A stretch of 52,452 nt of DNA from Escherichia phage EcoM1. The notes beneath the pieces are model-generated. The model did not search any database, had not been told where the DNA came from, and worked only from the letters and a program-made list of their open reading frames with translations. Location of the stretch: sequence record PQ818760.1; one strand, 5' to 3'. Position numbers and translations under genes: made by a program. Positions 1 to 52,452 of this stretch are shown piece after piece (positions within the stretch are counted from its first letter, which is position 1; the number at the start of each line of letters is the position of its first letter).

Positions 1-1395
1 CTATAGAGTTGAGACTTGTTCATTTGACAGCGCATTGTCCCAAATACGAAGGGACCGTACAGCAAACTCTGCCCTTGTAATGGCAGAAGATTTGGTCCAC
101 GTCGATAGTGTTGGCCGACGGTTGTTGGAATCTATGCCTGGAATACTGTGCCTGGCCACAAGAACACCGTCAACAAATATTCTTGCAGTGGTGTCTGCCA
201 CTGTTACACAAATTCTGGACCATTTCCCGACAGTTGCGACAGCAGGACTAATAACCTTGGGAGTGTTTACAAGGACTCCTGACGGGTTTCGGTATCGCAG
301 AATGACGCCACCGTCAAAACATACGAGAACCTTCAAGGTTTCCATACCAAAGCCAAATTGCCAGTTACCATCCGCACCATCTTGAACAATCTTCGTATAG
401 TCTACACATATCGTGTACCTGGAACCATTCGACAATTGCGTATTGTTGAACCAGTTTATACCCGCAGAACCAACATCAGGAGATACAAAAGCCAGTGCCC
501 CACCAAGAGCCTCATTGTAGGCAGGTTCTGTTGCAAACGTATTGAAAATTCCAGCGCCACGAAGAATGTTTACAGACTTAATAAGCGACATTTCATATGC
601 CGGAAGTTCAACAGCATATCTCGGCTCTTGTGCTGCCTTCACATCTGGGAAGTTTAGTTCCGTAACAATATTAGACTTGCTCGAAGCAGTACCAGTTTCC
701 GCATTCCCTGTGGAATTATTGATGCCGAGGTAGTAGCTCCCATTACGAAGATACAATCCACCGTCATTAACAATCTGTGCAGTCTTAGAATCATTTAAGT
801 ACACAGTCGTGAAGGTTACTTCACCAGTGTATGCCCCACCAGTTACAGGAACAGCACCAACTTGAGTTGCAGTAAGTTTGTGTGGATTGTTGTAATCCGT
901 TACGTGTGCTTGAACCATTGCACGATAGTTGGCAACAATCGAATCAAGTTCGGATTTGTCATATGCACCAATTTGTGCAGCAGTTACTTTGTGCGGGTTT
1001 GTGGTTACATCTGCAATGTGCGCATTGATTGCTGCAACAATTGAGTCGTAATTTGCACGAGAAACTTGAATGGAGCTTGGACTCCACTGTGCAGAGTTCT
1101 CACTTGGGCGTAGTGTTTTGCTAGGGTTGGTGACAGTACAAACATAAATCGTTTTGTTTGTTTCGTCCCAAGCCAAACTACCAACGCCATAACTTACATC
1201 ACTGCCCCACTCAAAGATTCCACGTTCCGCTTGAGCAAGCATAGTGGTGTCAATCTTGTATTGCAGGTAGTTAAGAACCTGGTAAGTTGGTATCTCTGCA
1301 ACCCAGCCCTTGAGATATTTTGCATCGCCTGGGTCACGTCTTGCGACAGAGTTGTTTGAGGTCCAGACTCGGTTCAGTTTAGGACGAATTGCCAT
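1..1395 (-). CDS. tail fiber protein (distal fiber gene)
   Basis: Ends with TAG at window positions 1-3; ATG at 1393-1395 overlaps the upstream stop by 1 nt (track ORF extends to a TTG at 1464). Two NPHK(V/L)TA.Q(I/V)GA fibre-repeat-like motifs; last gene of the baseplate/fiber cluster. Call from context and motif only. Confidence 0.5.
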   Translation of the reverse strand: MAIRPKLNRVWTSNNSVARRDPGDAKYLKGWVAEIPTYQVLNYLQYKIDTTMLAQAERGIFEWGSDVSYGVGSLAWDETNKTIYVCTVTNPSKTLRPSENSAQWSPSSIQVSRANYDSIVAAINAHIADVTTNPHKVTAAQIGAYDKSELDSIVANYRAMVQAHVTDYNNPHKLTATQVGAVPVTGGAYTGEVTFTTVYLNDSKTAQIVNDGGLYLRNGSYYLGINNSTGNAETGTASSKSNIVTELNFPDVKAAQEPRYAVELPAYEMSLIKSVNILRGAGIFNTFATEPAYNEALGGALAFVSPDVGSAGINWFNNTQLSNGSRYTICVDYTKIVQDGADGNWQFGFGMETLKVLVCFDGGVILRYRNPSGVLVNTPKVISPAVATVGKWSRICVTVADTTARIFVDGVLVARHSIPGIDSNNRRPTLSTWTKSSAITRAEFAVRSLRIWDNALSNEQVSTL

Positions 1396-2543
1396 TATGG
1401 CCTCACTAACATTGATTGTTGATATGCGGTAAGAGTTGGGTAACAGGTAATTCTCTCGACCCAAACAGCAGAGGTGAATCCCATGTTTGTCAGTAGGGTT
1501 TCCATTGAAGTGTATCCAGCAGACGGAGCCTTTATGGACCTTGCTGTGATAAGATTTCCACCAGCATCTCTTCCGTACATGACGATTGACGTTGGGCAGG
1601 CAACATCAAAACCTTCGAAGGTTATTGTGTTGTCATCAACTTTAATCCCACCTTTGGGGTGAAATATTGGAGCATCCGACGTATTGATGGTCCACCCACG
1701 AGTTGACATGGCATCGTTGATAGATGTTTTCATGTTCATGTCGAGGTATGGTTGAGGCAGTGCGAACCTGTTTCCCCATCGGATTTGAAATTCCCAGTAA
1801 TTCAGTTCGGTCATCACTGGATATTCTTCACCACCAACTATGCTCCACAGAACATTGCCGAGTGCATCAATGGATAGAATCCTGTTACCTTCGCGCATCT
1901 CAATTCTACCATTTCCTGGGTTCATTCGGATTGAGATGTTTGTTTTAAACTTCATCCCACCAAGCAGTGACACTGGTCCAGAGAACTTACCGCCAGATGT
2001 TGGCAGTGTACCAAGCTGTTGAGGAGTTTCTTGGTGAACACGTCCAGTTTGCAGCTTGTGGTATACAATAGTTCTTGGGTCTGTTTTACTCCCAAAGGCA
2101 TCATCAATGGCAGACTTGTTGTAAGTCTTGTTTACTATAGTATCTACAGTATCCTTGTGTGGGTTGGTTGCAGCCAAGTGCCCATCGTAAATGGACTTCA
2201 AGTTGCTAATGTCATTAAGGTAATCAACCTTCTTAAGATTAAGTACCTCTTCCCAACCTGTGGCAGTATTAACACGAATAACACCATTAAGGGAAGACAC
2301 TGCACCAACCTGGTAGGTCACACTGGAATCAAACTCGGCGATACCACTAAACAAGAGCGAGATAATCTTCAAGTCACTAATCTGCGACAAGAAGTTTTGC
2401 CACTCGTTAGGTGGCTTCTCAACTTCCCAACCTAAGTCGGCATATCTGTTTTCGATAAAACTTGGTGCAGAGGTGTCCAAGTCCGGGTCTTTAACTTCAC
2501 CATCTTGCGCCCAGGGAAAATTAAACTTAAGACGTTGTGTCAT
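1395..2543 (-). CDS. tail fiber protein (proximal fiber gene)
   Basis: 382 aa; ATG overlaps upstream stop at 2543; has an ATNPHKDT motif like the next gene; sits after the J-like and I-like baseplate genes. Confidence 0.45.
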   Translation of the reverse strand: MTQRLKFNFPWAQDGEVKDPDLDTSAPSFIENRYADLGWEVEKPPNEWQNFLSQISDLKIISLLFSGIAEFDSSVTYQVGAVSSLNGVIRVNTATGWEEVLNLKKVDYLNDISNLKSIYDGHLAATNPHKDTVDTIVNKTYNKSAIDDAFGSKTDPRTIVYHKLQTGRVHQETPQQLGTLPTSGGKFSGPVSLLGGMKFKTNISIRMNPGNGRIEMREGNRILSIDALGNVLWSIVGGEEYPVMTELNYWEFQIRWGNRFALPQPYLDMNMKTSINDAMSTRGWTINTSDAPIFHPKGGIKVDDNTITFEGFDVACPTSIVMYGRDAGGNLITARSIKAPSAGYTSMETLLTNMGFTSAVWVERITCYPTLTAYQQSMLVRP

Positions 2544-3184
2544 TATTTCTCCGGAGGATAATCTTTGGAACCATAAACCAAGGCAATATTACCTCCAGCA
2601 TCTCTGAGGGTAATCTTGACACCAACAGGTTTAAAGTTTGGAAGCATGTGCGCCATAAGAACTTTCTCAGGTACAGACAACATTTCATGAACAACATAAT
2701 CCATTGTCTGAAATCCTTCTATGATTTGAAGTTTCAGTTCCCTTCCCACAACCAACTCAATGTACATGATGATTTGTTCGATGGTGCAGTTGCCAGTTAT
2801 CTTAATGATTCGGGCACGTATTGCAGCCTTCAACTGTGCATCTGTTCGAACAAAGTCCCCAGAGTCCCTGTCGTAGTCTGATTTCAGAATACCACCAACA
2901 TTTGGGTTATTGTCATCACCAGCAGAGAATGCACCTGGGTTGGCATAGAAGCCAAAGTACCCAAGTGCTGCGGCACCATGTATTACGCGAGAAGCCCCTA
3001 CAAGATATGCAAGGTCGTCAACCATGATGCCGAATGAGTCTGCTAAGTATCTGTACTTGATTGAGTCAGCCATGGCCTTCTTAACTTCTGCAAACTCTTC
3101 CAAGAAGATGGAGATATATTTGCGTAAGTTTGGTGAAAGTGCATACTGCGAAAGCAGCATGTCTAAGCCATGTTTACCAGCCAT
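2543..3184 (-). CDS. baseplate protein, tail-protein-I-like
   Basis: 213 aa directly downstream of the J-like gene, the position of gpI-type proteins in P2/Mu-like baseplate clusters. Positional inference. Confidence 0.4.
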   Translation of the reverse strand: MAGKHGLDMLLSQYALSPNLRKYISIFLEEFAEVKKAMADSIKYRYLADSFGIMVDDLAYLVGASRVIHGAAALGYFGFYANPGAFSAGDDNNPNVGGILKSDYDRDSGDFVRTDAQLKAAIRARIIKITGNCTIEQIIMYIELVVGRELKLQIIEGFQTMDYVVHEMLSVPEKVLMAHMLPNFKPVGVKITLRDAGGNIALVYGSKDYPPEK

Positions 3185-3185
3185 A

Positions 3186-4343
3186 TTATACTGTCACATC
3201 TGTGTAAGTTATGTTTGCAGCAACGCCACGAGCACGCTTATCAATATCCAAATCAATGGTTGCTGTTCCAGATGGGCTTGGAGCAATACCAATAAATAAT
3301 GAATCAATTTCAAGCGACTGTGTTGCAGCCATGATTGGAGCAAACATGTTAGACCATACCACACTCTGACCTGGTTGCAGGGAGTTGAGGTAGTTAACAG
3401 TTGCTTCGGTTAACTGACGAATAGCATCGTTAGAACTCAGGTTGGCATTTGCACGGCGACGGAACGTACCTTTGACATAAATGTCTGTGTAAGTTGGTCG
3501 GCTGAAATGAATATCGTGCGGATAGCCTTTCGAGTCTGTAACAGTGATTGTGATATCGCCATGTGTCGGAACACCGCCAGTCTTGGCGTTGTAGATTCGA
3601 CGTGCAATATCATTGCTAGTGCCGCCATCAACTACAACAAATACAGTGCCCGAAGGCTGACTGCCAATAGGAGAGCCGGTATCATTATCACGAACACGAA
3701 TGTAATCAATATCGAGGTCAGCGAGTGAAGCATAGATTGCTTCGACTGTGGCTGTGCTACTGACTGCCGTAGTCCTTTCTCGACGTGCACGGAGTTGTGG
3801 GTCCGGTTCATAGTTAATACCAGTTTCTCCAGCTGTTTCGTTGTTGACAGAAGTCCAACCAGCAACAGGAGTTACGATTTTGTTGATGGAGTTTGGTGCG
3901 ATGTAATACTCGCCAGCTTCTTCTGCGATAACAGTTACGTCACCTGGAAGTGTTACGTCTGTATCAAGAGTGAAGCGCATGGTTCCGTCAGTTACAACAG
4001 AGCCAGCAGGTACAACAGTACCTGAATCACCACTGCACAAAACAGTTGCCTGTGAAGGCTTGTCAACATATCGAACAGTGTTTGTTAATTCGCAAATGTT
4101 GTCCAACCCAATACCAGATACAGCACCAGGACGGAAGGCGTTAAACACTTGTTCGGCCTGTTCCCAGCACGAGGCTATTTCGTCGGCCATGATTCCGATA
4201 TATTGCCCATCAGGAGATTCTGGACTTATGTCAAAGTTGGAACCAAATGCGGCAATAAATTTGTTATTGAGGTTAGCTACAACGTCGGCCACAGGCTTGC
4301 GAACAAAGCCATTCTCTGTTACGCCGTATTGGATTGTTGCCAT
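3186..4343 (-). CDS. baseplate J-like protein
   Basis: 385 aa, size and position between the W-like and I-like genes typical of baseplate J/gp6 family. Not confirmed by search. Confidence 0.5.
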   Translation of the reverse strand: MATIQYGVTENGFVRKPVADVVANLNNKFIAAFGSNFDISPESPDGQYIGIMADEIASCWEQAEQVFNAFRPGAVSGIGLDNICELTNTVRYVDKPSQATVLCSGDSGTVVPAGSVVTDGTMRFTLDTDVTLPGDVTVIAEEAGEYYIAPNSINKIVTPVAGWTSVNNETAGETGINYEPDPQLRARRERTTAVSSTATVEAIYASLADLDIDYIRVRDNDTGSPIGSQPSGTVFVVVDGGTSNDIARRIYNAKTGGVPTHGDITITVTDSKGYPHDIHFSRPTYTDIYVKGTFRRRANANLSSNDAIRQLTEATVNYLNSLQPGQSVVWSNMFAPIMAATQSLEIDSLFIGIAPSPSGTATIDLDIDKRARGVAANITYTDVTV

Positions 4344-4690
4344 GTTAAGAATTCCGTAATGTTGCCATAATCAGACAATGCAGTGAAGGAGATTCCAAGT
4401 TTTCTGTCTCGATAGTCTGCATCAATATCTATGGAAAGCAGTTGCTGAACACCAGCAGTCCCTCGGATGATGTTGGCTATTGCTGCCTCAATATCCGAAG
4501 GGCGAACTTGCTTGGTAAAGATTGCTTCGAACCACGGTAAGCCCAACGAATTGTCGAGCTTCCATTCGCCGAATATTGTCAGCAACCTGCACTTAACCAA
4601 TTGAGCAACTTGAGCAGCACCTGAAATACGGGTTGTTCCACGCCCAATAATAATGTCGTGGTTTGAATCAAGAGCTAAATTTCCAGCCAT
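4319..4690 (-). CDS. baseplate wedge protein, gpW/gp25-like
   Basis: 123 aa between spike-like and J-like genes; size and order typical of gpW/gp25. Confidence 0.45.
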   Translation of the reverse strand: MAGNLALDSNHDIIIGRGTTRISGAAQVAQLVKCRLLTIFGEWKLDNSLGLPWFEAIFTKQVRPSDIEAAIANIIRGTAGVQQLLSIDIDADYRDRKLGISFTALSDYGNITEFLTWQQSNTA

Positions 4691-5505
4691 TATTTCATCG
4701 GCCCAACATCGCCGCCTTCTGGGTTAGTGTGAGTGTGACCATCAACCTTAATGCCATTAAGAGTGAGGGAACCAGTTTGAACCATGTTACCATCCATCTT
4801 AAAGCTGCCAGTGAACGTTGCAGTGGAGCCATCTTTAGTGCCAGATACAGCCATACCACCCATCACTGTTAAGGATTTTGTAACGGTCGTGTCGCCATCC
4901 AATGTAATCTGCGGCGCTTTAACTGTAGCTTGCGACGTAACTTCAACAAGAATCTCCGAATCTTTTGCGATTTGAATCTTCGCAGCGCCAGTAATGATTT
5001 CAATTAAACCGTCGCCGTGCAGTGTCAGTCTTTGGCTTCTGTCTGCATTGCGCAGTTCTGCTACTCCACCATTAAATCCTGGAATAACTTTGGTCAAAGG
5101 TTGAGTCCCAATAGTACATACAGCAGCATTGTGGGAAAACAATTGGCTAAACTCAGGAGCAGGACGCCCATTTATTAAGCCAGCGCTGTCTTTGTTCTGT
5201 GACAACCAATGGTCTATTCCTCGTTGTGAGAAATGAACATAGCATGGCGTACCATCGGGAACAGGGTGGGTTAAACTCCAGCCACCACCCTGAATAAACT
5301 GTACAGGAACACCCTGCAACCTTTGTTTAGGCTGCAAGGTATAGGCTTCGGCATAACCCACAAACAGGTTTTCGATTGCAAGCTGGACTTCACACGTTTG
5401 TGTTTTGTCATCGAAGTTGTAGATGTGTCCTGGATAACTTGTGTTAATGTCAGGAGCATTTTGGTTATTGTTATGACTAGCCACGTTCAAGTACACTCTC
5501 GTCAA
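4690..5505 (-). CDS. baseplate central spike protein, gpV-like
   Basis: 271 aa with C-terminal KVDGHTHTNPEGG His-rich tip reminiscent of metal-binding spike apex domains; located before the W-like gene. Confidence 0.45.
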   Translation of the reverse strand: MTRVYLNVASHNNNQNAPDINTSYPGHIYNFDDKTQTCEVQLAIENLFVGYAEAYTLQPKQRLQGVPVQFIQGGGWSLTHPVPDGTPCYVHFSQRGIDHWLSQNKDSAGLINGRPAPEFSQLFSHNAAVCTIGTQPLTKVIPGFNGGVAELRNADRSQRLTLHGDGLIEIITGAAKIQIAKDSEILVEVTSQATVKAPQITLDGDTTVTKSLTVMGGMAVSGTKDGSTATFTGSFKMDGNMVQTGSLTLNGIKVDGHTHTNPEGGDVGPMK

Positions 5506-5839
5506 TAATGAACAGGTAGAGTTGTCTGTAGCTTGTTACTTCTTCACCAGGGAATACTGTGTTAGCTGCATACATGTTTGGTAGCGGAGTTTTGTACTGC
5601 TTAAGGATATTAATTCCACATCGAATTGGGATGCCGAATATCTTATCCGTTGCTCCCCAAGCCAAGTCAAACATGTAGCAGTTTAAGTATTCGTTTAAAT
5701 ACAGTGCAGACATTTTAACTGTCACACCATTAAATTCAAACGAAACATCCTTACTTATATTGTAAGGAACACTCTTCACATATCCGGTAGGCAGAAGTTC
5801 AGCAATCTGTTTTAGAGCTTGATGTTCCTGCTCAATCAT
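5477..5839 (-). CDS. tail/baseplate assembly protein
   Basis: 120 aa in the translationally coupled baseplate cluster; no recognisable motif. Confidence 0.3.
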   Translation of the reverse strand: MIEQEHQALKQIAELLPTGYVKSVPYNISKDVSFEFNGVTVKMSALYLNEYLNCYMFDLAWGATDKIFGIPIRCGINILKQYKTPLPNMYAANTVFPGEEVTSYRQLYLFIIDESVLERG

Positions 5840-6723
5840 AGGATACGTCCCTTGATAGAAGAAAGCGGAGAAGCAAGTTTACTCAACTTACCTTTCAAGT
5901 TGGATAACTGTTTGGTTGGAGGAGTGCCAAGAGCACCGAGTCCTGGGAGTGGAACACCTCCAAGAACACCCATACCCAAACTTTGAGCAACCTTCGCAAA
6001 TTCAGAATAATCAGACATTGATTCCATTGCCTTACGAGCTTCACTGGCAAGAACATCTTCACCTACTGTCTGCAATTCTTCAAATAAGATTTCAACTGAC
6101 AACATTGCAGAAGTCATCTTATCATGTTTGGTTTTGATTGAGGTTACTACACAATTCAAATAAGGCCCAAGAATGGTGGAAATGTATAACTTCTGCCCCG
6201 TAACACGGAAGCTGTTAAACAAATCGTAGGTAGACTGGATTCGGTTGCTTGTTTCAAATGCAGAAGCAACGCCACCAGCAATTCCACCAAGGATTGGGAT
6301 GATTGGGCTATTGAAGATTGCGCCAGAAGCAACAGATAAGCCTTGTACAGATGCAGACCACATGGAGGAGTTCTGCATGTTGACAGCAACGGCAGTCAGC
6401 TTAAGCACCCTGTTCTGATTAATAACATGGTCACTAACCATGAAGCCAGAACTAACAGGGAACTTGGTTACGGTTGTTTCAGACGCATGTTCTTCACTAA
6501 CCATCGCATCAAATTTAAAAGAGTTAAAACTTTCGGTGGCAGCTTCACCAACAACAGGCAAGCTCTCAAGCGATTTCGCAAATCCACCAAACAGTCCAGA
6601 TTCCTCTTCCTTCTGAGATGCAGGTCCGTTGGACCACATAACAATAGATGGATGATGCCCGTAGCTGAAATTCTTCAAGCCTTTGGACACACCACCAATG
6701 AGGTCGGTATCAAAGATAGACAT
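5836..6723 (-). CDS. tail/baseplate hub-associated protein
   Basis: 295 aa, ATGA overlap with next gene; between tape measure and spike genes. Confidence 0.3.
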   Translation of the reverse strand: MSIFDTDLIGGVSKGLKNFSYGHHPSIVMWSNGPASQKEEESGLFGGFAKSLESLPVVGEAATESFNSFKFDAMVSEEHASETTVTKFPVSSGFMVSDHVINQNRVLKLTAVAVNMQNSSMWSASVQGLSVASGAIFNSPIIPILGGIAGGVASAFETSNRIQSTYDLFNSFRVTGQKLYISTILGPYLNCVVTSIKTKHDKMTSAMLSVEILFEELQTVGEDVLASEARKAMESMSDYSEFAKVAQSLGMGVLGGVPLPGLGALGTPPTKQLSNLKGKLSKLASPLSSIKGRIL

Positions 6724-7832
6724 TAAAATGACTCCATTGCCATTCCACTGTTAGCATACATTTCCTGCCACGCAGCTTCCTTACCACCCATCATTGTATT
6801 ACCACCCAATATTGCAGTGATTGATGTTTGATAAATGGTTGAGTGAGTCGAACCTTTATGCACAACTTCCATGATGAAGTATTTGTCTTCAACAGCCCAC
6901 CGGAATACAGATTGGTCTGTGTTAAGAACAATGCCTTCCCCTGAAACAGAGGTTACACCATTGGCAAGCAGTTCGTCTCCCAGCAAAGGAGATACATCAA
7001 GAATCATCCCTGGTTGGAAAGATGGGTTTAGGAATGTGTTTAAAGTATAGGTGCAGATTCCAGCAACAGGATTTCCAATAACTGAGTTGGCATCCAGCTT
7101 AACTGGCTCTCTGTCTTTGGACATTCTGTTTACTGCATCTTTATCACCAAAAGTGTCTGGGAATATTTGAACTTCACCAGTTGTAACAGTGTATAGCAAA
7201 TTATATTCGCCAAGCATGTTACGAAATTCATTCAAGAATGTGTCGTGAAACACACGCCCACGAGGCATTACTGTTTCAAGGACTGAATCTTCAACACCAA
7301 ATGTGGAGATGGTATTGAATCCATAGTCAGAACACATTGAGCGCATTGCATCAATGAGCTTGGTTCCAGGCTTGATTGCTGTCAGCTGTTTGAAATCAGT
7401 TGATGCACCATATGCCTTAGAAATACAGAACAATTGTGTTACGTGTTCAGGAGGCTTTCTGTAGCCAACTGCGTTTGTGATAATGCCAGAGAAGATGGTT
7501 GGCAGCGAGGTGGACACTGTTACGCGGTCACTCTGTTCAGCCTTTTGACCAAACTTCTTAACACCACCACTAGAAGTCCCGCCACCAGAATCGGAGCGTT
7601 CATCTTCTGCATACCCTGCACGAATTTCAATATACATATCTCCGTAGGACTTGTCTTGGAGGAACTTAACTTCTTCTAACGACAAGTTAAACAGAGTTAT
7701 GTTTGCTGTATCGGCGGGCCACCCAACAGTAGAACGGACTTCAAAATCAATACGATGTGATTTAAATACCGTCCGAATGCTTGGGTCTTCTTTACGTGAA
7801 ACTATTACTTCAACTCTGCGTAGCCACGGCAT
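6723..7832 (-). CDS. tail protein (hub or DNA-circulation-like)
   Basis: 369 aa, first gene after the tape measure gene; preceded by a promoter-like element and a terminator-like hairpin. Confidence 0.3.
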   Translation of the reverse strand: MPWLRRVEVIVSRKEDPSIRTVFKSHRIDFEVRSTVGWPADTANITLFNLSLEEVKFLQDKSYGDMYIEIRAGYAEDERSDSGGGTSSGGVKKFGQKAEQSDRVTVSTSLPTIFSGIITNAVGYRKPPEHVTQLFCISKAYGASTDFKQLTAIKPGTKLIDAMRSMCSDYGFNTISTFGVEDSVLETVMPRGRVFHDTFLNEFRNMLGEYNLLYTVTTGEVQIFPDTFGDKDAVNRMSKDREPVKLDANSVIGNPVAGICTYTLNTFLNPSFQPGMILDVSPLLGDELLANGVTSVSGEGIVLNTDQSVFRWAVEDKYFIMEVVHKGSTHSTIYQTSITAILGGNTMMGGKEAAWQEMYANSGMAMESF

Positions 7833-7857
7833 TGCGATATACCTATTGAAATTAATA

Positions 7858-7874
7858 CATATTCAACTAATGTA
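7858..7874 (-). promoter_or_regulatory. phage promoter-like element (variant copy)
   Basis: + strand catattcaactaatgta, a variant of the recurrent cacatccaactaatg element; ends 26 nt upstream of the ATG at 7832. Confidence 0.35.
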
Positions 7875-7884
7875 AAGGAAAGCT

Positions 7885-7898
7885 GGGGATTTCTCCCC
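7885..7898 (-). terminator. terminator-like hairpin after tape measure gene
   Basis: GGGGA-tttc-TCCCC stem-loop 7 nt after the TMP stop (7905-7907); on the minus strand it is followed by a T-rich tract. Confidence 0.4.
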
Positions 7899-7904
7899 AA
7901 CTCC

Positions 7905-10900
7905 TTATCTTCTTTGTTGCGCACCGTTGTTCATGTTCATCTGTTGAGTCACAGTCTGACCACCAGGAATTGCCACTGTAGCAGAAGCAGTCTGGTTGTT
8001 GACCTTAGCATCAATCTTAACATTAACAACAGTTTGGGTTTGACCGTATGACATTCCATTACGAGTAAACCCTGTAGCACCTTCTTCCAAAGACTGAGAA
8101 GACTTGGACCATTCACGGAATGCTTTGACGCGATTCTGTGCTTGCACGGGAACAGCAGTTAGCCAATCCAACCCATTCTTATCAACAGCTTTGTCAACAG
8201 TGCCAGGACCATCGGTGTAAGCAGCCATTGCCTTTTCGTGGTCGCCATAACGCTTGTACATTGCGTCATAATATTCACGACCAACTCGCGCATCATCTTC
8301 TGGAGTTCCATCAGACGGCTTGATTCCAAATCCTGGGTCACGGGCAGTCGAAGGAAGAATTTGCATTATTCCACGAGCACCAGTGCGACTTGTTACACGA
8401 GAACCATCTTTATTGTATTCACGACCACCGGATTCTTCCTGAGCGATAAAGTCATAAACACTTCCAGCAAACTCACGGGCCTGATTGTATCCAGTACGAG
8501 CACCGTCAAGTGCAGCACTTCCGGCTTCGAAGATTGGAGCACCATTAGATAGGACACTTTGTGGCACGTTGTAGCTAGGCAGCACGCGTGCGCGGCTCCC
8601 CTGCAACATTTCTGACTGAGCCATACCTTCGGCAAAGTCAGAGTTTCTACCCGCTTCTACCACCGAACCAGCTTGCTCATGGCTGTATTCCGTGCGGTCG
8701 TAGGCTCGCGCCATCCCATTCAGGCCAGCCATTTCGGCAGCACCTGCGATACGGGCCTGACTCCAGCCACGCTCCTTGCCCCTTTCCTGCATGATGCGAG
8801 CCAGGGCCACAGGGTCGCCGCCTGTCGCACGAATATCACCTATGGTGAGCAATCCCCTACTGCCGCGAACGATGTTCACAGCGGCGCTGGGGTCGCCGTT
8901 AAGCATGGTGTTGTAGGCACTATGTGTGGTTTGATTCAGACGTGCCGCTTGTTGTGAATTGAGTCCTAACATCTCCAAGCCTTGCGACATGGAAGAATAT
9001 TCATTAGGATTCATAACACCAGCATCAAGCGAGTTGCCGATAAAGTCATTCATGTATTCAGCAGCTTCATTGCCAATCTGAATAGCACCAATGCCTACAG
9101 CAGCCATACGTCCCGCAGGAGTTGCCATCAATGCTTGCATAACTCCGTTGGTTGCTGAACCAATACTGCCGCCAGCAATACCAGCAGCTAATGAACCACC
9201 CATGCGACCGTAGTCATCATAGTAGTTGCCACCACTTGTAAAGTTACCGCCACGACCACCGCCACCGCCAGAATATCCACCGCCATTGGCAGCATCAAAT
9301 CTTTCGCGGTCCCAACCCATTGAGTCGGCTTTGCCATTAAAGTCTGCGTCTGCACCAATACCCTTCTGCCTGTTTTCTTCCTGAGCAGCAAGGATACCTT
9401 TCTTAACAGACAATGCCATCGAGTCATTTCCAGTATCACCGTTTCCTGTGGTTGCTGGAAAGTTTTGCTCGTGCATTACAAAGTTTGGCTGGTAGTCAGA
9501 GTAAGATGCCGTTGGGTTGTACGAAGAGCGTGAACCAATGAATGGGTCTTCTGGAGTTCCAGCAACGGCAGAATAGCCACGAGTGGACCTTTGACGAATA
9601 TCTTTCCAGATTCCATCACCAGTCATTGCACTTCTTGCACCAGAAATCAGTTCTTCACGGTCTAGCCCAGCATTGTTTCTAACAAACTCTCGCCCAGCAT
9701 CAAGACGGCCAAGCACAGAATCAAGACGATTTCGGTTTCTCTCGTACCATCCTTCGTCCTTCTCAATCCATTGTGAACGTGTTTCGTCGTTGATGGTTTG
9801 TGAGAACAAAGCACGAGAACGGCCAGAAACGTGCATACCAAATTGAATTTGGTCCATGTAATCTGGATGGTCGCCTTTAAGAAGGTCGGCAAACTTACCA
9901 GCCCTTTGCGGATTCTTGTGCTCCCAAATGGCATCATCGCCAATAAGGCCATCAGGAGAATACATGAAGGCGGGATAGTTGTCATTTGTTATAGCGCCAG
10001 TTTGTTTGATATCGAATCCAAATTCCTTACCAACACGAGCGCGTGCTTCTTCTTCCGTCCTGTGACCATCAGCGAACATCTTTTTGGTGAAATCGCTGTG
10101 CTCTTTACTACGAGATAAACCAATCTTGTCAATCATTCCCGCCCAAGGTCGGGTATACGGGTTGTTTCCTAAGAAGGTTCCAACAGTTGAGCCAGTTATG
10201 TCATAATTTTTACGGAAGTCTAGCCACTCTTGGCTACCCTGTTCTAAGTCATGGAATCTGACGGGAGACTCGGAACGTCCTGTACCATAGTCGGATACAT
10301 CACGGAATCCAGCACTATCCATGTTTGCAATCGCAATTTCCTCACGACGCATTCTTGCAGAGTTCCAATTAGTGGCCTCTCCAAGTTGTGCTGTAAATTC
10401 TGTAGATGTTGATTGCGAATCTTTTTCGACTCGCTGTGATGCTCCCTTCATCTTTGGAATGCGAACAGGTTCGGCATCCATTTTGTCATAAGTGTTTTCG
10501 AGAATAGCTCGAACACTCGATGCAGAATAAGCTGGTTCATCTGCAAGTTCAGAACGAAGGTTTTCATACCCGCTTCTGGCTTCTTCCAAATCTGTATAGC
10601 GAGTTGCGCTATCCATAATCATGTCACGGTCAGATACTTCGTGACGAGTATTCATCATCCCTTTGGAGCCAGAATAAACTTTGGCAGCAGATTTAACAGC
10701 TTCACTAATGGAAGAATACAAAGCCTTGCTTGGTTCGCTCCAACCTGTGCCACCAGTTAATGATGCAGTGAGGGAGTATTCTGGATTTATGCCGGAACCA
10801 TAAGAACCAAGTGGGAGTCCAGATGCGTTAAGAGGTGCACGAGGATGTGCAATGCCAGAAACAATTGAAGGAGAACCAATCTGAGGAAGTGCATCCATGT

Positions 10901-11630
10901 AAGAAATATGTGGGGCCGATTTATTTCCTACATTAGAGGCCGAGGTATACCCAACTTCCTTAAAGGCTGTGGGTAACTCTTGTTCCAGACGTTTGGCAAC
11001 TCGACTAATGTCTCTTGCGTATTGTTCATGATTGCTGTATTGCTCACGGTCAACATACATGTGAGCCATGTAGTTGTATGAGTCGGCAATGTTTCCACGG
11101 TTGGTGGAGTATTCTGCCATAATATCACCAGCATAATGACCTGGGATTTCTGGCATAATATCTTGATGCCCTTGCAAAGTATCTCGCATGTAGGCATTAA
11201 GCATGTTGAAGCTACCTTGCGGTAAGTTCGGATTTGGCTTTGGCATGTGCATCCACACATCGTCTGTGTTGACACCAAGCCTTTCCATGTATGCGTGAAC
11301 AGCTTCTACATGGTGTGTTGGGCCATTCATTGCTGCATGAAATGCTTCTGTGTAGCCAGCACTTGAAAGCACTTGTGCAATGTGGGCAGCGTCTGAAATC
11401 ATGGAAGAGTCGCCCAAAGATTCAGTAATTAAACTGTCATCTTCAAACGACCCACCCATTAATTCTGCATTTGTATCCAGCCATCCCGAAGCAGCGCTCG
11501 CACTAAGTTGTTGAACCATGTGCGACTTCTTCATACCAGCATGGAAAGTCAGACCGCTTTGAGAGCCTAATGCAATTAACTCATTAACGCTCAACTTCAT
11601 TAAATCTTTTTGATTAGCCATTGTCTTCAT
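7905..11630 (-). CDS. tail tape measure protein with lytic transglycosylase (SLT) domain
   Basis: 1241 aa, largest ORF, downstream of tube and chaperone genes; contains GARGIMQILPSTA...YTDGPG transglycosylase-like segment and a Gly-rich region. Confidence 0.7.
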   Translation of the reverse strand: MKTMANQKDLMKLSVNELIALGSQSGLTFHAGMKKSHMVQQLSASAASGWLDTNAELMGGSFEDDSLITESLGDSSMISDAAHIAQVLSSAGYTEAFHAAMNGPTHHVEAVHAYMERLGVNTDDVWMHMPKPNPNLPQGSFNMLNAYMRDTLQGHQDIMPEIPGHYAGDIMAEYSTNRGNIADSYNYMAHMYVDREQYSNHEQYARDISRVAKRLEQELPTAFKEVGYTSASNVGNKSAPHISYMDALPQIGSPSIVSGIAHPRAPLNASGLPLGSYGSGINPEYSLTASLTGGTGWSEPSKALYSSISEAVKSAAKVYSGSKGMMNTRHEVSDRDMIMDSATRYTDLEEARSGYENLRSELADEPAYSASSVRAILENTYDKMDAEPVRIPKMKGASQRVEKDSQSTSTEFTAQLGEATNWNSARMRREEIAIANMDSAGFRDVSDYGTGRSESPVRFHDLEQGSQEWLDFRKNYDITGSTVGTFLGNNPYTRPWAGMIDKIGLSRSKEHSDFTKKMFADGHRTEEEARARVGKEFGFDIKQTGAITNDNYPAFMYSPDGLIGDDAIWEHKNPQRAGKFADLLKGDHPDYMDQIQFGMHVSGRSRALFSQTINDETRSQWIEKDEGWYERNRNRLDSVLGRLDAGREFVRNNAGLDREELISGARSAMTGDGIWKDIRQRSTRGYSAVAGTPEDPFIGSRSSYNPTASYSDYQPNFVMHEQNFPATTGNGDTGNDSMALSVKKGILAAQEENRQKGIGADADFNGKADSMGWDRERFDAANGGGYSGGGGGRGGNFTSGGNYYDDYGRMGGSLAAGIAGGSIGSATNGVMQALMATPAGRMAAVGIGAIQIGNEAAEYMNDFIGNSLDAGVMNPNEYSSMSQGLEMLGLNSQQAARLNQTTHSAYNTMLNGDPSAAVNIVRGSRGLLTIGDIRATGGDPVALARIMQERGKERGWSQARIAGAAEMAGLNGMARAYDRTEYSHEQAGSVVEAGRNSDFAEGMAQSEMLQGSRARVLPSYNVPQSVLSNGAPIFEAGSAALDGARTGYNQAREFAGSVYDFIAQEESGGREYNKDGSRVTSRTGARGIMQILPSTARDPGFGIKPSDGTPEDDARVGREYYDAMYKRYGDHEKAMAAYTDGPGTVDKAVDKNGLDWLTAVPVQAQNRVKAFREWSKSSQSLEEGATGFTRNGMSYGQTQTVVNVKIDAKVNNQTASATVAIPGGQTVTQQMNMNNGAQQRR

Positions 11631-11789
11631 CTACTGGTTCGAGTTTCTTACGCAAATCGAGAATGTCGTGGAATAGCAATAAGTCCATAATCGAATAGGT
11701 TCCATCTTGCAATTCATGTAACTTGCAGAGAGAACTGTCTTCGATTATAGGACGATGCAGAAAATATTTTATGTCGGGGAACAGGGATA

Positions 11790-12248
11790 CTAAACTGTCT
11801 CCGGACTCGAATTCTTCTGCTCTGCCAGCTTGGATGCTTCCTCCGCCTCCAATCGTCTCTGTTCGTTGATTTCGAGCCCTTGCTTGAAAAAATCAAGGAA
11901 GTTTGCTTCGAGTACGAAAGCAAAGACATGGCAAGACAACATCAATTCGCCATTGAACTGCATATCATATAATGCAGGTTTGATTTCTTGTCCGTCTATG
12001 GACGAGTGCATGCTGATAACACGCTTAAACAATTCTGTGAATACGGTATGCTCTACTTGCTGCATCAAGTATATAATATCAGCGAAGTTATATTTACCTT
12101 CGATGAATGGAAATACTCGTGAGCCTAACTTGCTTACCAACTCCGCGTGAAGAGACAGTGCAGCCGAAGCCGACAATTGTCGAACAACGACTAACACTGT
12201 TTCGCCTTTGGAGTTTGTGAATTCACGTTGAAGCAATTCACAAGCCAT
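11790..12248 (-). CDS. tail assembly chaperone
   Basis: 152 aa between tube and tape measure genes; both alternative frames stay open past its stop. Confidence 0.45.
   Translation of the reverse strand: MACELLQREFTNSKGETVLVVVRQLSASAALSLHAELVSKLGSRVFPFIEGKYNFADIIYLMQQVEHTVFTELFKRVISMHSSIDGQEIKPALYDMQFNGELMLSCHVFAFVLEANFLDFFKQGLEINEQRRLEAEEASKLAEQKNSSPETV
11886..11892 (-). other. candidate programmed frameshift site (T_TTT_TTC) in tail chaperone gene
   Basis: Minus-strand GAT TTT TTC in the chaperone frame forms an X_XXY_YYZ heptamer; the -1 frame has a TGA immediately upstream and is then open for about 89 codons to about 11618. Confidence 0.35.
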
Positions 12249-12259
12249 ACTTACTCCAA

Positions 12260-12715
12260 TTAAACGCCAATTTCCGGATAAGAGCCAGTCTTAATCTGGA
12301 GGCGCTCTACAAAGATAGACCACACGTTAGACGTGAAGGACACACCACGCTGAATTGCAGGTTGCTGCAAGATAGCGCCGTTTACACCATTGACCAGTAC
12401 ATCACCCATCTTGTCAACAATCTGAATCTGGAGCGGTTGCCACAGAGATTTGTTACCAGACAGGCCAGTTGCCTGAGTTAATTGAGCACGGCTGTACAGG
12501 ATTTCGTTCCAGTCTGCGGTTTGCAGAAGCGGGAAAGTAATAGTACCGGATAAGTCAGCCGTAGTAGCTACAGCCAACTTACCATACGCGTCAATAACAG
12601 GCAGGTGTTGAGGTGCGTTACGACGAGCAGTGATGATAGAGTTACCAGAAGTAAAACCATCTACACGAGCACCGTCGATAATGAGGTCGGTATTATAGAA
12701 AGAATATTGTTTCAC
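12260..12715 (-). CDS. tail tube protein
   Basis: 151 aa immediately downstream of the sheath-sized gene; positional inference. Confidence 0.45.
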   Translation of the reverse strand: MKQYSFYNTDLIIDGARVDGFTSGNSIITARRNAPQHLPVIDAYGKLAVATTADLSGTITFPLLQTADWNEILYSRAQLTQATGLSGNKSLWQPLQIQIVDKMGDVLVNGVNGAILQQPAIQRGVSFTSNVWSIFVERLQIKTGSYPEIGV

Positions 12716-12725
12716 TTATCGCACC

Positions 12726-14174
12726 TTACTGAACGAAGTTGCCGGAGATAACTGCACCTTGCAGTGCACCAGAACCAATCGCAATGAAGGAAGTACCTTC
12801 CCAGATACGAGCACCTTTCTGAGATTGCATCAGAGCCAAGTCGGTAGACAGGACTTTGTAACCATCCGGATAGAAGTTGCCTTCATTGTCGTAACCTGGA
12901 GCAATCAGACCATTGGTCACAGCCAGTTCCAGAGCCAGAGTAACCTGTTGGTTTACCAGAGCCACACCAGTATCGGTCCAAGGAATCTTGGTCGTAGAAG
13001 TGTAGAACAGGTTGAACACGTTGGCACGAACTTTAGAGGTCAGCCAAGATACACCCTGAACGGTATCGAACCAAGTGCCGTCAGCCATCTTGCCGTTGTA
13101 GAACATAGTGTTCCCACCAACGTTGATGAATGCGTTACCATTTACACGCTCAAGTGCAGCGAGCTGGTTCGGGGACAGGTCAGCAGTCTTGATAGCCGGA
13201 CCCTGTTTAAATGCCAGAACGAGTGCAGAGTTTGCAACGTTGAAGTTGACAGTAGATGCACGGCCCAGGATAGAAATCTCCGGATACTCGTCACCATTGT
13301 CAGAGGCATCATATACCAGCAGGGTACGCTGGAGGTTCTGTTCTTTAGCCCGTTTGAAGCTAGATTCTGCACCAACAACAAGAATCTGTGGGTCGCTGTC
13401 AGCCCAGCCGAACACTTTCTCGTTTGCTTCTGCCCATTTAGCAACGGTCATCTGAACATTGCCAGAAGAACTGCCGCGATATTTGCGGTCAATTGCAACG
13501 AAGAAGAAGTCGAACGTAGAGTTGAGGATTGCGTTCAGGTCGGAACCTACAGATACTTCATCAGTGCCATGCACATACACCGGACTTGATTCCGCATCCA
13601 GTTTGAATGCTGGAGCAGCAGAGCCGTATACGTCACCAATAATGGAGCTAGCGCCCACAGACTTGGCGACAACTTTGAAAGTACCTTCGCTGTTGGACAT
13701 GGTTACTGGGATACCCGCAGCAACCAGTGCCGCGTTTGCCATAGAGGTAGCAGCATCAAAGTCATGTGCAGAAGAGAAGTTGATTGGAGCGGTAGAACGG
13801 TCTACGCCATCAACGTTAATGGACAGCACGCCATTGGTTAACGCAGTGATAGTTTCCAGAGTTGCAGCAGCAGATGCTGTGACAGACCCAGAAGTTGCCG
13901 GAGTAACATCTTCATGAGTGATAGCACCCACAAGGAAATACTTCGGAGTCGGTTTCTGAGAAAACCACGCCAAAGCTGCATTATAGATTTCACCAGATGG
14001 GAAATCAGCAGATACAGCAGCCATGCTGGTATACTGGCGTACAGGAACGCGTTCGCCCGGCGCTGGAACAAACTGCTTGCTCAAGAACAGGAGCGGACCA
14101 AAACCCTCCACGGCAACAGCATTCGGAGATACCGCAATGTTGACCTGGATGATATCGGAAATTGGAATTGCCAT
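12726..14174 (-). CDS. tail sheath protein
   Basis: 482 aa directly upstream of the tube-sized gene, the canonical sheath-tube order of contractile tails; no motif check possible. Confidence 0.5.
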   Translation of the reverse strand: MAIPISDIIQVNIAVSPNAVAVEGFGPLLFLSKQFVPAPGERVPVRQYTSMAAVSADFPSGEIYNAALAWFSQKPTPKYFLVGAITHEDVTPATSGSVTASAAATLETITALTNGVLSINVDGVDRSTAPINFSSAHDFDAATSMANAALVAAGIPVTMSNSEGTFKVVAKSVGASSIIGDVYGSAAPAFKLDAESSPVYVHGTDEVSVGSDLNAILNSTFDFFFVAIDRKYRGSSSGNVQMTVAKWAEANEKVFGWADSDPQILVVGAESSFKRAKEQNLQRTLLVYDASDNGDEYPEISILGRASTVNFNVANSALVLAFKQGPAIKTADLSPNQLAALERVNGNAFINVGGNTMFYNGKMADGTWFDTVQGVSWLTSKVRANVFNLFYTSTTKIPWTDTGVALVNQQVTLALELAVTNGLIAPGYDNEGNFYPDGYKVLSTDLALMQSQKGARIWEGTSFIAIGSGALQGAVISGNFVQ

Positions 14175-14687
14175 TTAGATTCCCTTAATTAAGATGGGTT
14201 CACCACCATCATAGAATTTGCCGCCAACACTGGCGTCAGACATTGTTCCAATATTCATTACGTCTTCACGAAGAACATTGAATTTAATTTGGATTCCTTC
14301 TCGGAATTCCCAATTTGTCTCAAGAGTTAACGAGGCAAGATTCAGTGGATTTTTGTCAAGTGTTGCAAAGCCTTTGCTCTTAAGCATGGCCTGAACATCT
14401 GGACGGAAGAAGGAATTGTCGAACTTAACATATTCACTCCCACGACGTGAGAAGAGAATATAGAAGGTTAAGATTCGAATCCCTCTCGTAACAAATACTT
14501 CCTCGCCATTTCGGACTTCGATTCGAGTTTCGTCAAAGCCTGGGTTAACTGACGACACGCACTTTATTGCGGCATAGTTTTCAGATGGTCGAGGTGCGTT
14601 TACTTGCATCTCATAGGAGAAGCGAGGGACGCCAACGCAGACGTCCACAATATCCTTCATCGCCTGAATATCTTCATCGTAAATCAT
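14175..14687 (-). CDS. neck / tail terminator protein
   Basis: 170 aa, immediately upstream of the sheath gene. Confidence 0.3.
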   Translation of the reverse strand: MIYDEDIQAMKDIVDVCVGVPRFSYEMQVNAPRPSENYAAIKCVSSVNPGFDETRIEVRNGEEVFVTRGIRILTFYILFSRRGSEYVKFDNSFFRPDVQAMLKSKGFATLDKNPLNLASLTLETNWEFREGIQIKFNVLREDVMNIGTMSDASVGGKFYDGGEPILIKGI

Positions 14688-15046
14688 TTCTCTAACTCCT
14701 TAGCAGCAATGACTTCAAAGAACCCAGCCGCCTTGTAGTCAGAAACAGAAATAACTTTATAACGAAGGCCGTAGATAGTAAGGATAGACTTCATCGGCAT
14801 TTCAGTTCGGGAATGTACTTGCATGAATGCAGGTTGGCGCTCTCCGACTTCTGTAGCTTTAAGCGATTGACCGCTTACGCCAGAATCCCTGTCACCATAA
14901 GGTATGGGAGTACATCGGATGGGTTTCTTTGGAGCATATGAATCACCAACCCAATTATTTTTGTCATCGTAGTAACCTTCTTGATATACCTCAAGATACA
15001 TACGAGTGGTTGTGTAGCGGTTGAATGCTCGACGCTGGTTAATCAA
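14684..15046 (-). CDS. head-tail joining protein
   Basis: 120 aa, ATGA-coupled in the connector region between capsid and sheath genes. Confidence 0.3.
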   Translation of the reverse strand: MINQRRAFNRYTTTRMYLEVYQEGYYDDKNNWVGDSYAPKKPIRCTPIPYGDRDSGVSGQSLKATEVGERQPAFMQVHSRTEMPMKSILTIYGLRYKVISVSDYKAAGFFEVIAAKELEK

Positions 15047-15432
15047 AACTGTGACCCAGGGCTAACCCTCGGCCCAGCAAATGCCATTCGCCGCCATTGC
15101 AAGTAACGTTGACCGTACACAGTAGACATGAAATCAGCTTCAACATAAGGAATTGTTGAAATGATTCGGTCGCTAAACTCTACCTGAACATCGTCCACAT
15201 CGGTACGACTAACAGGCATAGCTGGCATTGCGGCATCACCAGGCATTAGGTCGTCAATTGTTGCAGACCAATGCGCTACAAGTGATGCCATAGCTGGGTC
15301 ATAAAACCCACACCAACGCGATTCGATTGTCCCCATGATAAGTTTCGCATCTTCAACTAATATGTCAAAACGCTCTGGGGTCATGTCAGCCATTGCCGGA
15401 TAACGTTTAACCAAATCGGTTAGTGTTATCAT
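15043..15432 (-). CDS. head-tail connector / head completion protein
   Basis: 129 aa in the connector region. Confidence 0.3.
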   Translation of the reverse strand: MITLTDLVKRYPAMADMTPERFDILVEDAKLIMGTIESRWCGFYDPAMASLVAHWSATIDDLMPGDAAMPAMPVSRTDVDDVQVEFSDRIISTIPYVEADFMSTVYGQRYLQWRRMAFAGPRVSPGSQF

Positions 15433-15873
15433 TTACGCCAACTTATCGTAGAGTGCCAGTTTAACGTCTTCCGGCATGCCCTTAATATCAATACCGTTCT
15501 TAGTCAGAATAGCATCAATGTCAGGCATACCAACTTTCACACGTTCAACAATGGTAAGAGAACCAGCTTTGATTGCCTCTTTAACCAGGTTGACCTTGCG
15601 AGTTTTGCCAGTGCTGTAATACTCTTTAATGACAAGAGCTTCTTTACCGGTCTTAACAGAAGCACCGATATTCTCGTCATCAAGCGGAACCACTTCTTCG
15701 CGCAGTTCTTCAACTTCCGTCAGAGATGCCGTAAGAGATTTGTAGATTTCATCGTCGATTTCTACAGTTGCGCCACCAGGAATGTGAACAAAGTCTAGCT
15801 CAGATTTGCCAGACTTTCCCTTCTTATAGAAGAAGAATTGAAGGTTGCGTGATTCGTTGTTCTTAATCTGCAT
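15433..15873 (-). CDS. hypothetical structural protein
   Basis: 146 aa, first gene after the major capsid gene. Confidence 0.3.
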   Translation of the reverse strand: MQIKNNESRNLQFFFYKKGKSGKSELDFVHIPGGATVEIDDEIYKSLTASLTEVEELREEVVPLDDENIGASVKTGKEALVIKEYYSTGKTRKVNLVKEAIKAGSLTIVERVKVGMPDIDAILTKNGIDIKGMPEDVKLALYDKLA

Positions 15874-15893
15874 TACTATTTCTCTTAAGTTAT

Positions 15894-15913
15894 GGGCGAG
15901 AACAGTCCCGCCC
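15894..15913 (-). terminator. stem-loop downstream of major capsid gene
   Basis: GGGCG-10 nt-CGCCC hairpin between the capsid stop (15920) and next start (15873); no U-tract on the gene strand, so more likely a stability element than a strong terminator. Confidence 0.3.
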
Positions 15914-15919
15914 TATTTA

Positions 15920-16960
15920 TCAGATGCCGGAGTTGATGGAGATTGCTGCCGGATACATCGCCTGGAAGCCAGCGAAACGACCACGACCAGGAACTTCATA
16001 AACCAGGCCATGAAGCTGTACCGGTTGCCAGGTCAGCGGCAGAGGTTCACGCAGACGGAAAGTGCGGTTGCCCATTGCATTGCGGCAAACAACAACGAAG
16101 CAATCAGAACCAGCATCGCCGTGACCTTTGATTGCGTTCAGGCCCTTGATTTTATCGCGGGAGTTGATGAACTGGTTGTTGTCAATGAAGAACTGACCAA
16201 TCGTCTTGTCAGACTGTTCAGAACGTGCAGTGTTGAAGATGTACTGCTCATGCTCAACAGGCATCCAGATTTCGTCCGGGCGCATGATTTTCAGAGTAGA
16301 AGCATACATTGCAGACACAGCAGCAGTCAGGTCAGCAATAACTTCGGTCGGAGTCTTCTCGGCCCACTTGGTAGAACCACCAGCACCCTGAGCAACAGTT
16401 GCTTTGGTAATGTCTGGGTTTTCGAAGAAGCCAACAAAGCCGTTAGCTTTATCTCCGTACCATGCAGCAGAGTTAACATACTGTTCGTAACCACGAATAG
16501 CAGCATTTGCTTTACGGGTTTCCAGCGGGAGGCCAGTAACAGCAGCAGACGCTACTTCGTCAATATCGTAGTCGAATGCAGTACCAACTGATTTAACAGG
16601 GATGCTGTATTCTTTACCAGAAATGCTGGACTTCGGCAGGTCGGTTGCACGGGCGTTAATTACCTGAGCTTTACCAACATGGTTGTAAGAACGGTAGGTC
16701 AGAGTGTTTACGCCAGCGCCACCAGTGGTGTCCACGCCGAAAGCAGCGCGAGCTTCCAGTTCTGGATACAGGGTGTCGTAAGTTTGAGCTTCAATGAACT
16801 CAAGCTGGCGTTGAAAGAATACTGCATCGTCGTCATTCAGGACAACAGTGCCAGAATCCTGAATACGGGTGATAGCGTCGTTCAGTTCGAATTCAGAACC
16901 GTCCGCCAGTTTAATCATCTTAGGCATGTAATTTAATCCATATTGTTTGGTGAGGCGCAA
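15920..16960 (-). CDS. major capsid protein
   Basis: 346 aa, downstream of portal, scaffold-like and decoration-like genes, bracketed by hairpins. Track start 16960 is TTG; first ATG is at 16927. Confidence 0.6.
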   Translation of the reverse strand: MRLTKQYGLNYMPKMIKLADGSEFELNDAITRIQDSGTVVLNDDDAVFFQRQLEFIEAQTYDTLYPELEARAAFGVDTTGGAGVNTLTYRSYNHVGKAQVINARATDLPKSSISGKEYSIPVKSVGTAFDYDIDEVASAAVTGLPLETRKANAAIRGYEQYVNSAAWYGDKANGFVGFFENPDITKATVAQGAGGSTKWAEKTPTEVIADLTAAVSAMYASTLKIMRPDEIWMPVEHEQYIFNTARSEQSDKTIGQFFIDNNQFINSRDKIKGLNAIKGHGDAGSDCFVVVCRNAMGNRTFRLREPLPLTWQPVQLHGLVYEVPGRGRFAGFQAMYPAAISINSGI

Positions 16961-16974
16961 CTATTAATTGCGCC
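16954..16974 (-). promoter_or_regulatory. stem-loop upstream of major capsid gene
   Basis: GGCGCAA-ctattaa-TTGCGCC 7-bp hairpin in the leader of the capsid gene. Confidence 0.3.
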
Positions 16975-16982
16975 AGTGCAAC

Positions 16983-17195
16983 TTAAGCCTTCGGCGTAAT
17001 GGTAATTTCTTTGGTTGCAGTTACGCCAGATGCTGTTTTATTTGTTGCCTTGATTGTCGCAGAAGTATCTGTGGTTGTCTCATTCAGGACAGTCACAGTG
17101 CCGTTTGCCGCCACGGAAACACCAGTCACGGGAGGTGTAACAGCGAAGTTATAGTCTGTTGCTGTAGAGTTCTCAAACTTAAACAGCTTGTCCAC
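16983..17195 (-). CDS. small Thr/Ala-rich capsid-associated protein
   Basis: 70 aa, T/A/V-rich beta-strand-like composition, between decoration-like and capsid genes. Confidence 0.3.
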   Translation of the reverse strand: MDKLFKFENSTATDYNFAVTPPVTGVSVAANGTVTVLNETTTDTSATIKATNKTASGVTATKEITITPKA

Positions 17196-17275
17196 AGTTA
17201 CAGTAGCATCAGATACAGATGCGTCAGCAGTTACAACTCCTGCTACAGCAGATACTGTAGGAGCTGGAGGTGGCG

Positions 17276-17749
17276 TTACGGCTTTGGGACTACGTTAATC
17301 ATGACCGGAACAACATCACCAGCGGAAGCCGGATAACGCAGGGCAGTCAGGTTGGTTGCCTTAGTGTACCCAGCACCAACACCACCAAATTCACCTTTAG
17401 TGGATACGCCAATGTTCTTGTCGGTGATTGCGGTTTTCAGTTTGACCATGATTGGGCCAGACAGCATAACGCCCAGAGGCCAGCCAACTTTAATTGCAAC
17501 AGTGCCGTCGCCAGGACGAGTAGCAGATTCGATGTTAATCTGGCGCATAGCAATGCCCAGAACAGTGCCGTCGGATTCAATACCAGGCTTAACCTGATTG
17601 GATGCCGTGCCTTGAACAACAGCCAGACCAAAGTTTGCCATTTCTTCTTCGGCAACGTAGGTCAGGCGCTGGGAGTTGGTGGTAGCCAGGCCATATTGTT
17701 CACCTGCATATGCTTCACCAGTATTAATAGACCAATCTTGCTTTGGCAT
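17276..17749 (-). CDS. head decoration-like protein
   Basis: 157 aa, Gly/Ala/Val-rich, between scaffold-like and capsid genes. Confidence 0.3.
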   Translation of the reverse strand: MPKQDWSINTGEAYAGEQYGLATTNSQRLTYVAEEEMANFGLAVVQGTASNQVKPGIESDGTVLGIAMRQINIESATRPGDGTVAIKVGWPLGVMLSGPIMVKLKTAITDKNIGVSTKGEFGGVGAGYTKATNLTALRYPASAGDVVPVMINVVPKP

Positions 17750-17758
17750 TGTCTTACC

Positions 17759-18709
17759 TTATAAAGAGTTGAAGCGTTCTAAACGACGTTTGTTAGCTTC
17801 TTCGGAAATAGAAACTTTAGGTTTACGAGCTTCTGAATCTTTCTTAGCAGCGAATTGCATAGACTGATTCAGGGCATCCCCTAAAGTAATGGAATCGCAA
17901 TCTTCAAGAGCTGCATCGAAACGGGCGGAGATGTAGTCTTCGCTCTTATCGCTGAAATCCTTGTCATGCAATTTATTAACTACAGCCAACTTAATTTCTG
18001 CATCGGTCTTGCCGGAGAAATCGAGGTTGGAGAACTCGTCGCCAAGACGGGCCACATCAACAAGCAGTGCTGTACGAGCAACTACACGTTTGTCTACCTC
18101 AGCCTGAATAGCTTCATCGGATAGTCGTGCAGTTTCTGCATCAGCAAGTTTCTGTTCAAGGGCGCTAATCTTGTCAAGCGCTGCATCACGCTCTGCTTCA
18201 ACAACATCAAAGGTTGCCTTATCAACAATGGCAATCTCTTCACCAGAGTCACCAATGCGAGTAGTCTGAGCACGACCACGAACAACAATTGCAGCATGGT
18301 TAGGGATAATGCGAACTTTATCGAAGTCGGCTTCGTCATCTTCTGACACAGCCAGTTCAGCATTATGGCCCAAGGAGATTTGGTCAACACCAGAATCAAC
18401 TAATCGAATAGCTTGCTCGTCATTCAAAACGATTGATGCAGCCAAGAAAGAACCGTCTGCAACTGGACGCCCTTCGATGAACCCTTTCTGGAGTTCTTTG
18501 TTGTTCTTGATGTTAACATCATTTTTCGGATGGCCGATAGTTACCGGAATTGAACGACAGCCTTCGATGGTTGCTTCGTCAAATAATACTTCCGGCTTGG
18601 TACGAACACGGCAAATAGATTCTGGGTCCAGATGTTTTGCGATTTCACCAAGTTCTTTCGCTTTGTACAGCATAGTGCCAGTACGAGCGATGGTGCATTC
18701 TGCAATCAT
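17759..18709 (-). CDS. head scaffolding / prohead core protein
   Basis: Follows portal; acidic with coiled-coil-like segment (ERDAALDKISALEQKLADAETARL). Track ORF starts at 18919 overlapping portal by 128 nt; reported start is the first ATG past the portal stop; a GTG near 18773 is also possible. Confidence 0.4.
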   Translation of the reverse strand: MIAECTIARTGTMLYKAKELGEIAKHLDPESICRVRTKPEVLFDEATIEGCRSIPVTIGHPKNDVNIKNNKELQKGFIEGRPVADGSFLAASIVLNDEQAIRLVDSGVDQISLGHNAELAVSEDDEADFDKVRIIPNHAAIVVRGRAQTTRIGDSGEEIAIVDKATFDVVEAERDAALDKISALEQKLADAETARLSDEAIQAEVDKRVVARTALLVDVARLGDEFSNLDFSGKTDAEIKLAVVNKLHDKDFSDKSEDYISARFDAALEDCDSITLGDALNQSMQFAAKKDSEARKPKVSISEEANKRRLERFNSL

Positions 18710-18791
18710 TTCGCCAGAGTCACGTAAACGACGGGTCGTTAAAGTAGCCTTGTCGTTCAACAAAACTACTTCATTCACGGTATCTTCGTCG

Positions 18792-20111
18792 TTAAGCTGA
18801 ACCAGGTTTTGGTTTTGCTTCACTTGCGTTACCCTTTTGGATGTTAGGAGGATTAGGATTTGGCTTACCAAGGCCACAAGTCCCGAACACGCCCGAATGG
18901 AACATGACTTCGTTTGCAACTTCAGTAGTTATGGTGCCGTTGTTAACCAGCAGGTCAACAGCGAATGCCAAATCTTTAGCTCGCTTCGCTTTCTCAACAT
19001 TGGATTCAGGGAAGATATCTAACCATTCGTAGTCATATTCTTCAATGCCAAAGTGCGCCTGGACAATCTTGTCTACCACATCTAAACGAGGGTCGAACAC
19101 AGAAGTCTGCAAGCCAGTCAACAAGTCGATATAGTTTACGAGGTCGGATTCGCCCGTAGCATTCATACCGTCTGGAGATGCAGAAAGGAAACGTGTAGCC
19201 GGAATACCAACTGCGGCAGCAACTATCTTTAAGTATTCCCAAATCAAATCTTTCACGCCAGATAGCGCAATTGACTTGGTGTCATACTTCTCAGTATTGT
19301 CGAGAATTAAGACGTTATAAATACTCTTTGCCAGCTTCATAAGTTTGAAGCGCTTCATCACAGCAGCTTCACCTTCCGGTGATGTAAGCAAGGATTGTAA
19401 GCCTTCAACAGTTACCACATCAATTGTGGCTTCTTGGGCAAGGCTGGCAGCAGCAGCGGCAGTTGTGTAGAATTGGTCAATCGTTTTCAGCAGTGGAATA
19501 AGTACCGAATCGGAATACCACATGTTGCGTTGGAATTCGAACAGCGGCAGTTCAGTACCCTCGAACCGAAGAAAGCGAGTGTAGTGGATATAGCCGGGAT
19601 ATCCAGCCAAAGTGTAATACTCTGGCAAACCATAGTGAGGACTTAAAGGGTCCAGAACCATAGTCCCTGCGGCAAATAAGCGTGAGCGGTCAATAACTCT
19701 CATGGATTTAATACATCCAGTCTTCAAGTTATCCAGTCGCAATGGTGTATCAAGTTTGCCCGTACCTTTCAGGTCGAGCAGAACAAATGAAGTACCATAC
19801 AATCTGGCCCATTGATATGCCTCACGGAACAGCTTGCGAATACGAAGTTTCTTATCCGCTCTGCGTCCTTCTTCACTATCAATATGTCGCCACTTACGCG
19901 TCATATCTTGAGGAATGACGGTACACACTTTCTGTGCAACCCAATCCTCACGGAAGCGGTTCATAAGTTCGCGATAGTTCGCGTTCTTGTTTGAGAAAGT
20001 CCACTGGTTGAAAGTAGACTTATCTGCTTGACCGCCTAACCCCGTTACAAGGTTTTCTAACCCATCTGCAACTTTAACAGAGAGATTGTTTTTCTTCTTC
20101 TTGGAAGTCAT
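18792..20111 (-). CDS. portal protein
   Basis: 439 aa immediately downstream of the terminase large subunit and upstream of scaffold/capsid genes. Confidence 0.6.
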   Translation of the reverse strand: MTSKKKKNNLSVKVADGLENLVTGLGGQADKSTFNQWTFSNKNANYRELMNRFREDWVAQKVCTVIPQDMTRKWRHIDSEEGRRADKKLRIRKLFREAYQWARLYGTSFVLLDLKGTGKLDTPLRLDNLKTGCIKSMRVIDRSRLFAAGTMVLDPLSPHYGLPEYYTLAGYPGYIHYTRFLRFEGTELPLFEFQRNMWYSDSVLIPLLKTIDQFYTTAAAAASLAQEATIDVVTVEGLQSLLTSPEGEAAVMKRFKLMKLAKSIYNVLILDNTEKYDTKSIALSGVKDLIWEYLKIVAAAVGIPATRFLSASPDGMNATGESDLVNYIDLLTGLQTSVFDPRLDVVDKIVQAHFGIEEYDYEWLDIFPESNVEKAKRAKDLAFAVDLLVNNGTITTEVANEVMFHSGVFGTCGLGKPNPNPPNIQKGNASEAKPKPGSA

Positions 20112-20335
20112 TATTTCTTCCTTAGAATAGTTCCATTACCCTTAACAATTTGAATGTTGTCGGAGGTGTGGAGTCGCAGATTTGACTCGTGCTTTAACTT
20201 AACACAGTCGCTCTCTGTGGTAGAAACTGCCTCAATCACACATAAAATGTTTCCTTCCAAATCTTGAATCTGGAAGGAGTTGTTCTTGCGTGAGCGGGCA
20301 TCTAAACGAGTGATAACCGCCATATTTACATCCAT
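20111..20335 (-). CDS. hypothetical protein
   Basis: 74 aa ORF overlapping the terminase 3' end and coupled to the portal start. Confidence 0.3.
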   Translation of the reverse strand: MDVNMAVITRLDARSRKNNSFQIQDLEGNILCVIEAVSTTESDCVKLKHESNLRLHTSDNIQIVKGNGTILRKK

Positions 20336-22371
20336 GCGGAGTAGTTGGCACTTGGGCCTGAGAATTCGATTGCAACCATATCTGAAACGTTATCGACACA
20401 ATCGTCGTGTCCAGTACCACTACCCAAAGAAGTGAATCCAAGTATTTCACGTCTAACGTGGTCGATGTGTTCATGACCAGCAGGGAAGAATATTCTCTTT
20501 TGTGAGAAATATGGGATTGCGTTAAGGAATCGAGTTACCTTGTCATTACCATTAATCCCATCACGAGGCAATGGTAAAACTCGGACACTCCCATCTCTGA
20601 TAAATTGTTGGTTCAAGAATTGTCCGGCAGACTTGTCTTCCATGTACAGTGCACGAGGAATACAACCTACACACTTCAAGTCCAACTTGTTGCATTTGTT
20701 CCAGAAGTCGATGATAGCAGTCTTGAGTTCTGGAGTTTCAAACTTACCAAGCATAATATCTAAACAATAAACATCACGCTCTTTAGTCACGCCCCAATGC
20801 TTAAGGACCGAATAATCAGAATAGGACTTGGCAGTTGATGCCGTATCCGCTGTAATAAAGCTTCTGACTATGCGACTTCTGTCGAAAACGTCTGGTTCAT
20901 ACTCTTGCCACCAATCTTCTTTGATAAGGCCGTGGCCTTGTGCAGATGGGTCGCCAGCATACTGTGAATTGTATGTGTATGGGTTAGACTCTTTCATTGC
21001 CTCCAGAGATTCTAAGCTCTTACGTGAAGGCCATAATGCAGACTTCTCTTCCTTCCTGTTCAAATTATACAGAATGGGAATAGCATGAGTGTAGTTCTGC
21101 TTCTTGATTAACTTATCATACCATTCAGCACTTCCAACTCCCTTCTCAATAATCGCTGGGATATTGAGATAGTGGTATTTGTCAGAAGAGCCGCCACGGA
21201 GTATATAACCAACTAAATCCTGGTCGTGAACTCGCTGCATGATGATAACCATTGGTGTACGGGCACACTTAATTTGGTTTCCGTACGAATCAGTTATGCA
21301 ACCATCGTTGGCAAGACGTGACATGAAGGTGTTATCAAATCGGTCGTTGATTTCTGCTCGAACTGTGTCAGAGTAGGCATCTTTAGGTTTGATAACGTCA
21401 TCCACCACGAAACAACCGGAGTATTTTGCAACAAGAAGTCCAGCACCTTTACCAGTTAACTTACCGCCAGTTGGTACTGCGTGCATAACTCCAGCTTTGG
21501 TTGTACCCCAACGTTCAAGAGAACGTTTGTTAGGGTCGATTCTCACCTTCGGGAATATGCGTTGGAACAGTGGGTCCATCATTACAGCACGGATGTAACC
21601 ACTCGATTCAAGAACAACGTCTTCTGCATACGAGGTGATAATGTTATGACTCGATTCATTGTGGCAAAATGAATACAAGGGCAATGCAATACTCATGAGC
21701 TGAGTCTTAGAGTGTCGTGGTGGAATGGTCACTATTAAGCGGTCAATCTCACCGTCAACAACCTTCTGACCAACACTGAATATTACATCGTGAAAGTCTT
21801 GTGCTTGAAATGGAAATCCCATCTGAATATGGAACTGCCATTTACCAAAGGCTTCGAAACTTTTCATCAAGATTTTGCGAACACGTTCTGCAACCTTGGC
21901 AGGGATTACAGTTGGGTCCACGTTATGTGGGTCATGCAGAATCTTGTCTACAAGTTCATCGGTGTTATCATGCTCCGAGTTTGGCTCCTCTAATGTGGAA
22001 CCTGCAACACGGTCAGTAACACCTGCTTGAATACCTTTCTTCAACTCATCTGCATAGGCAGTCGAGTCTTTCTTGTCGCCAGAGCGAAGACGCTCAAGTT
22101 GTGCTCTGAAAACGGAACGCAATACAGCATCGTTTTCAAGACCCTGGCCTTCTAACTCTGCTTGAATTTGTTCTTCATAGCTGTCAACTATTGCAGTATT
22201 TTCTGAAATATATCGACGGAGCAATGGCAAAGATAGAATACAGAATCTTTCTCTTGAGACTTTTAATACGTCACCGTAGTGTTTGGCGAGATACGAGGCT
22301 ACTGTATCATTAAACTCCGGTCCGAGGTCATCAGTCTTTGACATTGATTCGTTCTCTTTGTTTTTAATCAC
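20326..22371 (-). CDS. terminase large subunit
   Basis: 681 aa with Walker-A-like IPPRHSKTQ, Walker-B CFVVDDV, and C-terminal nuclease-like GHDDCVDNVSDM; upstream of portal. Track start is GTG at 22371; first ATG at 22344. Confidence 0.8.
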   Translation of the reverse strand: MIKNKENESMSKTDDLGPEFNDTVASYLAKHYGDVLKVSRERFCILSLPLLRRYISENTAIVDSYEEQIQAELEGQGLENDAVLRSVFRAQLERLRSGDKKDSTAYADELKKGIQAGVTDRVAGSTLEEPNSEHDNTDELVDKILHDPHNVDPTVIPAKVAERVRKILMKSFEAFGKWQFHIQMGFPFQAQDFHDVIFSVGQKVVDGEIDRLIVTIPPRHSKTQLMSIALPLYSFCHNESSHNIITSYAEDVVLESSGYIRAVMMDPLFQRIFPKVRIDPNKRSLERWGTTKAGVMHAVPTGGKLTGKGAGLLVAKYSGCFVVDDVIKPKDAYSDTVRAEINDRFDNTFMSRLANDGCITDSYGNQIKCARTPMVIIMQRVHDQDLVGYILRGGSSDKYHYLNIPAIIEKGVGSAEWYDKLIKKQNYTHAIPILYNLNRKEEKSALWPSRKSLESLEAMKESNPYTYNSQYAGDPSAQGHGLIKEDWWQEYEPDVFDRSRIVRSFITADTASTAKSYSDYSVLKHWGVTKERDVYCLDIMLGKFETPELKTAIIDFWNKCNKLDLKCVGCIPRALYMEDKSAGQFLNQQFIRDGSVRVLPLPRDGINGNDKVTRFLNAIPYFSQKRIFFPAGHEHIDHVRREILGFTSLGSGTGHDDCVDNVSDMVAIEFSGPSANYSAWM

Positions 22372-22549
22372 AATCCACTAATGGCTGAGTTTGCACGGGA
22401 TTGATGCGAATGATGCTGCCTAAACCAGAATCGGCCTTTAAATACAGGCGGTTTAGTGGCATGTATGAATCACAGATAGGACATTGCTGCGTTATGAAAT
22501 CATCTTCTGCAATTTCATAATGGCAGTTAGGACATTGTATTGTGCGCAT
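22364..22549 (-). CDS. zinc-ribbon protein
   Basis: 61 aa with CPNC...17 aa...CPIC; overlaps the terminase start. Confidence 0.4.
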   Translation of the reverse strand: MRTIQCPNCHYEIAEDDFITQQCPICDSYMPLNRLYLKADSGLGSIIRINPVQTQPLVDCD

Positions 22550-22569
22550 AAGCGACTCCGAATAAGATA

Positions 22570-22587
22570 GGAGGCCAGATAGCCTCC
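22570..22587 (-). terminator. terminator-like hairpin
   Basis: GGAGGC-cagata-GCCTCC hairpin between the stop at 22605 and the start at 22549; followed on the gene strand by TATCTTATT. Confidence 0.4.
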
Positions 22588-22604
22588 CTAATTACGCGTG
22601 TCGC

Positions 22605-22934
22605 TTAATATTTAATATCGCTCCAGGCCATATCTTTATAGAAATCTTCAAGATATGCTTGGGTAGAACCAACAACCACCACAATCTTAAATGGCAGTAT
22701 CAGCGGCTTAACAGCCGACATTAAATCTTCGCGCCCACGCTTGATACGTTCGACGTTCTTGATTGTGTTTTCACCATGAGGGAGCATGAAAACAATAACA
22801 TCCGCACCTGTTTCGTTGCGAACTGCAAGTGCACGGGTGAGATAAGTCCCGCCACCAGTGGAGGTGACATTAGACTTGAGATATGCAAATTTAACTTTGC
22901 GGTTATTTACTACAACAGGTGAGGACAGTTTCAT
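22605..22934 (-). CDS. hypothetical protein
   Basis: 109 aa between dUTPase and terminase genes; could be a small terminase subunit by position but no motif supports it. Confidence 0.3.
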   Translation of the reverse strand: MKLSSPVVVNNRKVKFAYLKSNVTSTGGGTYLTRALAVRNETGADVIVFMLPHGENTIKNVERIKRGREDLMSAVKPLILPFKIVVVVGSTQAYLEDFYKDMAWSDIKY

Positions 22935-22973
22935 TTCAGATAGGTTCCAATTGGTTACTGAGAATGTCGAATA

Positions 22974-23495
22974 TTACTTGGCAATGCTGTGATTGTGGAC
23001 TGTCAAGCCTTCTGGAATATGTGGTCTTTCATGCTGACCAAGTTCCACACGACCAGTTGAGCCAAAGCCACCTTCACCACGACCAGTTGCATTCAAGCGG
23101 TCAACTTCAACGAAATGGTGTTGAGTAGCTTTACTAACTTGCACCTGACAAATACGTTCACCTGGCTGAACCACAAAGGCTGTGTCCGAGTCGTTGTGCA
23201 ACTTAACCATAAGATTGCCACGATAATCGGAGTCCAGAATTCCTGTGCAGTTTGCCAGGCGAATGCCAGACTTAAAGCCATGACCAGAACGGCTATGTAC
23301 TTTGAGTTCGTATCCAACTGGAATCTCGAATTGGAGGCCAGTATCGAAAACAGCAGAGCAGCCGGGATTGATAACAACAGTGCTATCGGAGATAGTGCAA
23401 ACGTCAGCAGCAGCAGCGCCAGCAGTAGCGTACACAGGTAATTTCGCATTAGGATGCACTCGCTTTACAGCAACAACTTGGGTCATACAAGACAT
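22974..23495 (-). CDS. dut: dUTP pyrophosphatase
   Basis: Conserved dUTPase motifs: RSGHG-like, GILDSDYRGN, GERICQ, RGEGGFGSTG. Confidence 0.85.
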   Translation of the reverse strand: MSCMTQVVAVKRVHPNAKLPVYATAGAAAADVCTISDSTVVINPGCSAVFDTGLQFEIPVGYELKVHSRSGHGFKSGIRLANCTGILDSDYRGNLMVKLHNDSDTAFVVQPGERICQVQVSKATQHHFVEVDRLNATGRGEGGFGSTGRVELGQHERPHIPEGLTVHNHSIAK

Positions 23496-23497
23496 GA

Positions 23498-24124
23498 TTA
23501 TTTCTCTACTTGATAAGTTACGCGTTCAATCCAGTTGAACACTTTGAATACAGAATCACCCACTTTACCATCAACTAAATGTTCGTCCACTGTTACGCGG
23601 GTAGGTGTGTCTGGGAGGTTGATGTATCTGCGAGAATCGCCCGTGAAATCAAAACCATCACGATGCAAACGCACAATGAGGACAAAATCATAAGCAGACT
23701 CAATGGCAACGACTTCATCACCAAAACCGCCATCGGGATAAATGACATTAATAATGCCACCCATACGCCCCGCGAGTTCTTCAACACGAGCAGCTTCAAC
23801 CTTACCGAAGTAGTCTTGTCCGTGGCGAGGTTTATACACGTCTTCGCTAACGTGAATAAGAGCCTGACGAGGTGTTCTGCCACCAAGACCTGCAAGGGAG
23901 ATAGAGTCTTTGAGGTCACGGTCCGAAGCGTAGTGAATAAACTTGTCCACATCAACTTGAAAGTGTTTGGCAGTATGCTCATACAGTGCATCCTTAAACT
24001 GGTGTTTAATGAATTTGCGTCTACCGAGAAAGTATGGTTCCTCGGCAGCAACAATCTTATTTACAATGGTATCTTTACCGCAGCCAGGAGGTCCATTGAG
24101 AATAACAGCTAGTCGCTTAATCAA
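23498..24124 (-). CDS. P-loop nucleotide kinase (dNMP-kinase-like)
   Basis: Walker A GPPGCGKDT near the N-terminus. Start taken as TTG at 24122-24124 with GAGGAAA 5 nt upstream, overlapping the ligase stop; the track ORF extends to 24226 inside the ligase gene. Confidence 0.5.
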   Translation of the reverse strand: MIKRLAVILNGPPGCGKDTIVNKIVAAEEPYFLGRRKFIKHQFKDALYEHTAKHFQVDVDKFIHYASDRDLKDSISLAGLGGRTPRQALIHVSEDVYKPRHGQDYFGKVEAARVEELAGRMGGIINVIYPDGGFGDEVVAIESAYDFVLIVRLHRDGFDFTGDSRRYINLPDTPTRVTVDEHLVDGKVGDSVFKVFNWIERVTYQVEK

Positions 24125-24872
24125 AACTTTCCTCACTTTTGTCTGCACGTAAACGGACGAGTGACGGGAACCGGAACTTGCCAGCTTCTGTCTTCTCACG
24201 ATATCGAACTTGCATAATCGAACCAATTAGCTCGTGGCGATGTTCCCACAACCACTTACGAATCAATGGGTTAGATTCTGGAACACCGTGGTCTGCCAGG
24301 CAATCTTTCACCATTGAACCAGCACTACCGTAGTTCGAGGAGATAGAACCACACATACCTTTAAGAGCACCAGTACCTTCTTTCATACCAGTAATCTTCA
24401 CATCGGCATATTTATATGGTACAATCTTCCACCATTTACCTCTTGCATCACGGACAATGATACCTTCATGACCAAGCGCCAGATATTTATCCATCAATGC
24501 CTTAAGGTTTTCATTGCTTGGGTCTTTGCACCAGCCGATGTACAGGCGTGGGTCAACAGCACCATCACTCAACTCGTAAACGTTTTCTTGCGATAACGGT
24601 ACGGTCGGAGGGTCGATACGCCCAAGGATAGATGAAGTCTCGTTCCAGGAACCGCGAAAGATTTCTGCATCTTTAAATTTGAGATGGTCGCAGTGAGGGA
24701 GAGGTTTAGAGTTGCGGCTCCATACCTCACCAGAAGCATTACGAATCGCTCGTATGCCGTCAATTTTGATGTACAATTCGCATCGACCACGAATAAGACA
24801 GTTTGGGTCTTCCCAATCATGTGCGTGAGCCTTTGTATATCTTGTACCATCAGCGAGGAGCTTAATAGACAT
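24117..24872 (-). CDS. ATP-dependent DNA ligase
   Basis: Adenylation motif I YIKIDGIR (KxDG) plus EGIIVRD; small ligase as in T7-type replication modules. Confidence 0.8.
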   Translation of the reverse strand: MSIKLLADGTRYTKAHAHDWEDPNCLIRGRCELYIKIDGIRAIRNASGEVWSRNSKPLPHCDHLKFKDAEIFRGSWNETSSILGRIDPPTVPLSQENVYELSDGAVDPRLYIGWCKDPSNENLKALMDKYLALGHEGIIVRDARGKWWKIVPYKYADVKITGMKEGTGALKGMCGSISSNYGSAGSMVKDCLADHGVPESNPLIRKWLWEHRHELIGSIMQVRYREKTEAGKFRFPSLVRLRADKSEESFD

Positions 24873-25386
24873 TAAGATTCTTTCTCAGGTATTCTCGAAC
24901 AGCATTCTTGCGTCCGATTTTGGTTTTAGGGACTGGCTCTATTTTAGCAAGATTGCACTTGGCAATTTGCTCTTCGTCAGACAATTTGGCAAATGCGATA
25001 CACTTCTTCTCAATGACTGCATCACGACGTGATACACCATATCGTTCCATGTATGTAATAATGCCGTGACAATCTTTACACAGCAATTCCAAATCTTCTG
25101 GCTGAACCAGTAGAAGGTTGTCCACAAAGCGGTGCAGGTCTTCCAATTTAAGGAGGCCACCAACCTGAACTTTGTGGTTTACTTCAATCTCTTTGAGCTT
25201 ATACAACTTCTTGCAATGGTAGCATTGAATGTGGAAGATTGGTTTCTTTGAGTCACCGACCTTCAATGCAATGCGTCGAGATTGTATCAGCGCAAGTTTG
25301 CTTGGGTGTTTAGACCAAACACTTCGAATAGCAGATTGGAGCCAAGATACAAACTTGGCTTCCGTTCCACAATAACCGTAAGCCAT
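24862..25386 (-). CDS. HNH endonuclease
   Basis: CYHCKK...EVNHKV...CKDCH, an HNH/zinc-finger nuclease arrangement; free-standing between ligase and exonuclease. Confidence 0.65.
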   Translation of the reverse strand: MAYGYCGTEAKFVSWLQSAIRSVWSKHPSKLALIQSRRIALKVGDSKKPIFHIQCYHCKKLYKLKEIEVNHKVQVGGLLKLEDLHRFVDNLLLVQPEDLELLCKDCHGIITYMERYGVSRRDAVIEKKCIAFAKLSDEEQIAKCNLAKIEPVPKTKIGRKNAVREYLRKNLNVY

Positions 25387-25397
25387 TCCAACTCCAA

Positions 25398-26435
25398 TTA
25401 TTTCTGGAGGTACTCTTCTTGAGTGAGGATACGATTCTCTTTAAGGTCAAAGTATTCGTTAATGTTCTTGTAATGCCACAAGCGAACACAATTACCCTTT
25501 TCAATTTGATGGTGCATGTAAACAAGACGGCCCACTTTGAGCAGCTCTTGTTCCCAACCATCTCCGAAGCGCATAATGTATGCACCAATAACTTTCTTCA
25601 AACCTTCTGCATAGGAGGTTGTACCATCCAGCATTTCGAATGAAGCGACTGCACCAATGCCGTCACGACGGAAATAAGTTTCACCAGCTTTGGCACCAGT
25701 TTTGTAAATTCTTTCTTCAAGAACTCCGCAACCCATAACGTTATCCGTTGAGTCGCCAATAAGCAATTGATGCAAGAAGAATTTAGGGCCATTACCTTTA
25801 ACTTCTTTCTTCTTCGATTTGCCATTGTCCTTGATGATTAATTTGAGTTCTCCGTAGTCCTGCGGAGTTACAACCTTCTCACCAATACCCTGGGTTTCTC
25901 GTTCCCATTGGTAATGTTTAATTACTGGACCAGCACCACCATTCTGCCCGATTTGTCGCAAGTCTTTGTCCAGCGACGCAATCCAGACTTCATCATATGT
26001 GCAAGGACCAATGCGCTTGAGGCTCTTAATCTCATTACGTTTGCCCATTGTCATTTCGTATTCATGACGTGCGAATACAGCAAGTAGGTCGTCTGCTTCC
26101 AGACCTTTCATCCACACACCGTTCCAGGCAACCATAAGATGTGCTTTCGCATTCTTCAAGTTTTCTGGTCGCCAAACATCATCACGGTTGCCTTTGTAAT
26201 TCTCGGCAAGAACGTTACGGAATGTTTTGGATGGTGAAATGCAGGTAACTACTTCTGTAGCTCCCACACGTTTCGCAAGGAATTCCATCTTGGAATCCAT
26301 TGACATTTGAATCTTAGCAAAGTTAATATCTTCTGAATCTTTGCCGTATTCCTCAGCAGCACAGTGACTGAATGCAACCATGTCGCCGTCAACCAGCAAC
26401 AAAACTCGTTTCTTACTCACTTTGGTAAGCTCCAA
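25398..26435 (-). CDS. 5'-3' exonuclease / flap endonuclease
   Basis: N-terminal LLLVDGDMVAF and GDSTDNVMGCGV motifs of the FEN/5'-3' exonuclease family. Track start is TTG; a GTG at 26420 has better Shine-Dalgarno spacing. Confidence 0.8.
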   Translation of the reverse strand: MELTKVSKKRVLLLVDGDMVAFSHCAAEEYGKDSEDINFAKIQMSMDSKMEFLAKRVGATEVVTCISPSKTFRNVLAENYKGNRDDVWRPENLKNAKAHLMVAWNGVWMKGLEADDLLAVFARHEYEMTMGKRNEIKSLKRIGPCTYDEVWIASLDKDLRQIGQNGGAGPVIKHYQWERETQGIGEKVVTPQDYGELKLIIKDNGKSKKKEVKGNGPKFFLHQLLIGDSTDNVMGCGVLEERIYKTGAKAGETYFRRDGIGAVASFEMLDGTTSYAEGLKKVIGAYIMRFGDGWEQELLKVGRLVYMHHQIEKGNCVRLWHYKNINEYFDLKENRILTQEEYLQK

Positions 26436-26442
26436 AATTAAA

Positions 26443-26458
26443 GGCTCCCGAAGGAGCC
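26443..26458 (-). terminator. intrinsic-terminator-like hairpin
   Basis: GGCTCC-cgaa-GGAGCC hairpin between the stop at 26469 and the exonuclease start, followed on the gene strand by TTTAATTTT. Confidence 0.5.
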
Positions 26459-26468
26459 ATATTTATAA

Positions 26469-27335
26469 TTAGAACGGCATACCCGTACCGCCAGCAGCAC
26501 CACCTTCTGCTTCACGCTGTGCTTTTGCAGCAGCCTGTGCTTCCAGTTCAGCTTTCATAGCTGCATCAACTTCTTCATCAGAAGCCTGATTCGGTACAGC
26601 ACCTTCATCGGCAGGTTTACCGCCTAACAGCGCAGACAGCTTAGTCTTGTAGAAATCAACACCGGAAGTAATACGGTTCTTGATTGCATACGGAGATTCG
26701 CCACCTGGCAGTTTGTTGAATACTTCTAAGTCTGGCTCAGACATGTCAAAGAAGACAGTTGGGTTAACCAGAGCTTTAGCTTCTTTCTTCTCTTTGGATT
26801 TCATCGGGGAGAAAGTAGCTACTTTGTTTGCAACCTGGCCAGCATTCTTACCTGACTGCTTGGTATACTGAACAATGCCAACAATCAGAGGTTCGCCCAA
26901 CCAATCCGGCAGGTTCTTGGCAGGATGGCCCTGAATACCTTGTTCCAGGTTAGGTTTAACTTCCAGTGCATCAATCGCCTTAGCGAATTTGTAGATGTGG
27001 GAGTTCTCACCCATGAAGCCGTCAGCATTATAGGTAAACTCAAAGTCAAACCAACGCGGCTTGTCTTCAAGATTCTTCGCCATCATGATGCCGTCATCTT
27101 CGTCTGGGTCTTGAACCATGACCATTTTACCTTCACTGTCAACTTCTTTCATGTACTCGTCGAGCAGTTCGAAAGTCACCAGAAGTTTCAGAGATGGAGT
27201 AGGATATTTAGCAGAACCAGGCTGTAAGCCCAGGTCGATAATACGGCAGACACGAGCAGGATAACCACCCGCTTCCAGTAATGGTGCAGCAGAAGGAGTC
27301 TTGTTCGAGGCCAGTGTAGGAGCAGCAAATGCCAT
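26469..27335 (-). CDS. putative ssDNA-binding/annealing protein
   Basis: 288 aa at the position of an SSB gene between DNA polymerase and exonuclease; acidic C-terminus ending ...GGTGMPF. Family not verifiable by eye. Confidence 0.3.
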   Translation of the reverse strand: MAFAAPTLASNKTPSAAPLLEAGGYPARVCRIIDLGLQPGSAKYPTPSLKLLVTFELLDEYMKEVDSEGKMVMVQDPDEDDGIMMAKNLEDKPRWFDFEFTYNADGFMGENSHIYKFAKAIDALEVKPNLEQGIQGHPAKNLPDWLGEPLIVGIVQYTKQSGKNAGQVANKVATFSPMKSKEKKEAKALVNPTVFFDMSEPDLEVFNKLPGGESPYAIKNRITSGVDFYKTKLSALLGGKPADEGAVPNQASDEEVDAAMKAELEAQAAAKAQREAEGGAAGGTGMPF

Positions 27336-27351
27336 TTTGAGTACCTTTAAA

Positions 27352-27597
27352 TTACAGTTGAGTGATAACTAGGGAGAAGTCCAGGTCGTTCATACAAGAG
27401 ATTAACTCTTGCTCATTGACGACAGGACCAGATAAAGTTTTAATGAATGCCTGATACATTGAATTGGTAGCATAATCACTTCCAAATAATGCTTCAACAT
27501 TCTCGGTAATTACAGACAGCACAGCTTCCCGTGCGTCTTCACCTTTCTTGACAAAATGGAAATGGTCCACTTTGTCGAATATAGATACAACAACCAT
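27352..27597 (-). CDS. hypothetical protein
   Basis: 81 aa coupled to the DNA polymerase stop. Confidence 0.35.
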   Translation of the reverse strand: MVVVSIFDKVDHFHFVKKGEDAREAVLSVITENVEALFGSDYATNSMYQAFIKTLSGPVVNEQELISCMNDLDFSLVITQL

Positions 27598-29510
27598 TAG
27601 TGAATCTCTGCGTAGTTATCGCCAAATTGTACATCACATGCACAATCGCGATTGAGTTTAAGTTCTTTGTTGGTTCGGCCCATTGCCTCATTAAGCAAGT
27701 CCGTCCACAAATCACGGAAACCTTTCTTAACTTGGAGAATCAATTCATCATGGAATTGCCCGGACAGAAGCGGGTCACAGCCCCAACGTTCATTACAAAT
27801 TGCAATGATGTTGTTACACCAAATATCAAACACATATGCACCAGTACCCTGACACAATGTTGAGAAGCGGTCTTTCTCTGTACGCAGCGAATACCAGAAT
27901 TTGTTTACTGGATTCTGTTGCCACATCTGACCATCAATTGTTACAACTTTGGTATTGGCTGCAATCTCTTTGATTGACCAGTTCAAGTCCCAATATGCTT
28001 TATGAAGTCGTGCAGCAGTAGTCTGGTCACAGCCAGCAGAACGAGCTACAGTTGGTACACCAGCGCCATACTGACAAGCATAGTTTGTGGTCTTAAACAT
28101 TGGACGTTGTTTACACTTCTTAATTCCGTCCTTGTGGTCCTGAGATTCTTGTTCTGTAATAAATCCACCAATTACGCCGATTGCAAGGTGAGCATCATAG
28201 TCTGGTGCCAACTGCTTCTTAACGTATTCAGGGTCATACATCCACTGGAAGTGGTGTTTACAACGGTCTTCCAGAGAACACAAGTCAGAGCCTAGCTGTT
28301 CGTAGTCTTCACGCCACGCTTCCAGCATTGAACGCAGTTCTTCACCGCCAAATACACGAATAGAAGGGAGGTTAACAAGTTCGCGATGTTTAAGGCGTAA
28401 AGTATTGGTAAGGCCACCACATCGTGCAGTAAGGAACCCATCTTCATCGACGTCGCGAAGGAAGCCATTAACAACAGACAGACGGTGTTTATACACGCCC
28501 ATCCCAATAAGATGTTGAATACCAGATTCGGGGTTTCTTTCCGCCAGCTTATGCAAGCTCGGACATATTTCAGGATTGCCATCTTCATCCTTCACAGTGA
28601 TTTGTGGAATCTGGCGAGTTTCACCTGTTTCCTTGTTACGGTCAAACTTAAAGGTTTCCGGTTCCCAGCCTAGGCTGAACAACCAATCTTTGATTTGAAC
28701 ATGTGAACCAGCATTAGGCTTCTTATAACCTTTAAGAACTTTGATAGCCAGGTCTGGGTCTTTCCAATCCAAACCGTTCGCATCACAAATAGCCTTCCAC
28801 TTAATTCCAGTGGCAGACAGTTGCCCGTTCATCTTGTGGCATTTAGCTGGACGGGTTTTGATAACATATTCCGGAACACGCGGCATTGATGCTTCCAATG
28901 CGTCCGTCTTCTCTTTAATCATTGGCTCCAGCTTGGCCTTAAATGCCAATGCCTTCTCAATGTTCAGCTTCCAGCGAGTACGTTGCTGAATAACTTGTTG
29001 ACGAGCTTTTGTCATCAGGTATTCAACGAAGCGTTTAACTTCGCTAGGAGATTTATAAATCTTCAAGAGTTGAATGTATTGCTGTTCCCACAGCTTCAAC
29101 TGAATCTTGCAGTCTTCCATCACACGATGGTTGTACTCTTCTTGAGTTTGATTTTCCCAATCTTCAATGACTGGTTTTGGCACACCAAACTCTTCACCAT
29201 AACCCTCTAAGCCGTGCTTAACACGACGAGGTTGCAGATACCAACTGATAAACAAGGTATCAATCAGAGTACATTTTGAAACGTCATAACCCAAGAACCT
29301 CAATGCTTCAAAGTCAAAGGTTGCGCCATTGTGCATGATTAGTGTTGGGCCTGTATCCAGAAATGCCTGGATAGATTTTCTGTCGGTCCACTCTATTACA
29401 GTTTCTTCACGAGTTAGAACATCAATATATCCGATGTTGTGAAGACGTGGTGCAGCTTGCTTGCGCATTTGCTCCAACAGGCCAGTTGTTTCAATGTCAC
29501 TGGCATACAT
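27597..29510 (-). CDS. DNA polymerase, family A (T7 gp5-like)
   Basis: N-terminal MYASDIETTGL exonuclease motif (T7 DNAP begins MIVSDIEAN), motif B RPMFKTTNYACQYGAG, motif C QFHDE. Start at ATG 29510; track extends to GTG 29531. Confidence 0.85.
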   Translation of the reverse strand: MYASDIETTGLLEQMRKQAAPRLHNIGYIDVLTREETVIEWTDRKSIQAFLDTGPTLIMHNGATFDFEALRFLGYDVSKCTLIDTLFISWYLQPRRVKHGLEGYGEEFGVPKPVIEDWENQTQEEYNHRVMEDCKIQLKLWEQQYIQLLKIYKSPSEVKRFVEYLMTKARQQVIQQRTRWKLNIEKALAFKAKLEPMIKEKTDALEASMPRVPEYVIKTRPAKCHKMNGQLSATGIKWKAICDANGLDWKDPDLAIKVLKGYKKPNAGSHVQIKDWLFSLGWEPETFKFDRNKETGETRQIPQITVKDEDGNPEICPSLHKLAERNPESGIQHLIGMGVYKHRLSVVNGFLRDVDEDGFLTARCGGLTNTLRLKHRELVNLPSIRVFGGEELRSMLEAWREDYEQLGSDLCSLEDRCKHHFQWMYDPEYVKKQLAPDYDAHLAIGVIGGFITEQESQDHKDGIKKCKQRPMFKTTNYACQYGAGVPTVARSAGCDQTTAARLHKAYWDLNWSIKEIAANTKVVTIDGQMWQQNPVNKFWYSLRTEKDRFSTLCQGTGAYVFDIWCNNIIAICNERWGCDPLLSGQFHDELILQVKKGFRDLWTDLLNEAMGRTNKELKLNRDCACDVQFGDNYAEIH

Positions 29511-29557
29511 ATTTTCCCAAGGATACAACACAGTATGGCTCCAATGGATTGGTGAGG

Positions 29558-29589
29558 GCTACGCTGGTGGGCGAACCATGCAGCGTAGC
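29558..29589 (-). promoter_or_regulatory. stem-loop between primase-helicase and DNA polymerase genes
   Basis: Perfect 9-bp inverted repeat GCTACGCTG / CAGCGTAGC with 14-nt loop in the intergenic leader of the polymerase gene. Confidence 0.3.
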
Positions 29590-29596
29590 AGCTCTG

Positions 29597-31363
29597 TTAT
29601 TGATGTGGACCGTTCTTCTTAGTAAGTTGAACAATCTCTTTGGTTTCGAACAGCGAGTCGTCCCAAGAACGTTGAATAATTCGACCAGATTCGGTGTCAT
29701 AATACGTCTTGAAGCCTTCTGTTTTACCACTCTTACGAGCCTTAATGGAACGAATGATAGAACAGTTTGGGTCAACTGCCTGGCTATTACGCTCAAAGCC
29801 AAACATACCATGAGAATATTTAGCAGCAGCACGAGAGCCAGTAAAGTCTGACTTCTTAATACGTCCACCATCCTCATGAGGTCGTTGACCTTTTGCCACA
29901 GGGTTAAGGTGCGACAAGATATTTACATGGAACTGGTATTGGTCTGCCAGCTTAGTAATATCTGCATACAGCTTACCTAAGAAGTCGTTCTTCTCTGAGG
30001 CAGAAATCCCTTCCGATAAGTAGGTTAAGTTATCAAGGACAAACATATCAATGTCTGGTCCAATCTGACGAAGAATCGTCTTTAACCCATCCCAGGTTTC
30101 ATAAGGGTCTTCTCCAGCTTGCTTGCGGTCCCAAATCTCCATGTTACGAAGCATCTTCGCAGCAGTTTGACGGAACTTAGCTTCATCATATCGAGGGTCT
30201 TCACGAGTAAACGCAGGTTCCCAATACGGCAAGTTGTCATTAAGGCCAGCCATTCGGCGCAGTGTTTCTGTAGGAGTTTCCTCCATGTATGCAGTAAACA
30301 CTCCCCAATCGTGCTTGGTAATGTTGTGATGCACAATCTGACGGGACAAGGTAGTTTTACCACCACCTTCTGCACCACCTATTGTAATAACTTCGGCTCG
30401 ACGTTGACCAAACATTAAGTCGGTTAACTTGGGCCAAGGATAGTCCACACCCTGTTCAACCTCATCATCAAGCTCTTCCATAAGAAGTTCTTTGTTGACA
30501 AGTGCTGTAGGCAGAGGACGAGCAGCACGGAACACAACAGCAGATTGAGTAGCTTTCAGCAAGCCACGCTTCAAACAATCGTTAGCATCGTTAGCTGGAA
30601 GTGTTGCAATCATTGCACCAGGCAACAATCGGCACGCTTCTTTTGCAGCTTTACGTCCAGGCTCATCATCATCAAATACGATAACAACCTGCTCCCAACG
30701 TTGCTTAATTTCTTCTGCAACTGGTGACAAACATTTGTGTACGGAATCACTTCCGTCACTCAAACTAATTACAGCAAAATCCAAATCCTCATATGCACCA
30801 CCACGGTTCATAGTTTTGAGGATTTGACGCAATGCGATGCAGTCTTCTTCACCTTCTGTGATGAACAGTGTCTTACCGCCAATTGCTTTTGCAGCCATCC
30901 AGTTGTAAGGGTCGTTACCCTGGGTGTCGCCAACTGACCACATAACTTTCTTGTTCAGAAGTTTAATCTTCCAACGAACAAGTTTACCATTTTTGGTGTA
31001 GCCATGCGCCAGAGCATTTGGAGTCTTCCCATCATACTCTGAATACAGAAGTCGAACACCAGCAGCTTTCCAGAATTCTGGCTCGATGCTGCGATGGGTT
31101 AAATCAAACGGGGGACAAGCAGTGATTTCATCAACTTCTTCCTGAATTTCTTCTGGAGTTTTGACTTTAATCTCTGGAATGTTCTCCGGATTATTACCAT
31201 AAGGATTTGGTACTAGAACGCCACATGCAAAGCAGTAACCAGAGAAGTTCTTATTACCAGCTTCATCGACATTCAACCAAACCTGTAAAGACTTGCCAGA
31301 TGTGGATTTACAGTCTGGTACATCGTGTTTAATCTTGGCAACACATTGCTTAACGTTCATCAT
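29597..31363 (-). CDS. primase-helicase (T7 gp4-like)
   Basis: N-terminal Cys4 zinc ribbon (C..C...C..C), TOPRIM-like FITEGEEDCIA, DnaB-type Walker A GGAEGGGKTT. Confidence 0.85.
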   Translation of the reverse strand: MMNVKQCVAKIKHDVPDCKSTSGKSLQVWLNVDEAGNKNFSGYCFACGVLVPNPYGNNPENIPEIKVKTPEEIQEEVDEITACPPFDLTHRSIEPEFWKAAGVRLLYSEYDGKTPNALAHGYTKNGKLVRWKIKLLNKKVMWSVGDTQGNDPYNWMAAKAIGGKTLFITEGEEDCIALRQILKTMNRGGAYEDLDFAVISLSDGSDSVHKCLSPVAEEIKQRWEQVVIVFDDDEPGRKAAKEACRLLPGAMIATLPANDANDCLKRGLLKATQSAVVFRAARPLPTALVNKELLMEELDDEVEQGVDYPWPKLTDLMFGQRRAEVITIGGAEGGGKTTLSRQIVHHNITKHDWGVFTAYMEETPTETLRRMAGLNDNLPYWEPAFTREDPRYDEAKFRQTAAKMLRNMEIWDRKQAGEDPYETWDGLKTILRQIGPDIDMFVLDNLTYLSEGISASEKNDFLGKLYADITKLADQYQFHVNILSHLNPVAKGQRPHEDGGRIKKSDFTGSRAAAKYSHGMFGFERNSQAVDPNCSIIRSIKARKSGKTEGFKTYYDTESGRIIQRSWDDSLFETKEIVQLTKKNGPHQ

Positions 31364-32014
31364 CTATTCCTGTTTAATGAGTGCCTCCCAGCAAACAGGA
31401 AACAACTCTGACATAATTTTATTAACTTCTTCTGCAAACAAACGTGCCTCATATTGGGCGTGCTCTGTAGAGCGTTGCTTGTACATATTAGCCCAGCCCA
31501 GCAAAGAGCCAGTCCAAATCCATGTAGTCATCATGGATTGTGGCAACACCATTCGGGCTTGCTCTGGAGCAATCCCCAAACCAATTAACGTTTCATACTC
31601 TGCAATGCAAGCCTTGTTGTGGATTTCCATGCGATAGTGAATATCGTCAGCAAAATCCTGTGGCAATGGTTGTGCGGTCTGAGTCATCAACTTTTCAGGA
31701 CGACCAAACACCACATCAGGTACAAAGCATTCAATTTCGATTGCTTCTCCATCTTTGTAACGACGGCTAACTTCGTTCCAACGAAATCCCACCTGGTGCT
31801 TACCCAGTTGGCGTGCAACAAAGATTGGTGCAGTGCAGCGTAATGTTACATACGCATGGGCAAAAGGTGTATTGTGCTTATGCTTTGCGAGAAATTCAAT
31901 CAGCTTCTCGTCGCGCAATGTCATCTCGTGGGACTCTGCACCATAAGAAGCTCGTGCAGCATTAACAGTTGTGAGGTCGCTGCCCATGTGGTCAACGAGT
32001 GTTGCAGTAATCAT
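31364..32014 (-). CDS. thyX: flavin-dependent thymidylate synthase homolog (ThyX family)
   Basis: Aligns by eye to ThyX across the signature region and the C-terminal ARMVLPQS...STEHAQYEARLFAEEV block, but the RHR triad reads KHQ. Confidence 0.65.
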   Translation of the reverse strand: MITATLVDHMGSDLTTVNAARASYGAESHEMTLRDEKLIEFLAKHKHNTPFAHAYVTLRCTAPIFVARQLGKHQVGFRWNEVSRRYKDGEAIEIECFVPDVVFGRPEKLMTQTAQPLPQDFADDIHYRMEIHNKACIAEYETLIGLGIAPEQARMVLPQSMMTTWIWTGSLLGWANMYKQRSTEHAQYEARLFAEEVNKIMSELFPVCWEALIKQE

Positions 32015-32069
32015 TTGCTCTCCGGTTCATATGGTGGGAGATAATTAGCTCCGCACCATGATAATGGTA

Positions 32070-32300
32070 TTATTTTAATGACGCCTGTATTTCTTTCAGC
32101 GACGCATTTAGTACAGAACGCTTTTCATATTCGCGTTGATTGTACGTGTTTGTCAGTGCTTCCGCAGCTTCTATTGACAAGATTGCAAAACCACCAAAGG
32201 CATTGCGAACTTCTTCAATATCCAGGTGCAGGACTTCACTTGTGATTTGACTGGCTATTACGGCCTTATAAATCTCTTCGGCAATTTCAGCAGTTTTCAT
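32070..32300 (-). CDS. hypothetical protein
   Basis: 76 aa minus-strand ORF upstream of the ThyX-like gene. Confidence 0.35.
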   Translation of the reverse strand: MKTAEIAEEIYKAVIASQITSEVLHLDIEEVRNAFGGFAILSIEAAEALTNTYNQREYEKRSVLNASLKEIQASLK

Positions 32301-33244
32301 GTTTCTCTCCGGTTAAAATTTAAGTAAGTGTCCTGACGTGGACTATTACGAACATTACAATACATTGGCTTAAATGGTGTTTCCACTGCGGCCAAGACAC
32401 TTATTAAATTTGATTCGAACCGCCCAAGTGAATCAGCCTTGTTTATGGGGACCATCGGGGAAAAGTATAAACCCGCCTAATGCTCGCATCATGTTTGAAC
32501 ATTAAGAACCCTCGACTTGCATATTTCATGTGTATAGGAACATAGTCTGGATTTTGAATCCAGCTAACTTCGGGATGAGGAGTAACCCAAACGAAAGCCT
32601 GAACTTTCTTTCTGCACAACACAATCAGCGCAACTAAGCCGTATCGCTACGGTATGCCAGACGCTCGCATGAGCCTTTTGAACAGAGGCATAACTGTTTG
32701 TTAAAAGTTGGGAGGGTGGAATGCGACCACCTACGATACAATATCGTCCACAGCACTTTCTCCCGGGTATTTGGTGGATTCGGTGAACGATAAGTTCACA
32801 ATTACACAGTCGGCCTCGGATGCTTCATCCCTATCCCATCGTGCAGGTTTAATTAACTCTACGAATCCATTGAATTTGGTGACCGATACGTTGGTCAGAC
32901 GCTGTGGCCTTTACGCGGCCAACGTGCCATTAATGCTGGCAAGACAGAGCTAACGTTCTCAAGCACTTTGGCGAGGATGTTCTCGGACACTGTTTTAGGA
33001 AGTGACCACCTGAACTTTCTCGCGTTCAATACGAGGCAGCAATTTTAATTGTTATGCCCAGAGCAACTTGCAGGTTTGTTTGAGTTGGAGTCCTGCTTCC
33101 AAACGCATGGGCTTACACCATCACCGCAATAAGTTGCTAGAGTCTCGTTATTTAAAGTCGCGCACTCCCTCGACTATAATGTACGTGTATTTAAAGTCCC
33201 GTACCGGACTGCCAAATGAAATGCTATGGCGAGCATTTGTTCAC

Positions 33245-33454
33245 TCACTGTCGGGTAAGTTTCGAACACTTTTGTGCCCACGTTTCATTGTGGACTAAAA
33301 TCTGTGTTTTGGTTTCGCGTGACAGTATTTTCACTTCTGCAACATCCAAATATATTGGTTGTGCAATTAAGCAATAATCACTTACGAACCCACTTTGAGA
33401 GCAACTCACTATCGACATTGCTATCAGAACTGCTAGACACTTCTTTCTGAACAT
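33245..33454 (-). CDS. o-spanin (Rz1-like outer-membrane lipoprotein)
   Basis: 69 aa with lipoprotein signal ending SIVSC (lipobox-like), two further Cys; starts inside the i-spanin gene in another frame and extends beyond it. Confidence 0.5.
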   Translation of the reverse strand: MFRKKCLAVLIAMSIVSCSQSGFVSDYCLIAQPIYLDVAEVKILSRETKTQILVHNETWAQKCSKLTRQ

Positions 33455-33614
33455 GCGATTTAATCTCGATAGATTCTTTTAATGAATCTAGTTGCTTCTC
33501 TTTGGCTTCCTGACGCTCCTCGGCTTTGCCTGAGCTTTTGCCTTTGAGGAACACTGCAATAAGAATACCAAATGCAGTCAGGACGCCAAGAACTATTGAT
33601 TTAAGCTGTTGCAT
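33378..33614 (-). CDS. i-spanin (Rz-like)
   Basis: 78 aa: N-terminal transmembrane helix (IVLGVLTAFGILIAVFL) followed by a charged coiled-coil-like region; overlapped by the o-spanin frame. Confidence 0.55.
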   Translation of the reverse strand: MQQLKSIVLGVLTAFGILIAVFLKGKSSGKAEERQEAKEKQLDSLKESIEIKSHVQKEVSSSSDSNVDSELLSKWVRK

Positions 33615-33622
33615 AAATCACC

Positions 33623-33763
33623 TTAGATGGCACACGCACCGCTTGAGCAGTCATTATCGCCAGCACCAGGAACGATTGCTTCTTCGTCCTGCTTCTTCTT
33701 GAGTTCTTCAATTGCTTCTTCGGCAGCACCGAAGTCCAAATTGTCTAGTGCATCAATGTCCAT
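33623..33763 (-). CDS. small acidic protein (46 aa)
   Basis: ATG at 33761-33763 to TAA at 33623-33625, found by hand (below the track threshold); sits between the tRNA-like gene and the spanins. Confidence 0.2.
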   Translation of the reverse strand: MDIDALDNLDFGAAEEAIEELKKKQDEEAIVPGAGDNDCSSGACAI

Positions 33764-33789
33764 GAGGACTCCATGTTATTGTTGAAGTG

Positions 33790-33884
33790 GGTGGACGAGG
33801 TTGGATTCGAACCAACGACACATCTGTCGAACAGATTGCTCTACCTGACTAAGCTCTGGAGCAGACCTTCTGAGCTACTCGTCC
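33790..33884 (-). tRNA. tRNA-like gene, possibly tRNA-Leu(CAG), non-canonical D-arm
   Basis: Perfect 7-bp acceptor stem (GGACGAG/CTCGTCC), canonical T-arm GTTGG-TTCGAAT-CCAAC, discriminator A then CC; candidate anticodon loop GT-CAG-GT with a long variable hairpin. I could not fold a standard D-stem by hand. Confidence 0.45.
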
Positions 33885-34782
33885 GAATAAGGTGGGGTTT
33901 TGGTAACGCAGGTTTTCCCGAACTGCGAGGCTTGTAGAATCCGTGAGTCGCCTACTGTGTTTTGACATAACGTGGGATTGATGGTCCCGACTCACTTCAT
34001 CTCAGGTACGAGGCACTACTTTGCGAGTGCAAGCAGGTGTTGAACCCAAGTACCAACAGGCAACCTGATTTAATCTACCTTTGTAGATACCATCGGTTAT
34101 GAGCAGTTTATTTCCATGCTCAGGGCAACTCACTTTAGGGTGAATTAGGTTACGCAGTGCAGCTTCGAAGTCGCTGCCACAGGCTTGAGATTCCTGTGTG
34201 GAGGGAAATCCAGAGGAGCACTTCCCCAAGGAGTTACGTTTCAAATTGGCATAGCTTCTCACACTAAACCAATTGAAGACATTCCAGTGTGCTCGTCCGT
34301 CCTCTAGAAATATCCAACTGCATAATTAAGTTTGTACTCTGTCACATCCCCACGCGCACTGGAGGACTTAAGCCTGCTTTGCATCGCAGAATACAAATTA
34401 ATTATTGCTCCGATTTATTAATCACATCTCGAAGCCACAATGCGCCAAATTTGGTTACGTGGGATTGGAAGACCACGGAGAGGACTTAAATTTAATTAAG
34501 CCGCAACTCGCATTTCAGAATCATTTGCATTTATTTTAAATGAATAAAACAGTCGCAATAACTTCGGGCAGTTTAGGCCCGTCGTAAGACTCAGAAAACT
34601 ACTTCAATGAACACTCTTGTCTGGGCCACGAGATTGGGCATCGGCCTACCTCCCAACTCTAATCACAAGAATGCTCATTGAAGCCCACTCTTCCTTTCAG
34701 AATGGGTTCAAGGCAGCACCGGAAAACTTCCAGTGCATGCCAGATCGATTTAGCTTAGTCTCTCAAGTTTGCCATCGGCAAC

Positions 34783-35121
34783 TTAGAATACCGGAGCTTC
34801 TTCAACCGCAGCTTCGGCAGCTTCGGCAACACTTGCGTCAGCAACTTTAGCTTCTTTCGGAGTATCGAACTTAGTACGCTCAACTTCCGGCTCACCAGCT
34901 TCAACCCACGGCAGATAGAATGCCAGGAACTGCTCGATGGTGTTCTTCTGCATGGAGCGAGAACGGTCGATAGCACCAACGGTGTTCAGGTACGCTTCGG
35001 CAGCTTTCTCAATTTTAGCACCGTTTTCCAGTTTGAAGTCATGTGCATTACACTCTGCTTCGGTCAGGAACAGGGAACCATCGTTAGCTTCGTACTGAGT
35101 TACGGTTACAATCTTAGCCAT
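34783..35121 (-). CDS. acidic early protein
   Basis: 112 aa with strongly acidic Ala/Glu-rich C-terminus; ATG 80 nt downstream of a copy of the promoter-like element. Confidence 0.4.
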   Translation of the reverse strand: MAKIVTVTQYEANDGSLFLTEAECNAHDFKLENGAKIEKAAEAYLNTVGAIDRSRSMQKNTIEQFLAFYLPWVEAGEPEVERTKFDTPKEAKVADASVAEAAEAAVEEAPVF

Positions 35122-35200
35122 TTGTATATACCTTATATTGAATAGTTTTGCACGCCACGGTGACGTGACTTAGATAAAAATTAAAGAGCCTTTCTCTTTC

Positions 35201-35221
35201 CACATCCAACTAATGTTTCAG
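35201..35221 (-). promoter_or_regulatory. phage promoter-like element
   Basis: + strand cacatccaactaatgtttcag; gene-strand reading ctgaaACATTAGTTGGATGTG; 80 nt upstream of the ATG at 35121. Confidence 0.4.
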
Positions 35222-35245
35222 AACTGCTCTGATTCGTCAAACGAC

Positions 35246-35920
35246 TCAATATCTATTGAATCGTTCTAGTGTTTTATTTACTAAATCCTTTGTCTCAGCG
35301 ACAGTGAGTTCAGTGATGATTGATTCGTCATAACCCTCAATCTGGATTGCTACAAAACGCCCAACTCCAGTTACAGTGAGTCGGTTTGTTCTGTCACGAA
35401 CAACTACACCAGCTTCTTGCGCGACTGCTCGCAACAATTTCCAGCGTAAAGTTCGATTTGGCACAGCAAAGCCTTTTGCCAAGAACAACTCTTTCATGAG
35501 TTCTCCAAGACAAACAGCTTCAATGTTTTGTCCTCTTCCAACTAATTCTTGCAACAGGCACAGTGTCAACATTTCTAAATTGTTGAAGTGTCCAGCGCGC
35601 TCCAAATTAAAGAACTCTGGAGGAACAGTTGAACGAGATTTAACAGCTTGCTTGTATGCACGTTCTTCTTCCTGTGCAGCAAGCATTAGCATCTCTGGCT
35701 TGATGTACTTCATAGCAGAGAAGCCAGCGCGTGTGGCTTTAATTATGCGACAAGCCTCTTTCATCTTGTAGCGTTGCCACTCACCGCGCTTCGATTCTGG
35801 ATTAAAATGGACCCACATAATGATAACATCTTCCTTGGCAAGATAGACGGCATCATTATCATTGAGCCATTGCTTACACGTTGATAGTGCAATCTCTTTG
35901 TCATCATCATGATAAGACAT
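35246..35920 (-). CDS. hypothetical early protein
   Basis: Start taken at ATG (MSYHDDD...) just past the upstream stop; track ORF extends to 35977. Confidence 0.35.
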   Translation of the reverse strand: MSYHDDDKEIALSTCKQWLNDNDAVYLAKEDVIIMWVHFNPESKRGEWQRYKMKEACRIIKATRAGFSAMKYIKPEMLMLAAQEEERAYKQAVKSRSTVPPEFFNLERAGHFNNLEMLTLCLLQELVGRGQNIEAVCLGELMKELFLAKGFAVPNRTLRWKLLRAVAQEAGVVVRDRTNRLTVTGVGRFVAIQIEGYDESIITELTVAETKDLVNKTLERFNRY

Positions 35921-35921
35921 T

Positions 35922-36212
35922 TTAGTGGCCTTGTAGGATACGTTTGTTCGCAGTTTCTGCGTCGATTCCCAAATCAACTAATGTCACCAAGCACTGCGAA
36001 ATCCGCTCTTGCGCAGCTTTCTCCAGAATTTGGTATTTTTCGTTGTCAACGCCTAACACATTCTTGGCATGAATGAGTGTAGCCATCAGACCGTGACCCA
36101 AAGCAACAGCTTGCATTGCCTGGAGTTCAAAGTTAATTGTGATGCCAGCGAGTTCGTGCTCTTTCTGGATAATCTCAATCAACTCTTCTTTAGATTTGTC
36201 TTGTAAGTTCAA
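35922..36212 (-). CDS. hypothetical early protein
   Basis: Start taken as TTG overlapping the upstream stop with GGAG 8 nt upstream; track ORF extends to 36299. Confidence 0.3.
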   Translation of the reverse strand: MNLQDKSKEELIEIIQKEHELAGITINFELQAMQAVALGHGLMATLIHAKNVLGVDNEKYQILEKAAQERISQCLVTLVDLGIDAETANKRILQGH

Positions 36213-36499
36213 AATGGAACTCCGTACATTGGCTGGTTTGTTGTCCAGCTGTAAATGAAGGATTTGGACAGAAGATGCTCGACTGGCTTGCCGAAACAAT
36301 ATTCCATGAATGATGGGGCATAGGTCGCATTGTTTAACAACTCTTTAATCGAATACATATTCATAAAGAAGTTAAACTTTGATTCGCTTCCTTCCCAACC
36401 AAATAAGTAAAACTTTCCACCCAAGAAAGCAAATGCTTCCATCTCTCCTGTGTGTACATTACGGGCCTTAATGACCCGGATAGAATGCTTGCGAATCAT
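36209..36499 (-). CDS. hypothetical early protein
   Basis: 96 aa, ATGA-coupled to the upstream gene. Confidence 0.4.
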   Translation of the reverse strand: MIRKHSIRVIKARNVHTGEMEAFAFLGGKFYLFGWEGSESKFNFFMNMYSIKELLNNATYAPSFMEYCFGKPVEHLLSKSFIYSWTTNQPMYGVPF

Positions 36500-36699
36500 T
36501 TTTGCAGCTCCTTAATTTTGGCAATCAAGTCGCGCATAATTTTGGGACCAATAGCTAAGTCACCAGTCATATCAGCAAGGTCACTTCCTATTGCTTTCGC
36601 ATTCATATCCCAGCCCTCAATAAGTTCCAACAACTCATCAATTGTGAAACCTTTGAACTGGAAGTTTTCGGTATTAATTACACCATATTTTTGAACCAT
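36496..36699 (-). CDS. hypothetical early protein
   Basis: 67 aa; first gene after the 36.7-37.56 kb non-coding island. Confidence 0.4.
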   Translation of the reverse strand: MVQKYGVINTENFQFKGFTIDELLELIEGWDMNAKAIGSDLADMTGDLAIGPKIMRDLIAKIKELQK

Positions 36700-37422
36700 A
36701 GGAACTCTCCAATTTTCGATTCAATGTTTGTGACTTCTCTTCTCATCTTTTGGCCCAGGAACAGGCCACAGGGTAGCGCAGGAAGGCCGAAAATCGGGCC
36801 ACTGCCTACCGTTTGTGTCAATTCTGGATAACTGCATTGGTGAAGGGTTACTCCCGTTAGGGTGCGATACGCTAATCACATGAGTGTCGTCGCCTTGCGG
36901 CTCAGGCGTGTCACAGAGGCTTTGCAACCCTTCCCAATACATTCACCCAATCCACCTGCTTTGGCATAGCTGGTGGCGCGGTTTTGTGCGGATTATGCCA
37001 CTCTAAGCCCTGTTTGTCCGACTTCCTCAGAGCACCAGCGGCTTGTGGCACAAACCTATTTTCGAATGACTAACATAAGCATGAGGCATAACCCTCTAAT
37101 TATTCAGCCCTAACAGCTTGCTTATTTAGTTCCAATTCATCCCAATACATCGCCTATAACAAGTGAATAGCTTTTCTGCGAAGAAGTATTCCGGCCCTTT
37201 GGCCTATGTTAAAAGATAAATGTATATGATGGAAACATTCCATCGAAAATAACTTTGTAGAATGAGTCGAACATTCTCGCACGATGCGGCCGCAACGGTC
37301 TACCGAGTTACAAAGTTATTATCTGATGTTGTTTCTTCAATTCCAACTAATGTTTCAGAATTATTCCAATATTCCAAACAAAAAGAATAATAAGAATAAA
37401 TTAAAATAAATGAAGAAAGTGC

Positions 37423-37452
37423 TTGACACTCATTTGGCGATAAGTGTATAAT
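37423..37452 (+). promoter_or_regulatory. consensus sigma70-type promoter, plus strand (antisense to genes)
   Basis: TTGACA (37423-37428), 18-bp spacer, TATAAT (37447-37452); preceded by a 45-nt A/T-rich tract (37376-37420) resembling an UP element. Coordinates anchored on the ORF ending at 37488. Confidence 0.5.
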
Positions 37453-37458
37453 GCCTTT
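37441..37458 (-). promoter_or_regulatory. phage promoter-like element
   Basis: + strand ttccaactaatgtttcag; lies inside the non-coding island, overlapping the -10 of the plus-strand sigma70 promoter. Confidence 0.35.
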
Positions 37459-37482
37459 CTTCCCTAAGTGGTCAGAATCAAA

Positions 37483-37499
37483 TCCCACTAATGTTTCAG
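37483..37499 (-). promoter_or_regulatory. phage promoter-like element (variant)
   Basis: + strand tcccactaatgtttcag, 30 nt right of the sigma70 -10 box. Confidence 0.35.
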
Positions 37500-37563
37500 A
37501 CTAAAGCCGAAGGCCAATGCGAGCACAAAACCCGCTTGGCACTTCGAAGAAACCCGCTTGGAA

Positions 37564-37863
37564 CTATAGTGTTTTCCAATCTGAGTCAAATAGCTCTTTC
37601 GGTCGTGTGTAGATAGTAGAAGAATCAATACTCAAGAAAGTATGGTCCCCGTACTTCTTCACTTCTTGGTAAGCAAACCCATCCACCCAACTTCCGCAGT
37701 GAGTTTTAATCTTTGTAGGCCCAAGAATACGATAGAAAGTGTTTCGAGGCTGGTGGTGAACAATCAATCCAGCCTCAAGTTCAGAAATATTTAAATCACG
37801 CATTTGAGAATAGTATCCCTTCGGAGAAAGTGTAATCACTTCCGTAATCTCTTGCAACTGCAT
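37564..37863 (-). CDS. hypothetical early protein
   Basis: 99 aa; 5' end overlaps the ArdA-like gene, true start may be the internal ATG near 37803. Confidence 0.35.
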   Translation of the reverse strand: MQLQEITEVITLSPKGYYSQMRDLNISELEAGLIVHHQPRNTFYRILGPTKIKTHCGSWVDGFAYQEVKKYGDHTFLSIDSSTIYTRPKELFDSDWKTL

Positions 37864-38344
37864 CCCAATCGATATATGGACGAAGATGGTCTGGAACTTC
37901 TATGCCATCATATTGCTGGAAATAATCCGCAATTGAATTACATCGGCAAATAACCTTGTCATTCAAGTCGTCTACAGTGAAAATATCAATATCACCACTG
38001 CGGAATGCCGCAAGAATTACATCCAAATCAGTATCAACAAGCAGTTCGTTGAATTTGTCGTATCTGCGAATGCTGAACAGGCCGTTGGCAAAGCAAACTT
38101 CGGTAACATCTTCTTCATTTGACTCAATTACGTCATATGTACCGGATTCTGGATACTCAATGCCGTATTCTTCATGCAAATATTCCCGCATGTCGAAATC
38201 ATAGTGACGCCAAGATAGGCCATCAATCCACGCATCTACAAATTCAGAATTAGTCTCGCCTGTGTAGAAACGAACCAGTAGGGTTTCATCTCTACGCCAG
38301 GACTTTAGCTGTTCTACTGCTTGAGTAATGTTATCGTTTTGCAT
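37796..38344 (-). CDS. ardA: ArdA-like anti-restriction protein
   Basis: Acidic protein whose C-terminus (HLRPYIDWDAVARDYGSDYTFSEGILFSN) matches the conserved ArdA C-terminal motif as I recall it (YIDYQAYGRDLDLSGTF...). Start taken at the ATG just past the upstream stop. Confidence 0.65.
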   Translation of the reverse strand: MQNDNITQAVEQLKSWRRDETLLVRFYTGETNSEFVDAWIDGLSWRHYDFDMREYLHEEYGIEYPESGTYDVIESNEEDVTEVCFANGLFSIRRYDKFNELLVDTDLDVILAAFRSGDIDIFTVDDLNDKVICRCNSIADYFQQYDGIEVPDHLRPYIDWDAVARDYGSDYTFSEGILFSNA

Positions 38345-38621
38345 TGAGTTTCTCCCACATGCCTTGGAGTTCCGCATTAAGGATTTTGAGCTGTTCGATT
38401 CGCTCCTTTCCACCCTTTACTAATATGTCTAAGATGGCAGTCTTCTCGTCGTATGTTACCGGATAGCAACAACCATCAACCGAAATTTCGTATCGTAGAT
38501 TTCGAGAATCGTACACATAGTTTGACAAATGCTGGTGGAGTTCTGCCTCTGCACGAGATGTGCGAGATTGCATACGCTCTAACTCTTTCGGTATTTCCTG
38601 ATATTCCATCGGATGCTCCAT
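38331..38621 (-). CDS. hypothetical early protein
   Basis: 96 aa, contains a CC pair and a coiled-coil-like C-terminus. Confidence 0.4.
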   Translation of the reverse strand: MEHPMEYQEIPKELERMQSRTSRAEAELHQHLSNYVYDSRNLRYEISVDGCCYPVTYDEKTAILDILVKGGKERIEQLKILNAELQGMWEKLNAKR

Positions 38622-38629
38622 TGATGAAG

Positions 38630-39046
38630 TTATGCTGGAAGTTCGAAGTGCGGCATATCAATCAGCTTCTTCTTACCTGGTGCAAGTGGCGGATACGGCT
38701 GATTTTCATCAATACGGCTCCAATTCCCACCCCAACGAATGGTAATTCCAAGCTCTTTTGCAGCTTTGAACATATGGTGAGCTAAAACTTTGAATCGTTC
38801 GAGGTCATTCCAGTCAATTGGATATGGTGCAATGTCTAAAGCATTGCCTGACATGTGTCGGCTAACTGAAACTTTGGTTGCACCTTGCTTTAAAAGCTCT
38901 TGTTGACGCTCGTAGGTGCGCAAACCTTCGAGAACAGTTACATCAAACGGCATTGTTTCACATGCACGCTTGAAAACTGCCACCAATGAAGGGTTTACGC
39001 CCTTTAATCGGTCAAGAGAACGTTGGCCCAGCTTAACATTAGACAT
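38630..39046 (-). CDS. endolysin, peptidase M15 family (L-alanyl-D-glutamate peptidase-like)
   Basis: 138 aa with SRHMSGNALDI, DWNDLE and DMPHFE motifs, matching the zinc-binding H..D...H arrangement and the size of T5-type endolysins. Confidence 0.8.
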   Translation of the reverse strand: MSNVKLGQRSLDRLKGVNPSLVAVFKRACETMPFDVTVLEGLRTYERQQELLKQGATKVSVSRHMSGNALDIAPYPIDWNDLERFKVLAHHMFKAAKELGITIRWGGNWSRIDENQPYPPLAPGKKKLIDMPHFELPA

Positions 39047-39308
39047 TTTTCAGCTCCTGGTCCAGAGTTTCTTGCAATGTTACGAGCAAGTTCTCAAGTG
39101 TTTCCACACGCTTTTCCAATTCAGCAAGACGGTCTTCCTGAATCTTAATAAACTGTGCACGATTCATTGAAAACCAGACATTATCTGTAAATAGCTGGAT
39201 TTCTTCGGACGTTGAACCTTGCCCTTTCAGTGTTTCAACACGTTCTGAGTGAGTTGCAAGCTCTCGTTTTGCTGCCTTAAGTTGGTCAGCCAGTTCTTCA
39301 ACTTTCAC
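39039..39308 (-). CDS. coiled-coil protein
   Basis: 89 aa, heptad-rich (LAELEKRVETLENLLVTLQETL). Confidence 0.4.
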   Translation of the reverse strand: MKVEELADQLKAAKRELATHSERVETLKGQGSTSEEIQLFTDNVWFSMNRAQFIKIQEDRLAELEKRVETLENLLVTLQETLDQELKNV

Positions 39309-39531
39309 GGAATGGGTTTCCTGTTGGGTTGATGGTTAATTTAAAAGATACAAGCTCCCGATTGATTTCGGTTGTCCCTTCTACTGTGGCTGTAGTCAGA
39401 ATAGCTGCATCTTTCCCTACTCGCTCCAAGAATTTGACTACTCGGTCGCGAATTACTGACCAGTGACGATATTCGCAACTGGATTCAAGTAAGTACGGTA
39501 CTCCATCAATGGTAAATTCGGATGACGTCAT
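39298..39531 (-). CDS. hypothetical early protein
   Basis: 77 aa minus-strand ORF in the coupled array. Confidence 0.4.
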   Translation of the reverse strand: MTSSEFTIDGVPYLLESSCEYRHWSVIRDRVVKFLERVGKDAAILTTATVEGTTEINRELVSFKLTINPTGNPFRES

Positions 39532-39878
39532 TTAACTTCCTTACAGTAGGTTGATAACAATGGAAATTTGGCATGAAAGAAGTCAATGTCACGATAAATC
39601 TGTAGCACTAGACGTTCCTCAGCGTCAACACCAACTAAAGCCAGCTTACTGCTCTGTGTGTTGTAGAACACTGTGGACATTGGGTTAGGATTTCCGTTAT
39701 CTGGAATCTCAATCCAAGTACCCTCGTGCAAAGATATTGTTGCAATGAGTGGCTGGCTCATTGTGATTGTTTCAACAGACATTTTGTATCCGCCGCACTG
39801 GAAGTTACGAACAGATGCTTCCGATTTGAATGCGAATACCCCGAAAAGAATTGTTAGTGCAATGTATAAAGTTTTCAC
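39528..39878 (-). CDS. putative secreted protein
   Basis: Start taken as GTG (VKTLYIALTILFGVFAFKSEA...) giving a signal-peptide-like N-terminus; track ORF extends to 40025. Confidence 0.3.
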   Translation of the reverse strand: MKTLYIALTILFGVFAFKSEASVRNFQCGGYKMSVETITMSQPLIATISLHEGTWIEIPDNGNPNPMSTVFYNTQSSKLALVGVDAEERLVLQIYRDIDFFHAKFPLLSTYCKEVK

Positions 39879-40066
39879 GGAATTAGTGCCTCTGAATAAT
39901 TTTAGATACAGTATGTAGCTTACCTTTATAAAGAATTGCACACCCAACTGTAATAAATTGTTTATTAAGTGTTGAAATTGGCTCGTCAACACCTTCAAGA
40001 TAAATATCCCACATAAATCCTCCAATAATTAATCGAGGCCACTCGAAGTGGAATGACCTCTGTTAA

Positions 40067-40984
40067 TTACAGCTTCTTGATAAGCTCTGCGGATTTGCTT
40101 GCGGCAGCTTTCATTTCATCGCGTGCGGCTTTAACGATTGTTGCCTTGTCCACGCGAATTGATGCATTGCCAATTGCCATCTTGCCATCTTCTGTTGGAG
40201 GAAGTTGGGTTAAATCAAGCATTTGTTCCAGCTTTTGCAAGAGAATACGTTGTGCTTCAATTGCATTTTGAATGTTTAAAGTTTCCATTACTGCTCTTAC
40301 CTTTCTCGAATAAATTCCAGTTAATGTTAGGCGTACTTGCAAACCTTTTACACCATCGTAGTCAATATTGACTTTATTGTATGGTGAGTTTGGATGCTTA
40401 TACACGTTTGTAACAGTTGCCCAATTACCCTTGTACCAAATAACATCACCAACTTCCACATCAGCACCTTTAACATCCTCTTCATCTGAGAATGGTTTCA
40501 CTGCTTCCTCATATGGAAGGAACACTGGCTTTATTTGAGTATCGAACTTCACCGTAGGAGTTTCCTGTGCTGGTGGCGTATTAACAATGTGGACTATGCG
40601 GTTGGGTGAAAAGTCAAAGTATCCTGTTACATGGGTTAATCGAACCACATTTTCAGGTATTTCCCCAAGGTCTTTAACTTCCTTTATCTCAAAGAATCTG
40701 ATTCCATAAGATAAGATGTTTCCAGGTCGTACTTCATGCGCCAATACTGCACGGGTTGTGGTAGGCTTTGTAAAAGATTCTGTAGTGGGACGTTTTTCCA
40801 ATACTCTGACTATACGGCCCAACTCAAAATTAAAGAATCCGCCAGCGTGTTGTAGCTGAACTACATCACTAAGTCTGTTGATGTGTACAATCGGATACCC
40901 TCTACCATCATGAAATACAACATCGCCAGTTTTGACCAAATTTGCAGGTATTTCAACAACATTAATTGCCATGATATTCCTCAC
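40067..40984 (-). CDS. repeat-domain protein
   Basis: 305 aa with three internally similar ~65-aa segments (each beginning V.xGD(V/I)...) and a C-terminal coiled coil; no family recognised. Confidence 0.45.
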   Translation of the reverse strand: MRNIMAINVVEIPANLVKTGDVVFHDGRGYPIVHINRLSDVVQLQHAGGFFNFELGRIVRVLEKRPTTESFTKPTTTRAVLAHEVRPGNILSYGIRFFEIKEVKDLGEIPENVVRLTHVTGYFDFSPNRIVHIVNTPPAQETPTVKFDTQIKPVFLPYEEAVKPFSDEEDVKGADVEVGDVIWYKGNWATVTNVYKHPNSPYNKVNIDYDGVKGLQVRLTLTGIYSRKVRAVMETLNIQNAIEAQRILLQKLEQMLDLTQLPPTEDGKMAIGNASIRVDKATIVKAARDEMKAAASKSAELIKKL

Positions 40985-41094
40985 GCATTGCTGAACAGTG
41001 CTTACACACCCAAAAGGTTACATAATCGTTTGTATGAGAAATCTCCCAATTATGTAGCCCTATAAAACATAAAATTTTCATAGGGCATCTCCAA

Positions 41095-41466
41095 TTAGAA
41101 CGGAATGTCGTCGTCGAAGTCTTTCGGCTCATTCGGGTTATAATTGCTCCGCTGTTGTTGAGCAGGAGCTTGCTGTTGTGCAGAAGGTTGCTGGCGTTGC
41201 TGTTGCTGTTGGGCGGCAGCTTGAGGTTGAGCTTTGGCTTTAGCTTTCTCTTCACGCTTACGCATCATTTCATCGACCTGTTCTTGGGTCATGATGGTTA
41301 ATGCAAGTGAGGTAAATTCATTACCATTTGCTTGCTTGTTCCAGCCAGATACCCAATACCAGATTCCGTCAACGTTAATACGTCCACGAATGTCAGGATG
41401 TTTTGGGTCTTTCTTGAAGCCGTTAGGACCGATAATGCCAGTGTTTACATCTGAATATTGTGCCAT
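41095..41466 (-). CDS. protein with host-SSB-like C-terminal tail
   Basis: 123 aa: about 70-aa N-terminal region, Gln/Ala-rich linker, terminal NEPKDFDDDIPF matching the acidic tip of bacterial SSB; preceded by a promoter-like element. Confidence 0.55.
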   Translation of the reverse strand: MAQYSDVNTGIIGPNGFKKDPKHPDIRGRINVDGIWYWVSGWNKQANGNEFTSLALTIMTQEQVDEMMRKREEKAKAKAQPQAAAQQQQQRQQPSAQQQAPAQQQRSNYNPNEPKDFDDDIPF

Positions 41467-41539
41467 GATTAAGATTCTCTTAAGTTAATTACAGTTTAAG
41501 TTTCAGCGACATTGCTAACCACGGAATAGCTTTGTCTCT

Positions 41540-41557
41540 CACATCCAACTAATGTTA
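41540..41557 (-). promoter_or_regulatory. phage promoter-like element
   Basis: + strand cacatccaactaatgtta, 74 nt upstream of the ATG at 41466. Confidence 0.4.
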
Positions 41558-41595
41558 GATTAATCAGGAACACTCAATGAATGCTCCTTGTTAAT

Positions 41596-41796
41596 TTAAC
41601 AGGATTTACAATCGTTTATAAACTTTCTACGCAATTTGCGTACTTGCTTTTTGGTTGGCTTCGCTGGAAAGAATTTGCATTCAACGTTGTGCCAAAATGG
41701 GTTGTCATCCACTTCAACAAACCACAAAGTCCATCCAGCAGGAACTCCAGTAGGACTGTAACTTTTGTGGCTATACAAATGTGTATCTACAATCAT
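41596..41796 (-). CDS. hypothetical early protein
   Basis: 66 aa, Cys-containing C-terminus. Confidence 0.35.
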   Translation of the reverse strand: MIVDTHLYSHKSYSPTGVPAGWTLWFVEVDDNPFWHNVECKFFPAKPTKKQVRKLRRKFINDCKSC

Positions 41797-42050
41797 TATC
41801 TAACTCCACTAAGTGCTTTATCGAAGTACCACATATCTTTGGTAACCCACTCGCCGCTTGGTGATTTAAGATAGCAAGTGCCATTGATTGTATAGGTGAA
41901 CTCTGTTTGCTGTAGTTCTGCAAAAGTCTTGCACTCGTATTTGTAGACAAAGTATGTAGGCAATACGACCACAACTGCAAGCGCAACAGTGCAGACAACA
42001 ATAGGAAGAACCAATCCTGCAAATATTTCCTTAATATCTTCCTTCATCAC
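41796..42050 (-). CDS. small membrane protein
   Basis: 84 aa with one hydrophobic helix (LVLPIVVCTVALAVVVVLP). Confidence 0.4.
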   Translation of the reverse strand: MMKEDIKEIFAGLVLPIVVCTVALAVVVVLPTYFVYKYECKTFAELQQTEFTYTINGTCYLKSPSGEWVTKDMWYFDKALSGVR

Positions 42051-42334
42051 ATAACCTTTGAAATTGGAATTGGGTCCATATTTGATTCAGGCTTATACCA
42101 ACTAACTTCACCAGAATCTTTCACAAGTTCCCAATTATCGGAGAATGTACGATAACATAAATTGCGGTTATCGTCATTAACGACAAAACCCAAAGGAGAT
42201 TGAATATACGCACCGAGTGTACCGTTGTTGCGAGGAACCCCGTCACCACGACCTGCGACGATTTTGTATTTCTTACCGTTGGTAAAGTTGTAGTTTGTTT
42301 TACCAACATAACGTAAGACTGAATTCTTGTTCAT
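42047..42334 (-). CDS. hypothetical early protein
   Basis: 95 aa coupled ORF. Confidence 0.4.
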   Translation of the reverse strand: MNKNSVLRYVGKTNYNFTNGKKYKIVAGRGDGVPRNNGTLGAYIQSPLGFVVNDDNRNLCYRTFSDNWELVKDSGEVSWYKPESNMDPIPISKVM

Positions 42335-42564
42335 TGCTTTAGTTTCTCCAAAGCGGATAATACGGAATCTCCAGAACCACTAATCACAAGCGTTTCTCCT
42401 GGAAGATTGTAGGATATGTAAGAGAACGTCCATTTTACAATAGTTCTTTGATACGATGAGCTGTATTTATCAGACAGCTCTATATCTTGCCTTGCATCGT
42501 TTAGTAAGAACTCCTGCCCATTGATGGTCAGTTGCTTAAACATTTCGATATAATTCTTACCCAC
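42331..42564 (-). CDS. hypothetical early protein
   Basis: 77 aa coupled ORF. Confidence 0.4.
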   Translation of the reverse strand: MGKNYIEMFKQLTINGQEFLLNDARQDIELSDKYSSSYQRTIVKWTFSYISYNLPGETLVISGSGDSVLSALEKLKQ

Positions 42565-42847
42565 GCTTCACCTTCTCCCATTTGGATAAACCACCTTCAA
42601 GATTGAAGATGCGATTGCAACCAGATTCATCTTTGATGACAAACTGAGTTCCGGTTAACTGGATTGGCTCAAGAGCACCAAATATTACCTTAGGACTAGA
42701 TAAGCTGGTGGCAAGAACTTTATATGCTTTGCTTGGGCAAATATCAAAAGCAAAGTCACGAGTGTAAACTAAGTCACCAACTTTCAAATATGCTGGTAAC
42801 AAGCGACCTGTGGCTGGGTCACGTTGTAAACGGGTACGCTGTTTCAT
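42557..42847 (-). CDS. hypothetical early protein
   Basis: 96 aa coupled ORF. Confidence 0.4.
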   Translation of the reverse strand: MKQRTRLQRDPATGRLLPAYLKVGDLVYTRDFAFDICPSKAYKVLATSLSSPKVIFGALEPIQLTGTQFVIKDESGCNRIFNLEGGLSKWEKVKRG

Positions 42848-42910
42848 AAATGCTCCAAGTTAATTAATAATATTCAGCAACCACTCTCATTACAAAAGTG
42901 GTTGAGGAAA

Positions 42911-43141
42911 TTATTTAATTTCTTTCCAGGACCAGATTCCGCCCTCCAAAGGAACACTTTCTCCCTTGTCAAAGTACGGATTTCCATTGGCGTCTTTACG
43001 GTCACTGTCTTTTGAAATATCTATGCGAGGCTCGATTTTATAACCTCGCTTAACGTGCATAATTCTTCCCTCAATCACGTCACCAACTTTTGGAGAGTGT
43101 TCAGATGAAGAGGTTGATTTCACACATTTAAACTTTGTCAT
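42911..43141 (-). CDS. hypothetical early protein (paralog of the next gene)
   Basis: 76 aa beginning MTKFKCVKST, similar in opening and length to the upstream gene. Confidence 0.4.
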   Translation of the reverse strand: MTKFKCVKSTSSSEHSPKVGDVIEGRIMHVKRGYKIEPRIDISKDSDRKDANGNPYFDKGESVPLEGGIWSWKEIK

Positions 43142-43365
43142 TGTAGTAAACCTTGTTCACAAATATCTGCAAATTCTGCTTCATGGTCACGCTGCCATGT
43201 CCAGAATGCACCATTCATAGGAACGACAGCACCTTTACGAAATGCTGGAGAAACATCTTCAGCCGATTTGGTCACTTTAAATTCCAAAGGTGAGATAGCT
43301 TCACCTTCAACGATGAAGCCAACTGGAACATAGTCTTTGGTTGAAGCAACACATTTAAATTTCAT
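43138..43365 (-). CDS. hypothetical early protein (paralog)
   Basis: Start taken at MKFKCVASTK just past the upstream stop; track ORF extends to 43434. Confidence 0.4.
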   Translation of the reverse strand: MKFKCVASTKDYVPVGFIVEGEAISPLEFKVTKSAEDVSPAFRKGAVVPMNGAFWTWQRDHEAEFADICEQGLLQ

Positions 43366-43367
43366 GA

Positions 43368-43550
43368 TTATCCTTTTGGCGGGATATTCCCACTGTTGTC
43401 TATAAGTTTTCCACGATAAATGTTTAAACCACAATCTACACAGAATGCACTGTCCAGAACTACGGGACCATACATTCCCACTGCTTCGTGTGTTACATGG
43501 TCTACATTATTGCTGCCACACTTTGGGCAAACAACATCATCCTCATTCAT
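43368..43550 (-). CDS. zinc-ribbon protein
   Basis: 60 aa with CPKC...CVDC. Confidence 0.4.
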   Translation of the reverse strand: MNEDDVVCPKCGSNNVDHVTHEAVGMYGPVVLDSAFCVDCGLNIYRGKLIDNSGNIPPKG

Positions 43551-43803
43551 GGTACAGAACTCCTAATTCAGATTTGAGGTTAAATTCACGAAAGAAATCC
43601 ATTGTTACAAAACGGATTTTACCTTCGTCATCAACTACGTTACAGGAGATTTCGGAGTGGACCATACGGCCCAACTTCAAAGCAACTTCTGACAGGTTTG
43701 CTTCACCAGTGCCAGAAATCACTTCATAAATTTTATATGGTGTAAAGCCGCTTAAAGAGTTATTACGGCTTGGGACAATCATCATGCCTGTTCTAGTAGC
43801 CAT
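43543..43803 (-). CDS. hypothetical early protein
   Basis: 86 aa coupled ORF. Confidence 0.4.
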   Translation of the reverse strand: MATRTGMMIVPSRNNSLSGFTPYKIYEVISGTGEANLSEVALKLGRMVHSEISCNVVDDEGKIRFVTMDFFREFNLKSELGVLYHE

Positions 43804-43821
43804 AATAACTCCTAAGTTTAA

Positions 43822-44130
43822 TTAATTGGTTGATACTGCTACTGGTGTTAGCTCTTCAATTTGTCGAAGTGCATCAGCCAATTGTTCCTGGAGCTTGTTC
43901 TTTTGCTCCATCAGTTCATCGTAAGCACTTTGCTCTGCTGTACGAAGTTCACGAAGAGTGTCAATTGTCTCATTGGCTTGAGACAACTGCTCTTCAACGA
44001 GGTTGATGTGGTCCATTACAAAGGCCAACAAACTTACATCAACACGCATGTACGCAATTACATCCTGATTTTTCGGAATAGAATTCTTAGCAACATTTGC
44101 AATATTTGAGAATTCGAGTAAAGAAGCCAT
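43822..44130 (-). CDS. coiled-coil early protein
   Basis: 102 aa, C-terminal heptad-rich region. Confidence 0.4.
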   Translation of the reverse strand: MASLLEFSNIANVAKNSIPKNQDVIAYMRVDVSLLAFVMDHINLVEEQLSQANETIDTLRELRTAEQSAYDELMEQKNKLQEQLADALRQIEELTPVAVSTN

Positions 44131-44225
44131 TTAATTACCTTAGTTTAAGTACATGAAGCTGCCCACAACGAGCAGCGCCAGAGGGAACATTACGATACAG
44201 AATACTAATTTCTTAACAATTGACA

Positions 44226-44399
44226 TTATTTCACCAGGAAGTAGAGAACAATAGCAACACCAACACATGCAATGATTGTTGGCATATAATTATCAATTTT
44301 ACGATATCTACGTTCGACTGGCTTCTTGCCTTTAATGGCATCCATCAGTTCTTGATGATTAATCTGCTGCATGAATGTGTTGAATTGCTGGTCGTTCAT
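44226..44399 (-). CDS. small membrane protein (57 aa)
   Basis: Found by hand: AGGAG 6 nt upstream of ATG at 44399, C-terminal hydrophobic helix (IIACVGVAIVLYFLV); a further ~28-aa hydrophobic ORF may follow it. Confidence 0.3.
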   Translation of the reverse strand: MNDQQFNTFMQQINHQELMDAIKGKKPVERRYRKIDNYMPTIIACVGVAIVLYFLVK

Positions 44400-44408
44400 T
44401 TTATACTC

Positions 44409-44654
44409 CTACTGAACACTTGTCATGAAATTGGTTGTAATTTCTTTAACGACTTTATCTGTGAGAACATCATCAAGAAATTGCTTATTGGTCAGCTCAA
44501 TGCCGAACTCTTCTTTAACAATGGTGACTAGCTCATCTGTTGCAATATCCCACCAACCACCGTAGTTAACAACAAGACGCTCCTGAATGAATTCGACCTT
44601 TTCTTCATAAGAGGCCAACTCGATTAAATCTGCTTTTAACTTAAACTGGCTCAC
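44409..44654 (-). CDS. hypothetical early protein
   Basis: 81 aa acidic protein, ATGA-coupled. Confidence 0.4.
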   Translation of the reverse strand: MSQFKLKADLIELASYEEKVEFIQERLVVNYGGWWDIATDELVTIVKEEFGIELTNKQFLDDVLTDKVVKEITTNFMTSVQ

Positions 44655-44839
44655 TTGGCCTCCAGAATTTGGCTTAATGAACTGAACACGATTTCTTCAT
44701 GTTCGTCAGGTGTACATGCGTTGATGTATTCAAAGTCATACCCAACAAACTTCTCCGCCCACTGTTGCAAACGAAGTAAAGAATTGAAGTACAAACGTTG
44801 CTCTACACCATTTAACTTAAAGTAGACGATGAAGTCCAT
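44651..44839 (-). CDS. hypothetical early protein
   Basis: 62 aa coupled ORF. Confidence 0.4.
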   Translation of the reverse strand: MDFIVYFKLNGVEQRLYFNSLLRLQQWAEKFVGYDFEYINACTPDEHEEIVFSSLSQILEAK

Positions 44840-44841
44840 GA

Positions 44842-45078
44842 TTAACCTCGTGCTTTAATGAATTGAGGGTGAACAGCCATTGCCACAATTTTGTTGTGCT
44901 TGTCATTTTGAATTGCAAGCCAAACATATTCAGGGTGTGCAGCAGGTTTCCAGACCAGACGCCCTCTTTCTCCACAAATCACCGTGTCAGCCAACATTAC
45001 TGCCTTAGTTACGGTATTAACCAAAGCATGTGAAACAGCACCGTCACGATTGATGTACTGATACAGTGCATAATTCAT
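44842..45078 (-). CDS. hypothetical early protein
   Basis: 78 aa; preceded by GGAG and a C9/G9 tract. Confidence 0.4.
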   Translation of the reverse strand: MNYALYQYINRDGAVSHALVNTVTKAVMLADTVICGERGRLVWKPAAHPEYVWLAIQNDKHNKIVAMAVHPQFIKARG

Positions 45079-45119
45079 TTCTGCTCTCCAAATTTGGAGG
45101 GTTTACTCCCCCCCCCGCA

Positions 45120-45338
45120 TTAAACTTCAATTGGCTCTTGAACTAAATCAGAGGCTGAGATTTCTTTAAACTCCTCCTCGGTAAAAGTTCTCTCATTGTC
45201 ATTTAATAAAACACCAATGTTAGAATCACCAACGAATACTGCATTTACATTAACATCATCTTCCAAAACTTTTTGCAGGTGTTCTCCACCACGCGTAAAG
45301 AAGATTGCACCATCTTCCAAATCTTTAAAACGAGTCAT
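45120..45338 (-). CDS. hypothetical early protein (first gene of the early array)
   Basis: 72 aa acidic protein; AGGAG 8 nt upstream of the ATG; preceded by a long inverted repeat. Confidence 0.4.
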   Translation of the reverse strand: MTRFKDLEDGAIFFTRGGEHLQKVLEDDVNVNAVFVGDSNIGVLLNDNERTFTEEEFKEISASDLVQEPIEV

Positions 45339-45360
45339 TTTATTCTCCTAAGTTAAAAGA

Positions 45361-45424
45361 ACTCCCTACAGAACGATTGTGGAGGTCTTGTCTTACCTCA
45401 ATCCACCTTAAAGTTGTAGGGAGT
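45361..45424 (-). promoter_or_regulatory. structured leader (10-bp inverted repeat with nested stem)
   Basis: ACTCCCTACA (45361-45370) pairs with TGTAGGGAGT (45415-45424); nested GAGGT/ACCTC stem inside; 23 nt upstream of the first early gene. Confidence 0.35.
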
Positions 45425-45531
45425 ATGTGACACAGCAAGTGCCGAAAAACTACAATGATTAGCTTGGAGACATAATCTCTCTAAAATCTGTCACACAATT
45501 TCAGCAGAATTTACAGAGATTTGGTCTTATT

Positions 45532-45548
45532 CACATGCAACTAATGAT
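45532..45548 (-). promoter_or_regulatory. phage promoter-like element (GCATGTG variant)
   Basis: + strand cacatgcaactaatgat; same as the recurrent element with c-to-g at one position. Confidence 0.3.
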
Positions 45549-46446
45549 AAATGGACATGCTTAATTGCAACTAACTCATCTGCCAAATAGACGAATTTTG
45601 TCACAATTAAACATGCATCATTAATTACAGGTTTGCTCCTATCTTGGAATGTATTTGGCACATCAAGAAGTGGCGCAATAGGTACGGAAAACCGACCATT
45701 TACAGCATAATAAAACTAATTAAATAAAGGGTTTTACCCCAATATTGTCACAATATTTACATGCGATGATAAAGCCTTCGCTTGGCTGGAAGCCAGTATT
45801 CATGCGGGTTGCAAGAATATTGGGTCAATACTGATACAGCTATTACATGCGAAATTGGCACAAATGTTGTTACAAAATTAACATGCCAGATTGGTAGACG
45901 ATTGTATCTTCGAGGTGATTAGTCCTCTAACAATTCTGCCACATTCCAACATGCCAATTTGTAGCAATATTTACATGCCATACTGCGACAATATTGTCAC
46001 AATATTTGTTGCTCAAAATCGGGGCGGGCTACGGGATTAGTTTCGATGCTTTGTCCGACTTCTTCTCTTCTTTCGAATTCTGATTGAAAGAAAGAAGCAT
46101 GTCCAAAAGTTCCAATATTACCAAAGTTATCTCCCGGCTTGTGGGTGGGCCTTTATAATAGGAGATGGAGCAATATTGAAACAAGTGGACATGCTGATTT
46201 GCTGACTTTCTTGTAACTTAATCAAGATGGCTAACACGATGTTCTGTTGTTAGTTCAGCACCGGAAGTAACAGTTTCGAATGATAATCCTACTTCACACA
46301 TGGTTGCTGGAACTTTGTCCGGCCAAAGACAGGGAGTTCAATGATTGCCACATCATTACAACACTGTATGTTTAGTTGACATGCTGAAATGTTTCTAGAA
46401 TGATTTCAACATGACATGCGGAATACTTCTCCGTATTCTGTTACTT

Positions 46447-46464
46447 CACATCCAACTAATGTCG
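46447..46464 (-). promoter_or_regulatory. phage promoter-like element
   Basis: + strand cacatccaactaatgtcg; coordinates anchored on the plus ORF starting at 46411. Confidence 0.35.
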
Positions 46465-46512
46465 AATATCGAGACAATATTACATGCAGCAATATTGTCT
46501 GAATATTGGGAA

Positions 46513-46680
46513 TCAGTTGAGCGTAGGCTTAACAACTTCATACTGCTTATCACCATCAGTGATTTCACAGTCTACATAGATATTCTCTTCACGAGCTGCA
46601 AACTTACGTGCTTCCTCTAAAGTCTCAAACTTCTCACAAACTGTTTTGCCGTAGTATGTAACGAGGTTAACTGCAAACAT
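46513..46680 (-). CDS. small protein (55 aa)
   Basis: Found by hand: GGAG 7 nt upstream of ATG at 46680, TGA at 46513-46515; a variant promoter-like element ends 29 nt upstream. Confidence 0.3.
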   Translation of the reverse strand: MFAVNLVTYYGKTVCEKFETLEEARKFAAREENIYVDCEITDGDKQYEVVKPTLN

Positions 46681-46708
46681 ATTATGCTCCAAATTGGTTT
46701 ATTAGATT

Positions 46709-46725
46709 CACATGCAACTAATGCC
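46709..46725 (-). promoter_or_regulatory. phage promoter-like element (GCATGTG variant)
   Basis: + strand cacatgcaactaatgcc, immediately after the polymerase stop and 29 nt upstream of the 55-aa ORF. Confidence 0.3.
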
Positions 46726-46743
46726 ATCCTTGGCACATAGTTG

Positions 46744-48684
46744 TTACTGACAGAAGTAGTAAGCGTGTTCGCTCATCAGCAACTCTTCTGTAACAATGTT
46801 CTCATGATACATCTGAATGCCACCAAGTTGCTTAGACAGATTCTCGAATTGATTGTTGGTTACAAAGATTTCAACATATGCTGCACGAATAACTTCCATC
46901 ATACGTGGAGCATCTGCCAGACAGCAACGGAAACAATCATGGATTGAAGTAAAGCCACGAAGACCAGCCTCTTTAGCTTTAACTGCAACAGTACGAGCAA
47001 CCAATGCGTCAATACCTTGAATGTAGTTAACAACGAAAGTACGCTTGAATTCTTCTTTAGTTGGATTGGATTCACGAATGGTCCAAGGCTTATTCTCCTG
47101 AATCTGGCCAAAGATAACACGAGTTTGAGAGTCAACACGAATGCTGAATGCCTCACAGATTTCACGAGATGGGAAGCAAGGCTTCATTACAACCTGACCA
47201 TCAGTGTGACGATATGTGATGTACTCTTTACCAAGTTCAACACAACGGTTGTATGCAGCATCAGCAGCCTTCTCAATGAACATGTTAATCTTAGCACCCA
47301 ATGCGTTATGGATTGCTTCTACACACAGTTCAGCAAATGCCTCAGCTTTCTCCATAGGAATCTGGAGCGCTTCTGTCATGTAGCTAATGAAGTCAGATGA
47401 ACCAGTTAATGCAGCTTTACCACCACCATATTGAATAGCCATGTACGGAGTTTTGATAAACTTACGACCAGCTTTCGGATTCAAGAATTCATCCATGATT
47501 TCAGGAGATGGTTTCATTGAAGAACGGTCTAATAACTTCAACAGTTCACGAAGAGATAACTGGTATGGGTCAGATGCTTTAGTCTCAGAATCAACCAGAC
47601 CTGTTGCACGAGCCATTTCCATGTTACCAGCAATGAATGCCAGATATTGAGTACCAGAACATTTAGCATCTAGGCCAAAGCCTACACGAGAATCGCACTC
47701 ACCTGTAGTCTCAAACTTGAACCAATCCAGAGCCAGACGAACATAAGTGAATGGCTTGGAAGGACGTTCAGCTTTAGGCATGTTCATCATGCGAGCAAGT
47801 GAACCAGCTGGATTCTGAGCAACATAAGTTAAACGCTTAGCAGTACACCATTCACCACCCGAAATATCTTCCAGCTCTGCCATGAACATGTTGTATGCAA
47901 TGGTAGTAGAACCATCTTCGTTAAACTTCTTAACGATGTTCTCAACATTGTGAGAATACAAGCAACGAGCAAAGTCAGATGATTGTGGGTTAGGACCAGC
48001 ACATGCTACATGATACAGACGACCACGGTTATCAGCAAAGTAGTCAGAGTACAGCTTATCCTGATTCATCATTGCTACAGCATTGTTCCAAACATGGAGT
48101 TCAGTCTGGATTGCTTCTGGCATCTGCAAGCCACCATAAGTACGTTGCTCAATCATGGACTGGATGATGCGAACCATCTCAGTCTCCACATGGTACTCAG
48201 TATCTTGCAGGAATTCGATTGCAGCTTTCAGAGTTTTGGATGGCTTAACTTTGCCACCTTTAACGAAAGGCTTGCGACGAGATTCAGATGTAACACGCTC
48301 AGTGAATGGCACTGCTGTGTCTTTGGTTGTAACCAGCTCAACCCATGTGTCAGTCTGTTGGAATGACTTGTCTTCGTTCATGGTGATGAAGCCAAAGTGC
48401 TTAGCCAGACCAATGAGGTTGATAGCTGGGTCAACATAGTGCATTGCTTTCAAATCGTTGTTATAACGGTTGGCATCAGCAATAGAAGCAGAAGCCAGCT
48501 CAACCATCGCGATGGCAGGAACAACGTCATCACGAGTGAAAGACGTCATCATCTTGAAGATGGCTAAGGCAGCAATAGCACAAGTCTGAGGCTGCATATA
48601 GTTCTGTTTCTCTTTGGCACGGTATACCAGAGCAGTGATAGCAGGAACAACGGATTTGATAGTTTGAGTAGTGATAGTAGTCAT
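46744..48684 (-). CDS. single-subunit DNA-dependent RNA polymerase (T7-type)
   Basis: 646 aa with the three catalytic motifs of T7-class polymerases: LDAKCSGTQYLAFIAG (T7 DGSCSGIQHF, motif A), KTPYMAIQYGGGK (T7 KRSVMTLAYGSK, O-helix K/Y), TSIHDCFRCC (T7 LIHDSFGT, motif C). Shorter than T7 RNAP (883 aa). ATG start with GGAG 9 nt upstream. Confidence 0.85.
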   Translation of the reverse strand: MTTITTQTIKSVVPAITALVYRAKEKQNYMQPQTCAIAALAIFKMMTSFTRDDVVPAIAMVELASASIADANRYNNDLKAMHYVDPAINLIGLAKHFGFITMNEDKSFQQTDTWVELVTTKDTAVPFTERVTSESRRKPFVKGGKVKPSKTLKAAIEFLQDTEYHVETEMVRIIQSMIEQRTYGGLQMPEAIQTELHVWNNAVAMMNQDKLYSDYFADNRGRLYHVACAGPNPQSSDFARCLYSHNVENIVKKFNEDGSTTIAYNMFMAELEDISGGEWCTAKRLTYVAQNPAGSLARMMNMPKAERPSKPFTYVRLALDWFKFETTGECDSRVGFGLDAKCSGTQYLAFIAGNMEMARATGLVDSETKASDPYQLSLRELLKLLDRSSMKPSPEIMDEFLNPKAGRKFIKTPYMAIQYGGGKAALTGSSDFISYMTEALQIPMEKAEAFAELCVEAIHNALGAKINMFIEKAADAAYNRCVELGKEYITYRHTDGQVVMKPCFPSREICEAFSIRVDSQTRVIFGQIQENKPWTIRESNPTKEEFKRTFVVNYIQGIDALVARTVAVKAKEAGLRGFTSIHDCFRCCLADAPRMMEVIRAAYVEIFVTNNQFENLSKQLGGIQMYHENIVTEELLMSEHAYYFCQ

Positions 48685-48752
48685 TTGTAAGTCTCCAAGA
48701 TTGTGTATGATTTAACTGAAACGGATTATAATAGCGTAGCCATTACACAATT

Positions 48753-48770
48753 CACTTCCAACTAATATCA
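48753..48770 (-). promoter_or_regulatory. phage promoter-like element upstream of the polymerase gene
   Basis: + strand cacttccaactaatatca, 69 nt upstream of the polymerase ATG; a TATAAT hexamer lies between it and the gene. Confidence 0.35.
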
Positions 48771-48909
48771 CAAACCTGTGCCATTGTTACAACAGCACGG
48801 AGACTTTGACCTTGACCTATAAGCGAAGCGCCTAACTTGGTGTTGTTTGAAAGCCGATAGGCTTTAGGAAAAAGTTGGGGTAGGGACCGTATTTTAAGTC
48901 CGATAGGAC

Positions 48910-49270
48910 GTTGGGCTTCCCCTCCTCGGAGATAAAAATTTTAAAATAATAATGTCACAACTTCCCCTCCTCGCTGGCCCAAAAATAAAAATTATAATTT
49001 TGCCACAATTCTAGTCTCATTAATATTGTAGCAATTTGAGTCTCATTAATTCCGTAACAATATTCGAAATAAAAAAAATTATATAAAAATTTTTATAACA
49101 TAGTCGGACTTCTGTTGTTACTTCGTAACGGGTTCGAACAAATTTCGGCTAGATACAGCTGACCGACCGTGAACGAATCTATATCCAGGTACAGTTGACC
49201 GACCATGTACCATTTGGTTTTGAACTTTACGCATTCCTAATATTACTTTAAATATTGTAGCAATATTGGG
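48910..49270 (-). repeat. AT-rich non-coding block with paired direct repeats
   Basis: Duplicated cttcccctcctcg (48916, 48961), (t/g)agtctcattaat (49012, 49038), ACAG(C/T)TGACCGACC(G/A)TG (49155, 49191), aatattgtagcaat (49022, 49251), and long A/T runs. Coordinates anchored on the polymerase start and the nrdB stop. Confidence 0.45.
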
Positions 49271-49384
49271 AATAAGTAATATTTAACTTTACTTATTTTA
49301 TTCTAGCTCAAAGAGAAACGACGCTAACGCATCGAATCTCTTCTCGCATATTAACTGACAAACGTCAGCCCTCACCGTATCCAA

Positions 49385-50485
49385 TCATAATTCAAATCCA
49401 CCTAGAGCATTGGTATCCACTTCGGAGTCAATCTGCCCGACAAGGTACGAACTAATCTCCGTTTCCTGCGGAGCAACCTGTACAGCATCCGAATTCAACC
49501 ATGCGTTAATCCACGGAATCGGGTTAGTAGCACCTTTGAATGGAGCATCTAATCCAACTGCTTGCATACGAATATTCGTGATATATTCCACATATCCGCA
49601 CAGAATTTGCTTGTTTAAGCCAATCATTGAGCCATCTTTGAACAGATAATCAGCCCAATCTTTCTCTTGTTGGGCCACATTTTCGAACATTTCTTGGCAT
49701 TCTTGACGGCATTCTTTAGCAATTTCGGCCATTTCTGGGTCATCAACACCACTTGCAAGAAGGTTCAGCATGTGTTGAGTTCCGGTCAAATGGAGTGCTT
49801 CATCACGAGCAATTAAGCGAATAATCTTGGCATTTCCTTCCATTAACTTGCGTTCAGCGAAGGCAAATGAGCAAGCAAAGCTGACATAAAAGCGGATTGC
49901 TTCCAGTGCATTGATAGACATGAGGCATAAATACAGCTTCTTCTTAAGCTCACGAAGAGAAACTTTATCTTCATGCAGATGCCACATGGAAGTTAGATGT
50001 TGAAGCTCGTCATAATATTGGGAGATGCCAATTGCACGCATTTTAATATGCTCATTCTCCACAATTTCATCGAAAATTGCGCTTGGGTCTGTCACGATAT
50101 TACGAATAATATGCGTGTAAGAACGAGAATGAATTGTCTCTGAGAATGACCAAGTTTCAATCCAAGTTTCAAGCTCAGGAATGCTCACAATTGGTAGCAA
50201 AACTGTAGTTGGTCCGCGTCCTTGAATAGAATCAAGCAGGATTTGGTATCGTAAATTGCTGGTGAAAATGTGTTTCTCACACTCAGGAAGACCAGCATAG
50301 TCAATTCGGTCCTGGCTAACATCAACCTCCTCAGGTCGCCAAAAGAAAGACAACTGCTTCTCGATTAACTTCTCGAAGATGCTGTACTTCTGTTGGTCAT
50401 ATCGAGCAACGTTAACGTTCTGACCAAAGAACATTGGCTCTAGTAGTTGGTTATTCTTGGTTTGTGAAAAGGTAGTGTAAGCCAT
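49385..50485 (-). CDS. nrdB: ribonucleotide reductase class Ia beta subunit
   Basis: [15 protein letters not shown] with the E-x2-H-x3-Y iron/tyrosyl-radical arrangement, a second carboxylate-His site (RDEALH), and upstream Asp/Glu ligands; 366 aa. Confidence 0.9.
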
Positions 50486-51039
50486 TACAGATTTCCTAGA
50501 TACTCATAGAATTTATGGCCACCATAACGTCCCAAACCTTTTACATTCTTGAAGTTACACTTCTCCGATGCTGTACAAAAGTGGGTTGCTTTGGTGACAG
50601 AGGGTTGATTAAATAATACAAAAGAGATTGCAACATTAATGGTGTCCAGAACTTGTTGTTGTTCTGTGGCATAATTAATCTTTGCTACATGCTTCCATTG
50701 AGCATTCTTCTTCTTTGCTTCTCGTGTCCATGCAAATTGATTGCGTTGATAGACAACATCACAAACGGTGTTAGCGAATGGCTTCCCGAACTCTGTTCTA
50801 TTGCGGACGACATTAGCTACCAGAATCTTTCCATGTTTGTCTTCTCCGCGAGCCTCATACCAGATAACTTTAGTGTAGCATTCTAGCTCTTTGCGTTGTG
50901 AAGAAGATAGTTTCAGACTTCCATTTAAATAAGAATGACTTGCAAAATCTGTAATAGCAGAATTCACTGCCCCAACCGAAGCTGGGGCGTTGATGTGAAC
51001 TAAAGCTGTCAGAAGTGCAAGAACTTTGAATGATAGCAT
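50485..51039 (-). CDS. secreted cell-wall hydrolase, CwlJ/SleB-like
   Basis: N-terminal signal peptide ([24 protein letters not shown]) then [24 protein letters not shown] and [11 protein letters not shown], matching the CwlJ/SleB catalytic-domain signature; immediately downstream of the holin. Confidence 0.7.
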
Positions 51040-51056
51040 TCGAGTTCCTTATCATT

Positions 51057-51398
51057 TCATCGTGCCTTCTTGAACCACGTTAAAGGGTTAAGTTGTTTGA
51101 TTGCGCCAGAGAAGCTTTCCCTGACAGTTGTGATAATGAGGTTTGCACCGATGACACCAATCACGATAGCCAGAACTAACTGCATTGTGACGTTAGTGGT
51201 GAAAGTTTCAAACGTGCCAGCAACATGAAAGGCAAACAAGCCAATCAAGCTGCATAGCGCTGCATCCAGCAACGCTTTGCTTAAACCTTCACTTTCGTAT
51301 GCACCACGGATTAAAGCCGTCAGACCAGCCAGCAGCCCATGCCATACGCCATACTGGTGCATCAGGTCCACAAACATCTGAATGGATAAGCGTTCCAT
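51057..51398 (-). CDS. holin, lambda-S-like class I
   Basis: From MERLSIQMF...: three hydrophobic segments and LIRGAYESEGLSKALLDAALCSLIGLFAF aligning with lambda S ([28 protein letters not shown]). An in-frame upstream Met (MPSGNGWLKEIM) gives a possible dual-start antiholin form; track ORF extends to 51506. Confidence 0.7.
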   Translation of the reverse strand: MERLSIQMFVDLMHQYGVWHGLLAGLTALIRGAYESEGLSKALLDAALCSLIGLFAFHVAGTFETFTTNVTMQLVLAIVIGVIGANLIITTVRESFSGAIKQLNPLTWFKKAR

Positions 51399-51405
51399 GA
51401 TTTCC

Positions 51406-52452
51406 TTAAGCCACCCGTTTCCAGAAGGCATAATAGTGGGACGAGTTGCGCACGTTAAGCGCCGCGCCGTCACCAGTTGAGGTTGTAGTGTTGTTGCTAG
51501 GACCACCCGTGGTTAGTGCCGTGCCTCCCGTACTTCCTGCACTAGAGCCGCCACTTGTACCTGTGAAGTTAGGCAAGTCAACAGAGTGCGTGTGGTTGCC
51601 ATTAGCATTGGCTGTACCGCTAATGCTGTGGGTATGGTTGCCAGCACCGTTTGTCGAGCCAACGTGTGTCTGAGCAGAGTTTGAGGAAGCAACCCTACCA
51701 GAACGTACGTTGGCGTTATCACCCTGAGATATTGGGTGGGAGTGCTCACCAGCAGCGTTAGCTGTGCCACTAAGCGAGTGGTCGTGCCAACCAGCGGTGC
51801 TGGTGTTCACTGCCCCGTGGTCGTGGTTGATTGTGTGAGTGTGGGACATCGTGTGGGAGTGGGCTGCAATACCGTGAGTGTGGTTTTGCATTCCGTGTGT
51901 GTGGCCCGGCAAGTTGGCTACAGCAATGCTGGCAGTATCTGACCCAGCTACTGAACCAATCTGCCCATCAGCCGTCCCAGCTTCCGGACCAGTCGCAGCA
52001 CGGGCAGTACGACCATCAGTGATTTGTTCCCACACAGTACCGGTGAATGTGTTGTTCGGGTTGGTGGCATTATCAAACTTGAGGACAATACCGATTGGAT
52101 AGATTGCATTATAAATGTTGTTTGCATTTATAAGCTCCACCCAATTCCCAAATGCCTCACTATCTGCGGCATAGTTTTGGCTACGAACCCAGCAACGCAA
52201 TGTGCCGTATGTCGTATATCGTTGCATCACCCTACCAAACTTATTGGCGCTGTGAGGCAACACTTCAAGAGTTCCTGCCTGAGCACCTGCTGGGTAATTG
52301 TTTGAAGTCGTGGCATAAGCATTGGACGATTGGTAATACACACCTACACTGTCCATTCCCGTGAGGGTGTCCAATTTTGTATTGTCCAGGTTGGTACGAG
52401 ACTTCATGTAGTGCTCGTCAACCAGTGCATCTAAAGAATAGCCTTTAGCCAT
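51406..52452 (-). CDS. fiber-like protein with His-x-His repeats
   Basis: 348 aa; ATG is the last three bases of the window; C-terminal half has about 10 HxH motifs (GHTHGMQNHTHGIAAHSHTMSHTHTINHDH...NHTHSISG...NHTHSV) like metal-binding fiber tip domains. Assignment by motif analogy. Confidence 0.4.
   Translation of the reverse strand: MAKGYSLDALVDEHYMKSRTNLDNTKLDTLTGMDSVGVYYQSSNAYATTSNNYPAGAQAGTLEVLPHSANKFGRVMQRYTTYGTLRCWVRSQNYAADSEAFGNWVELINANNIYNAIYPIGIVLKFDNATNPNNTFTGTVWEQITDGRTARAATGPEAGTADGQIGSVAGSDTASIAVANLPGHTHGMQNHTHGIAAHSHTMSHTHTINHDHGAVNTSTAGWHDHSLSGTANAAGEHSHPISQGDNANVRSGRVASSNSAQTHVGSTNGAGNHTHSISGTANANGNHTHSVDLPNFTGTSGGSSAGSTGGTALTTGGPSNNTTTSTGDGAALNVRNSSHYYAFWKRVA

Follow-up and report, generated by a model that had tools for sequence, protein, structure and literature searches.

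The window, a stretch of 52,452 nt from Escherichia phage EcoM1 (PQ818760.1) that was analysed here as a whole, contains a sigma-70 promoter with both hexamers at full consensus (Table 1), which reads antisense to all genes and faces, at short range, a predicted promoter (P4) of the phage's own RNA polymerase. The site may be a genuine, selected promoter that acts on P4 and on the upstream operon by convergent interference or antisense transcription, and this reading, suggested by sequence, conservation and geometry, is put forward tentatively as the best available explanation. The promoter is almost certainly used by the host polymerase, firing being predicted from the sequence, while a chance origin is ruled out, as far as sequence comparison can tell, by conservation across genera.

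Escherichia phage ST32 shares 97.8% identity with positions 36400-38000 of the window, and about 50 phage records match the region, nearly all of which belong to the phiEcoM-GJ1/ST32 group of genus Carltongylesvirus in subfamily Cleopatravirinae of Chaseviridae. The EcoM1 window is Carltongylesvirus DNA, from a contractile-tailed myovirus encoding a T7-like RNA polymerase. Chaseviridae genomes are linear, with a single coding strand and terminal repeats of ~3 kb that include the polymerase gene, and the ICTV profile of the family gives its promoters as not identified (PMC12842549). In the window the coding strand is the minus strand, as all long ORFs and the annotated genes of relatives agree, so that an earlier sequence-only reading correctly placed every credible gene there. 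The ORF-poor island which it described at 36.70-37.56 kb is likewise real, extending from the start of the minus-strand gene at 36496-36699 to the stop of that at 37564-37863, and it is blank in the ST32 and SA91KD records. In coding order the sigma-70 site is located upstream of the replication genes.

Table 1. Features at and around the antisense sigma-70 promoter of EcoM1 (positions in the window).
Feature	Position	Strand	Remarks
-35 hexamer TTGACA	37423-37428	+	6/6 consensus; identical in every lineage examined except L034 (TTGACG)
18-nt spacer CTCATTTGGCGATAAGTG	37429-37446	+	short dyad ACACT...AGTGT
-10 hexamer TATAAT	37447-37452	+	6/6 consensus; GC next in most lineages
A+T-rich, UP-element-like tract	37364-37422	+	directly 5' of -35; 80% A+T; TATTCCAA twice and AAGAATAA twice
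Predicted phage-RNA-polymerase promoter P4	37477-37496	-	'phage promoter 4' in phiEcoM-GJ1, promoter in SA91KD
Predicted phage-RNA-polymerase promoter P5	37336-37355	-	divergent from sigma-70 site across A+T tract
GC mini-hairpin GCCGAAGGC and longer hairpin GCCAATGCG...CGCTTGGC	37506-37540	-	equivalent annotated as rho-independent terminator in SA91KD
Duplicated AAACCCGCTTGG(C/A)ACT	37528-37565	+	copies at 37528 and 37550, 22 nt apart
gp27-like gene	37564-37863	-	last gene of upstream block
Antirestriction gene	37796-38413	-	upstream block
Next-block gene	36496-36699	-	with ribosome-binding site; left edge of ORF-poor island
Structured non-coding leader	36700-37335	-	downstream of P5; not driven by sigma-70 promoter
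RNA polymerase gene	46744-48684	-	9.3 kb from sigma-70 site, which lies downstream
Second large non-coding region	45400-46520		after RNA polymerase gene; lowest G+C in genome

The position and sequence of TTGACA-18 bp-TATAAT on the plus strand, as first reported in the sequence-only reading, are confirmed, and the A/T-rich tract noted at 37376-37420 is present, the 45 nt 5' of the -35 hexamer being 82% A+T. The 18-nt spacer lies within the 17 +/- 1 nt expected of a sigma-70 site. Transcription is predicted to start near 37459-37460 on the plus strand, at a pyrimidine in the window and in PP101 and at a purine in 4HA13, Faunus, phiA050 and Myduc. An outer inverted repeat (37412-37462) encloses the entire promoter in the window. 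From base composition, 0.044 perfect 12/12 matches are expected per window, and 200 shuffles gave 7, in line with the earlier estimate of well below one; no other sigma-70 match of at least 11/12 is found in the whole window on either strand with spacers of 16-18 nt. The GJ1 record carries one sense-strand host promoter, annotated before the polymerase gene, which reaches 10/12 by our own count, together with ten phage promoters, while the SA91KD record carries phage promoters and terminators. The best host promoter of these genomes is the backward-facing site, not the one before the polymerase gene. This antisense site is unmarked in both records, as in all annotations inspected, and is unmentioned in the literature searched, the phiEcoM-GJ1 and Y2 genome papers lying outside that search.

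Six genera share the perfect TTGACA-18-TATAAT arrangement, with unchanged location and antisense orientation, and are represented by Carltongylesvirus (phiEcoM-GJ1), Sabourvirus (4HA13), Faunusvirus (Faunus), Aeromonas phage phiA050, Suwonvirus (PP101) and Myducvirus (Myduc). In each, the site follows closely on the antirestriction gene and one small gene, and reads against all genes. The hosts of these phages include Escherichia, Erwinia, Pectobacterium, Proteus and Aeromonas. In pairwise comparison of the six representatives each hexamer is 100% identical, while identity is 46% in the spacer, which is 18 nt long in all six, 44% in the 30 nt upstream and, downstream, 52% in the first 15-nt block and 29% in the second. 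Although their sequences differ, the 45 nt before the -35 hexamer are 67-87% A+T in all six genera, a check of the UP element that is made by composition alone. Metagenomes were also scanned with a motif of the non-coding leader that has no relation to the promoter, and three of the five hits are related loci: L102 has perfect hexamers with an 18-nt spacer, L106 is of the GJ1 type, and L103 has perfect hexamers around a wholly different 17-nt spacer, with an ORF inserted between the promoter and P5. L103 thus keeps the two hexamers at a functional spacing, and as it also keeps P4 though its ORF splits off P5, what persists as a unit is the host promoter together with P4, to which the A+T repeats and P5 do not belong. 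Since exactly the two hexamers are invariant, at 17-18 nt and behind an A+T tract, the pattern is the signature of sigma-70 recognition and not of a hairpin. The earlier view of the site as a textbook host promoter, not a chance match, is thus upheld by hexamers that stay perfect in six genera and two metagenomic lineages while spacer and flanks diverge.

Within Carltongylesvirus, the block of ~240 bp at 37337-37565 is ~97% identical, compared with 61-95% for the adjacent antirestriction protein, and it behaves like a conserved linker at a mosaic junction. To the left of 37337 and P5 the sequence is unrelated between phages.

The element is widespread and, as judged from its distribution, ancient in Cleopatravirinae, yet not indispensable. 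In Loessnervirus (Y2, Fifi44 and SSEM1) both hexamers are kept with a spacer of only 8 nt, outside the 17 +/- 1 nt range and exactly 10 bp shorter than 18, there is no A+T tract, and TTGAC occurs once more after the -10 hexamer. The viral genome L034 has the same 8-nt arrangement with TTGACG as its -35 hexamer, so that L010, L016, L017 and L034 (Loessnervirus and a relative) form the set with this spacing. The site is absent from the Myduc-like L048, and this loss together with the Loessnervirus spacing indicates that the function is dispensable or replaceable. In the three Nefertitivirinae examined no such site lies within 20 kb of the polymerase gene. No second conserved antisense promoter was found, the near-consensus sites of Y2 (4578) and Myduc (4637) lying inside genes, and the other genomes scanned contain no antisense match of at least 11/12. 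IMG/VR searched with the antirestriction protein returned known isolates only, and hits of a 16-nt motif scan of IMG/VR mostly had no phage-promoter or sigma-70 feature nearby. Phage 4HA13 contains a second TTGACA inside its 18-nt spacer, which suggests that the 8-nt spacer of Loessnervirus arose via deletion between direct repeats. In SSEM1 the -10 element is of the canonical extended type, TGTTATAAT.

The 17-nt phage-promoter motif ACATTAGTTGGATGTGA is matched 10 times in the window with at most 3 mismatches, where 0.33 matches are expected. All 10 lie on the minus strand and correspond to sites that phiEcoM-GJ1 and SA91KD annotate as 'putative phage promoters'. P4 (core 37477-37494) and P5 stand in tandem on this strand, 141 nt apart, with the sigma-70 promoter between them, P4 being oriented to fire toward it and P5 away from it. 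The proposal that two phage-promoter copies flank the island and read outward is therefore not sustained, as the tandem pair brackets the sigma-70 promoter, not the island. TATAAT and the P4 core are separated by 30-47 nt on opposite strands in 7 lineages, as a predicted convergent pair. In PP101, Myduc and L103, P5 does not adjoin the sigma-70 promoter. On the minus strand the order is the stop of the gp27-like gene, the hairpins at 37506-37540, P4, the reversed host promoter, the A+T tract, P5, the leader (640 nt) and the next gene. The hairpins, immediately ahead of P4, resemble a terminator for the upstream operon, and a terminator-like hairpin is kept in other genera with different sequences. 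The duplicated plus-strand sequence noticed earlier downstream of the promoter is present as AAACCCGCTTGG, copy 1 being the 3' arm of the terminator hairpin and copy 2 abutting the stop codon of the gene at 37564-37863; the repeat spacing is 21 nt in GJ1, 4HA13 and Faunus. A hairpin with a U-rich tract on the P4 transcript was considered as a terminator and rejected, being inconsistent across genera. A further phage-promoter motif with 2 mismatches, just upstream of the RNA polymerase gene (48752-48768, minus strand), suggests positive feedback.

Of the three functions proposed in the sequence-only reading, namely an antisense RNA over the early genes, a priming transcript for an origin and a sink for host polymerase, the geometry described above favours interference and antisense action, while a sink is unlikely for one site. 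Host RNA polymerase would fire antisense from the first minutes, before the phage T7-like polymerase exists, at the boundary where the promoter and P4 face each other, between an early/middle block that ends with the antirestriction and gp27 genes and the next block. As the predicted start points lie ~20-35 bp apart, a host polymerase bound at or leaving the site would hinder initiation at P4 and read-through from upstream, by a 'sitting duck' effect or occlusion, and an untranslated antisense RNA would be made that covers the upstream operon at its 3' end, where gp27 and the antirestriction gene lie. When the phage polymerase becomes abundant or the host polymerase is disabled, transcription from P4 would overrun and silence the host promoter. 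The open complex of sigma-70 polymerase protects DNA to about +20, and a T7-type polymerase at initiation covers about -17 to +8. Given these footprints, the end of the -10 hexamer at 37452 and the position of the P4 core, the two enzymes are predicted to abut, or to collide within the first few nt of P4 transcription, in Carltongylesvirus, and to collide within about 10-25 nt in the other genera. Where both promoters of a convergent pair are host promoters, such interference is well documented as a mechanism (PMC5001618, PMC5423467). No host-polymerase inhibitor is found among 20 early proteins by PHROG annotation, so the release step is put forward by inference only. The analysis shows the promoter sequence, its conservation and the geometry, while firing, interference and timing are predicted. 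In a stronger form, which is considered unlikely, the consensus host promoter would hold host RNA polymerase as a roadblock before the phage promoter, and the replication and late genes would start once the host enzyme is displaced or inactivated, as a polymerase-to-polymerase checkpoint. T7 gains its timing through slow genome entry that is driven by transcription, and such a checkpoint would stand in for this in a phage that presumably injects all its DNA at once.

A plus-strand transcript would run antisense to 37564-37863 and 37796-38413. From the promoter to 41.6 kb the plus strand has no terminator-like site (hairpin and U-run), which fits a non-coding transcript terminated otherwise. 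The plus strand here is C-rich and G-poor, and an untranslated transcript of this composition would be a good Rho substrate.

The main rival to interference is that the promoter is part of a replication origin, where host transcription and the divergent P5 would unwind the A+T tract by negative supercoiling, or prime leftward synthesis. Several features suit this idea, including the A+T tract immediately upstream and flanked by divergent promoters, the short GGAATA/TATTCC and AAGAATAA repeats in 4 genera, the extreme within-genus conservation of the block and the location upstream of the replication genes. The phi1.1A/B region of T7 has tandem phage promoters and then a long hairpin, the R1.1 site, and the window resembles it in its tandem phage promoters followed by a long processing-type hairpin, its A+T stretch and a non-coding gap before the replication genes. 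The T7 primary origin comprises phi1.1A, phi1.1B and an A+T-rich stretch (Saito et al. 1980, cited in PMC12839067). It is not known to contain a host promoter, however, and lies directly after the polymerase gene, a position taken in the window by the repeat-rich region 45400-46520, whereas the sigma-70 site is 9.3 kb downstream of that gene. The A+T tract here also lies between the two phage promoters (P4, ~60 nt, A+T tract, P5), in an arrangement that varies across genera: in L103 the ORF separates the promoter from P5, and PP101 and Myduc have neither the GGAATA repeats nor an adjacent P5. The sequence downstream of the promoter is not A+T-rich, which makes an R-loop primer unlikely, the GC skew is monotonic with no turning point anywhere, and the density of DnaA boxes in the island is not above the window average. 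A reversed DnaA box at the -10 region (resembling TTATNCACA) was rejected, as the likeness comes mostly from TATAAT and the preceding TG. With region 45400-46520 as the better candidate, an origin at the promoter is a weakened idea and unlikely, though it deserves some weight. It is less probable still, and on the whole doubtful, that the hexamers are conserved for a reason other than initiation, as binding sites for phage proteins, as a hairpin in the P4 leader or DNA, or as a recombination linker between mosaic modules. Such a reason would agree with Loessnervirus, ~83% identical over the region, keeping the hexamers 8 nt apart, one helical turn less; with the outer inverted repeat around the promoter; with the dyad, of a different sequence each time, that spans the spacer in 4 of the six genera and L102; and with unrelated sequence that starts immediately left of P5 and, in L103, within the spacer. 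Yet the dyad and the outer stem are both absent in PP101 and Myduc, fold z-scores are weak (-0.5 to -2.8), and only the two sigma-70 hexamers are invariant, 17-18 nt apart and always behind the A+T tract, while the whole local block is conserved in Loessnervirus, so that retention of the hexamers there is little informative.

The remaining alternatives concern the product of the promoter. A discrete trans-acting small RNA of ~50-110 nt, which would pair with phage-promoter sequences in read-through mRNAs or serve as an early anti-defence RNA, is improbable. In such a transcript the phage promoter core, present at 10 sites, would indeed appear as its complement, together with hairpins and the duplicated 12-mer, and a host promoter gives the earliest possible expression. 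The transcript would, however, have no hairpin-plus-U-run terminator on the plus strand, its fold z-score is only -2.0, and cross-genus identity decays quickly after +15, to 29% by +16 to +30. Rfam gave nothing credible for the whole window at gathering thresholds, or for 36500-37700 and five related loci, including those of other genera, in E-value scans, and a scan of the window for tRNA and tmRNA was empty. Two minus-strand functions, the terminator and P4, explain every conserved downstream feature (the hairpins, the P4 reverse complement and the repeated GCTTGGAAC). Least probable, and only barely credible, is a missed plus-strand protein gene, or a chance match or host-derived fragment. 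Several plus-strand ORFs of 41-82 aa do lie downstream of the promoter, but two of the three larger ones carry stops in relatives, no ribosome-binding site precedes any of the downstream ORFs, the nearest (37491-37616) is frameshifted in GJ1, flopper and Mangalitsa, and that at 37956-38204 has stops in five relatives; the ORF at 37642-37794 is intact in all five relatives and wholly antisense to gp27. The missed gene immediately downstream, which the sequence-only reading named as the finding that would speak against it, is thus not seen, the plus-strand ORFs being broken by frameshifts or stops in close relatives. A chance match or host fragment is opposed by the expectation of 0.044, by the conservation across genera and by the sequence having no match among 5,426 E. 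coli genomes.

Antisense transcription from a host promoter is a kind already known in phages, with oop in lambda, sar in P22 and minor promoters in T7 as examples, while the perfect conservation and the face-to-face pairing with a phage-polymerase promoter are new here, and a pair served by two polymerases would be a new variant. The promoters pR and pL of coliphage 186 are arranged face to face, and, as is proposed here, one of two short-range facing promoters limits the other at the boundary of differently timed gene blocks. Unlike in 186, two enzymes would be involved here (the host sigma-70 holoenzyme and the T7-like single-subunit polymerase), the distance between starts, ~20-35 bp, is shorter, and the interference is a prediction. 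The site also resembles Po/oop of lambda and sar/ant of P22, where a host-type promoter lies antisense within a rightward operon and gives an untranslated RNA that can pair with the 3' or 5' part of messages nearby. The oop and sar RNAs are short and defined, each with its own intrinsic terminator, whereas no such terminator is found here, and lambda and P22, unlike the present phage, are not known to have a phage polymerase. The lambda oop RNA adjoins the origin and was first proposed as a primer. Dunn and Studier reportedly described, in 1983, minor E. coli promoters of T7, some of them leftward; like the present site they are host-type sites in a genome mostly read rightward by the phage polymerase. 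They are weak, with no assigned role and no known conservation, whereas the present site is of perfect consensus, the best in its genome and conserved across genera.

Chaseviridae pair a T7-like RNA polymerase with a myovirus body. The 30-bp element offers a precise and cheap experimental entry to the coordination of host and phage polymerases on one template. A cross-polymerase switch, if that is what the site is, would be new as a regulatory arrangement and would serve as a compact part in two-enzyme synthetic circuits.

The finding also bears on annotation, as several deposited genomes call ORFs across the promoter. Proteins annotated in several GenBank records across the promoter cassette and the island are small and hypothetical, or are even called 'tail fiber protein' or 'envelope glycoprotein', and these calls look spurious. 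A minus-strand ORF of 62 aa over the promoter (37300-37488) was rejected as a gene, as it starts inside P4 and contains P5, and an indel of 1 nt in TH29 shifts its frame. Position 1 of the record of phage flopper (MN850594) is equivalent to window position 37342, inside P5, which may reflect broken assembly at the repeated promoter sequence and not a physical end; the observation also takes in positions 187-419 of the TH29 record (MT446403).

Region 45400-46520 contains at least 5 copies of the 17-bp palindrome AATATTGTCACAATATT, ~10 (T)TGACATGC/GCATGT repeats and three phage-promoter motifs. To judge from 4HA13 and Myduc, it also spans the right boundary of the terminal repeat, and it may serve as an origin, as an array of operators or in processing of the ends.

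The leader downstream of P5 contains two structured elements with compensatory changes across genera, whose G-U pairs fit the minus strand only. A branched tRNA-like element at 37228-37334 (minus strand), directly after P5, has a long closing stem (AAACAACATC...GATGGAATGTTTCCATC) and a T-loop-like GTTCGAnTC. The stem varies in sequence and keeps its pairing in GJ1, 4HA13, Faunus, phiA050 and L071, and at the corresponding position of L102 ARAGORN predicts a tRNA-like gene whose anticodon loop is aberrant. A three-way RNA motif of ~55 nt at 37073-37127 (minus strand) has an invariant AGCUGUUAGGGCUGA core in ten lineages, including Loessnervirus and Myduc, with compensatory changes in 7 of its 15 predicted pairs and no Rfam match, and more conserved structured sequence follows it, up to the ribosome-binding site of the gene at 36496-36699. 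The non-coding island is also a landing site for extra genes. In GJ1 (L009) an ORF at 11029-11430 within the island, Cys/His-rich and annotated as 'putative exonuclease SbcC', has motifs that are, by eye, reminiscent of HNH endonuclease. The ORF of L103 lies ~100-500 nt after the host promoter, while Faunus and phiA050 carry a small ORF between two P5-like promoters.

What the first reader, a model, noticed from the sequence alone, without database searches (positions are those of the whole stretch)
37796..38344. ArdA-like DNA-mimic anti-restriction gene in the early region
The acidic early protein carries the conserved ArdA C-terminal motif, implying inhibition of host type I restriction-modification, the role Ocr plays in T7. 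It supports reading 34.8-45.3 kb as a host-takeover and anti-defence module. The many unassigned small acidic or zinc-ribbon proteins nearby are candidates for further anti-defence functions.
Basis: partly seen in the sequence, partly recalled or inferred. Interest (0 to 1): 0.5.

Follow-up and report, generated by a model that had tools for sequence, protein, structure and literature searches.

The report
Phage ArdA-family anti-restriction gene, already annotated
This gene of an E. coli phage encodes a very acidic protein of the ArdA family, which imitates DNA to block host type I restriction enzymes; its orthologues in closely related phages have carried the label "antirestriction protein" since 2008, so the call is correct but ordinary.

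Summary
Window 37796-38344 (minus strand) is a 182-aa ORF with an ATG start and a GGGAG ribosome-binding site. The protein has pI 4.08 and net charge -26.

The window is a Carltongylesvirus (Chaseviridae), about 96.5% identical in DNA to Escherichia phage ST32. The orthologues, ST32 gp26 (97% aa) and phiEcoM-GJ1 gp22, are already annotated "antirestriction protein", with no experimental evidence.

- **Single-sequence match:** Pfam ArdA scores only 20.8 bits against a cut-off of 27, and only over the C-terminal part.
- **Key residues:** All four residues essential in Tn916 ArdA are retained.
- **Differences from canonical ArdA:** There is an extra N-terminal helix. A 4-residue deletion shortens the first helix of domain 3. 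Only 2 of 7 conserved interface acidic residues align.
- **Differences from T7 Ocr:** The gene lies about 10 kb from the likely leading genome end, downstream of phage-type promoter motifs, so "early" is unproven.

Inhibition of type I restriction is inferred, not shown. Novelty is low.

The parts
37796..38344 (-). ardA-like coding sequence. It encodes 182 aa and the range includes the TGA stop. It is the orthologue of ST32 gp26 and phiEcoM-GJ1 gp22.
   Evidence: ORF and translation. 97% aa identity to ST32 gp26. PHROG 14321, E 1.5e-53. hhalign to ArdA, 99.7% probability. Fold match to 2W82.
38352..38356 (-). Shine-Dalgarno sequence GGGAG, 7 nt upstream of the ATG. The ATG overlaps the last 14 nt of the upstream gene, which suggests translational coupling.
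   Evidence: Sequence read directly. The same site is listed for ST32 gp26.
38285..38344 (-). Residues 1-20. This is an N-terminal helix extension with no counterpart in canonical ArdA.
   Evidence: The AF2 model has a helix at residues 2-15. hhalign and MAFFT alignments to ArdA start only at about residue 21-26.
38099..38284 (-). Residues 21-82. They correspond to ArdA domain 1 (three strands plus short helices).
   Evidence: AF2 secondary structure E22-27, E35-40, H42-47, H52-60, E69-75. Alignment to Tn916 Orf18 residues 3-61. Domain definitions come from PMC2731889.
37958..38098 (-). Residues 83-129. They correspond to ArdA domain 2 (helical) and contain F114, the equivalent of essential F91. 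This genus has a 4-residue insertion here (DIDI, residues 118-121).
37799..37957 (-). Residues 130-182. They correspond to ArdA domain 3 (three strands plus three helices), the dimerisation and target-site-mimicking domain. This is the only part seen by Pfam PF07275 on the single sequence.
   Evidence: Pfam stretch 101-173. 2W82 sequence alignment. AF2 elements H138-144, H152-157, H160-170, E171-174, E177-180.
37865..37909 (-). Residues 146-160, DGIEVPDHLRPYIDW. This is the counterpart of the 'anti-restriction motif', which forms the dimer interface (Orf18 residues 126-140). E149, V150, P151, L154, Y157, I158 and D159 are retained.
37808..37813 (-). L178-F179, the counterpart of the essential VF motif (Orf18 I160-F161). 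F179 is invariant in the family.
38331..38621 (-). Upstream neighbour in the same gene string, 96 aa, function unknown. Its stop overlaps the ardA start.
   Evidence: No Pfam or PHROG hit.
38630..39046 (-). M15-family peptidase annotated as endolysin, two genes upstream. The block peptidase-x-ArdA-x is conserved in the genus Sabourvirus.
   Evidence: Peptidase_M15_4, E 1.4e-8, and PHROG 465. Synteny in 4HA13.
37564..37803 (-). Downstream neighbour, 79 aa, function unknown. Its ATG overlaps the ardA stop by 8 nt. It is the last gene of the string.
40035..40060 (-). Hairpin terminator-like site upstream of the gene string that holds ardA. Transcripts from the promoter motifs further upstream would have to read through it.
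   Evidence: Scan result. The same hairpin is annotated as a rho-independent terminator in SA91KD.
41543..41556 (-). Nearest exact copy of the conserved phage-type promoter motif AACATTAGTTGGAT, located before the SSB gene and upstream of ardA. A weaker copy with 2 mismatches lies at 40315-40328.
   Evidence: 12 matches against 1.2 expected. Alignment of the copies. Annotated as 'promoter similar to phiEcoM-GJ1' in SA91KD.
37507..37546 (-). Hairpin that closes the ardA gene string. It is followed at once by two promoter-motif copies (37482-37495 and 37341-37354).
   Evidence: RNA fold of the region. The orthologous terminator is annotated in SA91KD.

Best explanation
The gene encodes a divergent, phage-lineage member of the ArdA family. 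The proposed mechanism has four steps.

1. The 182-aa protein folds into the elongated three-domain ArdA architecture. It carries an extra N-terminal helix and many surface carboxylates.
2. Two copies pair through domain 3, using the conserved Y-I-D interface, to give a rod that imitates bent B-form DNA.
3. The rod occupies the DNA-binding groove of the HsdM2-HsdS core of host type I restriction-modification enzymes.
4. Unmodified phage DNA, which carries ordinary numbers of type I target sites, is then not cut.

Shown here: the ORF, its acidity, homology to ArdA, the ArdA fold of a confident model, retention of the residues essential in Tn916 ArdA, and conservation of the gene and its synteny across Chaseviridae genera.

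Inferred: dimerisation, binding to type I enzymes, relief of restriction, and time of expression.
For: **Homology**
- PHROG 14321 'anti-restriction protein', E 1.5e-53, full length.
- 13 of 14 clade members hit PF07275 at E<=0.01, and relatives of about 40% identity pass the gathering cut-off.
- All ten proteins sampled from the exhaustive profile search are above the ArdA cut-off, up to 90 bits.
- hhalign of the clade profile against 20 such ArdA proteins gives 99.7% probability, E 3.6e-26, 144 columns, covering template positions 14-165 of 166.

**Fold**
- AF2 model: pLDDT 89.4, pTM 0.81.
- Foldseek against PDB: only 2W82 ArdA is significant (E 7.7e-5, TM 0.56/0.61, 174 columns).
- BFVD: the top hits are all phage 'antirestriction' proteins.
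- The order of secondary-structure elements matches the three domains described in PMC2731889.

**Residues**
- Essential residues: F91, Y137, I138 and F161 correspond to F114, Y157, I158 and F179.
- Dimer hydrogen-bond partners: D139 and D146 correspond to D159 and D166.
- L134, V130, P131 and E129 are retained.

**Charge**
- Net -26 and pI 4.08, against -32 and pI 4.05 for Orf18.
- Acidity is conserved over 33 relatives down to 34% identity (net -15 to -29), with 17 alignment columns at least 80% acidic.

**Need for protection**
- Type I sites are not depleted: EcoKI 4, EcoBI 12, EcoAI 7, EcoR124I 18.
- GATC is almost eliminated: 1 site against about 160-200 expected.
- The phage evades some type II enzymes by losing sites but remains exposed to type I.

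**Conservation**
- The gene is present at at least 80% query coverage in 55 phage records across several Chaseviridae genera. The gene order peptidase-x-ArdA-x was checked, and holds, in ST32, SA91KD and the Sabourvirus 4HA13.
Against: - No experiment exists for any member of this phage clade.
- The single-sequence Pfam hit is below the cut-off and covers only domains 2-3. phmmer of the single sequence against PDB does not find ArdA.
- Of the seven acidic residues that carry the DNA-like charge pattern across the dimer interface in Tn916 ArdA (D109, D111, D112, D115, E122, E123, E129), only two align with acidic residues here (D140, E149). Two are N136 and S137. Three fall in gaps caused by a 4-residue deletion specific to this genus. 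L127 aligns with G147.
- The gene is about 10 kb from the probable leading end and lies behind phage-type promoter motifs and a terminator. The protein may therefore be made too late to protect the entering genome of a contractile-tailed phage.
- ArdA-like phage proteins can have other targets: Fletchervirus gp119 inhibits endonuclease V (PMC13091555).
Confidence: 0.72

Rival explanations
1. The protein has the ArdA fold and is a DNA mimic, but its main target is different or broader. Candidates are BREX or type III methyltransferase-type enzymes, a DNA repair nuclease, H-NS, or another DNA-binding host protein. It might also protect replicating rather than entering DNA.
For: - Five of the seven interface acidic residues are lost, and the first helix of domain 3 is shortened. 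That helix is the part that overlies the type I target sequence.
- The position and promoter context suggest middle rather than immediate-early expression.
- The ArdA-like gp119 of a Fletchervirus inhibits EndoV.
- Ocr also inhibits BREX (PMC7261183).
- ArdA, Ocr and Arn interact with H-NS according to the review PMC12707154.
Against: - Every ArdA-family protein whose activity against type I restriction is reported in the papers read here inhibited it. These include half-size sArdN and sArdC of about 19% identity (PMC12548430) and ArdAs from diverse elements (PMC2731889). For gp119, type I inhibition is only predicted.
- The essential residues and the overall charge are retained.
- The genome carries normal numbers of type I sites.
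- Broader activity would add to type I inhibition, not exclude it.
Confidence: 0.2
2. The gene is not an anti-defence gene. It would be an acidic protein with a structural or replication role, as a few database records suggest ('tail fiber protein', 'replication inhibitor protein').
For: Some GenBank records label the orthologue 'tail fiber protein' (MLP1, PYps3T, PYps23T, FXie-2024a) or 'replication inhibitor protein' (Pel53).
Against: - The gene lies among small pre-replication genes, far from the structural module.
- No tail-fibre or replication family hit appears in Pfam or PHROGs.
- The only fold match is ArdA.
- These labels look like automated annotation errors.
Confidence: 0.03
3. The ORF is a chance ORF, or the ArdA resemblance is a compositional artefact of an acidic sequence.
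For: The single-sequence Pfam score is sub-threshold. With the shallow 14-sequence profile, archaeal PriL chains scored slightly better than ArdA in PDB (E 0.006 against 0.03).
Against: - The ORF is conserved with the same length and start in 55 phage records and about 70 metagenomic clusters.
- The PriL hits disappear with the 33-sequence profile, and ArdA is then the only hit.
- hhalign gives E 3.6e-26.
- Structure-based matches do not depend on composition.
Confidence: 0.01

Closest known systems
ArdA of conjugative transposon Tn916 (Orf18; PDB 2W82; Pfam PF07275)
   Same: - pI about 4 and a large negative net charge.
- Anti-restriction motif and dimer interface residues Y-I-D, the VF motif and F91 are all retained.
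- Profile-profile homology over nearly the whole ArdA length.
   Different: - About 23% identity over the alignment.
- 182 aa against 165 aa, with an extra N-terminal helix of about 20 residues.
- A 4-residue insertion (DIDI) in domain 2.
- A 4-residue deletion in the first helix of domain 3.
- Only 2 of 7 interface acidic residues align with acidic residues, and L127 is replaced by G147.
- Carried by a virulent phage rather than a conjugative element, and not placed at the leading end.
Annotated 'antirestriction protein' of other Chaseviridae: ST32 gp26, phiEcoM-GJ1 gp22, flopper, SA91KD gp28, 4HA13 gp22, Faunus, PP101/PM1, Aeromonas phiA050
   Same: Orthologues with 24-97% aa identity. In the three relatives whose annotation was read (ST32, SA91KD, 4HA13) the gene is of about the same length (177-182 aa) and in the same position after the M15 peptidase gene. 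All belong to PHROG 14321 or hit it.
   Different: Nothing essential. The window protein differs from ST32 gp26 at about 5 residues in 182. The more distant genera keep the 4 residues deleted in Carltongylesvirus and score above the Pfam cut-off.
Ocr (gp0.3) of phage T7
   Same: An acidic DNA-mimic dimer of a virulent coliphage that encodes a single-subunit RNA polymerase. The presumed target, type I R-M, is the same (PMC2731889, PMC12707154).
   Different: - Not homologous: no Ocr hit in Pfam or in the fold searches.
- Ocr mimics about 24 bp, while ArdA mimics about 42 bp.
- Ocr is the first gene transcribed during slow genome entry. This gene lies about 10 kb in, behind phage-type promoter motifs.
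gp119 of Fletchervirus NCTC 12673 (ArdA-like EndoV inhibitor) and the small sArdN/sArdC proteins
   Same: These are divergent ArdA-related proteins, and gp119 is phage-encoded. They show that ArdA-like folds of low sequence identity keep DNA-mimic activity.
   Different: gp119 matches only ArdA domains 2-3, and sArdN/sArdC are one-third-length proteins. The protein here is full length with all three domains. No EndoV-related function is suggested, because Chaseviridae DNA has no reported base modification.

Membership tests
ArdA (Pfam PF07275) | Sequence homology to the family profile | tested here: met
   - The single sequence is below Pfam's cut-off (20.8 bits against 27; E 6e-4; residues 101-173 only).
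- 13 of 14 clade members hit at E<=0.01 (best 5.5e-9).
- Relatives of about 40% identity carry PF07275.
- hhalign of the clade profile against 20 proteins gives 99.7% probability, E 3.6e-26, over 144 columns. Six of the 20 were individually confirmed above the ArdA cut-off. The 20-protein profile itself matches 2W82 at E 2.6e-12.
ArdA (Pfam PF07275) | Three small domains in a row: beta-rich N-terminal domain, helical central domain, and a winged-helix-like C-terminal domain with a 3-stranded sheet | tested here: met
   - AF2 model: pLDDT 89.4.
- Foldseek against PDB: 2W82_B, E 7.7e-5, TM 0.56/0.61, 174 columns, the only hit with E<=0.001.
- The order of elements agrees with PMC2731889.
ArdA (Pfam PF07275) | Anti-restriction motif / dimer-interface residues (Orf18 126-140: L127, L134, Y137, I138, D139; partner D146) | tested here: met
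   L134, Y137, I138, D139 and D146 correspond to L154, Y157, I158, D159 and D166. E129, V130 and P131 correspond to E149, V150 and P151. The one exception is L127, which aligns with G147, with I148 adjacent.
ArdA (Pfam PF07275) | VF motif and F91, which hold domains 2 and 3 together and are essential in genetic tests | tested here: met
   I160-F161 correspond to L178-F179, and F179 is invariant in 33 relatives. F91 corresponds to F114.
ArdA (Pfam PF07275) | Very acidic protein (pI about 4) with conserved Asp/Glu | tested here: met
   - pI 4.08 and net -26, with 22% Asp+Glu. Orf18 has pI 4.05 and net -32.
- The clade range is net -15 to -29, with 17 columns at least 80% acidic.
ArdA (Pfam PF07275) | Conserved acidic residues that carry the DNA-like charge ribbon across the dimer interface (Orf18 D109, D111, D112, D115, E122, E123, E129) | tested here: inconclusive
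   - Only D115 (D140) and E129 (E149) align with acidic residues.
- D111 and D112 align with N136 and S137.
- D109, E122 and E123 fall in gaps caused by a genus-specific 4-residue deletion.
- Nearby acidic residues (D118, D120, D125, D126, D129, D146) might compensate, but that needs coordinates of a dimer.
ArdA (Pfam PF07275) | Homodimer that mimics about 42 bp of bent B-DNA | not testable with these tools
   Only single-chain prediction was available, without coordinates or interface scores. Interface residues are retained.
ArdA (Pfam PF07275) | Binds the HsdM2S core and relieves type I restriction (and modification) in vivo | not testable with these tools
   No experimental report was found for any Chaseviridae ArdA. 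The ArdA tested by Silas et al. is a canonical ArdA taken from a bacterial RefSeq record (WP_000129958.1 in NZ_CP028579.1), not this clade.
ArdA (Pfam PF07275) | Expressed first on entry (the leading region of plasmids; by analogy the first-entering phage DNA) | tested here: inconclusive
   - The gene starts 10.3 kb downstream of the start of the RNAP gene. In 4HA13 the RNAP gene lies in the left terminal repeat.
- The nearest upstream signals are phage-type promoter motifs at 41556 and 40328 and a hairpin at 40060-40035.
- Sigma-70-like sites are no more frequent than chance.
- No transcript data were found.
Ocr (T7 gp0.3) | Homology or fold similarity to Ocr, and first gene at the leading genome end | tested here: not met
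   No Ocr family appears among the Pfam hits. No Ocr chain is listed among the PDB matches. The position is not terminal. The relation to Ocr is at most functional analogy.

The most novel reading that the evidence does not exclude
The Carltongylesvirus ArdA may be a retargeted DNA mimic.

- It has a shortened, less acidic first helix in domain 3, an added N-terminal helix, and probable expression from a phage-polymerase-driven middle operon.
- It might therefore act mainly on something other than the entering genome's encounter with classical type I enzymes.
- Possible roles are protecting rapidly replicating unmodified progeny DNA, or blocking another DNA-tracking defence such as BREX, type III enzymes or type I-derived decoys.
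- That would make it a phage-specific functional variant of ArdA.
Probability: 0.15. Interest if true: 0.45.

Novelty: already known. Interest (0 to 1): 0.15.

Why it matters
It matters little as a discovery. The gene has been labelled a putative antirestriction protein in this phage group since the phiEcoM-GJ1 genome (cited as 2008), and more than 30 GenBank records carry the label.

The modest value of this check is fourfold.
- It puts the label on firmer ground: fold and profile-profile evidence rather than a sub-threshold Pfam hit.
- It shows that the clade deviates from canonical ArdA in the charge-bearing helix of domain 3.
- It points out that the gene's place in the genome does not fit the 'first gene in' logic of Ocr or of plasmid ardA.
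- It notes that nobody has tested the protein.

Carltongylesviruses are considered for biocontrol of pathogenic E. coli. Knowing whether they really neutralise type I restriction bears on host-range prediction.

Tried and rejected
- **phmmer against PDB:** the single protein found no ArdA, only a meaningless E 0.43 hit to a sheath-initiator protein.
- **Shallow profile A1:** the 14-sequence profile ranked archaeal primase PriL chains (E 0.006-0.015, about 60 residues) above ArdA (E 0.032). I rejected this lead because it vanished with the 33-sequence profile, where ArdA was the only hit. No fold search listed PriL either.
- **NCBIfam:** the scan was uninformative. Even a canonical ArdA (P0117) matched no ArdA model, so the library seems to lack one.
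- **RNA genes:** Rfam (gathering threshold) and ARAGORN found no RNA gene in the window.
- **AFDB50 fold library:** not installed.
- **Original phiEcoM-GJ1 genome paper (PMC2223254):** not held. Its promoter definition was therefore taken second-hand from the SA91KD annotation.
- **Literature:** searches for tests of Chaseviridae or Carltongylesvirus phages against EcoKI, and for transcript timing, found nothing relevant.
- **Silas et al. ArdA control:** I checked whether it was from this phage group. It is a canonical ArdA from a bacterial RefSeq record.
- **Long GTG start at 38413 (205 aa):** rejected because orthologues start at the ATG, which has the SD.
- **Tandem-fusion dimer prediction:** not attempted. 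The tool returns no interface metrics and would refuse a sequence that is not in the window.
Full report
**What is at the coordinates**

The interval 37796-38344 is one ORF on the minus strand.
- It starts at ATG 38344-38342, and GGGAG at 38356-38352 lies 7 nt upstream.
- It ends at TGA 37798-37796 and encodes 182 residues.
- Its ATG overlaps the last 14 nt of the upstream gene (38331-38621). Its stop overlaps the ATG of the downstream gene (37564-37803) by 8 nt. It is therefore part of a tightly packed, probably translationally coupled gene string.
- A longer reading from GTG 38413 is not used by any orthologue.
- The protein has 24 Asp, 16 Glu, 3 Lys and 11 Arg, giving net -26 and pI 4.08.

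**What the window is**

The region is 96.5% identical in DNA to Escherichia phage ST32. It is 80-95% identical to about 45 other records, mostly E. coli and Yersinia phages of the genus Carltongylesvirus, family Chaseviridae.
- These are contractile-tailed virulent phages that encode a T7-like single-subunit RNA polymerase. They have linear genomes of 52-56 kb with terminal repeats of about 3 kb (PMC12842549).
- All large ORFs of the window lie on the minus strand. The polymerase gene is at 46744-48684.
- The protein is 97% identical to ST32 gp26 and 80% to phiEcoM-GJ1 gp22. Both are annotated '(putative) antirestriction protein', and the ST32 record adds 'No experimental evidence'.
- The finding therefore re-derives an existing annotation.

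**Is it really ArdA? Sequence evidence**

PF07275 scores 20.8 bits against a cut-off of 27 (E 6e-4) and matches only residues 101-173. phmmer against PDB sequences does not find ArdA. PHROG 14321 'anti-restriction protein' matches end to end at E 1.5e-53, but that family is built from these same phages.

Independent support comes from going through relatives.
- A word-indexed search found about 50 close clusters without a precomputed Pfam hit. It also found two proteins at 41% identity that carry PF07275.
- Searching again with a profile added about 20 more at 32-40% identity, nearly all with PF07275.
- 13 of 14 clade members hit ArdA at E<=0.01.
- An exhaustive HMMER search of 1.84 billion representatives found 175 proteins at E<=0.001. 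Many are 160-175 aa long and match the C-terminal half. All ten that I sampled exceed the ArdA cut-off, up to 90 bits.
- hhalign of the 33-sequence clade profile against 20 of the proteins from that search, six of which are among the ten sampled, gives 99.7% probability and E 3.6e-26. It covers 144 columns, query 25-178 and template 14-165 of 166. That is the whole ArdA length, not only the C-terminal motif.
- One false lead arose. The shallow 14-sequence profile ranked archaeal PriL above ArdA in PDB. With the 33-sequence profile ArdA 2W82 is the only hit.

**Is it really ArdA? Fold evidence**

AlphaFold2 with the 33-sequence alignment gave a confident model: mean pLDDT 89.4, pTM 0.81, and no segment below 50.
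- Foldseek against PDB: the only match with E<=0.001 is 2W82_B, 'The structure of ArdA' (E 7.7e-5, probability 1.00, TM 0.56/0.61, 174 columns). The next match has E 1.0.
- Predicted viral structures: the top matches are 'antirestriction protein' of phages 4HA13, Pantoea SSEM1 and Proteus Myduc.
- The secondary-structure order fits the domains described for Tn916 ArdA: 3-61, 62-103 and 104-165 (PMC2731889). After a helix at 2-15 come three strands with short helices (22-84), then helices (92-116), then three strands with three helices (127-180).

**Defining residues**

I rebuilt the Orf18 sequence and aligned it with both profiles. Residues 1-155 come from the tool alignments. The last ten come from memory and are consistent with the residue numbers given in the paper.
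- The four residues found essential by genetics are retained: F91, Y137, I138 and F161 correspond to F114, Y157, I158 and F179.
- Also retained are D139 (D159), D146 (D166), L134 (L154), V130 (V150), P131 (P151), E129 (E149) and the VF motif (L178-F179).

**Differences from canonical ArdA**

- There are about 20 extra N-terminal residues that form a helix.
- A 4-residue insertion (DIDI, 118-121) lies in domain 2.
- A 4-residue deletion shortens the first helix of domain 3. Both indels are specific to the Carltongylesvirus branch.
- L127 aligns with G147.
- Seven acidic residues continue the phosphate-like ribbon across the dimer interface in Orf18. Only two of them align with acidic residues here.
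- Overall acidity is conserved across the clade: net -15 to -29 and pI 4.05-4.57, with 17 columns at least 80% acidic.

**Mechanism**

By homology, the most likely mechanism is that of ArdA. An elongated acidic dimer imitates about 42 bp of bent DNA, fills the DNA groove of the HsdM2S core, and blocks restriction, and usually modification, by type I enzymes (PMC2731889).

The genome composition fits a need for this.
- Target sites of EcoKI (4), EcoBI (12), EcoAI (7) and EcoR124I (18) occur at about the expected numbers.
- GATC occurs once against 160-200 expected. Several 6-bp palindromes are absent, for example CTGCAG at 0 against 23.
- Fixed type II sites are thus avoided by sequence, and variable type I specificities are left to a protein inhibitor. 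This division of labour is an inference.

Dimerisation, binding and activity were not testable here.

**Context and timing**

- The gene lies among small genes between the polymerase gene and the replication genes, so it is pre-replicative by position.
- In the relative 4HA13 the polymerase gene lies inside the 3.1-kb left terminal repeat, and ardA is 9.5 kb in. Here ardA starts 10.3 kb downstream of the start of the polymerase gene.
- A conserved motif, AACATTAGTTGGAWGTGA, occurs 12 times at 2 or fewer mismatches against 1.2 expected. Ten copies are on the coding strand, and in the instances examined a copy follows directly after a hairpin. In SA91KD it is annotated as the phiEcoM-GJ1 promoter, although the ICTV profile says the phage-polymerase promoters are not yet identified.
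- Upstream of ardA the nearest copies are at 41556 (exact, before the SSB gene) and 40328 (2 mismatches). A hairpin terminator follows at 40060-40035. Then come eight genes including ardA, with no further motif, and the string ends at a hairpin at 37546-37507.
- Sigma-70-like sites are no more frequent than in shuffled sequence.
- Expression by read-through from phage-type promoters, a middle class, is therefore at least as likely as immediate-early expression. Ocr and plasmid ardA are the first genes expressed on entry (PMC12707154).
- This is the main reason to keep a rival in which the protein protects replicating DNA or has a different or broader target. The ArdA-like gp119 of a Fletchervirus, which inhibits endonuclease V, is a precedent (PMC13091555).

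**The 'module' claim**

I scanned 27 other minus-strand ORFs between 34.8 and 45.3 kb against PHROGs, and 9 of them also against Pfam. Only an SSB (41095-41466) and an M15 peptidase annotated as endolysin (38630-39046) receive a function. All the rest are 'unknown function' or have no hit. The idea that they are anti-defence genes is plausible for small pre-replication genes but has no support beyond ardA itself.

**Verdict**

The gene is a divergent but genuine member of the ArdA family, and it is already annotated as such in its close relatives. Its activity is untested. Its place in the genome and a remodelled domain-3 helix are the only mildly unusual points.

Novelty: already known. Interest: low.

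Noticed in passing
whole window; the single GATC is at 34743: GATC is almost absent: 1 site in 52,452 bp against about 160-200 expected. CTAG is at 0.19 of expectation, and several 6-bp palindromes are absent (CTGCAG 0 against 23 by Markov expectation; also CTCGAG, CACGTG, AGTACT, AGGCCT). Type I and type III target sequences are not depleted.
   Followed up: partly
minus-strand copies ending at window 48769, 46463, 45548, 41556, 40328, 37495, 37354, 35549, 35217, 27493, 7874: A conserved motif of about 18 nt, AACATTAGTTGGAWGTGA, gives 12 hits at 2 or fewer mismatches against 1.2 expected. Copies are almost all on the coding strand, and in the instances examined a copy lies directly after a hairpin terminator. 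One copy lies just upstream of the RNA polymerase gene. It is annotated as a promoter in SA91KD, yet the ICTV profile states that Chaseviridae phage-polymerase promoters are unidentified.
   Followed up: partly
window 38630-39046 (-): An M15-family L-alanyl-D-glutamate peptidase annotated as 'endolysin' sits among the small pre-replication genes, two genes upstream of ardA. It is far from the late and structural genes. The arrangement peptidase-x-ArdA-x is conserved in the genus Sabourvirus.
   Followed up: partly
window 48685-49384: A 700-nt stretch without any minus-strand ORF of 40 aa or more lies immediately upstream of the RNA polymerase gene. By comparison with 4HA13 it is likely to hold the physical left end of the genome and the early promoters. 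Two smaller ORF-free stretches lie at 34263-34754 and 45662-46028.
   Followed up: no
window 36700-37500 (-): About 0.8 kb downstream of two tandem promoter-motif copies (37495, 37354) has no annotated gene in ST32 or SA91KD. The window there holds only weak short ORFs. There is no Rfam or tRNA hit.
   Followed up: partly
GenBank records of orthologues (MLP1, PYps3T/4T/16T/23T, FXie-2024a, Pel53): The same protein is labelled 'tail fiber protein' in several records and 'replication inhibitor protein' in Pel53. These are probable automated mis-annotations. Pel53 is deposited as a Staphylococcus hyicus phage although it is about 90% identical to these coliphages.
   Followed up: no
window 42911-43141 and 43138-43434 (-): Two adjacent small genes belong to the same PHROG (18786), so they are a tandem duplication of a gene of unknown function in the pre-replication region.
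   Followed up: no
ardA gene, residues about 130-182 (window 37799-37957): Among close relatives the C-terminal third occurs in two alternative sequence versions (…YFQQYDGIEVPDHLRP… and …YFKQSEALDIPDRLAP…). These combine with otherwise near-identical N-terminal parts (e.g. P0004), which suggests recombination within the gene.
   Followed up: no

Follow-up and report, generated by a model that had tools for sequence, protein, structure and literature searches.

Escherichia phage EcoM1 (PQ818760.1) carries an intact gene whose 138-aa product is predicted, from its family profile and modelled fold, to be a soluble zinc-dependent L-alanyl-D-glutamate endopeptidase of the M15C (EndoT5/EndoRB49/ChiX) type. 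The gene lies apart from the holin, which has a different muralytic enzyme as its neighbour. The phage probably lyses its host by means of a holin-released canonical M15C endolysin, an exported SleB-like enzyme and a two-component spanin, and it is most likely that both hydrolases act in lysis, with the M15 protein as the cytoplasmic endolysin. The window referred to below is the whole 52,452-nt stretch of EcoM1 DNA that was analysed; coordinates are given in Table 1.

Table 1. Positions of lysis-related genes and of transcription and translation signals in the EcoM1 window
Feature	Position	Strand	Basis or remark
M15C (Peptidase_M15_4) L-alanyl-D-glutamate endopeptidase-type endolysin, 138 aa (predicted)	38630..39046	-	profile, alignment, model
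Shine-Dalgarno AGGAGC of the M15 gene	39053..39058	-	read from sequence
Class I (lambda S family) holin, 113 aa	51057..51398	-	Phage_holin_3_1, phrog_126
Exported Hydrolase_2 (SleB/CwlJ-like) muralytic enzyme, 184 aa (predicted)	50485..51039	-	Pfam Hydrolase_2 58.5 bits
i-spanin, 78 aa, N-terminal TMD then charged region	33378..33614	-	phrog_1026 3e-20
o-spanin, 69 aa, lipobox IVSC18	33245..33454	-	lipobox scan; phrog_1275 1e-17
SLT lytic transglycosylase domain (aa 1059-1152) of tape measure protein	8175..8456	-	Pfam SLT 49.8 bits
Copies of CATTAGTTGGATGTGAA, 5′ ends	7872, 27491, 35215, 37352, 37493, 41554, 45546, 46461, 46723, 48767	-	putative promoter motif
Nearest CATTAGTTGGATGTGAA copy upstream of the M15 gene, just before ssb	41538..41554	-	next copies 37493/37352

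The original prediction had described a protein with zinc-binding H..D...H motifs and the length of the T5-type L-alanyl-D-glutamate peptidases, and both points hold. In an alignment of 58 homologues H64, D71, D130, H133 and E135 are invariant and W109 is conserved in at least 90%; the length of 138 aa compares with 137 aa for EndoT5. The zinc ligands H64/D71/H133 (H-x6-D ... H), D130 of the D-x-x-H motif, E135 and W109 align with their counterparts in a T5-like Lys, and the roles of the zinc-binding, catalytic Asp and Trp residues in M15C enzymes have been described (PMC10487532). A Peptidase_M15 profile search gives 35.7 bits with Pfam Peptidase_M15_4, above the cut-off of 25, and the protein matches phrog_465 ‘endolysin’ at 8e-55. 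Among solved structures, a PDB sequence search finds the RB49 L-Ala-D-Glu peptidase (23ri, 5e-24), LysECD7 (8q2g, 1e-23), EndoT5 (2mxz, 5e-20) and ChiX (5opz, 2e-17). An AlphaFold2 model built on the 58-homologue alignment has a mean pLDDT of 94.9, and Foldseek places ChiX 5opz at the top (TM 0.76–0.79, rmsd 1.5 A), followed by the RB49, LysECD7, T5, Ply500 and LysB4 endolysins and then by VanY/LdcB-type enzymes; E values range from 3e-11 to 2e-5 across 5opz, 23ri, 8q2g, 2mxz and 2vo9. Cleavage at the L-Ala/D-Glu bond is the specificity predicted for this protein. A Kyte–Doolittle scan of the protein finds no hydrophobic segment and the N-terminus is hydrophilic, which indicates that there is no signal sequence or SAR domain.

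The open reading frame begins with ATG and occupies exactly the interval in Table 1, and the identical Shine-Dalgarno sequence is listed for ST32 ORF24 (PMC6266442). The start codon (39044–39046) overlaps the stop codon (39039–41) of an upstream ORF for an 89-aa coiled-coil protein, with an overlap of 8 nt, and this arrangement suggests translational coupling of the two. The orthologue in Escherichia phage ST32, gp24 (YP_009790684.1), is 138 aa long, has the same neighbours and shows 100% amino-acid identity; 18 of the 417 nt differ and all 18 changes are synonymous. Judged by these substitutions, the gene is functional and under purifying selection, not a chance ORF.

ST32 belongs to the Chaseviridae (Cleopatravirinae; Carltongylesvirus), and the EcoM1 window is likewise a Carltongylesvirus genome; every gene is on the minus strand and gene order is that of ST32, gene for gene. 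The 3-kb stretch around the M15 gene is 95% identical to ST32 and 83–93% identical to about 40 other phages. One Carltongylesvirus record, PP952070.1, is entered as ‘Staphylococcus phage Pel53’ (host S. hyicus) and is 88% identical, with M15 at 97.8% and Hydrolase_2 at 96.7%; the host label is doubtful, since the phage carries Gram-negative spanin-type lysis genes. A 95-bp tRNA-Arg, common to GJ1, is described for ST32 (PMC6266442); ARAGORN finds no tRNA in the whole EcoM1 window, and Proteus phage Myduc has an annotated tRNA-Arg directly after its spanin genes.

The M15 gene and the two-hydrolase layout are already known, through annotation and in print for the sister phage SKA49. The M15 orthologues of SKA49, SA91KD and DE15 are 138 aa long, have the same neighbouring genes and are 99.3% identical in amino-acid sequence to that of EcoM1, and the ST32 protein was included in the M15_C alignment of Mikoulinskaia et al. 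(PMC10487532). The SKA49 paper speaks of ‘two distinct types of endolysins’ (PMC10282059), and the CPT annotation of Mangalitsa lists an ‘L-alanyl-D-glutamate peptidase’, a ‘SAR endolysin’ and a ‘holin class I’. Hydrolase_2 is annotated as a SAR endolysin in Mangalitsa, DE15 and 4HA13, and the PP101 paper takes the lysis module to be holin and SAR endolysin only (PMC6989608). The record of ST32 labels both gp24 and gp78 ‘endolysin’. The earlier remark that the true lysis enzyme was not settled is fair. A literature search found no experiment on any Chaseviridae M15 protein or on SleB-like endolysins of Gram-negative phages; the ST32 paper contains no proteomics or promoter data, and no published virion proteome was found for Carltongylesvirus. 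A paper on the endolysin of Pantoea phage PA1 (PMC11538084) was considered as evidence for Chaseviridae and set aside: the enzyme is a 217-aa lysozyme, and its relatives include that of ECML-117, a Wifcevirus whose 66.8-kb genome is laid out differently.

The M15 gene is itself a mosaic. Other Carltongylesviruses have, at the same locus, an M15 protein of the GJ1/Mangalitsa type, 131–132 aa in length, with residues 1–84 essentially identical; in the ST32 type the loop from W109 to D130 is longer by 6 aa. The breakpoint is near aa 85–90, and DNA identity to Mangalitsa falls from 97% to 25% over aa 107–126. The C-terminal part (aa 85–138, positions 38630–38790), including the loop before D130, is of a different lineage from the GJ1/Mangalitsa allele. 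The junction matches the recombination hotspot placed at aa 81/82 of the M15 protein in the SKA49 paper (PMC10282059). Allele sharing of Hydrolase_2 runs opposite to that of M15 among the same phages: GJ1 is 80% identical to EcoM1 in M15 and 97% in Hydrolase_2, and TH25 is 99% and 75% identical, respectively.

The EcoM1 holin scores 33.3 bits with Pfam Phage_holin_3_1 (cut-off 23.8) and 1e-17 with phrog_126. It has about three TMDs and a basic C-terminal tail, and its gene differs from that of ST32 by 21 synonymous and 0 non-synonymous changes. Phage_holin_3_1 is the lambda S family of large-hole holins, the type that releases soluble endolysins, and the presence of such a holin in the genome favours a holin-released M15 enzyme. 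The CwlJ/SleB-like enzyme of the original prediction is present next to it. This Hydrolase_2 protein has an N-terminal signal-like sequence, a Y-E-A-R-G-E motif and four conserved Cys; its family assignment rests on Pfam, and a PDB sequence search returns a sole marginal match, the SleB catalytic domain 4f55 (E 0.008). For a SAR endolysin the feature sought was an N-terminal TMD of about 20 residues that is weakly hydrophobic, rich in Gly/Ala and not cleaved off. Across 43 homologues of the EcoM1 protein, the N-terminus has a short hydrophobic core (about 10–13 residues) followed by conserved small-x-small (AxA-like) motifs (APASVGA, ALASAGA, HALA, SHA), and the four Cys are conserved in the mature part, which fits a periplasmic protein. 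The N-terminal sequence may be a cleavable Sec signal peptide, which it resembles more than it does a SAR anchor.

The spanin genes form a third locus, with the o-spanin gene overlapping the end of the i-spanin gene (the pair spans 33245–33614). Both phrog_1026 and phrog_1275 are Rz-like spanin PHROGs, the syntenic genes of phage Myduc are annotated as putative i-/o-spanin, and a spanin survey places phiEcoM-GJ1 among the phages with two-component spanins (PMC6139136).

An SLT domain in the tape measure protein (1241 aa; gene 7905–11630, minus strand) had also been predicted and is there. Together with M15 and Hydrolase_2 it makes up the three muralytic domains that had been counted as different peptidoglycan-degrading activities; that count stands, but the SLT domain is a virion-borne entry enzyme and not a competitor for lysis from within. 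The same consideration bears on the suggestion that virions contain the M15 protein, which would aid DNA entry by local digestion of the wall. Small muralytic enzymes are sometimes virion-associated, but the M15 gene is outside the structural module and the tape measure protein already supplies an entry domain, and we regard a virion role as highly improbable. The tape measure protein also contains, at aa 468–604 (9819–10229, minus strand), a YqaJ-like viral recombinase/exonuclease domain (Pfam, 51.3 bits, E 2e-13), an unusual passenger in a protein of this kind.

Lysis-type genes are thus spread over three separate loci (M15; holin and Hydrolase_2; spanins). The unlinked position of the M15 gene, 12 kb from the holin, was correctly noted from the outset: the spacing is 12.0 kb in window coordinates. 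This path crosses the inferred genome ends. The first position of the window falls within a tail-fibre gene, and the window therefore represents a circularly permuted genome. In Mangalitsa a 3.2-kb direct terminal repeat starts a short way upstream of the RNA polymerase gene; if EcoM1 is built likewise, its physical left end would be near window position 48.9 kb, and the holin, Hydrolase_2 and nrdB (51.4–49.4 kb) would then be the last genes, at the right end. On such a linear virion map, the left end would be about 10 kb from the M15 gene and about 50 kb from the holin, and the two genes would be about 40 kb apart. The NrdB gene (class Ia ribonucleotide reductase small subunit; 49385–50485, minus strand) follows holin and Hydrolase_2 directly. 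The ST32 annotation has no gene for the large subunit of ribonucleotide reductase, and Spp001, of the Nefertitivirinae, encodes both subunits, alpha and beta.

Distance from the holin, both in the window and on the inferred map, speaks against a cassette model for the M15 gene. It should be kept in mind that holin linkage is usual for canonical endolysins but is not required, as T4 e and T7 3.5 illustrate.

The transcriptional setting was approached through a 17-nt motif, CATTAGTTGGATGTGAA, which occurs in 10 copies with at most three mismatches, all of them on the coding strand and most of them between genes, against 0.34 copies expected. One copy is upstream of the RNA polymerase gene itself, and the positions are conserved in ST32, Mangalitsa and Suwonvirus PP101; in the PP101 paper eight promoters for the phage RNA polymerase are proposed (PMC6989608). 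The motif is probably the promoter of the phage single-subunit RNA polymerase. Since no copy is found between 41554 and 37493, the M15 gene lies in the ssb–ardA transcription block. From the placement of the motif, the gene would probably belong to a middle, DNA-metabolism class transcribed by the phage polymerase, as does T7 gene 3.5. The gene had been assigned to an early gene array; its unlinked position stands, and its class is better read as that of the ssb-to-ardA block, probably middle. A scan of 32.5–49.5 kb for sigma-70 promoters and terminators gave counts not above those of shuffled sequence (33 vs 37.2 and 16 vs 13.3, respectively), and these counts give no assignment of the M15 gene to a host-polymerase class.

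Two other signals were seen in this part of the genome. The window's only perfect sigma-70 consensus, TTGACA-N18-TATAAT, is at 37423–37452 on the plus strand. It is antisense to every gene, is in an ORF-free gap (36.7–37.5 kb) and points toward ardA and M15; the 12/12 match is conserved at the corresponding place in ST32, in Mangalitsa and even in Suwonvirus PP101. An Rfam scan of 36.5–39.2 kb gave no match. The promoter could drive an antisense or regulatory RNA, or it could be an origin-activating promoter. The second signal is a hairpin with a 10-bp stem at 40035–40060 (minus strand), between the homologues of gp20 and gp21 and upstream of the block that contains M15. It might be a terminator, an attenuator or a processing site; its tail is not T-rich.

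The location of the M15 gene between ssb and primase/helicase, a T7-gp3.5-like position, in a phage with a single-subunit RNA polymerase raises the question of whether the protein moonlights like T7 lysozyme, i.e. binds and tunes the T7-like phage polymerase with wall hydrolysis as a secondary activity. T7 lysozyme, an N-acetylmuramoyl-L-alanine amidase, belongs to another family than M15C, and the EcoM1 model has the M15C fold (ChiX/EndoT5), not that of a T7-lysozyme-type amidase. In addition, an unrelated CHAP enzyme fills the slot in Suwonvirus, and in two Nefertitivirinae genomes the peptidase is in a late cassette with the same polymerase present. Swaps and relocation of this kind would not leave a specific polymerase-binding surface intact, and there is very little likelihood that the M15 protein acts in this way.

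Comparison of related phages provides the evidence on how the two hydrolases belong together. The Cleopatravirinae were defined as phage records with an RNA polymerase at least 60% identical to that of EcoM1 (n = 80). A Hydrolase_2 homologue is present in all 80 records (by organism count) and is adjacent to the holin in 80/80, while M15 at 60% identity or above is found in 72, the exceptions being eight records of Suwonvirus and Myducvirus. Two genes upstream of ardA, Suwonvirus PP101 encodes a 158-aa hydrolase that has a CHAP domain and lacks a signal sequence, and Myduc has a 121-aa M15_3-type peptidase in the early region. In both Nefertitivirinae genomes examined (pAh6-C and Spp001), a small gene of the M15 superfamily is immediately upstream of Hydrolase_2, in a cassette that follows the tail-fibre genes. 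The M15 score is marginal for gp30 of the pAh6-C pair gp30/gp31 (24.4 bits, against a Pfam cut-off of 25); the Spp001 pair, Spp001_63/_62, has M15_3 at 39.6 bits. Presence of the peptidase inside a late cassette in these two genomes ties it to lysis. On the basis of these matches, every Chaseviridae genome examined encodes a cytoplasmic stem-peptide hydrolase together with an exported SleB-like enzyme, the peptidase partner being replaceable (M15_4, M15_3 or CHAP). Phages of the T5-like group also carry both, with the M15 Lys adjoining the holin and a Hydrolase_2 with a signal peptide elsewhere; IrmaTschudi, VEc33 and Kenya-K38 are in both the M15 and the Hydrolase_2 match lists.

The Nefertitivirinae cassettes (18519–20567 of the pAh6-C stretch examined and 1077–3094 of that of Spp001) have three small unannotated ORFs that separate the tail-fibre gene from M15/Hydrolase_2. 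At least two of the three, gp28 and gp29 of pAh6-C, have hydrophobic stretches, and the small ORFs of both phages show no Pfam family match. They are likely candidates for holins or spanins.

The same comparison supplies the main case against the M15 protein as an endolysin. Hydrolase_2, not M15, is the constant neighbour of the holin throughout the Cleopatravirinae, it is constant in the family while the peptidase is swapped, and two groups (CPT and the PP101 authors) take holin plus Hydrolase_2 as the lysis module and name the enzyme a SAR endolysin. Hydrolase_2 might then be the sole true endolysin, SAR-type or secreted, with the M15 protein in a non-lytic, earlier role such as local peptidoglycan remodelling, superinfection exclusion or recycling; the presence of the M15 gene among replication-phase genes agrees with this. 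We nevertheless consider it unlikely. Without a signal sequence, the M15 protein has no access to the wall until the holin fires, which makes a periplasmic function early in infection difficult to envisage. Also weighing against it are the late lysis cassettes of the two Nefertitivirinae genomes, where the peptidase is included, and the T5-like homologue, which is a holin-linked endolysin. Moreover, unlinked endolysins expressed before the late genes are common, T4 e and T7 3.5 being examples.

The preferred reading, in which both hydrolases act in lysis, can be set out as follows. The M15 gene would be transcribed, probably with ssb and ardA, from a promoter of the phage polymerase, and the protein, having no export signal, would build up in the cytoplasm without harm. 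Late in infection, large holes made in the inner membrane by the lambda-S-type holin would let the M15 protein through to the sacculus, where it would cut stem peptides between L-Ala and D-Glu. Alongside it, the Sec-exported SleB-like Hydrolase_2, whose gene is beside that of the holin, would attack the glycan strands, and the overlapping i-/o-spanin pair would then disrupt the outer membrane. The bond specificity and timing of M15, its dependence on the holin and the division of labour with Hydrolase_2 are what we infer.

A stricter form of cooperation can also be envisaged. Spore enzymes of the Hydrolase_2 family need peptide-free muramic-delta-lactam glycan. A signal-less stem-peptide hydrolase such as M15 and a pre-exported Hydrolase_2 might form an obligate two-step lysis pair in which the peptidase creates the substrate of Hydrolase_2: the latter would remain inert in the periplasm until the holin-released peptidase trims the stem peptides. 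We think that an obligate order is rather improbable. If true, it would explain why the Chaseviridae genomes examined and the T5-like phages keep both enzymes, how a lysin can be exported without premature lysis, and why the peptidase is freely swapped (M15_4, M15_3, CHAP) beside a constant Hydrolase_2.

Taken alone, the M15 gene offers little that is new, as it is a correctly recognized member of a well-studied endolysin family. The remaining interest is in why the Chaseviridae and T5-like phages keep both enzymes, and whether these act redundantly, additively or sequentially. The answer would refine the holin–endolysin–spanin model for Gram-negative phages and would guide the choice of enzyme for antibacterial development.

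Among known enzymes, EndoT5 (phage T5 Lys; 2mxz/8p3a) is of the same family as the EcoM1 protein and has the same zinc triad, catalytic Asp and conserved Trp. Both are of the single-domain globular type with about 38% identity, and T5 is likewise a phage of Gram-negative bacteria. The T5-like lys gene is immediately downstream of the holin, whereas the EcoM1 holin is at the other genome end. The residue before the conserved Trp is Asn in EcoM1 and Asp in T5, and so the Ca2+ regulation described for the T5 endolysin (PMC10487532) may be absent from the EcoM1 enzyme. The homologues of T5 and RB49 are proven endolysins (PMC10487532). EndoRB49 (23ri) and LysECD7 (8q2g), the best sequence matches among solved structures, are about 36% and 30% identical to EcoM1 M15 by structural alignment and have a shorter C-terminal loop. 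Both are soluble endolysins with no lysis-cassette linkage in T4-like genomes. The best structural match, ChiX of Serratia marcescens (5opz; 33% identity), is an L-Ala-D-Glu endopeptidase and needs a holin-like partner; unlike a phage lysis enzyme, it is a bacterial secretion accessory for chitinases. With T7 gp3.5 the analogy is one of position only, a wall hydrolase gene between ssb and replication genes and far from the holin, as gp3.5 is of an unrelated amidase family and has a polymerase-regulating role, while the EcoM1 fold is of the M15C type. T7 is a phage with a single-subunit RNA polymerase in which the holin follows the tail-fibre gene.

Follow-up and report, generated by a model that had tools for sequence, protein, structure and literature searches.

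The window examined here, the whole 52,452-nucleotide stretch of DNA from Escherichia phage EcoM1 (PQ818760.1), is of the Carltongylesvirus type (Chaseviridae), with 87–93% identity over 3 kb to ST32, SA91KD, Bp7 and Bp10, and its long ORFs all lie on the minus strand. Among small genes of the early region, some 10 kb away from the replication module, the ORF list contains a CDS (41095..41466, minus strand; ATG start, stop codon at 41095-41097) for an SSB-like protein of 123 aa with the sequence MAQYSDVNTGIIGPNGFKKDPKHPDIRGRINVDGIWYWVSGWNKQANGNEFTSLALTIMTQEQVDEMMRKREEKAKAKAQPQAAAQQQQQRQQPSAQQQAPAQQQRSNYNPNEPKDFDDDIPF; the original prediction had named no strand. Orthologues of this gene are phiEcoM-GJ1 gp15 and ST32 gp19, which share its position and promoter and show no material difference from it, and the N-domain of the encoded protein is 100% identical to that of the ST32 protein. 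Early expression was assumed from the position of the gene. We found 54 homologues of the 123-aa protein; its exact sequence is absent from a collection of 15 billion proteins, in which 95%-identical clusters are present.

A promoter-like element had been proposed 74 nt upstream of the gene. Motif counting confirmed the element itself, ACATTAGTTGGATGTGAG (41538..41555, minus strand; ending 72 nt before the ATG), as one of eight occurrences in the window, each on the coding strand, with an expected number of 0.11 (35199-35216, 37336-37353, 37477-37494, 41538-41555, 45530-45547, 46445-46462, 46707-46724 and 48751-48768, minus strand). The copies, which align to the core ATTAGTTGGATGTGA, are restricted to the early/middle region at 35–49 kb. 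The element is phage-specific rather than of the sigma-70 type: the SA91KD record marks it, ahead of the SSB gene there, as a phage promoter of the phiEcoM-GJ1 type, a consensus scan of the upstream gap on the coding strand found no sigma-70-type site, and the polymerase that reads the motif is presumably the single-subunit RNA polymerase that the phage encodes at 46744-48684. In the sequence itself, AAGAGAA (41475..41481, minus strand) resembles a Shine-Dalgarno element and lies 8 nt ahead of the ATG; it is also given for ST32 ORF19 (PMC6266442). Nine nucleotides after the stop codon, folding revealed a stem-loop with a perfect 11-bp stem and no U-run (41057..41086, minus strand); the folded 66-nt region (41035-41100) has a free energy of -21.6 kcal/mol (z -4.1), and none of 200 shuffled sequences was as stable. 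This stem-loop may act as a terminator for the phage polymerase or serve RNA processing or stability, as opposed to being a classical intrinsic terminator, and it closes what is apparently a monocistronic unit. A gene with its own promoter, ribosome-binding site and hairpin is as expected if the protein is abundant.

A PDB sequence search aligned the C-terminus of the product, RSNYNPNEPKDFDDDIPF, with that of E. coli SSB (1eqq), SNEPPMDFDDDIPF. The original prediction had called the tail almost identical to the E. coli SSB tip, and all eight terminal residues, DFDDDIPF, are indeed the same as in E. coli SSB (1eqq and 7f2n), the preceding NEP also being common to both. As delimited by these alignments, the acidic tip KDFDDDIPF comprises residues 115-123 (41098..41124, minus strand). 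Among 33 orthologues, F117, D118, P122 and F123 are invariant and D116, D120 and I121 are conserved at 90% or above; since the tail is nearly invariant in these orthologues and recurs across the wider family described below, it is not a chance resemblance. The Gln/Ala-rich linker said to precede the tip is equally evident, as a Gln/Ala/Pro-rich segment at residues 80-114 (41125..41229, minus strand) that is predicted to be disordered, with pLDDT values below 50 over residues 82-113 in the AlphaFold2 (AF2) model. Linker length and sequence differ between orthologues. The SSB-type feature of a disordered linker followed by the acidic tip DDDIPF is present in the 123-aa protein, its linker being analogous to the intrinsically disordered linker of bacterial SSB.

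The AF2 model, built with the 33 orthologues as alignment, contains a four-stranded β domain at residues 1-60 (41287..41466, minus strand; pLDDT >90 over residues 10-60), with antiparallel strands at 9-14, 26-32, 35-46 and 49-58, followed by a predicted helix, MTQEQVDEMMRKREEKAKAK, at residues 61-79 (41230..41286, minus strand); the remainder is disordered. It had been suspected that the N-terminal part is too short for a canonical OB fold, and structure prediction had been suggested as a check; the folded part consists of no more than these four strands and the helix, in the topology β1-β2-β3-β4-α, as against β1-β2-β3-α-β4-β5 in the OB fold. The helix is kept in the Chaseviridae and close relatives and is missing from many distant members of the family. 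W42 is invariant in the family, and aromatic residues predominate at positions 37, 38 and 51.

Pfam gave no match for the 123-aa protein, and PF00436 was not matched even at E<=10. NCBIfam SSB models cover only residues 41-123 or 58-123, mostly linker and tip, with scores far under their cut-offs (25.7 bits versus 260, and 22.6 versus 53.95). In a phmmer search of the PDB, E. coli-type SSB was matched over the C-terminal third (linker and tail) only; the other matches (E 0.37-6) were to unrelated proteins, and a 17-residue match to a hairpin of the Shiga toxin 2 B-subunit (E 0.13) was taken as chance. Two N-domain profiles, run against the PDB with hmmsearch, yielded no structurally solved relative. 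Foldseek, applied to the full-length model, returned nothing at E<=1e-3; bacterial SSB was not among its matches, and RPA, T4 gp32 and PriB appeared only at E 0.3-1.3. Furthermore, the family profile gives the E. coli SSB OB domain no score. Bacterial SSBs and the phage SSBs T4 gp32 and T7 gp2.5 are OB-fold proteins; as judged from profile searches and the predicted model, the N-terminal ~60 aa of the EcoM1 protein show no sign of this fold.

[quoted passage not shown] The ST32 paper names ORF19 an SSB solely through similarity to phiEcoM-GJ1 gp15 (PMC6266442), and our literature search found no characterisation of any family member and no DNA-binding experiment. Since the NCBIfam SSB models cover mostly the linker and tip, the SSB label is explicable from tail likeness alone.

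A profile built from residues 1-80 was run over 1.84 billion cluster representatives; it matched 2,576 of them at E<1e-3, of which 183 reached E<1e-10, and the majority are 70–150 aa long. Within the best 149 representatives, the C-terminal residue is F in 116 and the last two residues are PF in 101; DDDIPF is the commonest ending (29 of the 149), others being DDEIPF, DDEVPF, DDDLPF and PPF-type endings. Both SSB PHROGs were matched by all 95 sampled family members, and the succession of N-domain, variable linker and PF-ending tip is found in members of the PHROG 7364/18154 type. A tail on a short domain is therefore the architecture of the family and not peculiar to EcoM1. The only recurrent Pfam signal is DUF736 (PF05284), which was weakly matched by 7 of 59 N-domains (best E 1.2e-3) and not by the EcoM1 protein itself; copies of the family in bacterial genomes are named 'hypothetical protein' by PGAP.

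Some members depart from this plan. As annotated or translated, the tip is followed by extra residues in several of them: phiVC8 p31 continues for 14 aa after DDDIPF, a Chaseviridae copy (P0022) extends beyond IPF, and several proteobacterial prophage copies (L008, L009, L010 and L013) carry short extensions after IPF, such as AMEWR or APEVR. These post-tip extensions may reflect errors of sequencing or annotation, or else represent a tail variant of their own. At the other extreme of size, a protein of 1,158 aa (P0057) has 21 matches to the N-domain profile, forming a long array of the half-barrel unit.

As the family is already catalogued and named, the gene is not new as an object. Three points do not seem to have been stated before: (i) that the domain of the family shows no sign of an OB fold; (ii) that the SSB name, going by where the sequence models match, may derive from likeness in linker and tip; and (iii) that a host-type tip is found family-wide on a half-barrel domain.

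The half-barrel description derives from relatives of another form. Many of these, phiVC8 p31 among them, consist of two domains fused through a short loop, and the helix is missing from all such tandem members examined. An AF2-type model of one tandem relative is a closed eight-stranded barrel (pLDDT >90, pTM 0.66), which is nearest to avidin-like and designed barrels and not to nucleic-acid binders. Because fused repeats are usually equivalent to homodimers, the single-domain members are probably dimers; extending the tandem model to the EcoM1 protein, the latter is probably dimeric as well, each chain giving half of an eight-stranded barrel. For the Chaseviridae subgroup, in which the helix is kept although it is not kept family-wide, a helix-swapped dimer like that of PC4 is also possible. 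Both the closed-barrel dimer and the PC4-like dimer are non-OB arrangements.

Gene neighborhoods place the family in replication and recombination modules. In Salmonella phage PMBT28 the order is helicase - DNA polymerase I - X - PurZ, where X is the family member (AUZ95521.1, 113 aa, ending PPMDFDDDIPF; L025:30248-30589), annotated as a 'DNA-binding protein'. Acinetobacter phage DMU1 has helicase - DNA polymerase (PolA) - X - PurZ, with X at L005:6992-7294, and the SSB of SH-Ab 15497 clusters with the DMU1 protein at 90% identity. Vibrio phage phiVC8 has helicase, further along X (p31, L004:7001-7516), and then endonuclease - PolA - primase; both the DMU1 and the phiVC8 members are annotated as 'ssDNA binding protein'. 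The ssb proteins of these Z-genome phages (PMBT28, DMU1/SH-Ab 15497 and phiVC8) have the same N-domain as the EcoM1 protein, scoring 82–110 bits against the family profile, and the same linker-tip design, with the endings PPMDFDDDIPF or DLDDDLPF. They differ in lacking the helix, in the fused two-domain form of phiVC8 p31, and in adjoining a DNA polymerase, whereas the EcoM1 gene lies at its distance from the replication module. A genome scan with a narrow family alignment also located prophage loci: an Allopusillimonas prophage has Erf-like annealing protein - exonuclease - X - RusA, a Cupriavidus prophage has exonuclease - X - HNH, and in three further loci an Erf-like gene lies just upstream of X.

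The complete PMBT28 record carries no annotation of a further SSB, nor do the parts of DMU1 and phiVC8 that were examined, and the list of ST32 replication genes names no other SSB (PMC6266442). A tblastn search with an E. coli SSB OB domain and with T7 gp2.5 found nothing credible in the window, in PMBT28, in DMU1 or in the phiVC8 region. The helicase-dpoZ-ssb block of PMBT28 has been co-expressed in E. coli, where incorporation of dZ (2-aminoadenine) rose from ~40% to ~50% (PMC12944874); going by gene order, the ssb of this block is the family member, and the effect belongs to the block as a whole. The family thus appears, from its gene contexts, to occupy the SSB slot in unrelated replication and recombination modules, which favours an SSB-type job.

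The replication module of the window itself contains another tail-bearing protein. As originally noted, a second protein encoded there ends in GGTGMPF; it is 288 aa long (26469..27335, minus strand) and is encoded between PolA and the 5'-3' exonuclease. Its family (210–295 aa) is found throughout the Chaseviridae and also in Vibrio, Pseudomonas, Aeromonas and Shewanella phages, and the last residue is F, Y or W in 46 of its 49 sampled members, mostly after an acidic stretch. The protein is hypothetical in nearly every record, and an exact copy is present in the protein collection, in a cluster of 133 sequences. Profile comparison showed no similarity to gp2.5-type SSBs, hhalign giving a probability of 0.3 against both T7 gp2.5 alone and a 20-sequence profile; PDB searches gave no profile match and no sequence match for the protein, and Pfam yielded a single weak DUF669 match across the 49 family members. 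It nevertheless resembles T7 gp2.5 in having a gp2.5-style acidic, aromatic-ended tail and a position in the replisome module. Tail and gene position make the 288-aa protein a candidate for a second replisome component with such a tail, and it may serve the replisome as an SSB or hub that has gone unrecognised. Should it be the replicative SSB, the role left for the 123-aa protein would be that of an accessory hub, or even of a decoy.

Taking sequence, model and gene context together, we think it somewhat better than an even bet that the 123-aa protein binds ssDNA through a non-OB domain and serves as a phage hub connected to the SSB partners of the host. The ~60-residue β domain would pair with a second copy, as an eight-stranded barrel or a PC4-like dimer, and the dimer would bind ssDNA exposed during phage replication or recombination, with the conserved aromatic positions possibly supplying base stacking. 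The disordered Gln/Pro-rich linker would then present two host-type tips per dimer, and the DNA-bound protein would recruit proteins that dock on DFDDDIPF. Its tip readers could be host SSB partners (for example Pol III chi, PriA, RecQ, RecJ, ExoI, RNase HI or Ung) or, alternatively, phage annealing or replication proteins that may have evolved to read the same tip, for which the HK620 SSB tail described below offers a precedent. The protein is encoded by a self-contained genetic unit, comprising the phage-type promoter, a good ribosome-binding site and the closing hairpin. Several of the observations above weigh against this reading, namely that linker and tip alone can explain the SSB label, that the nearest folds of the tandem model are not nucleic-acid binders, and that the replication module, from which the gene is remote, has its own tail-bearing protein and possible replicative SSB.

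The original prediction had posed a choice between a minimal phage SSB and a tail mimic. Its structural suspicion has held up, and between the two alternatives context favours an SSB-type job. As a mimic, the protein would be a tail decoy, a dimeric or oligomeric scaffold that does not bind DNA and, by flooding the cell with tips during host takeover, titrates host SSB-interacting repair, restart or nuclease proteins off SSB. We consider this rather unlikely, although the domain is non-OB and without a recognisable DNA-binding fold, the tip is identical to that of the host, the gene lies off the replication module among small early genes of the host-takeover type, and that module encodes another protein that could be SSB-like. 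One would not expect a decoy to take over the slot of SSB, and the family fills this slot beside polymerases, helicases and annealing proteins in phages in which no other SSB was seen. The invariance of W42 and the largely conserved aromatic residues at 37, 38 and 51 may also speak against a mere scaffold.

As a sub-variant of the ssDNA-binding hub, the protein might be PC4/Sub1-like, that is, a β1-β4-α helix-swapped dimer serving as a replication, recombination or transcription cofactor. Its β4-α topology equals that of the PC4 repeat (review PMC7549692), and the best Foldseek match was MoSub1, a PC4 homologue, at E 0.13 and a match probability of 0.77, with four more MoSub1 chains listed. 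However, all of the fold scores fall short of significance, none of 59 N-domains matched PF02229 or DUF2128 at E<=1, and the C-terminal domain of human PC4 scores 6.6 bits against the family profile. The helix is moreover missing in many members, including all examined fused forms, and the fused form models as a closed barrel, so that we regard this sub-variant as unlikely.

Similarly improbable, in our estimate, is an adaptor whose β domain binds a phage polymerase, RNA polymerase, dsDNA or another partner while the tail brings in SSB partners. Small up-and-down barrels are typically ligand- or protein-binding scaffolds, and the phage supplies an RNA polymerase and a replisome of its own, which would suit such a role. 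The family is found, however, with very different replisomes and with prophage recombination modules, for which ssDNA is the only obvious common ligand. Finally, an ordinary but short OB-fold SSB, as the database name and the SSB-type linker and tip would suggest, is close to refuted and very improbable indeed, given that Pfam, NCBIfam and the AF2 topology provided no confident full OB-fold match of the kind that the original prediction had named as its refutation, that bacterial SSB is absent from the fold matches, and that the E. coli OB domain gets no score from the family profile.

In this family the SSB linker and the tip that recruits partners are joined to a different and much smaller β domain. 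The family comprises thousands of sequence clusters, including the ssb beside DpoZ/PurZ in 2-aminoadenine phages used in engineering. If its members bind ssDNA as we favour, they would be a structurally unrecognised class of SSB and a compact, portable link of foreign replisomes or recombineering proteins to host SSB partners. If they do not, a widely propagated annotation would be wrong and the proteins would be mimics of a central bacterial interaction hub; should the decoy reading be true, the family-wide 'SSB' annotation would be an artefact of tail similarity.

Among known systems, T7 gp2.5 (PF21265 / DUF2815) has 232 aa and an OB fold, and its tail is adapted to T7 proteins. It binds ssDNA, and its acidic C-tail ending in Phe recruits replisome partners (DARNA preprint); the preprint, which deals with phage SSB sensing, covers the SSBs of T7, T5 and T4 only. 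PC4/Sub1-like proteins (human PC4, MoSub1, the T5 PC4 homologue 4bg7 and YdbC) are dimers of a β-β-β-β-α repeat of ~65 aa and provide the best, though weak, fold matches; they have no sequence-profile relation to the EcoM1 family, and an SSB-type tail is not described for PC4-like proteins (review PMC7549692). Phage HK620 encodes an SSB of 21 kDa that, like E. coli SSB, runs as a tetramer; its C-terminal hexapeptide resembles the host tip, and loading of the adjacent annealing protein Sak4 depends on this hexapeptide (PMC5928155). Prophage members of the EcoM1 family likewise adjoin Erf-like annealing proteins, while in the window no annealing protein was identified beside the 123-aa gene. With bacterial SSB (PF00436, TIGR00621), the 123-aa protein shares a three-part plan of folded N-domain, disordered Gln/Pro-rich linker and acidic tip. 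The N-domain of bacterial SSB, however, is a five-stranded OB barrel of ~110 aa that assembles into a tetramer, whereas that of the EcoM1 protein is a domain of ~60 aa with four strands and a helix, likely dimeric and with putative DNA binding.

Follow-up and report, generated by a model that had tools for sequence, protein, structure and literature searches.

Genomic setting of the repeat-rich block

What is the function of the roughly 1-kb non-coding region, filled with copies of a single hexamer in a single orientation, that precedes the early genes of Escherichia phage EcoM1? The window analyzed here, the whole 52,452-nucleotide stretch of record PQ818760.1, represents a phiEcoM-GJ1/ST32-like myovirus of the Chaseviridae. 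Widely isolated, the phages of this family are candidate agents for therapy and for biocontrol (E. coli, Erwinia, Pectobacterium, Yersinia, Proteus). How they signal transcription and form their ends is officially still unknown, with the promoters of Chaseviridae listed by the ICTV as not identified, and most hand-curated records leave the 1-kb gap without annotation.

All genes of the window are carried by the minus strand, so that the motif, counted as ACATGC on the plus strand, reads GCATGT in the gene sense. The non-coding stretch (about 45339-46512, of which 45520-46500 is here called the block) borders on the first early gene, which starts at 45338. At the other side, a 59-aa ORF (46513..46692, minus strand; taken from the ORF list), equivalent to gp02 of GJ1 and ST32 and annotated in GJ1, Mangalitsa and ST32, stands between the non-coding stretch and the gene for a single-subunit RNA polymerase (46744..48684, minus strand, 646 aa; Pfam PF00940, E 5.9e-18), which is located within the terminal repeat. 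The original prediction had the block lying directly between the stop of a polymerase gene and the first early gene; this applies on the early-gene side, but on the polymerase side the 59-aa ORF intervenes, and the adjoining gene is indeed a polymerase, of the RNA polymerase (PF00940) and not of the DNA polymerase type. Its homologues in ST32, GJ1 and Mangalitsa carry RNA polymerase annotation, and the EcoM1 protein resembles T7 RNA polymerase only remotely. When the ORFs of at least 25 aa in the block were compared all against all among seven genera, none was found whose length or frame is kept across genera, in agreement with the earlier statement that this region of about 1 kb contains no credible ORF. 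Small conserved ORFs were rejected as an explanation because the matches merely mirror the conservation of the DNA.

Enrichment, orientation and conservation of the hexamer

ACATGC occurs 12 times on the plus strand of the block (starts at 45533, 45555, 45611, 45759, 45845, 45881, 45949, 45973, 46189, 46379, 46414 and 46482), against 0.19 copies expected from the 10 plus-strand copies in the remaining 51.5 kb of the window (Poisson 4e-18). A thirteenth copy is found at 46710, beyond the block, and the opposite strand of the block holds a single copy, at 46097. Thus, the claim of at least 12 copies in the same orientation is borne out, and the window-wide count by strand yields both the local enrichment and the orientation bias; the (t/a)(t/a) prefix that had been ascribed to the copies is present in just 6 of the 12. 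When the block was shuffled 500 times with its dinucleotides preserved, no hexamer reached more than seven copies. The copies that are not part of promoter-like motifs (see below) keep their positions in at least seven genera, and identity across four other genera amounts to 88% in the hexamer columns, compared to 56% in the remaining ones.

The distances between adjacent copies are irregular (22-228 nt), and the recurring values of 24, 36, 56 and 68 nt equal the spans of hairpins described below. These distances do not fit replication iterons (17-22 bp with a regular period of ~22 bp). Clustered sigma-70 promoters (-35/-10 elements with 16-18-nt spacing) were rejected, with 7 sites against 5.8 +/- 3.0 in shuffled sequence, mostly on the non-gene strand, as were sigma-54 sites and CRP-, LacI- and TyrR-like operators, for which the scan stayed at the level of chance and the spacing, judged by eye, misfits the consensus. 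Sites for DnaA, IHF and Fis and Chi sites showed no enrichment in the block.

Relationship to a genome-wide promoter-like motif

A separate promoter-like element, the P motif CATTAGTTG(G/C)ATGTGAA, is distributed genome-wide, with 8 matches in the window where 0.34 would be expected; all are intergenic, on the gene strand and 23-190 nt upstream of gene starts. Its counterpart in phiEcoM-GJ1 bears the annotation 'putative phage promoter'; in Shewanella phage Spp001, k-mer counts, both genome-wide and intergenic, revealed no promoter-like motif. Three P motifs are located in the block or at its edges, all on the minus strand. The first, CATTAGTTGCATGTGAA (46707..46723), holds the ACATGC at 46710 and precedes the 59-aa ORF by 26 nt; the second, a GGATGT variant (46445..46461), matches 'putative phage promoter 1' of GJ1, is followed by the conserved hairpin GAATACGGAGAAGTATTC and would mark the start of a putative non-coding transcript; the third (45530..45546) matches 'putative phage promoter 2' of GJ1, holds the ACATGC at 45533 and precedes the first early gene by about 190 nt. 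Accordingly, the suggestion that two copies belong to full promoter-like elements is confirmed for those at 45533 and 46710, and the parallel with T7 is valid for the gene order, in which a polymerase gene is followed by two phage promoters.

The further suggestion that the remaining copies are degenerate promoter half-sites did not hold. A conserved, co-oriented, intergenic element of ~17-20 nt that recurs across the genome, as expected of phage promoters, is what the P motif itself represents, whereas only two of the 13 ACATGC copies qualify as P motifs, to which one GGATGT variant can be added. CATTAGTT, the upstream half of P, is missing from the other 11; they are restricted to the block, none is located upstream of another gene, and they possess a ~30-nt context of their own, GCATGT-N4/5-TTGTGACAATATT. 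Moreover, the P motif usually has GGATGT, not GCATGT, at the corresponding position. In the sister subfamily, the Nefertitivirinae, the equivalent block contains co-oriented arrays of GTATGA or GTGTGA, partly with 12-14-nt spacing, that are not self-complementary; these hexamers belong to no promoter-like motif, nor were they seen in intergenic regions elsewhere.

Clustered promoters or half-sites that load the phage RNA polymerase, serving, for example, early transcription or the pulling of the genome into the cell, appear very improbable, even though several features besides the three P motifs can be cited for them. Every copy points in the gene direction, the three best-conserved copies read TGGCATGT, similar to the 3' half of P, TTG(G/C)ATGT, GGGG/GGGA comes after the best copy, and the box ATTGTGACAATATTG, aligned by hand, shares 10 of 12 positions with GTGACACTATAG, the core of the SP6 promoter. 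However, the polymerase is too remote from those of T7 and SP6 for their promoter rules to be transferred, and several of the boxes are perfect palindromes. Unlike the P motif, neither the composite element nor the box is found upstream of any middle or late gene, and promoters are not expected to covary in the manner described next.

Hexamer pairs close conserved hairpins

In RNA, 5'-GCAUGU-3' can pair with itself in antiparallel orientation (G.U, C-G, A-U, U-A, G-C, U.G), which its reverse complement ACAUGC cannot do; self-pairing confined to the sense strand accounts for the core of the repeats being nearly palindromic as well as for their strictly uniform orientation. For the most part, the copies appear to form the paired ends of conserved hairpins on the gene-sense strand, a possibility absent from the original prediction: pairs of hexamers, extended by the TTGTGAC 'box' that comes after most copies, close at least four stem-loop modules. 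Given these modules, the block is most likely a structured non-coding transcript or long leader of about 0.9-1.1 kb, a reading to which we assign a probability of about 0.5.

The modules are described here in the gene direction, all on the minus strand. The inverted repeat I2 (46453..46519) forms a hairpin with 29-nt arms that are 79% complementary, and the hexamer 46482-46487 is located in its apical loop. In module A (46372..46426), hexamers 46414-46419 and 46379-46384 are located in the two arms at a spacing of 35 nt; across genera, this spacing is 33-37 nt, and the inner stems diverge yet stay complementary (pairing judged by eye). Module D is a long hairpin (46090..46202) in which hexamer 46189-46194 pairs with the single inverted copy (46097-46102) and the apex is formed by the near-invariant box TCCTATTATAAAGGCCCACCCACAAGCCGGGA (46128-46160); its inner hairpin shows two covarying closing pairs in 12 sequences, and over its outer stem the MAFFT alignment was too gappy for scoring. 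The central domain (45838..45985) is a nested hairpin with rungs 45973-78/45845-50 and 45949-54/45881-86, of which the outer one is present in the consensus of alignment A3. Module B (45874-45961), with the conserved island TTAGAGGACTAATCACCTCGAAGAT at its apex, is contained in this domain. Module C (45548..45623) has a 17-bp stem (GCAUGUUUAAUUGUGAC/GUUGCAAUUAAGCAUGU) with hexamers 45611-16 and 45555-60, which encloses an inner hairpin with a 9-bp helix and the conserved loop AUUUGGC.

Compensatory changes were assessed in alignments of module C (A1; 14 sequences, at least seven genera) and module B (A2; 13 sequences). In A1, 91.4% of the pair cells hold standard pairs, compared to 77.5% when the 3' partners are shuffled (0/500 shuffles) and 28-52% when the partners are slid by 1-3 columns. 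In A2, the corresponding values are 94.2%, 83.5% (0/500) and 27-42%. Cells with both sides changed in a compensatory manner number 37 in A1, against 11.5 expected (0/500), and both-side changes affect 12 pairs in A2, against 6.1 expected (0/500); the inner stem of A1 reads UA, GC, CG or AU depending on the genus, beneath the conserved loop ATTTGGC. Thus, in both alignments the helices are kept through compensatory changes beyond the shuffled and the slid controls, as expected of a structured RNA. Independently of any alignment, minimum-energy folds of 12 genomes recovered the same hexamer pairs, for module B in 12 of 12 and for module C in 11 of 12, and the nested rungs appear in the folds of five genomes. 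The spacing of partner hexamers is kept while the intervening sequence has diverged (67-69 nt in module B, 68 in the window; 55-61 nt in module C).

A covariance model of module B identified this structure in all eight Cleopatravirinae sources searched, with 73-100 bits, and also matched module C (27.6 bits, E 3e-4), indicating that the modules resemble each other. In Nefertitivirinae, the model found no match; given in addition that their hexamers are not self-complementary, pairing is demonstrated for Cleopatravirinae only. The composite pattern is restricted in IMG/VR to ~52-kb Chaseviridae contigs, and 5,426 E. coli genomes and 72,556 plasmids contain nothing that matches the block. As in Rfam structured RNAs, helices supported by covariation extend across genera, but unlike these, there is no family match: a search of the region against Rfam families with E up to 1 produced nothing except a chance-level microRNA-hairpin match (25.9 bits against a gathering score of 98), and the I2 hairpin gave only a weak hairpin-type match. 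No description of the hairpin structure was found in the literature consulted, although the original GJ1 and Y2 papers might mention the repeats.

RNA or single-stranded DNA

The same covariation would result if the sense-strand hairpins formed in single-stranded DNA, during replication or the processing of concatemers, where their role could be to prime terminal-repeat duplication or to serve as single-strand initiation signals. A hairpin intermediate has been proposed for terminal-repeat duplication in T7, the location at the boundary of the terminal repeat (see below) suits such a role, and module D, about 30 nt inside the boundary, folds well on either strand. Nevertheless, we consider this alternative quite improbable. 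In the two aligned structures, G.U cells outnumber A.C/C.A cells by 107 to 10, where composition predicts about 1.2 to 1, and an excess of this kind is the usual signature of RNA; in DNA, each hexamer helix would be weak, with two G.T mismatches around four Watson-Crick pairs, and modules are located as far as 500 nt from the boundary. The structure probably forms in RNA.

Strand preference of folding is apparent for three modules in the window: the sense and antisense z-scores are -2.9 and -0.5 for module A (-12.2 kcal/mol in the sense strand), -4.0 and -2.2 for module B, and -5.8 and -2.6 for module C (-28.8 kcal/mol in the sense strand). Module D (sense strand -41.0 kcal/mol, z -6.9) and the extended central domain fold about equally on either strand. 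The overall difference between sense and antisense folding energies was dropped as evidence: coding control regions show the same bias, which makes the asymmetry a matter of composition without evidential weight.

The hexamers show no covariation of their own: they are invariant, the G.U ends included. This invariance goes beyond what pairing explains, which suggests that something also reads the hexamer sequence.

The block spans the boundary of the terminal repeat

The direct terminal repeat is ~2.8 kb long, and its inner boundary lies in the middle of the block, at about 46058. Five independent end determinations, by PhageTerm for Mangalitsa, 4HA13 and Myduc and from the ends that the PM1 and Y2 records contain in duplicate, map to 46053..46062, where the left direct terminal repeat has its inner (right) boundary, near gaagTC/GGACaaa. 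Some conflict over the ends of the terminal repeat concerns EcoM1 and PYps23T. On the unique side, 7-10 copies per genus (counted in the EcoM1 window, 4HA13, PM1, Y2 and Myduc) fall in the first ~500-600 bp, starting 67-90 nt past the cut. The 17-nt perfect palindrome AATATTGTSACAATATT, a 'box' (45990..46006), is located about 46 nt outside the boundary, and the best composite element, GCATGT+AAATATTGTGACAATATT (45741..45764, minus strand), is followed by GGGG/GGGA and by the AT-richest tract of the block (45689-45749, 77.5% AT). The genome end is at 48897/48898, and a second non-coding region (48948..49267, minus strand), immediately beyond the left end of the terminal repeat, contains TTGYNRCAATATT boxes and no GCATGT. 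Boxes without hexamers at this other flank are also found in 4HA13 and Myduc, and boxes are almost absent elsewhere in the genome; their presence beside the other end of the repeat points to a role at the DNA level that is tied to the repeat. The motif TCGGAC is present at both repeat boundaries, but it is too common to specify the cut on its own.

These findings bring up a protein-binding array in double-stranded DNA that would mark the junction between terminal repeat and unique sequence; a phage protein (terminase small subunit, initiator or polymerase) would bind the hexamer and box for the cutting of ends, duplication of the repeat or initiation of replication. The boundary inside the block, the copies concentrated just beyond it, the boxes and TCGGAC at both boundaries, the invariant hexamers and the AT-rich tract after the best element are all consistent with such an array, as are the arrays of the Nefertitivirinae, which occupy the same place. 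Compensatory changes, substitution of G.U for A-U and constant partner spacing are, however, unexpected for sites read in double-stranded DNA; furthermore, the other repeat flank has no hexamers, and no candidate binding protein or initiator was found. On balance, a binding array appears rather unlikely, albeit the likeliest of the alternatives.

The left end of T7 provides a precedent for such an array. There, 12 co-oriented copies of (CC)TAAAG (nt 175-361) follow the 160-bp terminal repeat and an ATCTGTT signal, related repeats are found at the other flank of the terminal repeat, and promoters follow gene 1. No function has been assigned to the T7 array. The two phages share a single-subunit RNA polymerase, direct terminal repeats and co-oriented short repeats where the unique sequence begins after the left repeat. 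They differ in that the T7 units, the array of which is called SRL, have a period of ~13 nt and are not self-complementary, whereas the spacing in EcoM1 is set by hairpin spans, and in that the EcoM1 repeat, of ~2.8 kb, includes the polymerase gene and is flanked by hexamers on one side only. In T7, the class II pause or terminator site is located at the concatemer junction (CJ); its signal, ATCTGTT, does not occur in the block. The primary origin of T7 lies just after gene 1. In EcoM1, co-oriented repeats beside an AT-rich tract occupy the corresponding position after the polymerase gene, a layout reminiscent of iteron arrays; iterons, however, have a regular period of ~22 bp and are read as double-stranded DNA, whereas the EcoM1 repeats are irregularly spaced and covary as paired partners.

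In T5, the injection stop signal is an extensive untranslated stretch in the left repeat, rich in repeats, inverted repeats and palindromes, situated in the inner part of the long terminal repeat and conserved in relatives. By analogy, the EcoM1 repeat, which has one large early gene and ends in a repeat-rich block, would enter the cell first and entry would pause at the block until the polymerase is made. We regard this as extremely unlikely: most of the EcoM1 elements are outside the repeat, whereas the T5 region, defined by eight ordered DnaA boxes, is inside it, the block has one DnaA-like box against 1.4 expected, and two-step entry in Chaseviridae is without support.

A putative structured transcript and its possible roles

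For the preferred reading, a structured transcript or leader, we infer transcription across the block from gene orientation and the P motifs upstream. The phage RNA polymerase would make this RNA from the promoter-like motif or motifs just downstream of its own gene, and the transcript would cross the inner boundary of the left terminal repeat on its way to the early genes. Candidate roles are processing by RNase III, priming of replication and processing of the terminal repeat. A more specific version, which we put forward as speculative and on the whole unlikely, is that a ~1-kb structured RNA shared by the entire subfamily presents two-fold-symmetric GCAUGU:GCAUGU helices that bind a dimeric factor and acts in cis at the repeat boundary, where it could prime replication or couple transcription by the polymerase to cutting and duplication of the terminal repeat. 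Transcripts prime replication at the origins of T7 or ColE1; to our knowledge, the mechanism by which long direct terminal repeats are cut and duplicated is still unsolved.

The formerly unannotated 1-kb gap is now defined by hairpin coordinates, an invariant self-pairing hexamer and a firm boundary of the terminal repeat. If it acts as RNA, it would represent a new conserved phage RNA without an Rfam family, with several sites for paired mutations; if it acts as DNA, it would offer a tractable model for cutting and duplication of long direct terminal repeats and would bear on the never-explained repeats beside the terminal repeat of T7.

With respect to RNase III, the sites of T7 (for example, R1.1, between genes 1 and 1.1) are irregular stem-loops of about two helical turns. 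The EcoM1 modules appear analogous, with irregular stems in non-coding DNA past the polymerase gene and near phage promoters. Irregular, intergenic double-stranded stems of the ~20 bp typical of such sites are found in the modules (17-20 bp), and the composite stems of modules B and D comprise at least 16 bp. Unlike T7, where each intergenic gap has one short site, EcoM1 has at least four modules spread over a gene-free ~1 kb, and one and the same invariant self-complementary hexamer closes them all.

Phage identity and gene order

Sequence searches matched the region to ST32 (94%), phiEcoM-GJ1 (90%) and approximately 60 further Chaseviridae. All long ORFs of the window are carried by the minus strand and, in the order of transcription, the polymerase gene is followed by a 59-aa ORF (46513-46692), the non-coding block at 45520-46500 and the first small early gene, which starts at 45338. 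The polymerase, a 646-aa ORF at 46744-48684 (minus strand), is a single-subunit enzyme (Pfam PF00940) remotely related to T7 RNA polymerase (phmmer against PDB, E 0.003); the two can be aligned only near motifs A and C, and the EcoM1 enzyme has about 200 aa less in the N-terminal region that precedes the palm. Given this shorter region and the remote alignment, the promoter-recognition rules of T7 and SP6 may not apply. No tRNAs were found in the window. Nine consecutive C residues (G on the gene strand) occupy 45108-45116, in the short gap between early genes 1 and 2; this tract may be prone to slippage or, alternatively, difficult to sequence reliably. Record PP952070.1, listed as "Staphylococcus phage Pel53" with S. 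hyicus as host, shares about 89% identity with EcoM1 in the block and the polymerase gene; a wrong host assignment or contamination is the probable explanation.

A conserved array of co-oriented hexamers

The block contains 12 copies of ACATGC on the plus strand (GCATGT on the gene strand, hereinafter the hexamer) and 1 on the other strand, with an extra plus-strand copy at 46710. Only 0.19 copies are expected (Poisson probability of 4e-18 for 12), and in each of 500 dinucleotide shuffles of the block the commonest hexamer reached at most 7 copies. These counts bear out the original prediction of at least 12 same-orientation copies; the local enrichment is genuine. Small ORFs conserved across genera, which that prediction had named as evidence against itself, were not found in the block.

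A gap of 1.1-1.6 kb follows the polymerase gene, or the small ORFs after it, in every genus examined. In the Cleopatravirinae, the subfamily of EcoM1 (counted in Carltongylesvirus, Sabourvirus, Suwonvirus, Loessnervirus, Myducvirus and an Aeromonas phage), 8-14 GCATGT copies in this gap share one orientation and at most 2 are reversed. Hexamer columns of a 7-genus alignment are 88% identical to the window vs 56% for the remaining columns; three copies are unchanged in each of the six other phages, and those at 45954 and 45886 are 67-69 nt apart in all aligned phages. In the sister subfamily Nefertitivirinae, with a polymerase about 34% identical, the same gap (5774-7079 in sequence L014, 5642-6765 in L015, 5765-6647 in L016) carries a different co-oriented hexamer, GTGTGA (8:0 in Spp001) or GTATGA (7:0 in pAh6-C, 6:0 in BUCT696), each count exceeding all of 500 shuffles. 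These arrays are partly spaced 12-14 nt, and the blocks also contain tandem hairpin-like units GGCTCT(T/A)CGAGCC, then CACAAG, at about 30-nt spacing. A CCACAAG core and a TCGAAGA heptamer are common to these blocks and the conserved boxes of the window despite the divergence of the polymerases.

Putative promoters and hexamer-plus-box elements

The copies at 45533 and 46710 belong to a longer motif, CATTAGTTGCATGTGAA (P motif), with 8 matches at up to 3 mismatches in the window vs 0.34 expected. All eight (minus strand, 7856-7872, 35199-35215, 37336-37352, 41538-41554, 45530-45546, 46445-46461, 46707-46723 and 48751-48767; together (a)aCATTAGTTG(G/C)ATGTGAAg) are intergenic, co-oriented with the genes and located 23-190 nt before a start codon, at least one of them directly downstream of a terminator-like hairpin. 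Two of the eight are "putative phage promoters" in the GJ1 annotation. The ICTV profile lists the promoters of the family as unidentified; the PP101 paper predicted eight phage promoters and does not describe the block. The P motif is the obvious candidate for the promoter of the phage polymerase.

The original prediction took two copies for full variants of such an element and suggested that the rest may be degenerate half-sites. The first part holds, for 45533 and 46710; the second does not, as the other 11 have a context of their own: a logo built from 61 instances in 6 genera reads, from -6 to +24, AAtt..GCATGT.Aww.TTGt.aCAA..TT, with a near-palindromic box, AATATTGTGACAATATT, at a fixed 4-5 nt after the hexamer. 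Most P motif copies have GGATGT, not GCATGT, at the hexamer position. That the block is a promoter cluster for the phage polymerase, as the P motifs might suggest, appears very improbable. In the non-coding region 48948-49267 the box is present without the hexamer; apart from these two regions it is almost absent from the window.

Hairpin modules closed by paired hexamers

An RNAalifold scan revealed consensus helices in which two hexamers pair with each other. Unlike ACAUGC, 5'-GCAUGU-3' self-pairs (G.U, C-G, A-U, U-A, G-C, U.G). Module C (45548-45623) is a 17-bp stem, GCAUGUUUAAUUGUGAC/GUUGCAAUUAAGCAUGU, with an inner hairpin bearing the conserved loop AUUUGGC; across 14 sequences, pairing holds in 91.4% of its cells vs 77.5% after shuffling (0/500) and 28-52% when pairing partners are slid by 1-3 columns, with 37 compensatory cells vs 11.5. 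Module B (45874-45961) likewise shows compensatory changes: 94.2% of cells are paired vs 83.5% (0/500), 12 pairs are changed on both sides vs 6.1 (0/500), and its variable box base has a covarying partner (AU 7, GC 5, CG 1). It is surrounded, in a consensus of 10 sequences, by an outer hexamer pairing of 45978 with 45850. Folding 12 genomes one sequence at a time recovered module B in all 12 and C in 11; as many as three hexamer pairings were nested. A covariance model built from module B also detects C.

Module A (46372-46426) is closed by hexamers in the same manner, as is module D (46090-46202), where the partner is the one inverted copy of the block; the inner hairpin of D shows a near-invariant box, UCCU[AUUAUAAA]GGC[CCACCCACAA]GCCGGGA, and two covarying closing pairs. 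Another hairpin holds the hexamer 46482-87 in its loop. No Rfam family matches the region, and the published literature examined on these phages contains no description of the hairpin block. The leader of the first early gene (45365-45425) forms a 10-bp stem (ACTCCCTACA ... TGTAGGGAGT) around a second helix, with outer arms conserved in Escherichia phages and a conserved TTYGGCAC..GTGTCACAT just upstream.

The terminal repeat and its boundaries

Repeat extents were taken from PhageTerm annotations (Mangalitsa 1-3234, 4HA13 1-3120, Myduc 1-3202) and from the PM1 and Y2 records, which hold both copies (2665 and 2608 bp). Both boundaries are homologous in all five determinations and, by this homology, the genome left end lies at about 48897-48900 in the window (cctaTCGGAC|TTAAAATACGG) and the inner boundary at about 46056-46062 (gaagTC|GGACaaa). 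The repeat of about 2.8 kb therefore contains the polymerase gene and ends mid-block, with 2-5 hexamers inside it and 7-10 in the unique DNA within 500-600 bp of it. TCGGAC is present at both boundaries (48898-48903 and 46053-46058), each of which has its nearest TTGTGACA box about 45 nt to the outside. The outlier is the published 2339-bp repeat of PYps23T (L012/L013), both ends of which fall within P motifs (..ATTAGTTGGA|YGTGAA); the discrepancy could reflect PCR template switching, nicks or a true difference between phages. The non-coding stretch 48898-49384, just before the left end, has repeats of its own, including a 26-nt tandem repeat (49005-49061), GAGGAGGGGAAG twice at 48915-48985 and GGTCGGTCARCTGTA twice at 49150-49205; within the block, 45681-45699 carries a related ATGGTCGGT..GTACC.

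RNA or DNA

The findings go beyond the original prediction: the terminal repeat is bordered by a conserved non-coding region made of hairpin-forming modules, which a self-pairing hexamer holds together. To judge by the direction of the genes and the P motifs lying upstream, the block would be transcribed. In the two scored structures, G.U cells outnumber A.C cells 107 to 10, where composition predicts about 1.2 to 1, and sense vs antisense z-scores in the window are -5.8/-2.6 for module C, -4.0/-2.2 for B and -2.9/-0.5 for A. Both the G.U excess and the z-scores favor sense-strand RNA, a reading to which we assign a probability of about 0.5; the generally more stable folding of the sense strand was excluded as evidence because coding DNA shows it as well. 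Module D and the extended central domain fold well on either strand in the window, and the central domains of PM1 and Myduc are unusually stable on the sense strand only; given the G.U excess, single-stranded DNA hairpins appear quite unlikely.

A role at the DNA level (origin, end cutting or repeat duplication) may nevertheless be envisaged, given that pairing alone would permit the hexamers to covary, yet they are invariant, that the Nefertitivirinae hexamers are not self-complementary and the module B covariance model has no match there, and that in three genera the terminal repeat has boxes beside both of its ends. An array of DNA-binding sites, with which this invariance is compatible, is a less likely reading than sense-strand RNA. 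The parallel with the injection-stop region of T5 is looser; the DnaA boxes that define that region are missing from the EcoM1 block. A close positional parallel is T7, where the terminal repeat is followed by an ATCTGTT pause site, 12 co-oriented copies of (CC)TAAAG and then promoters.
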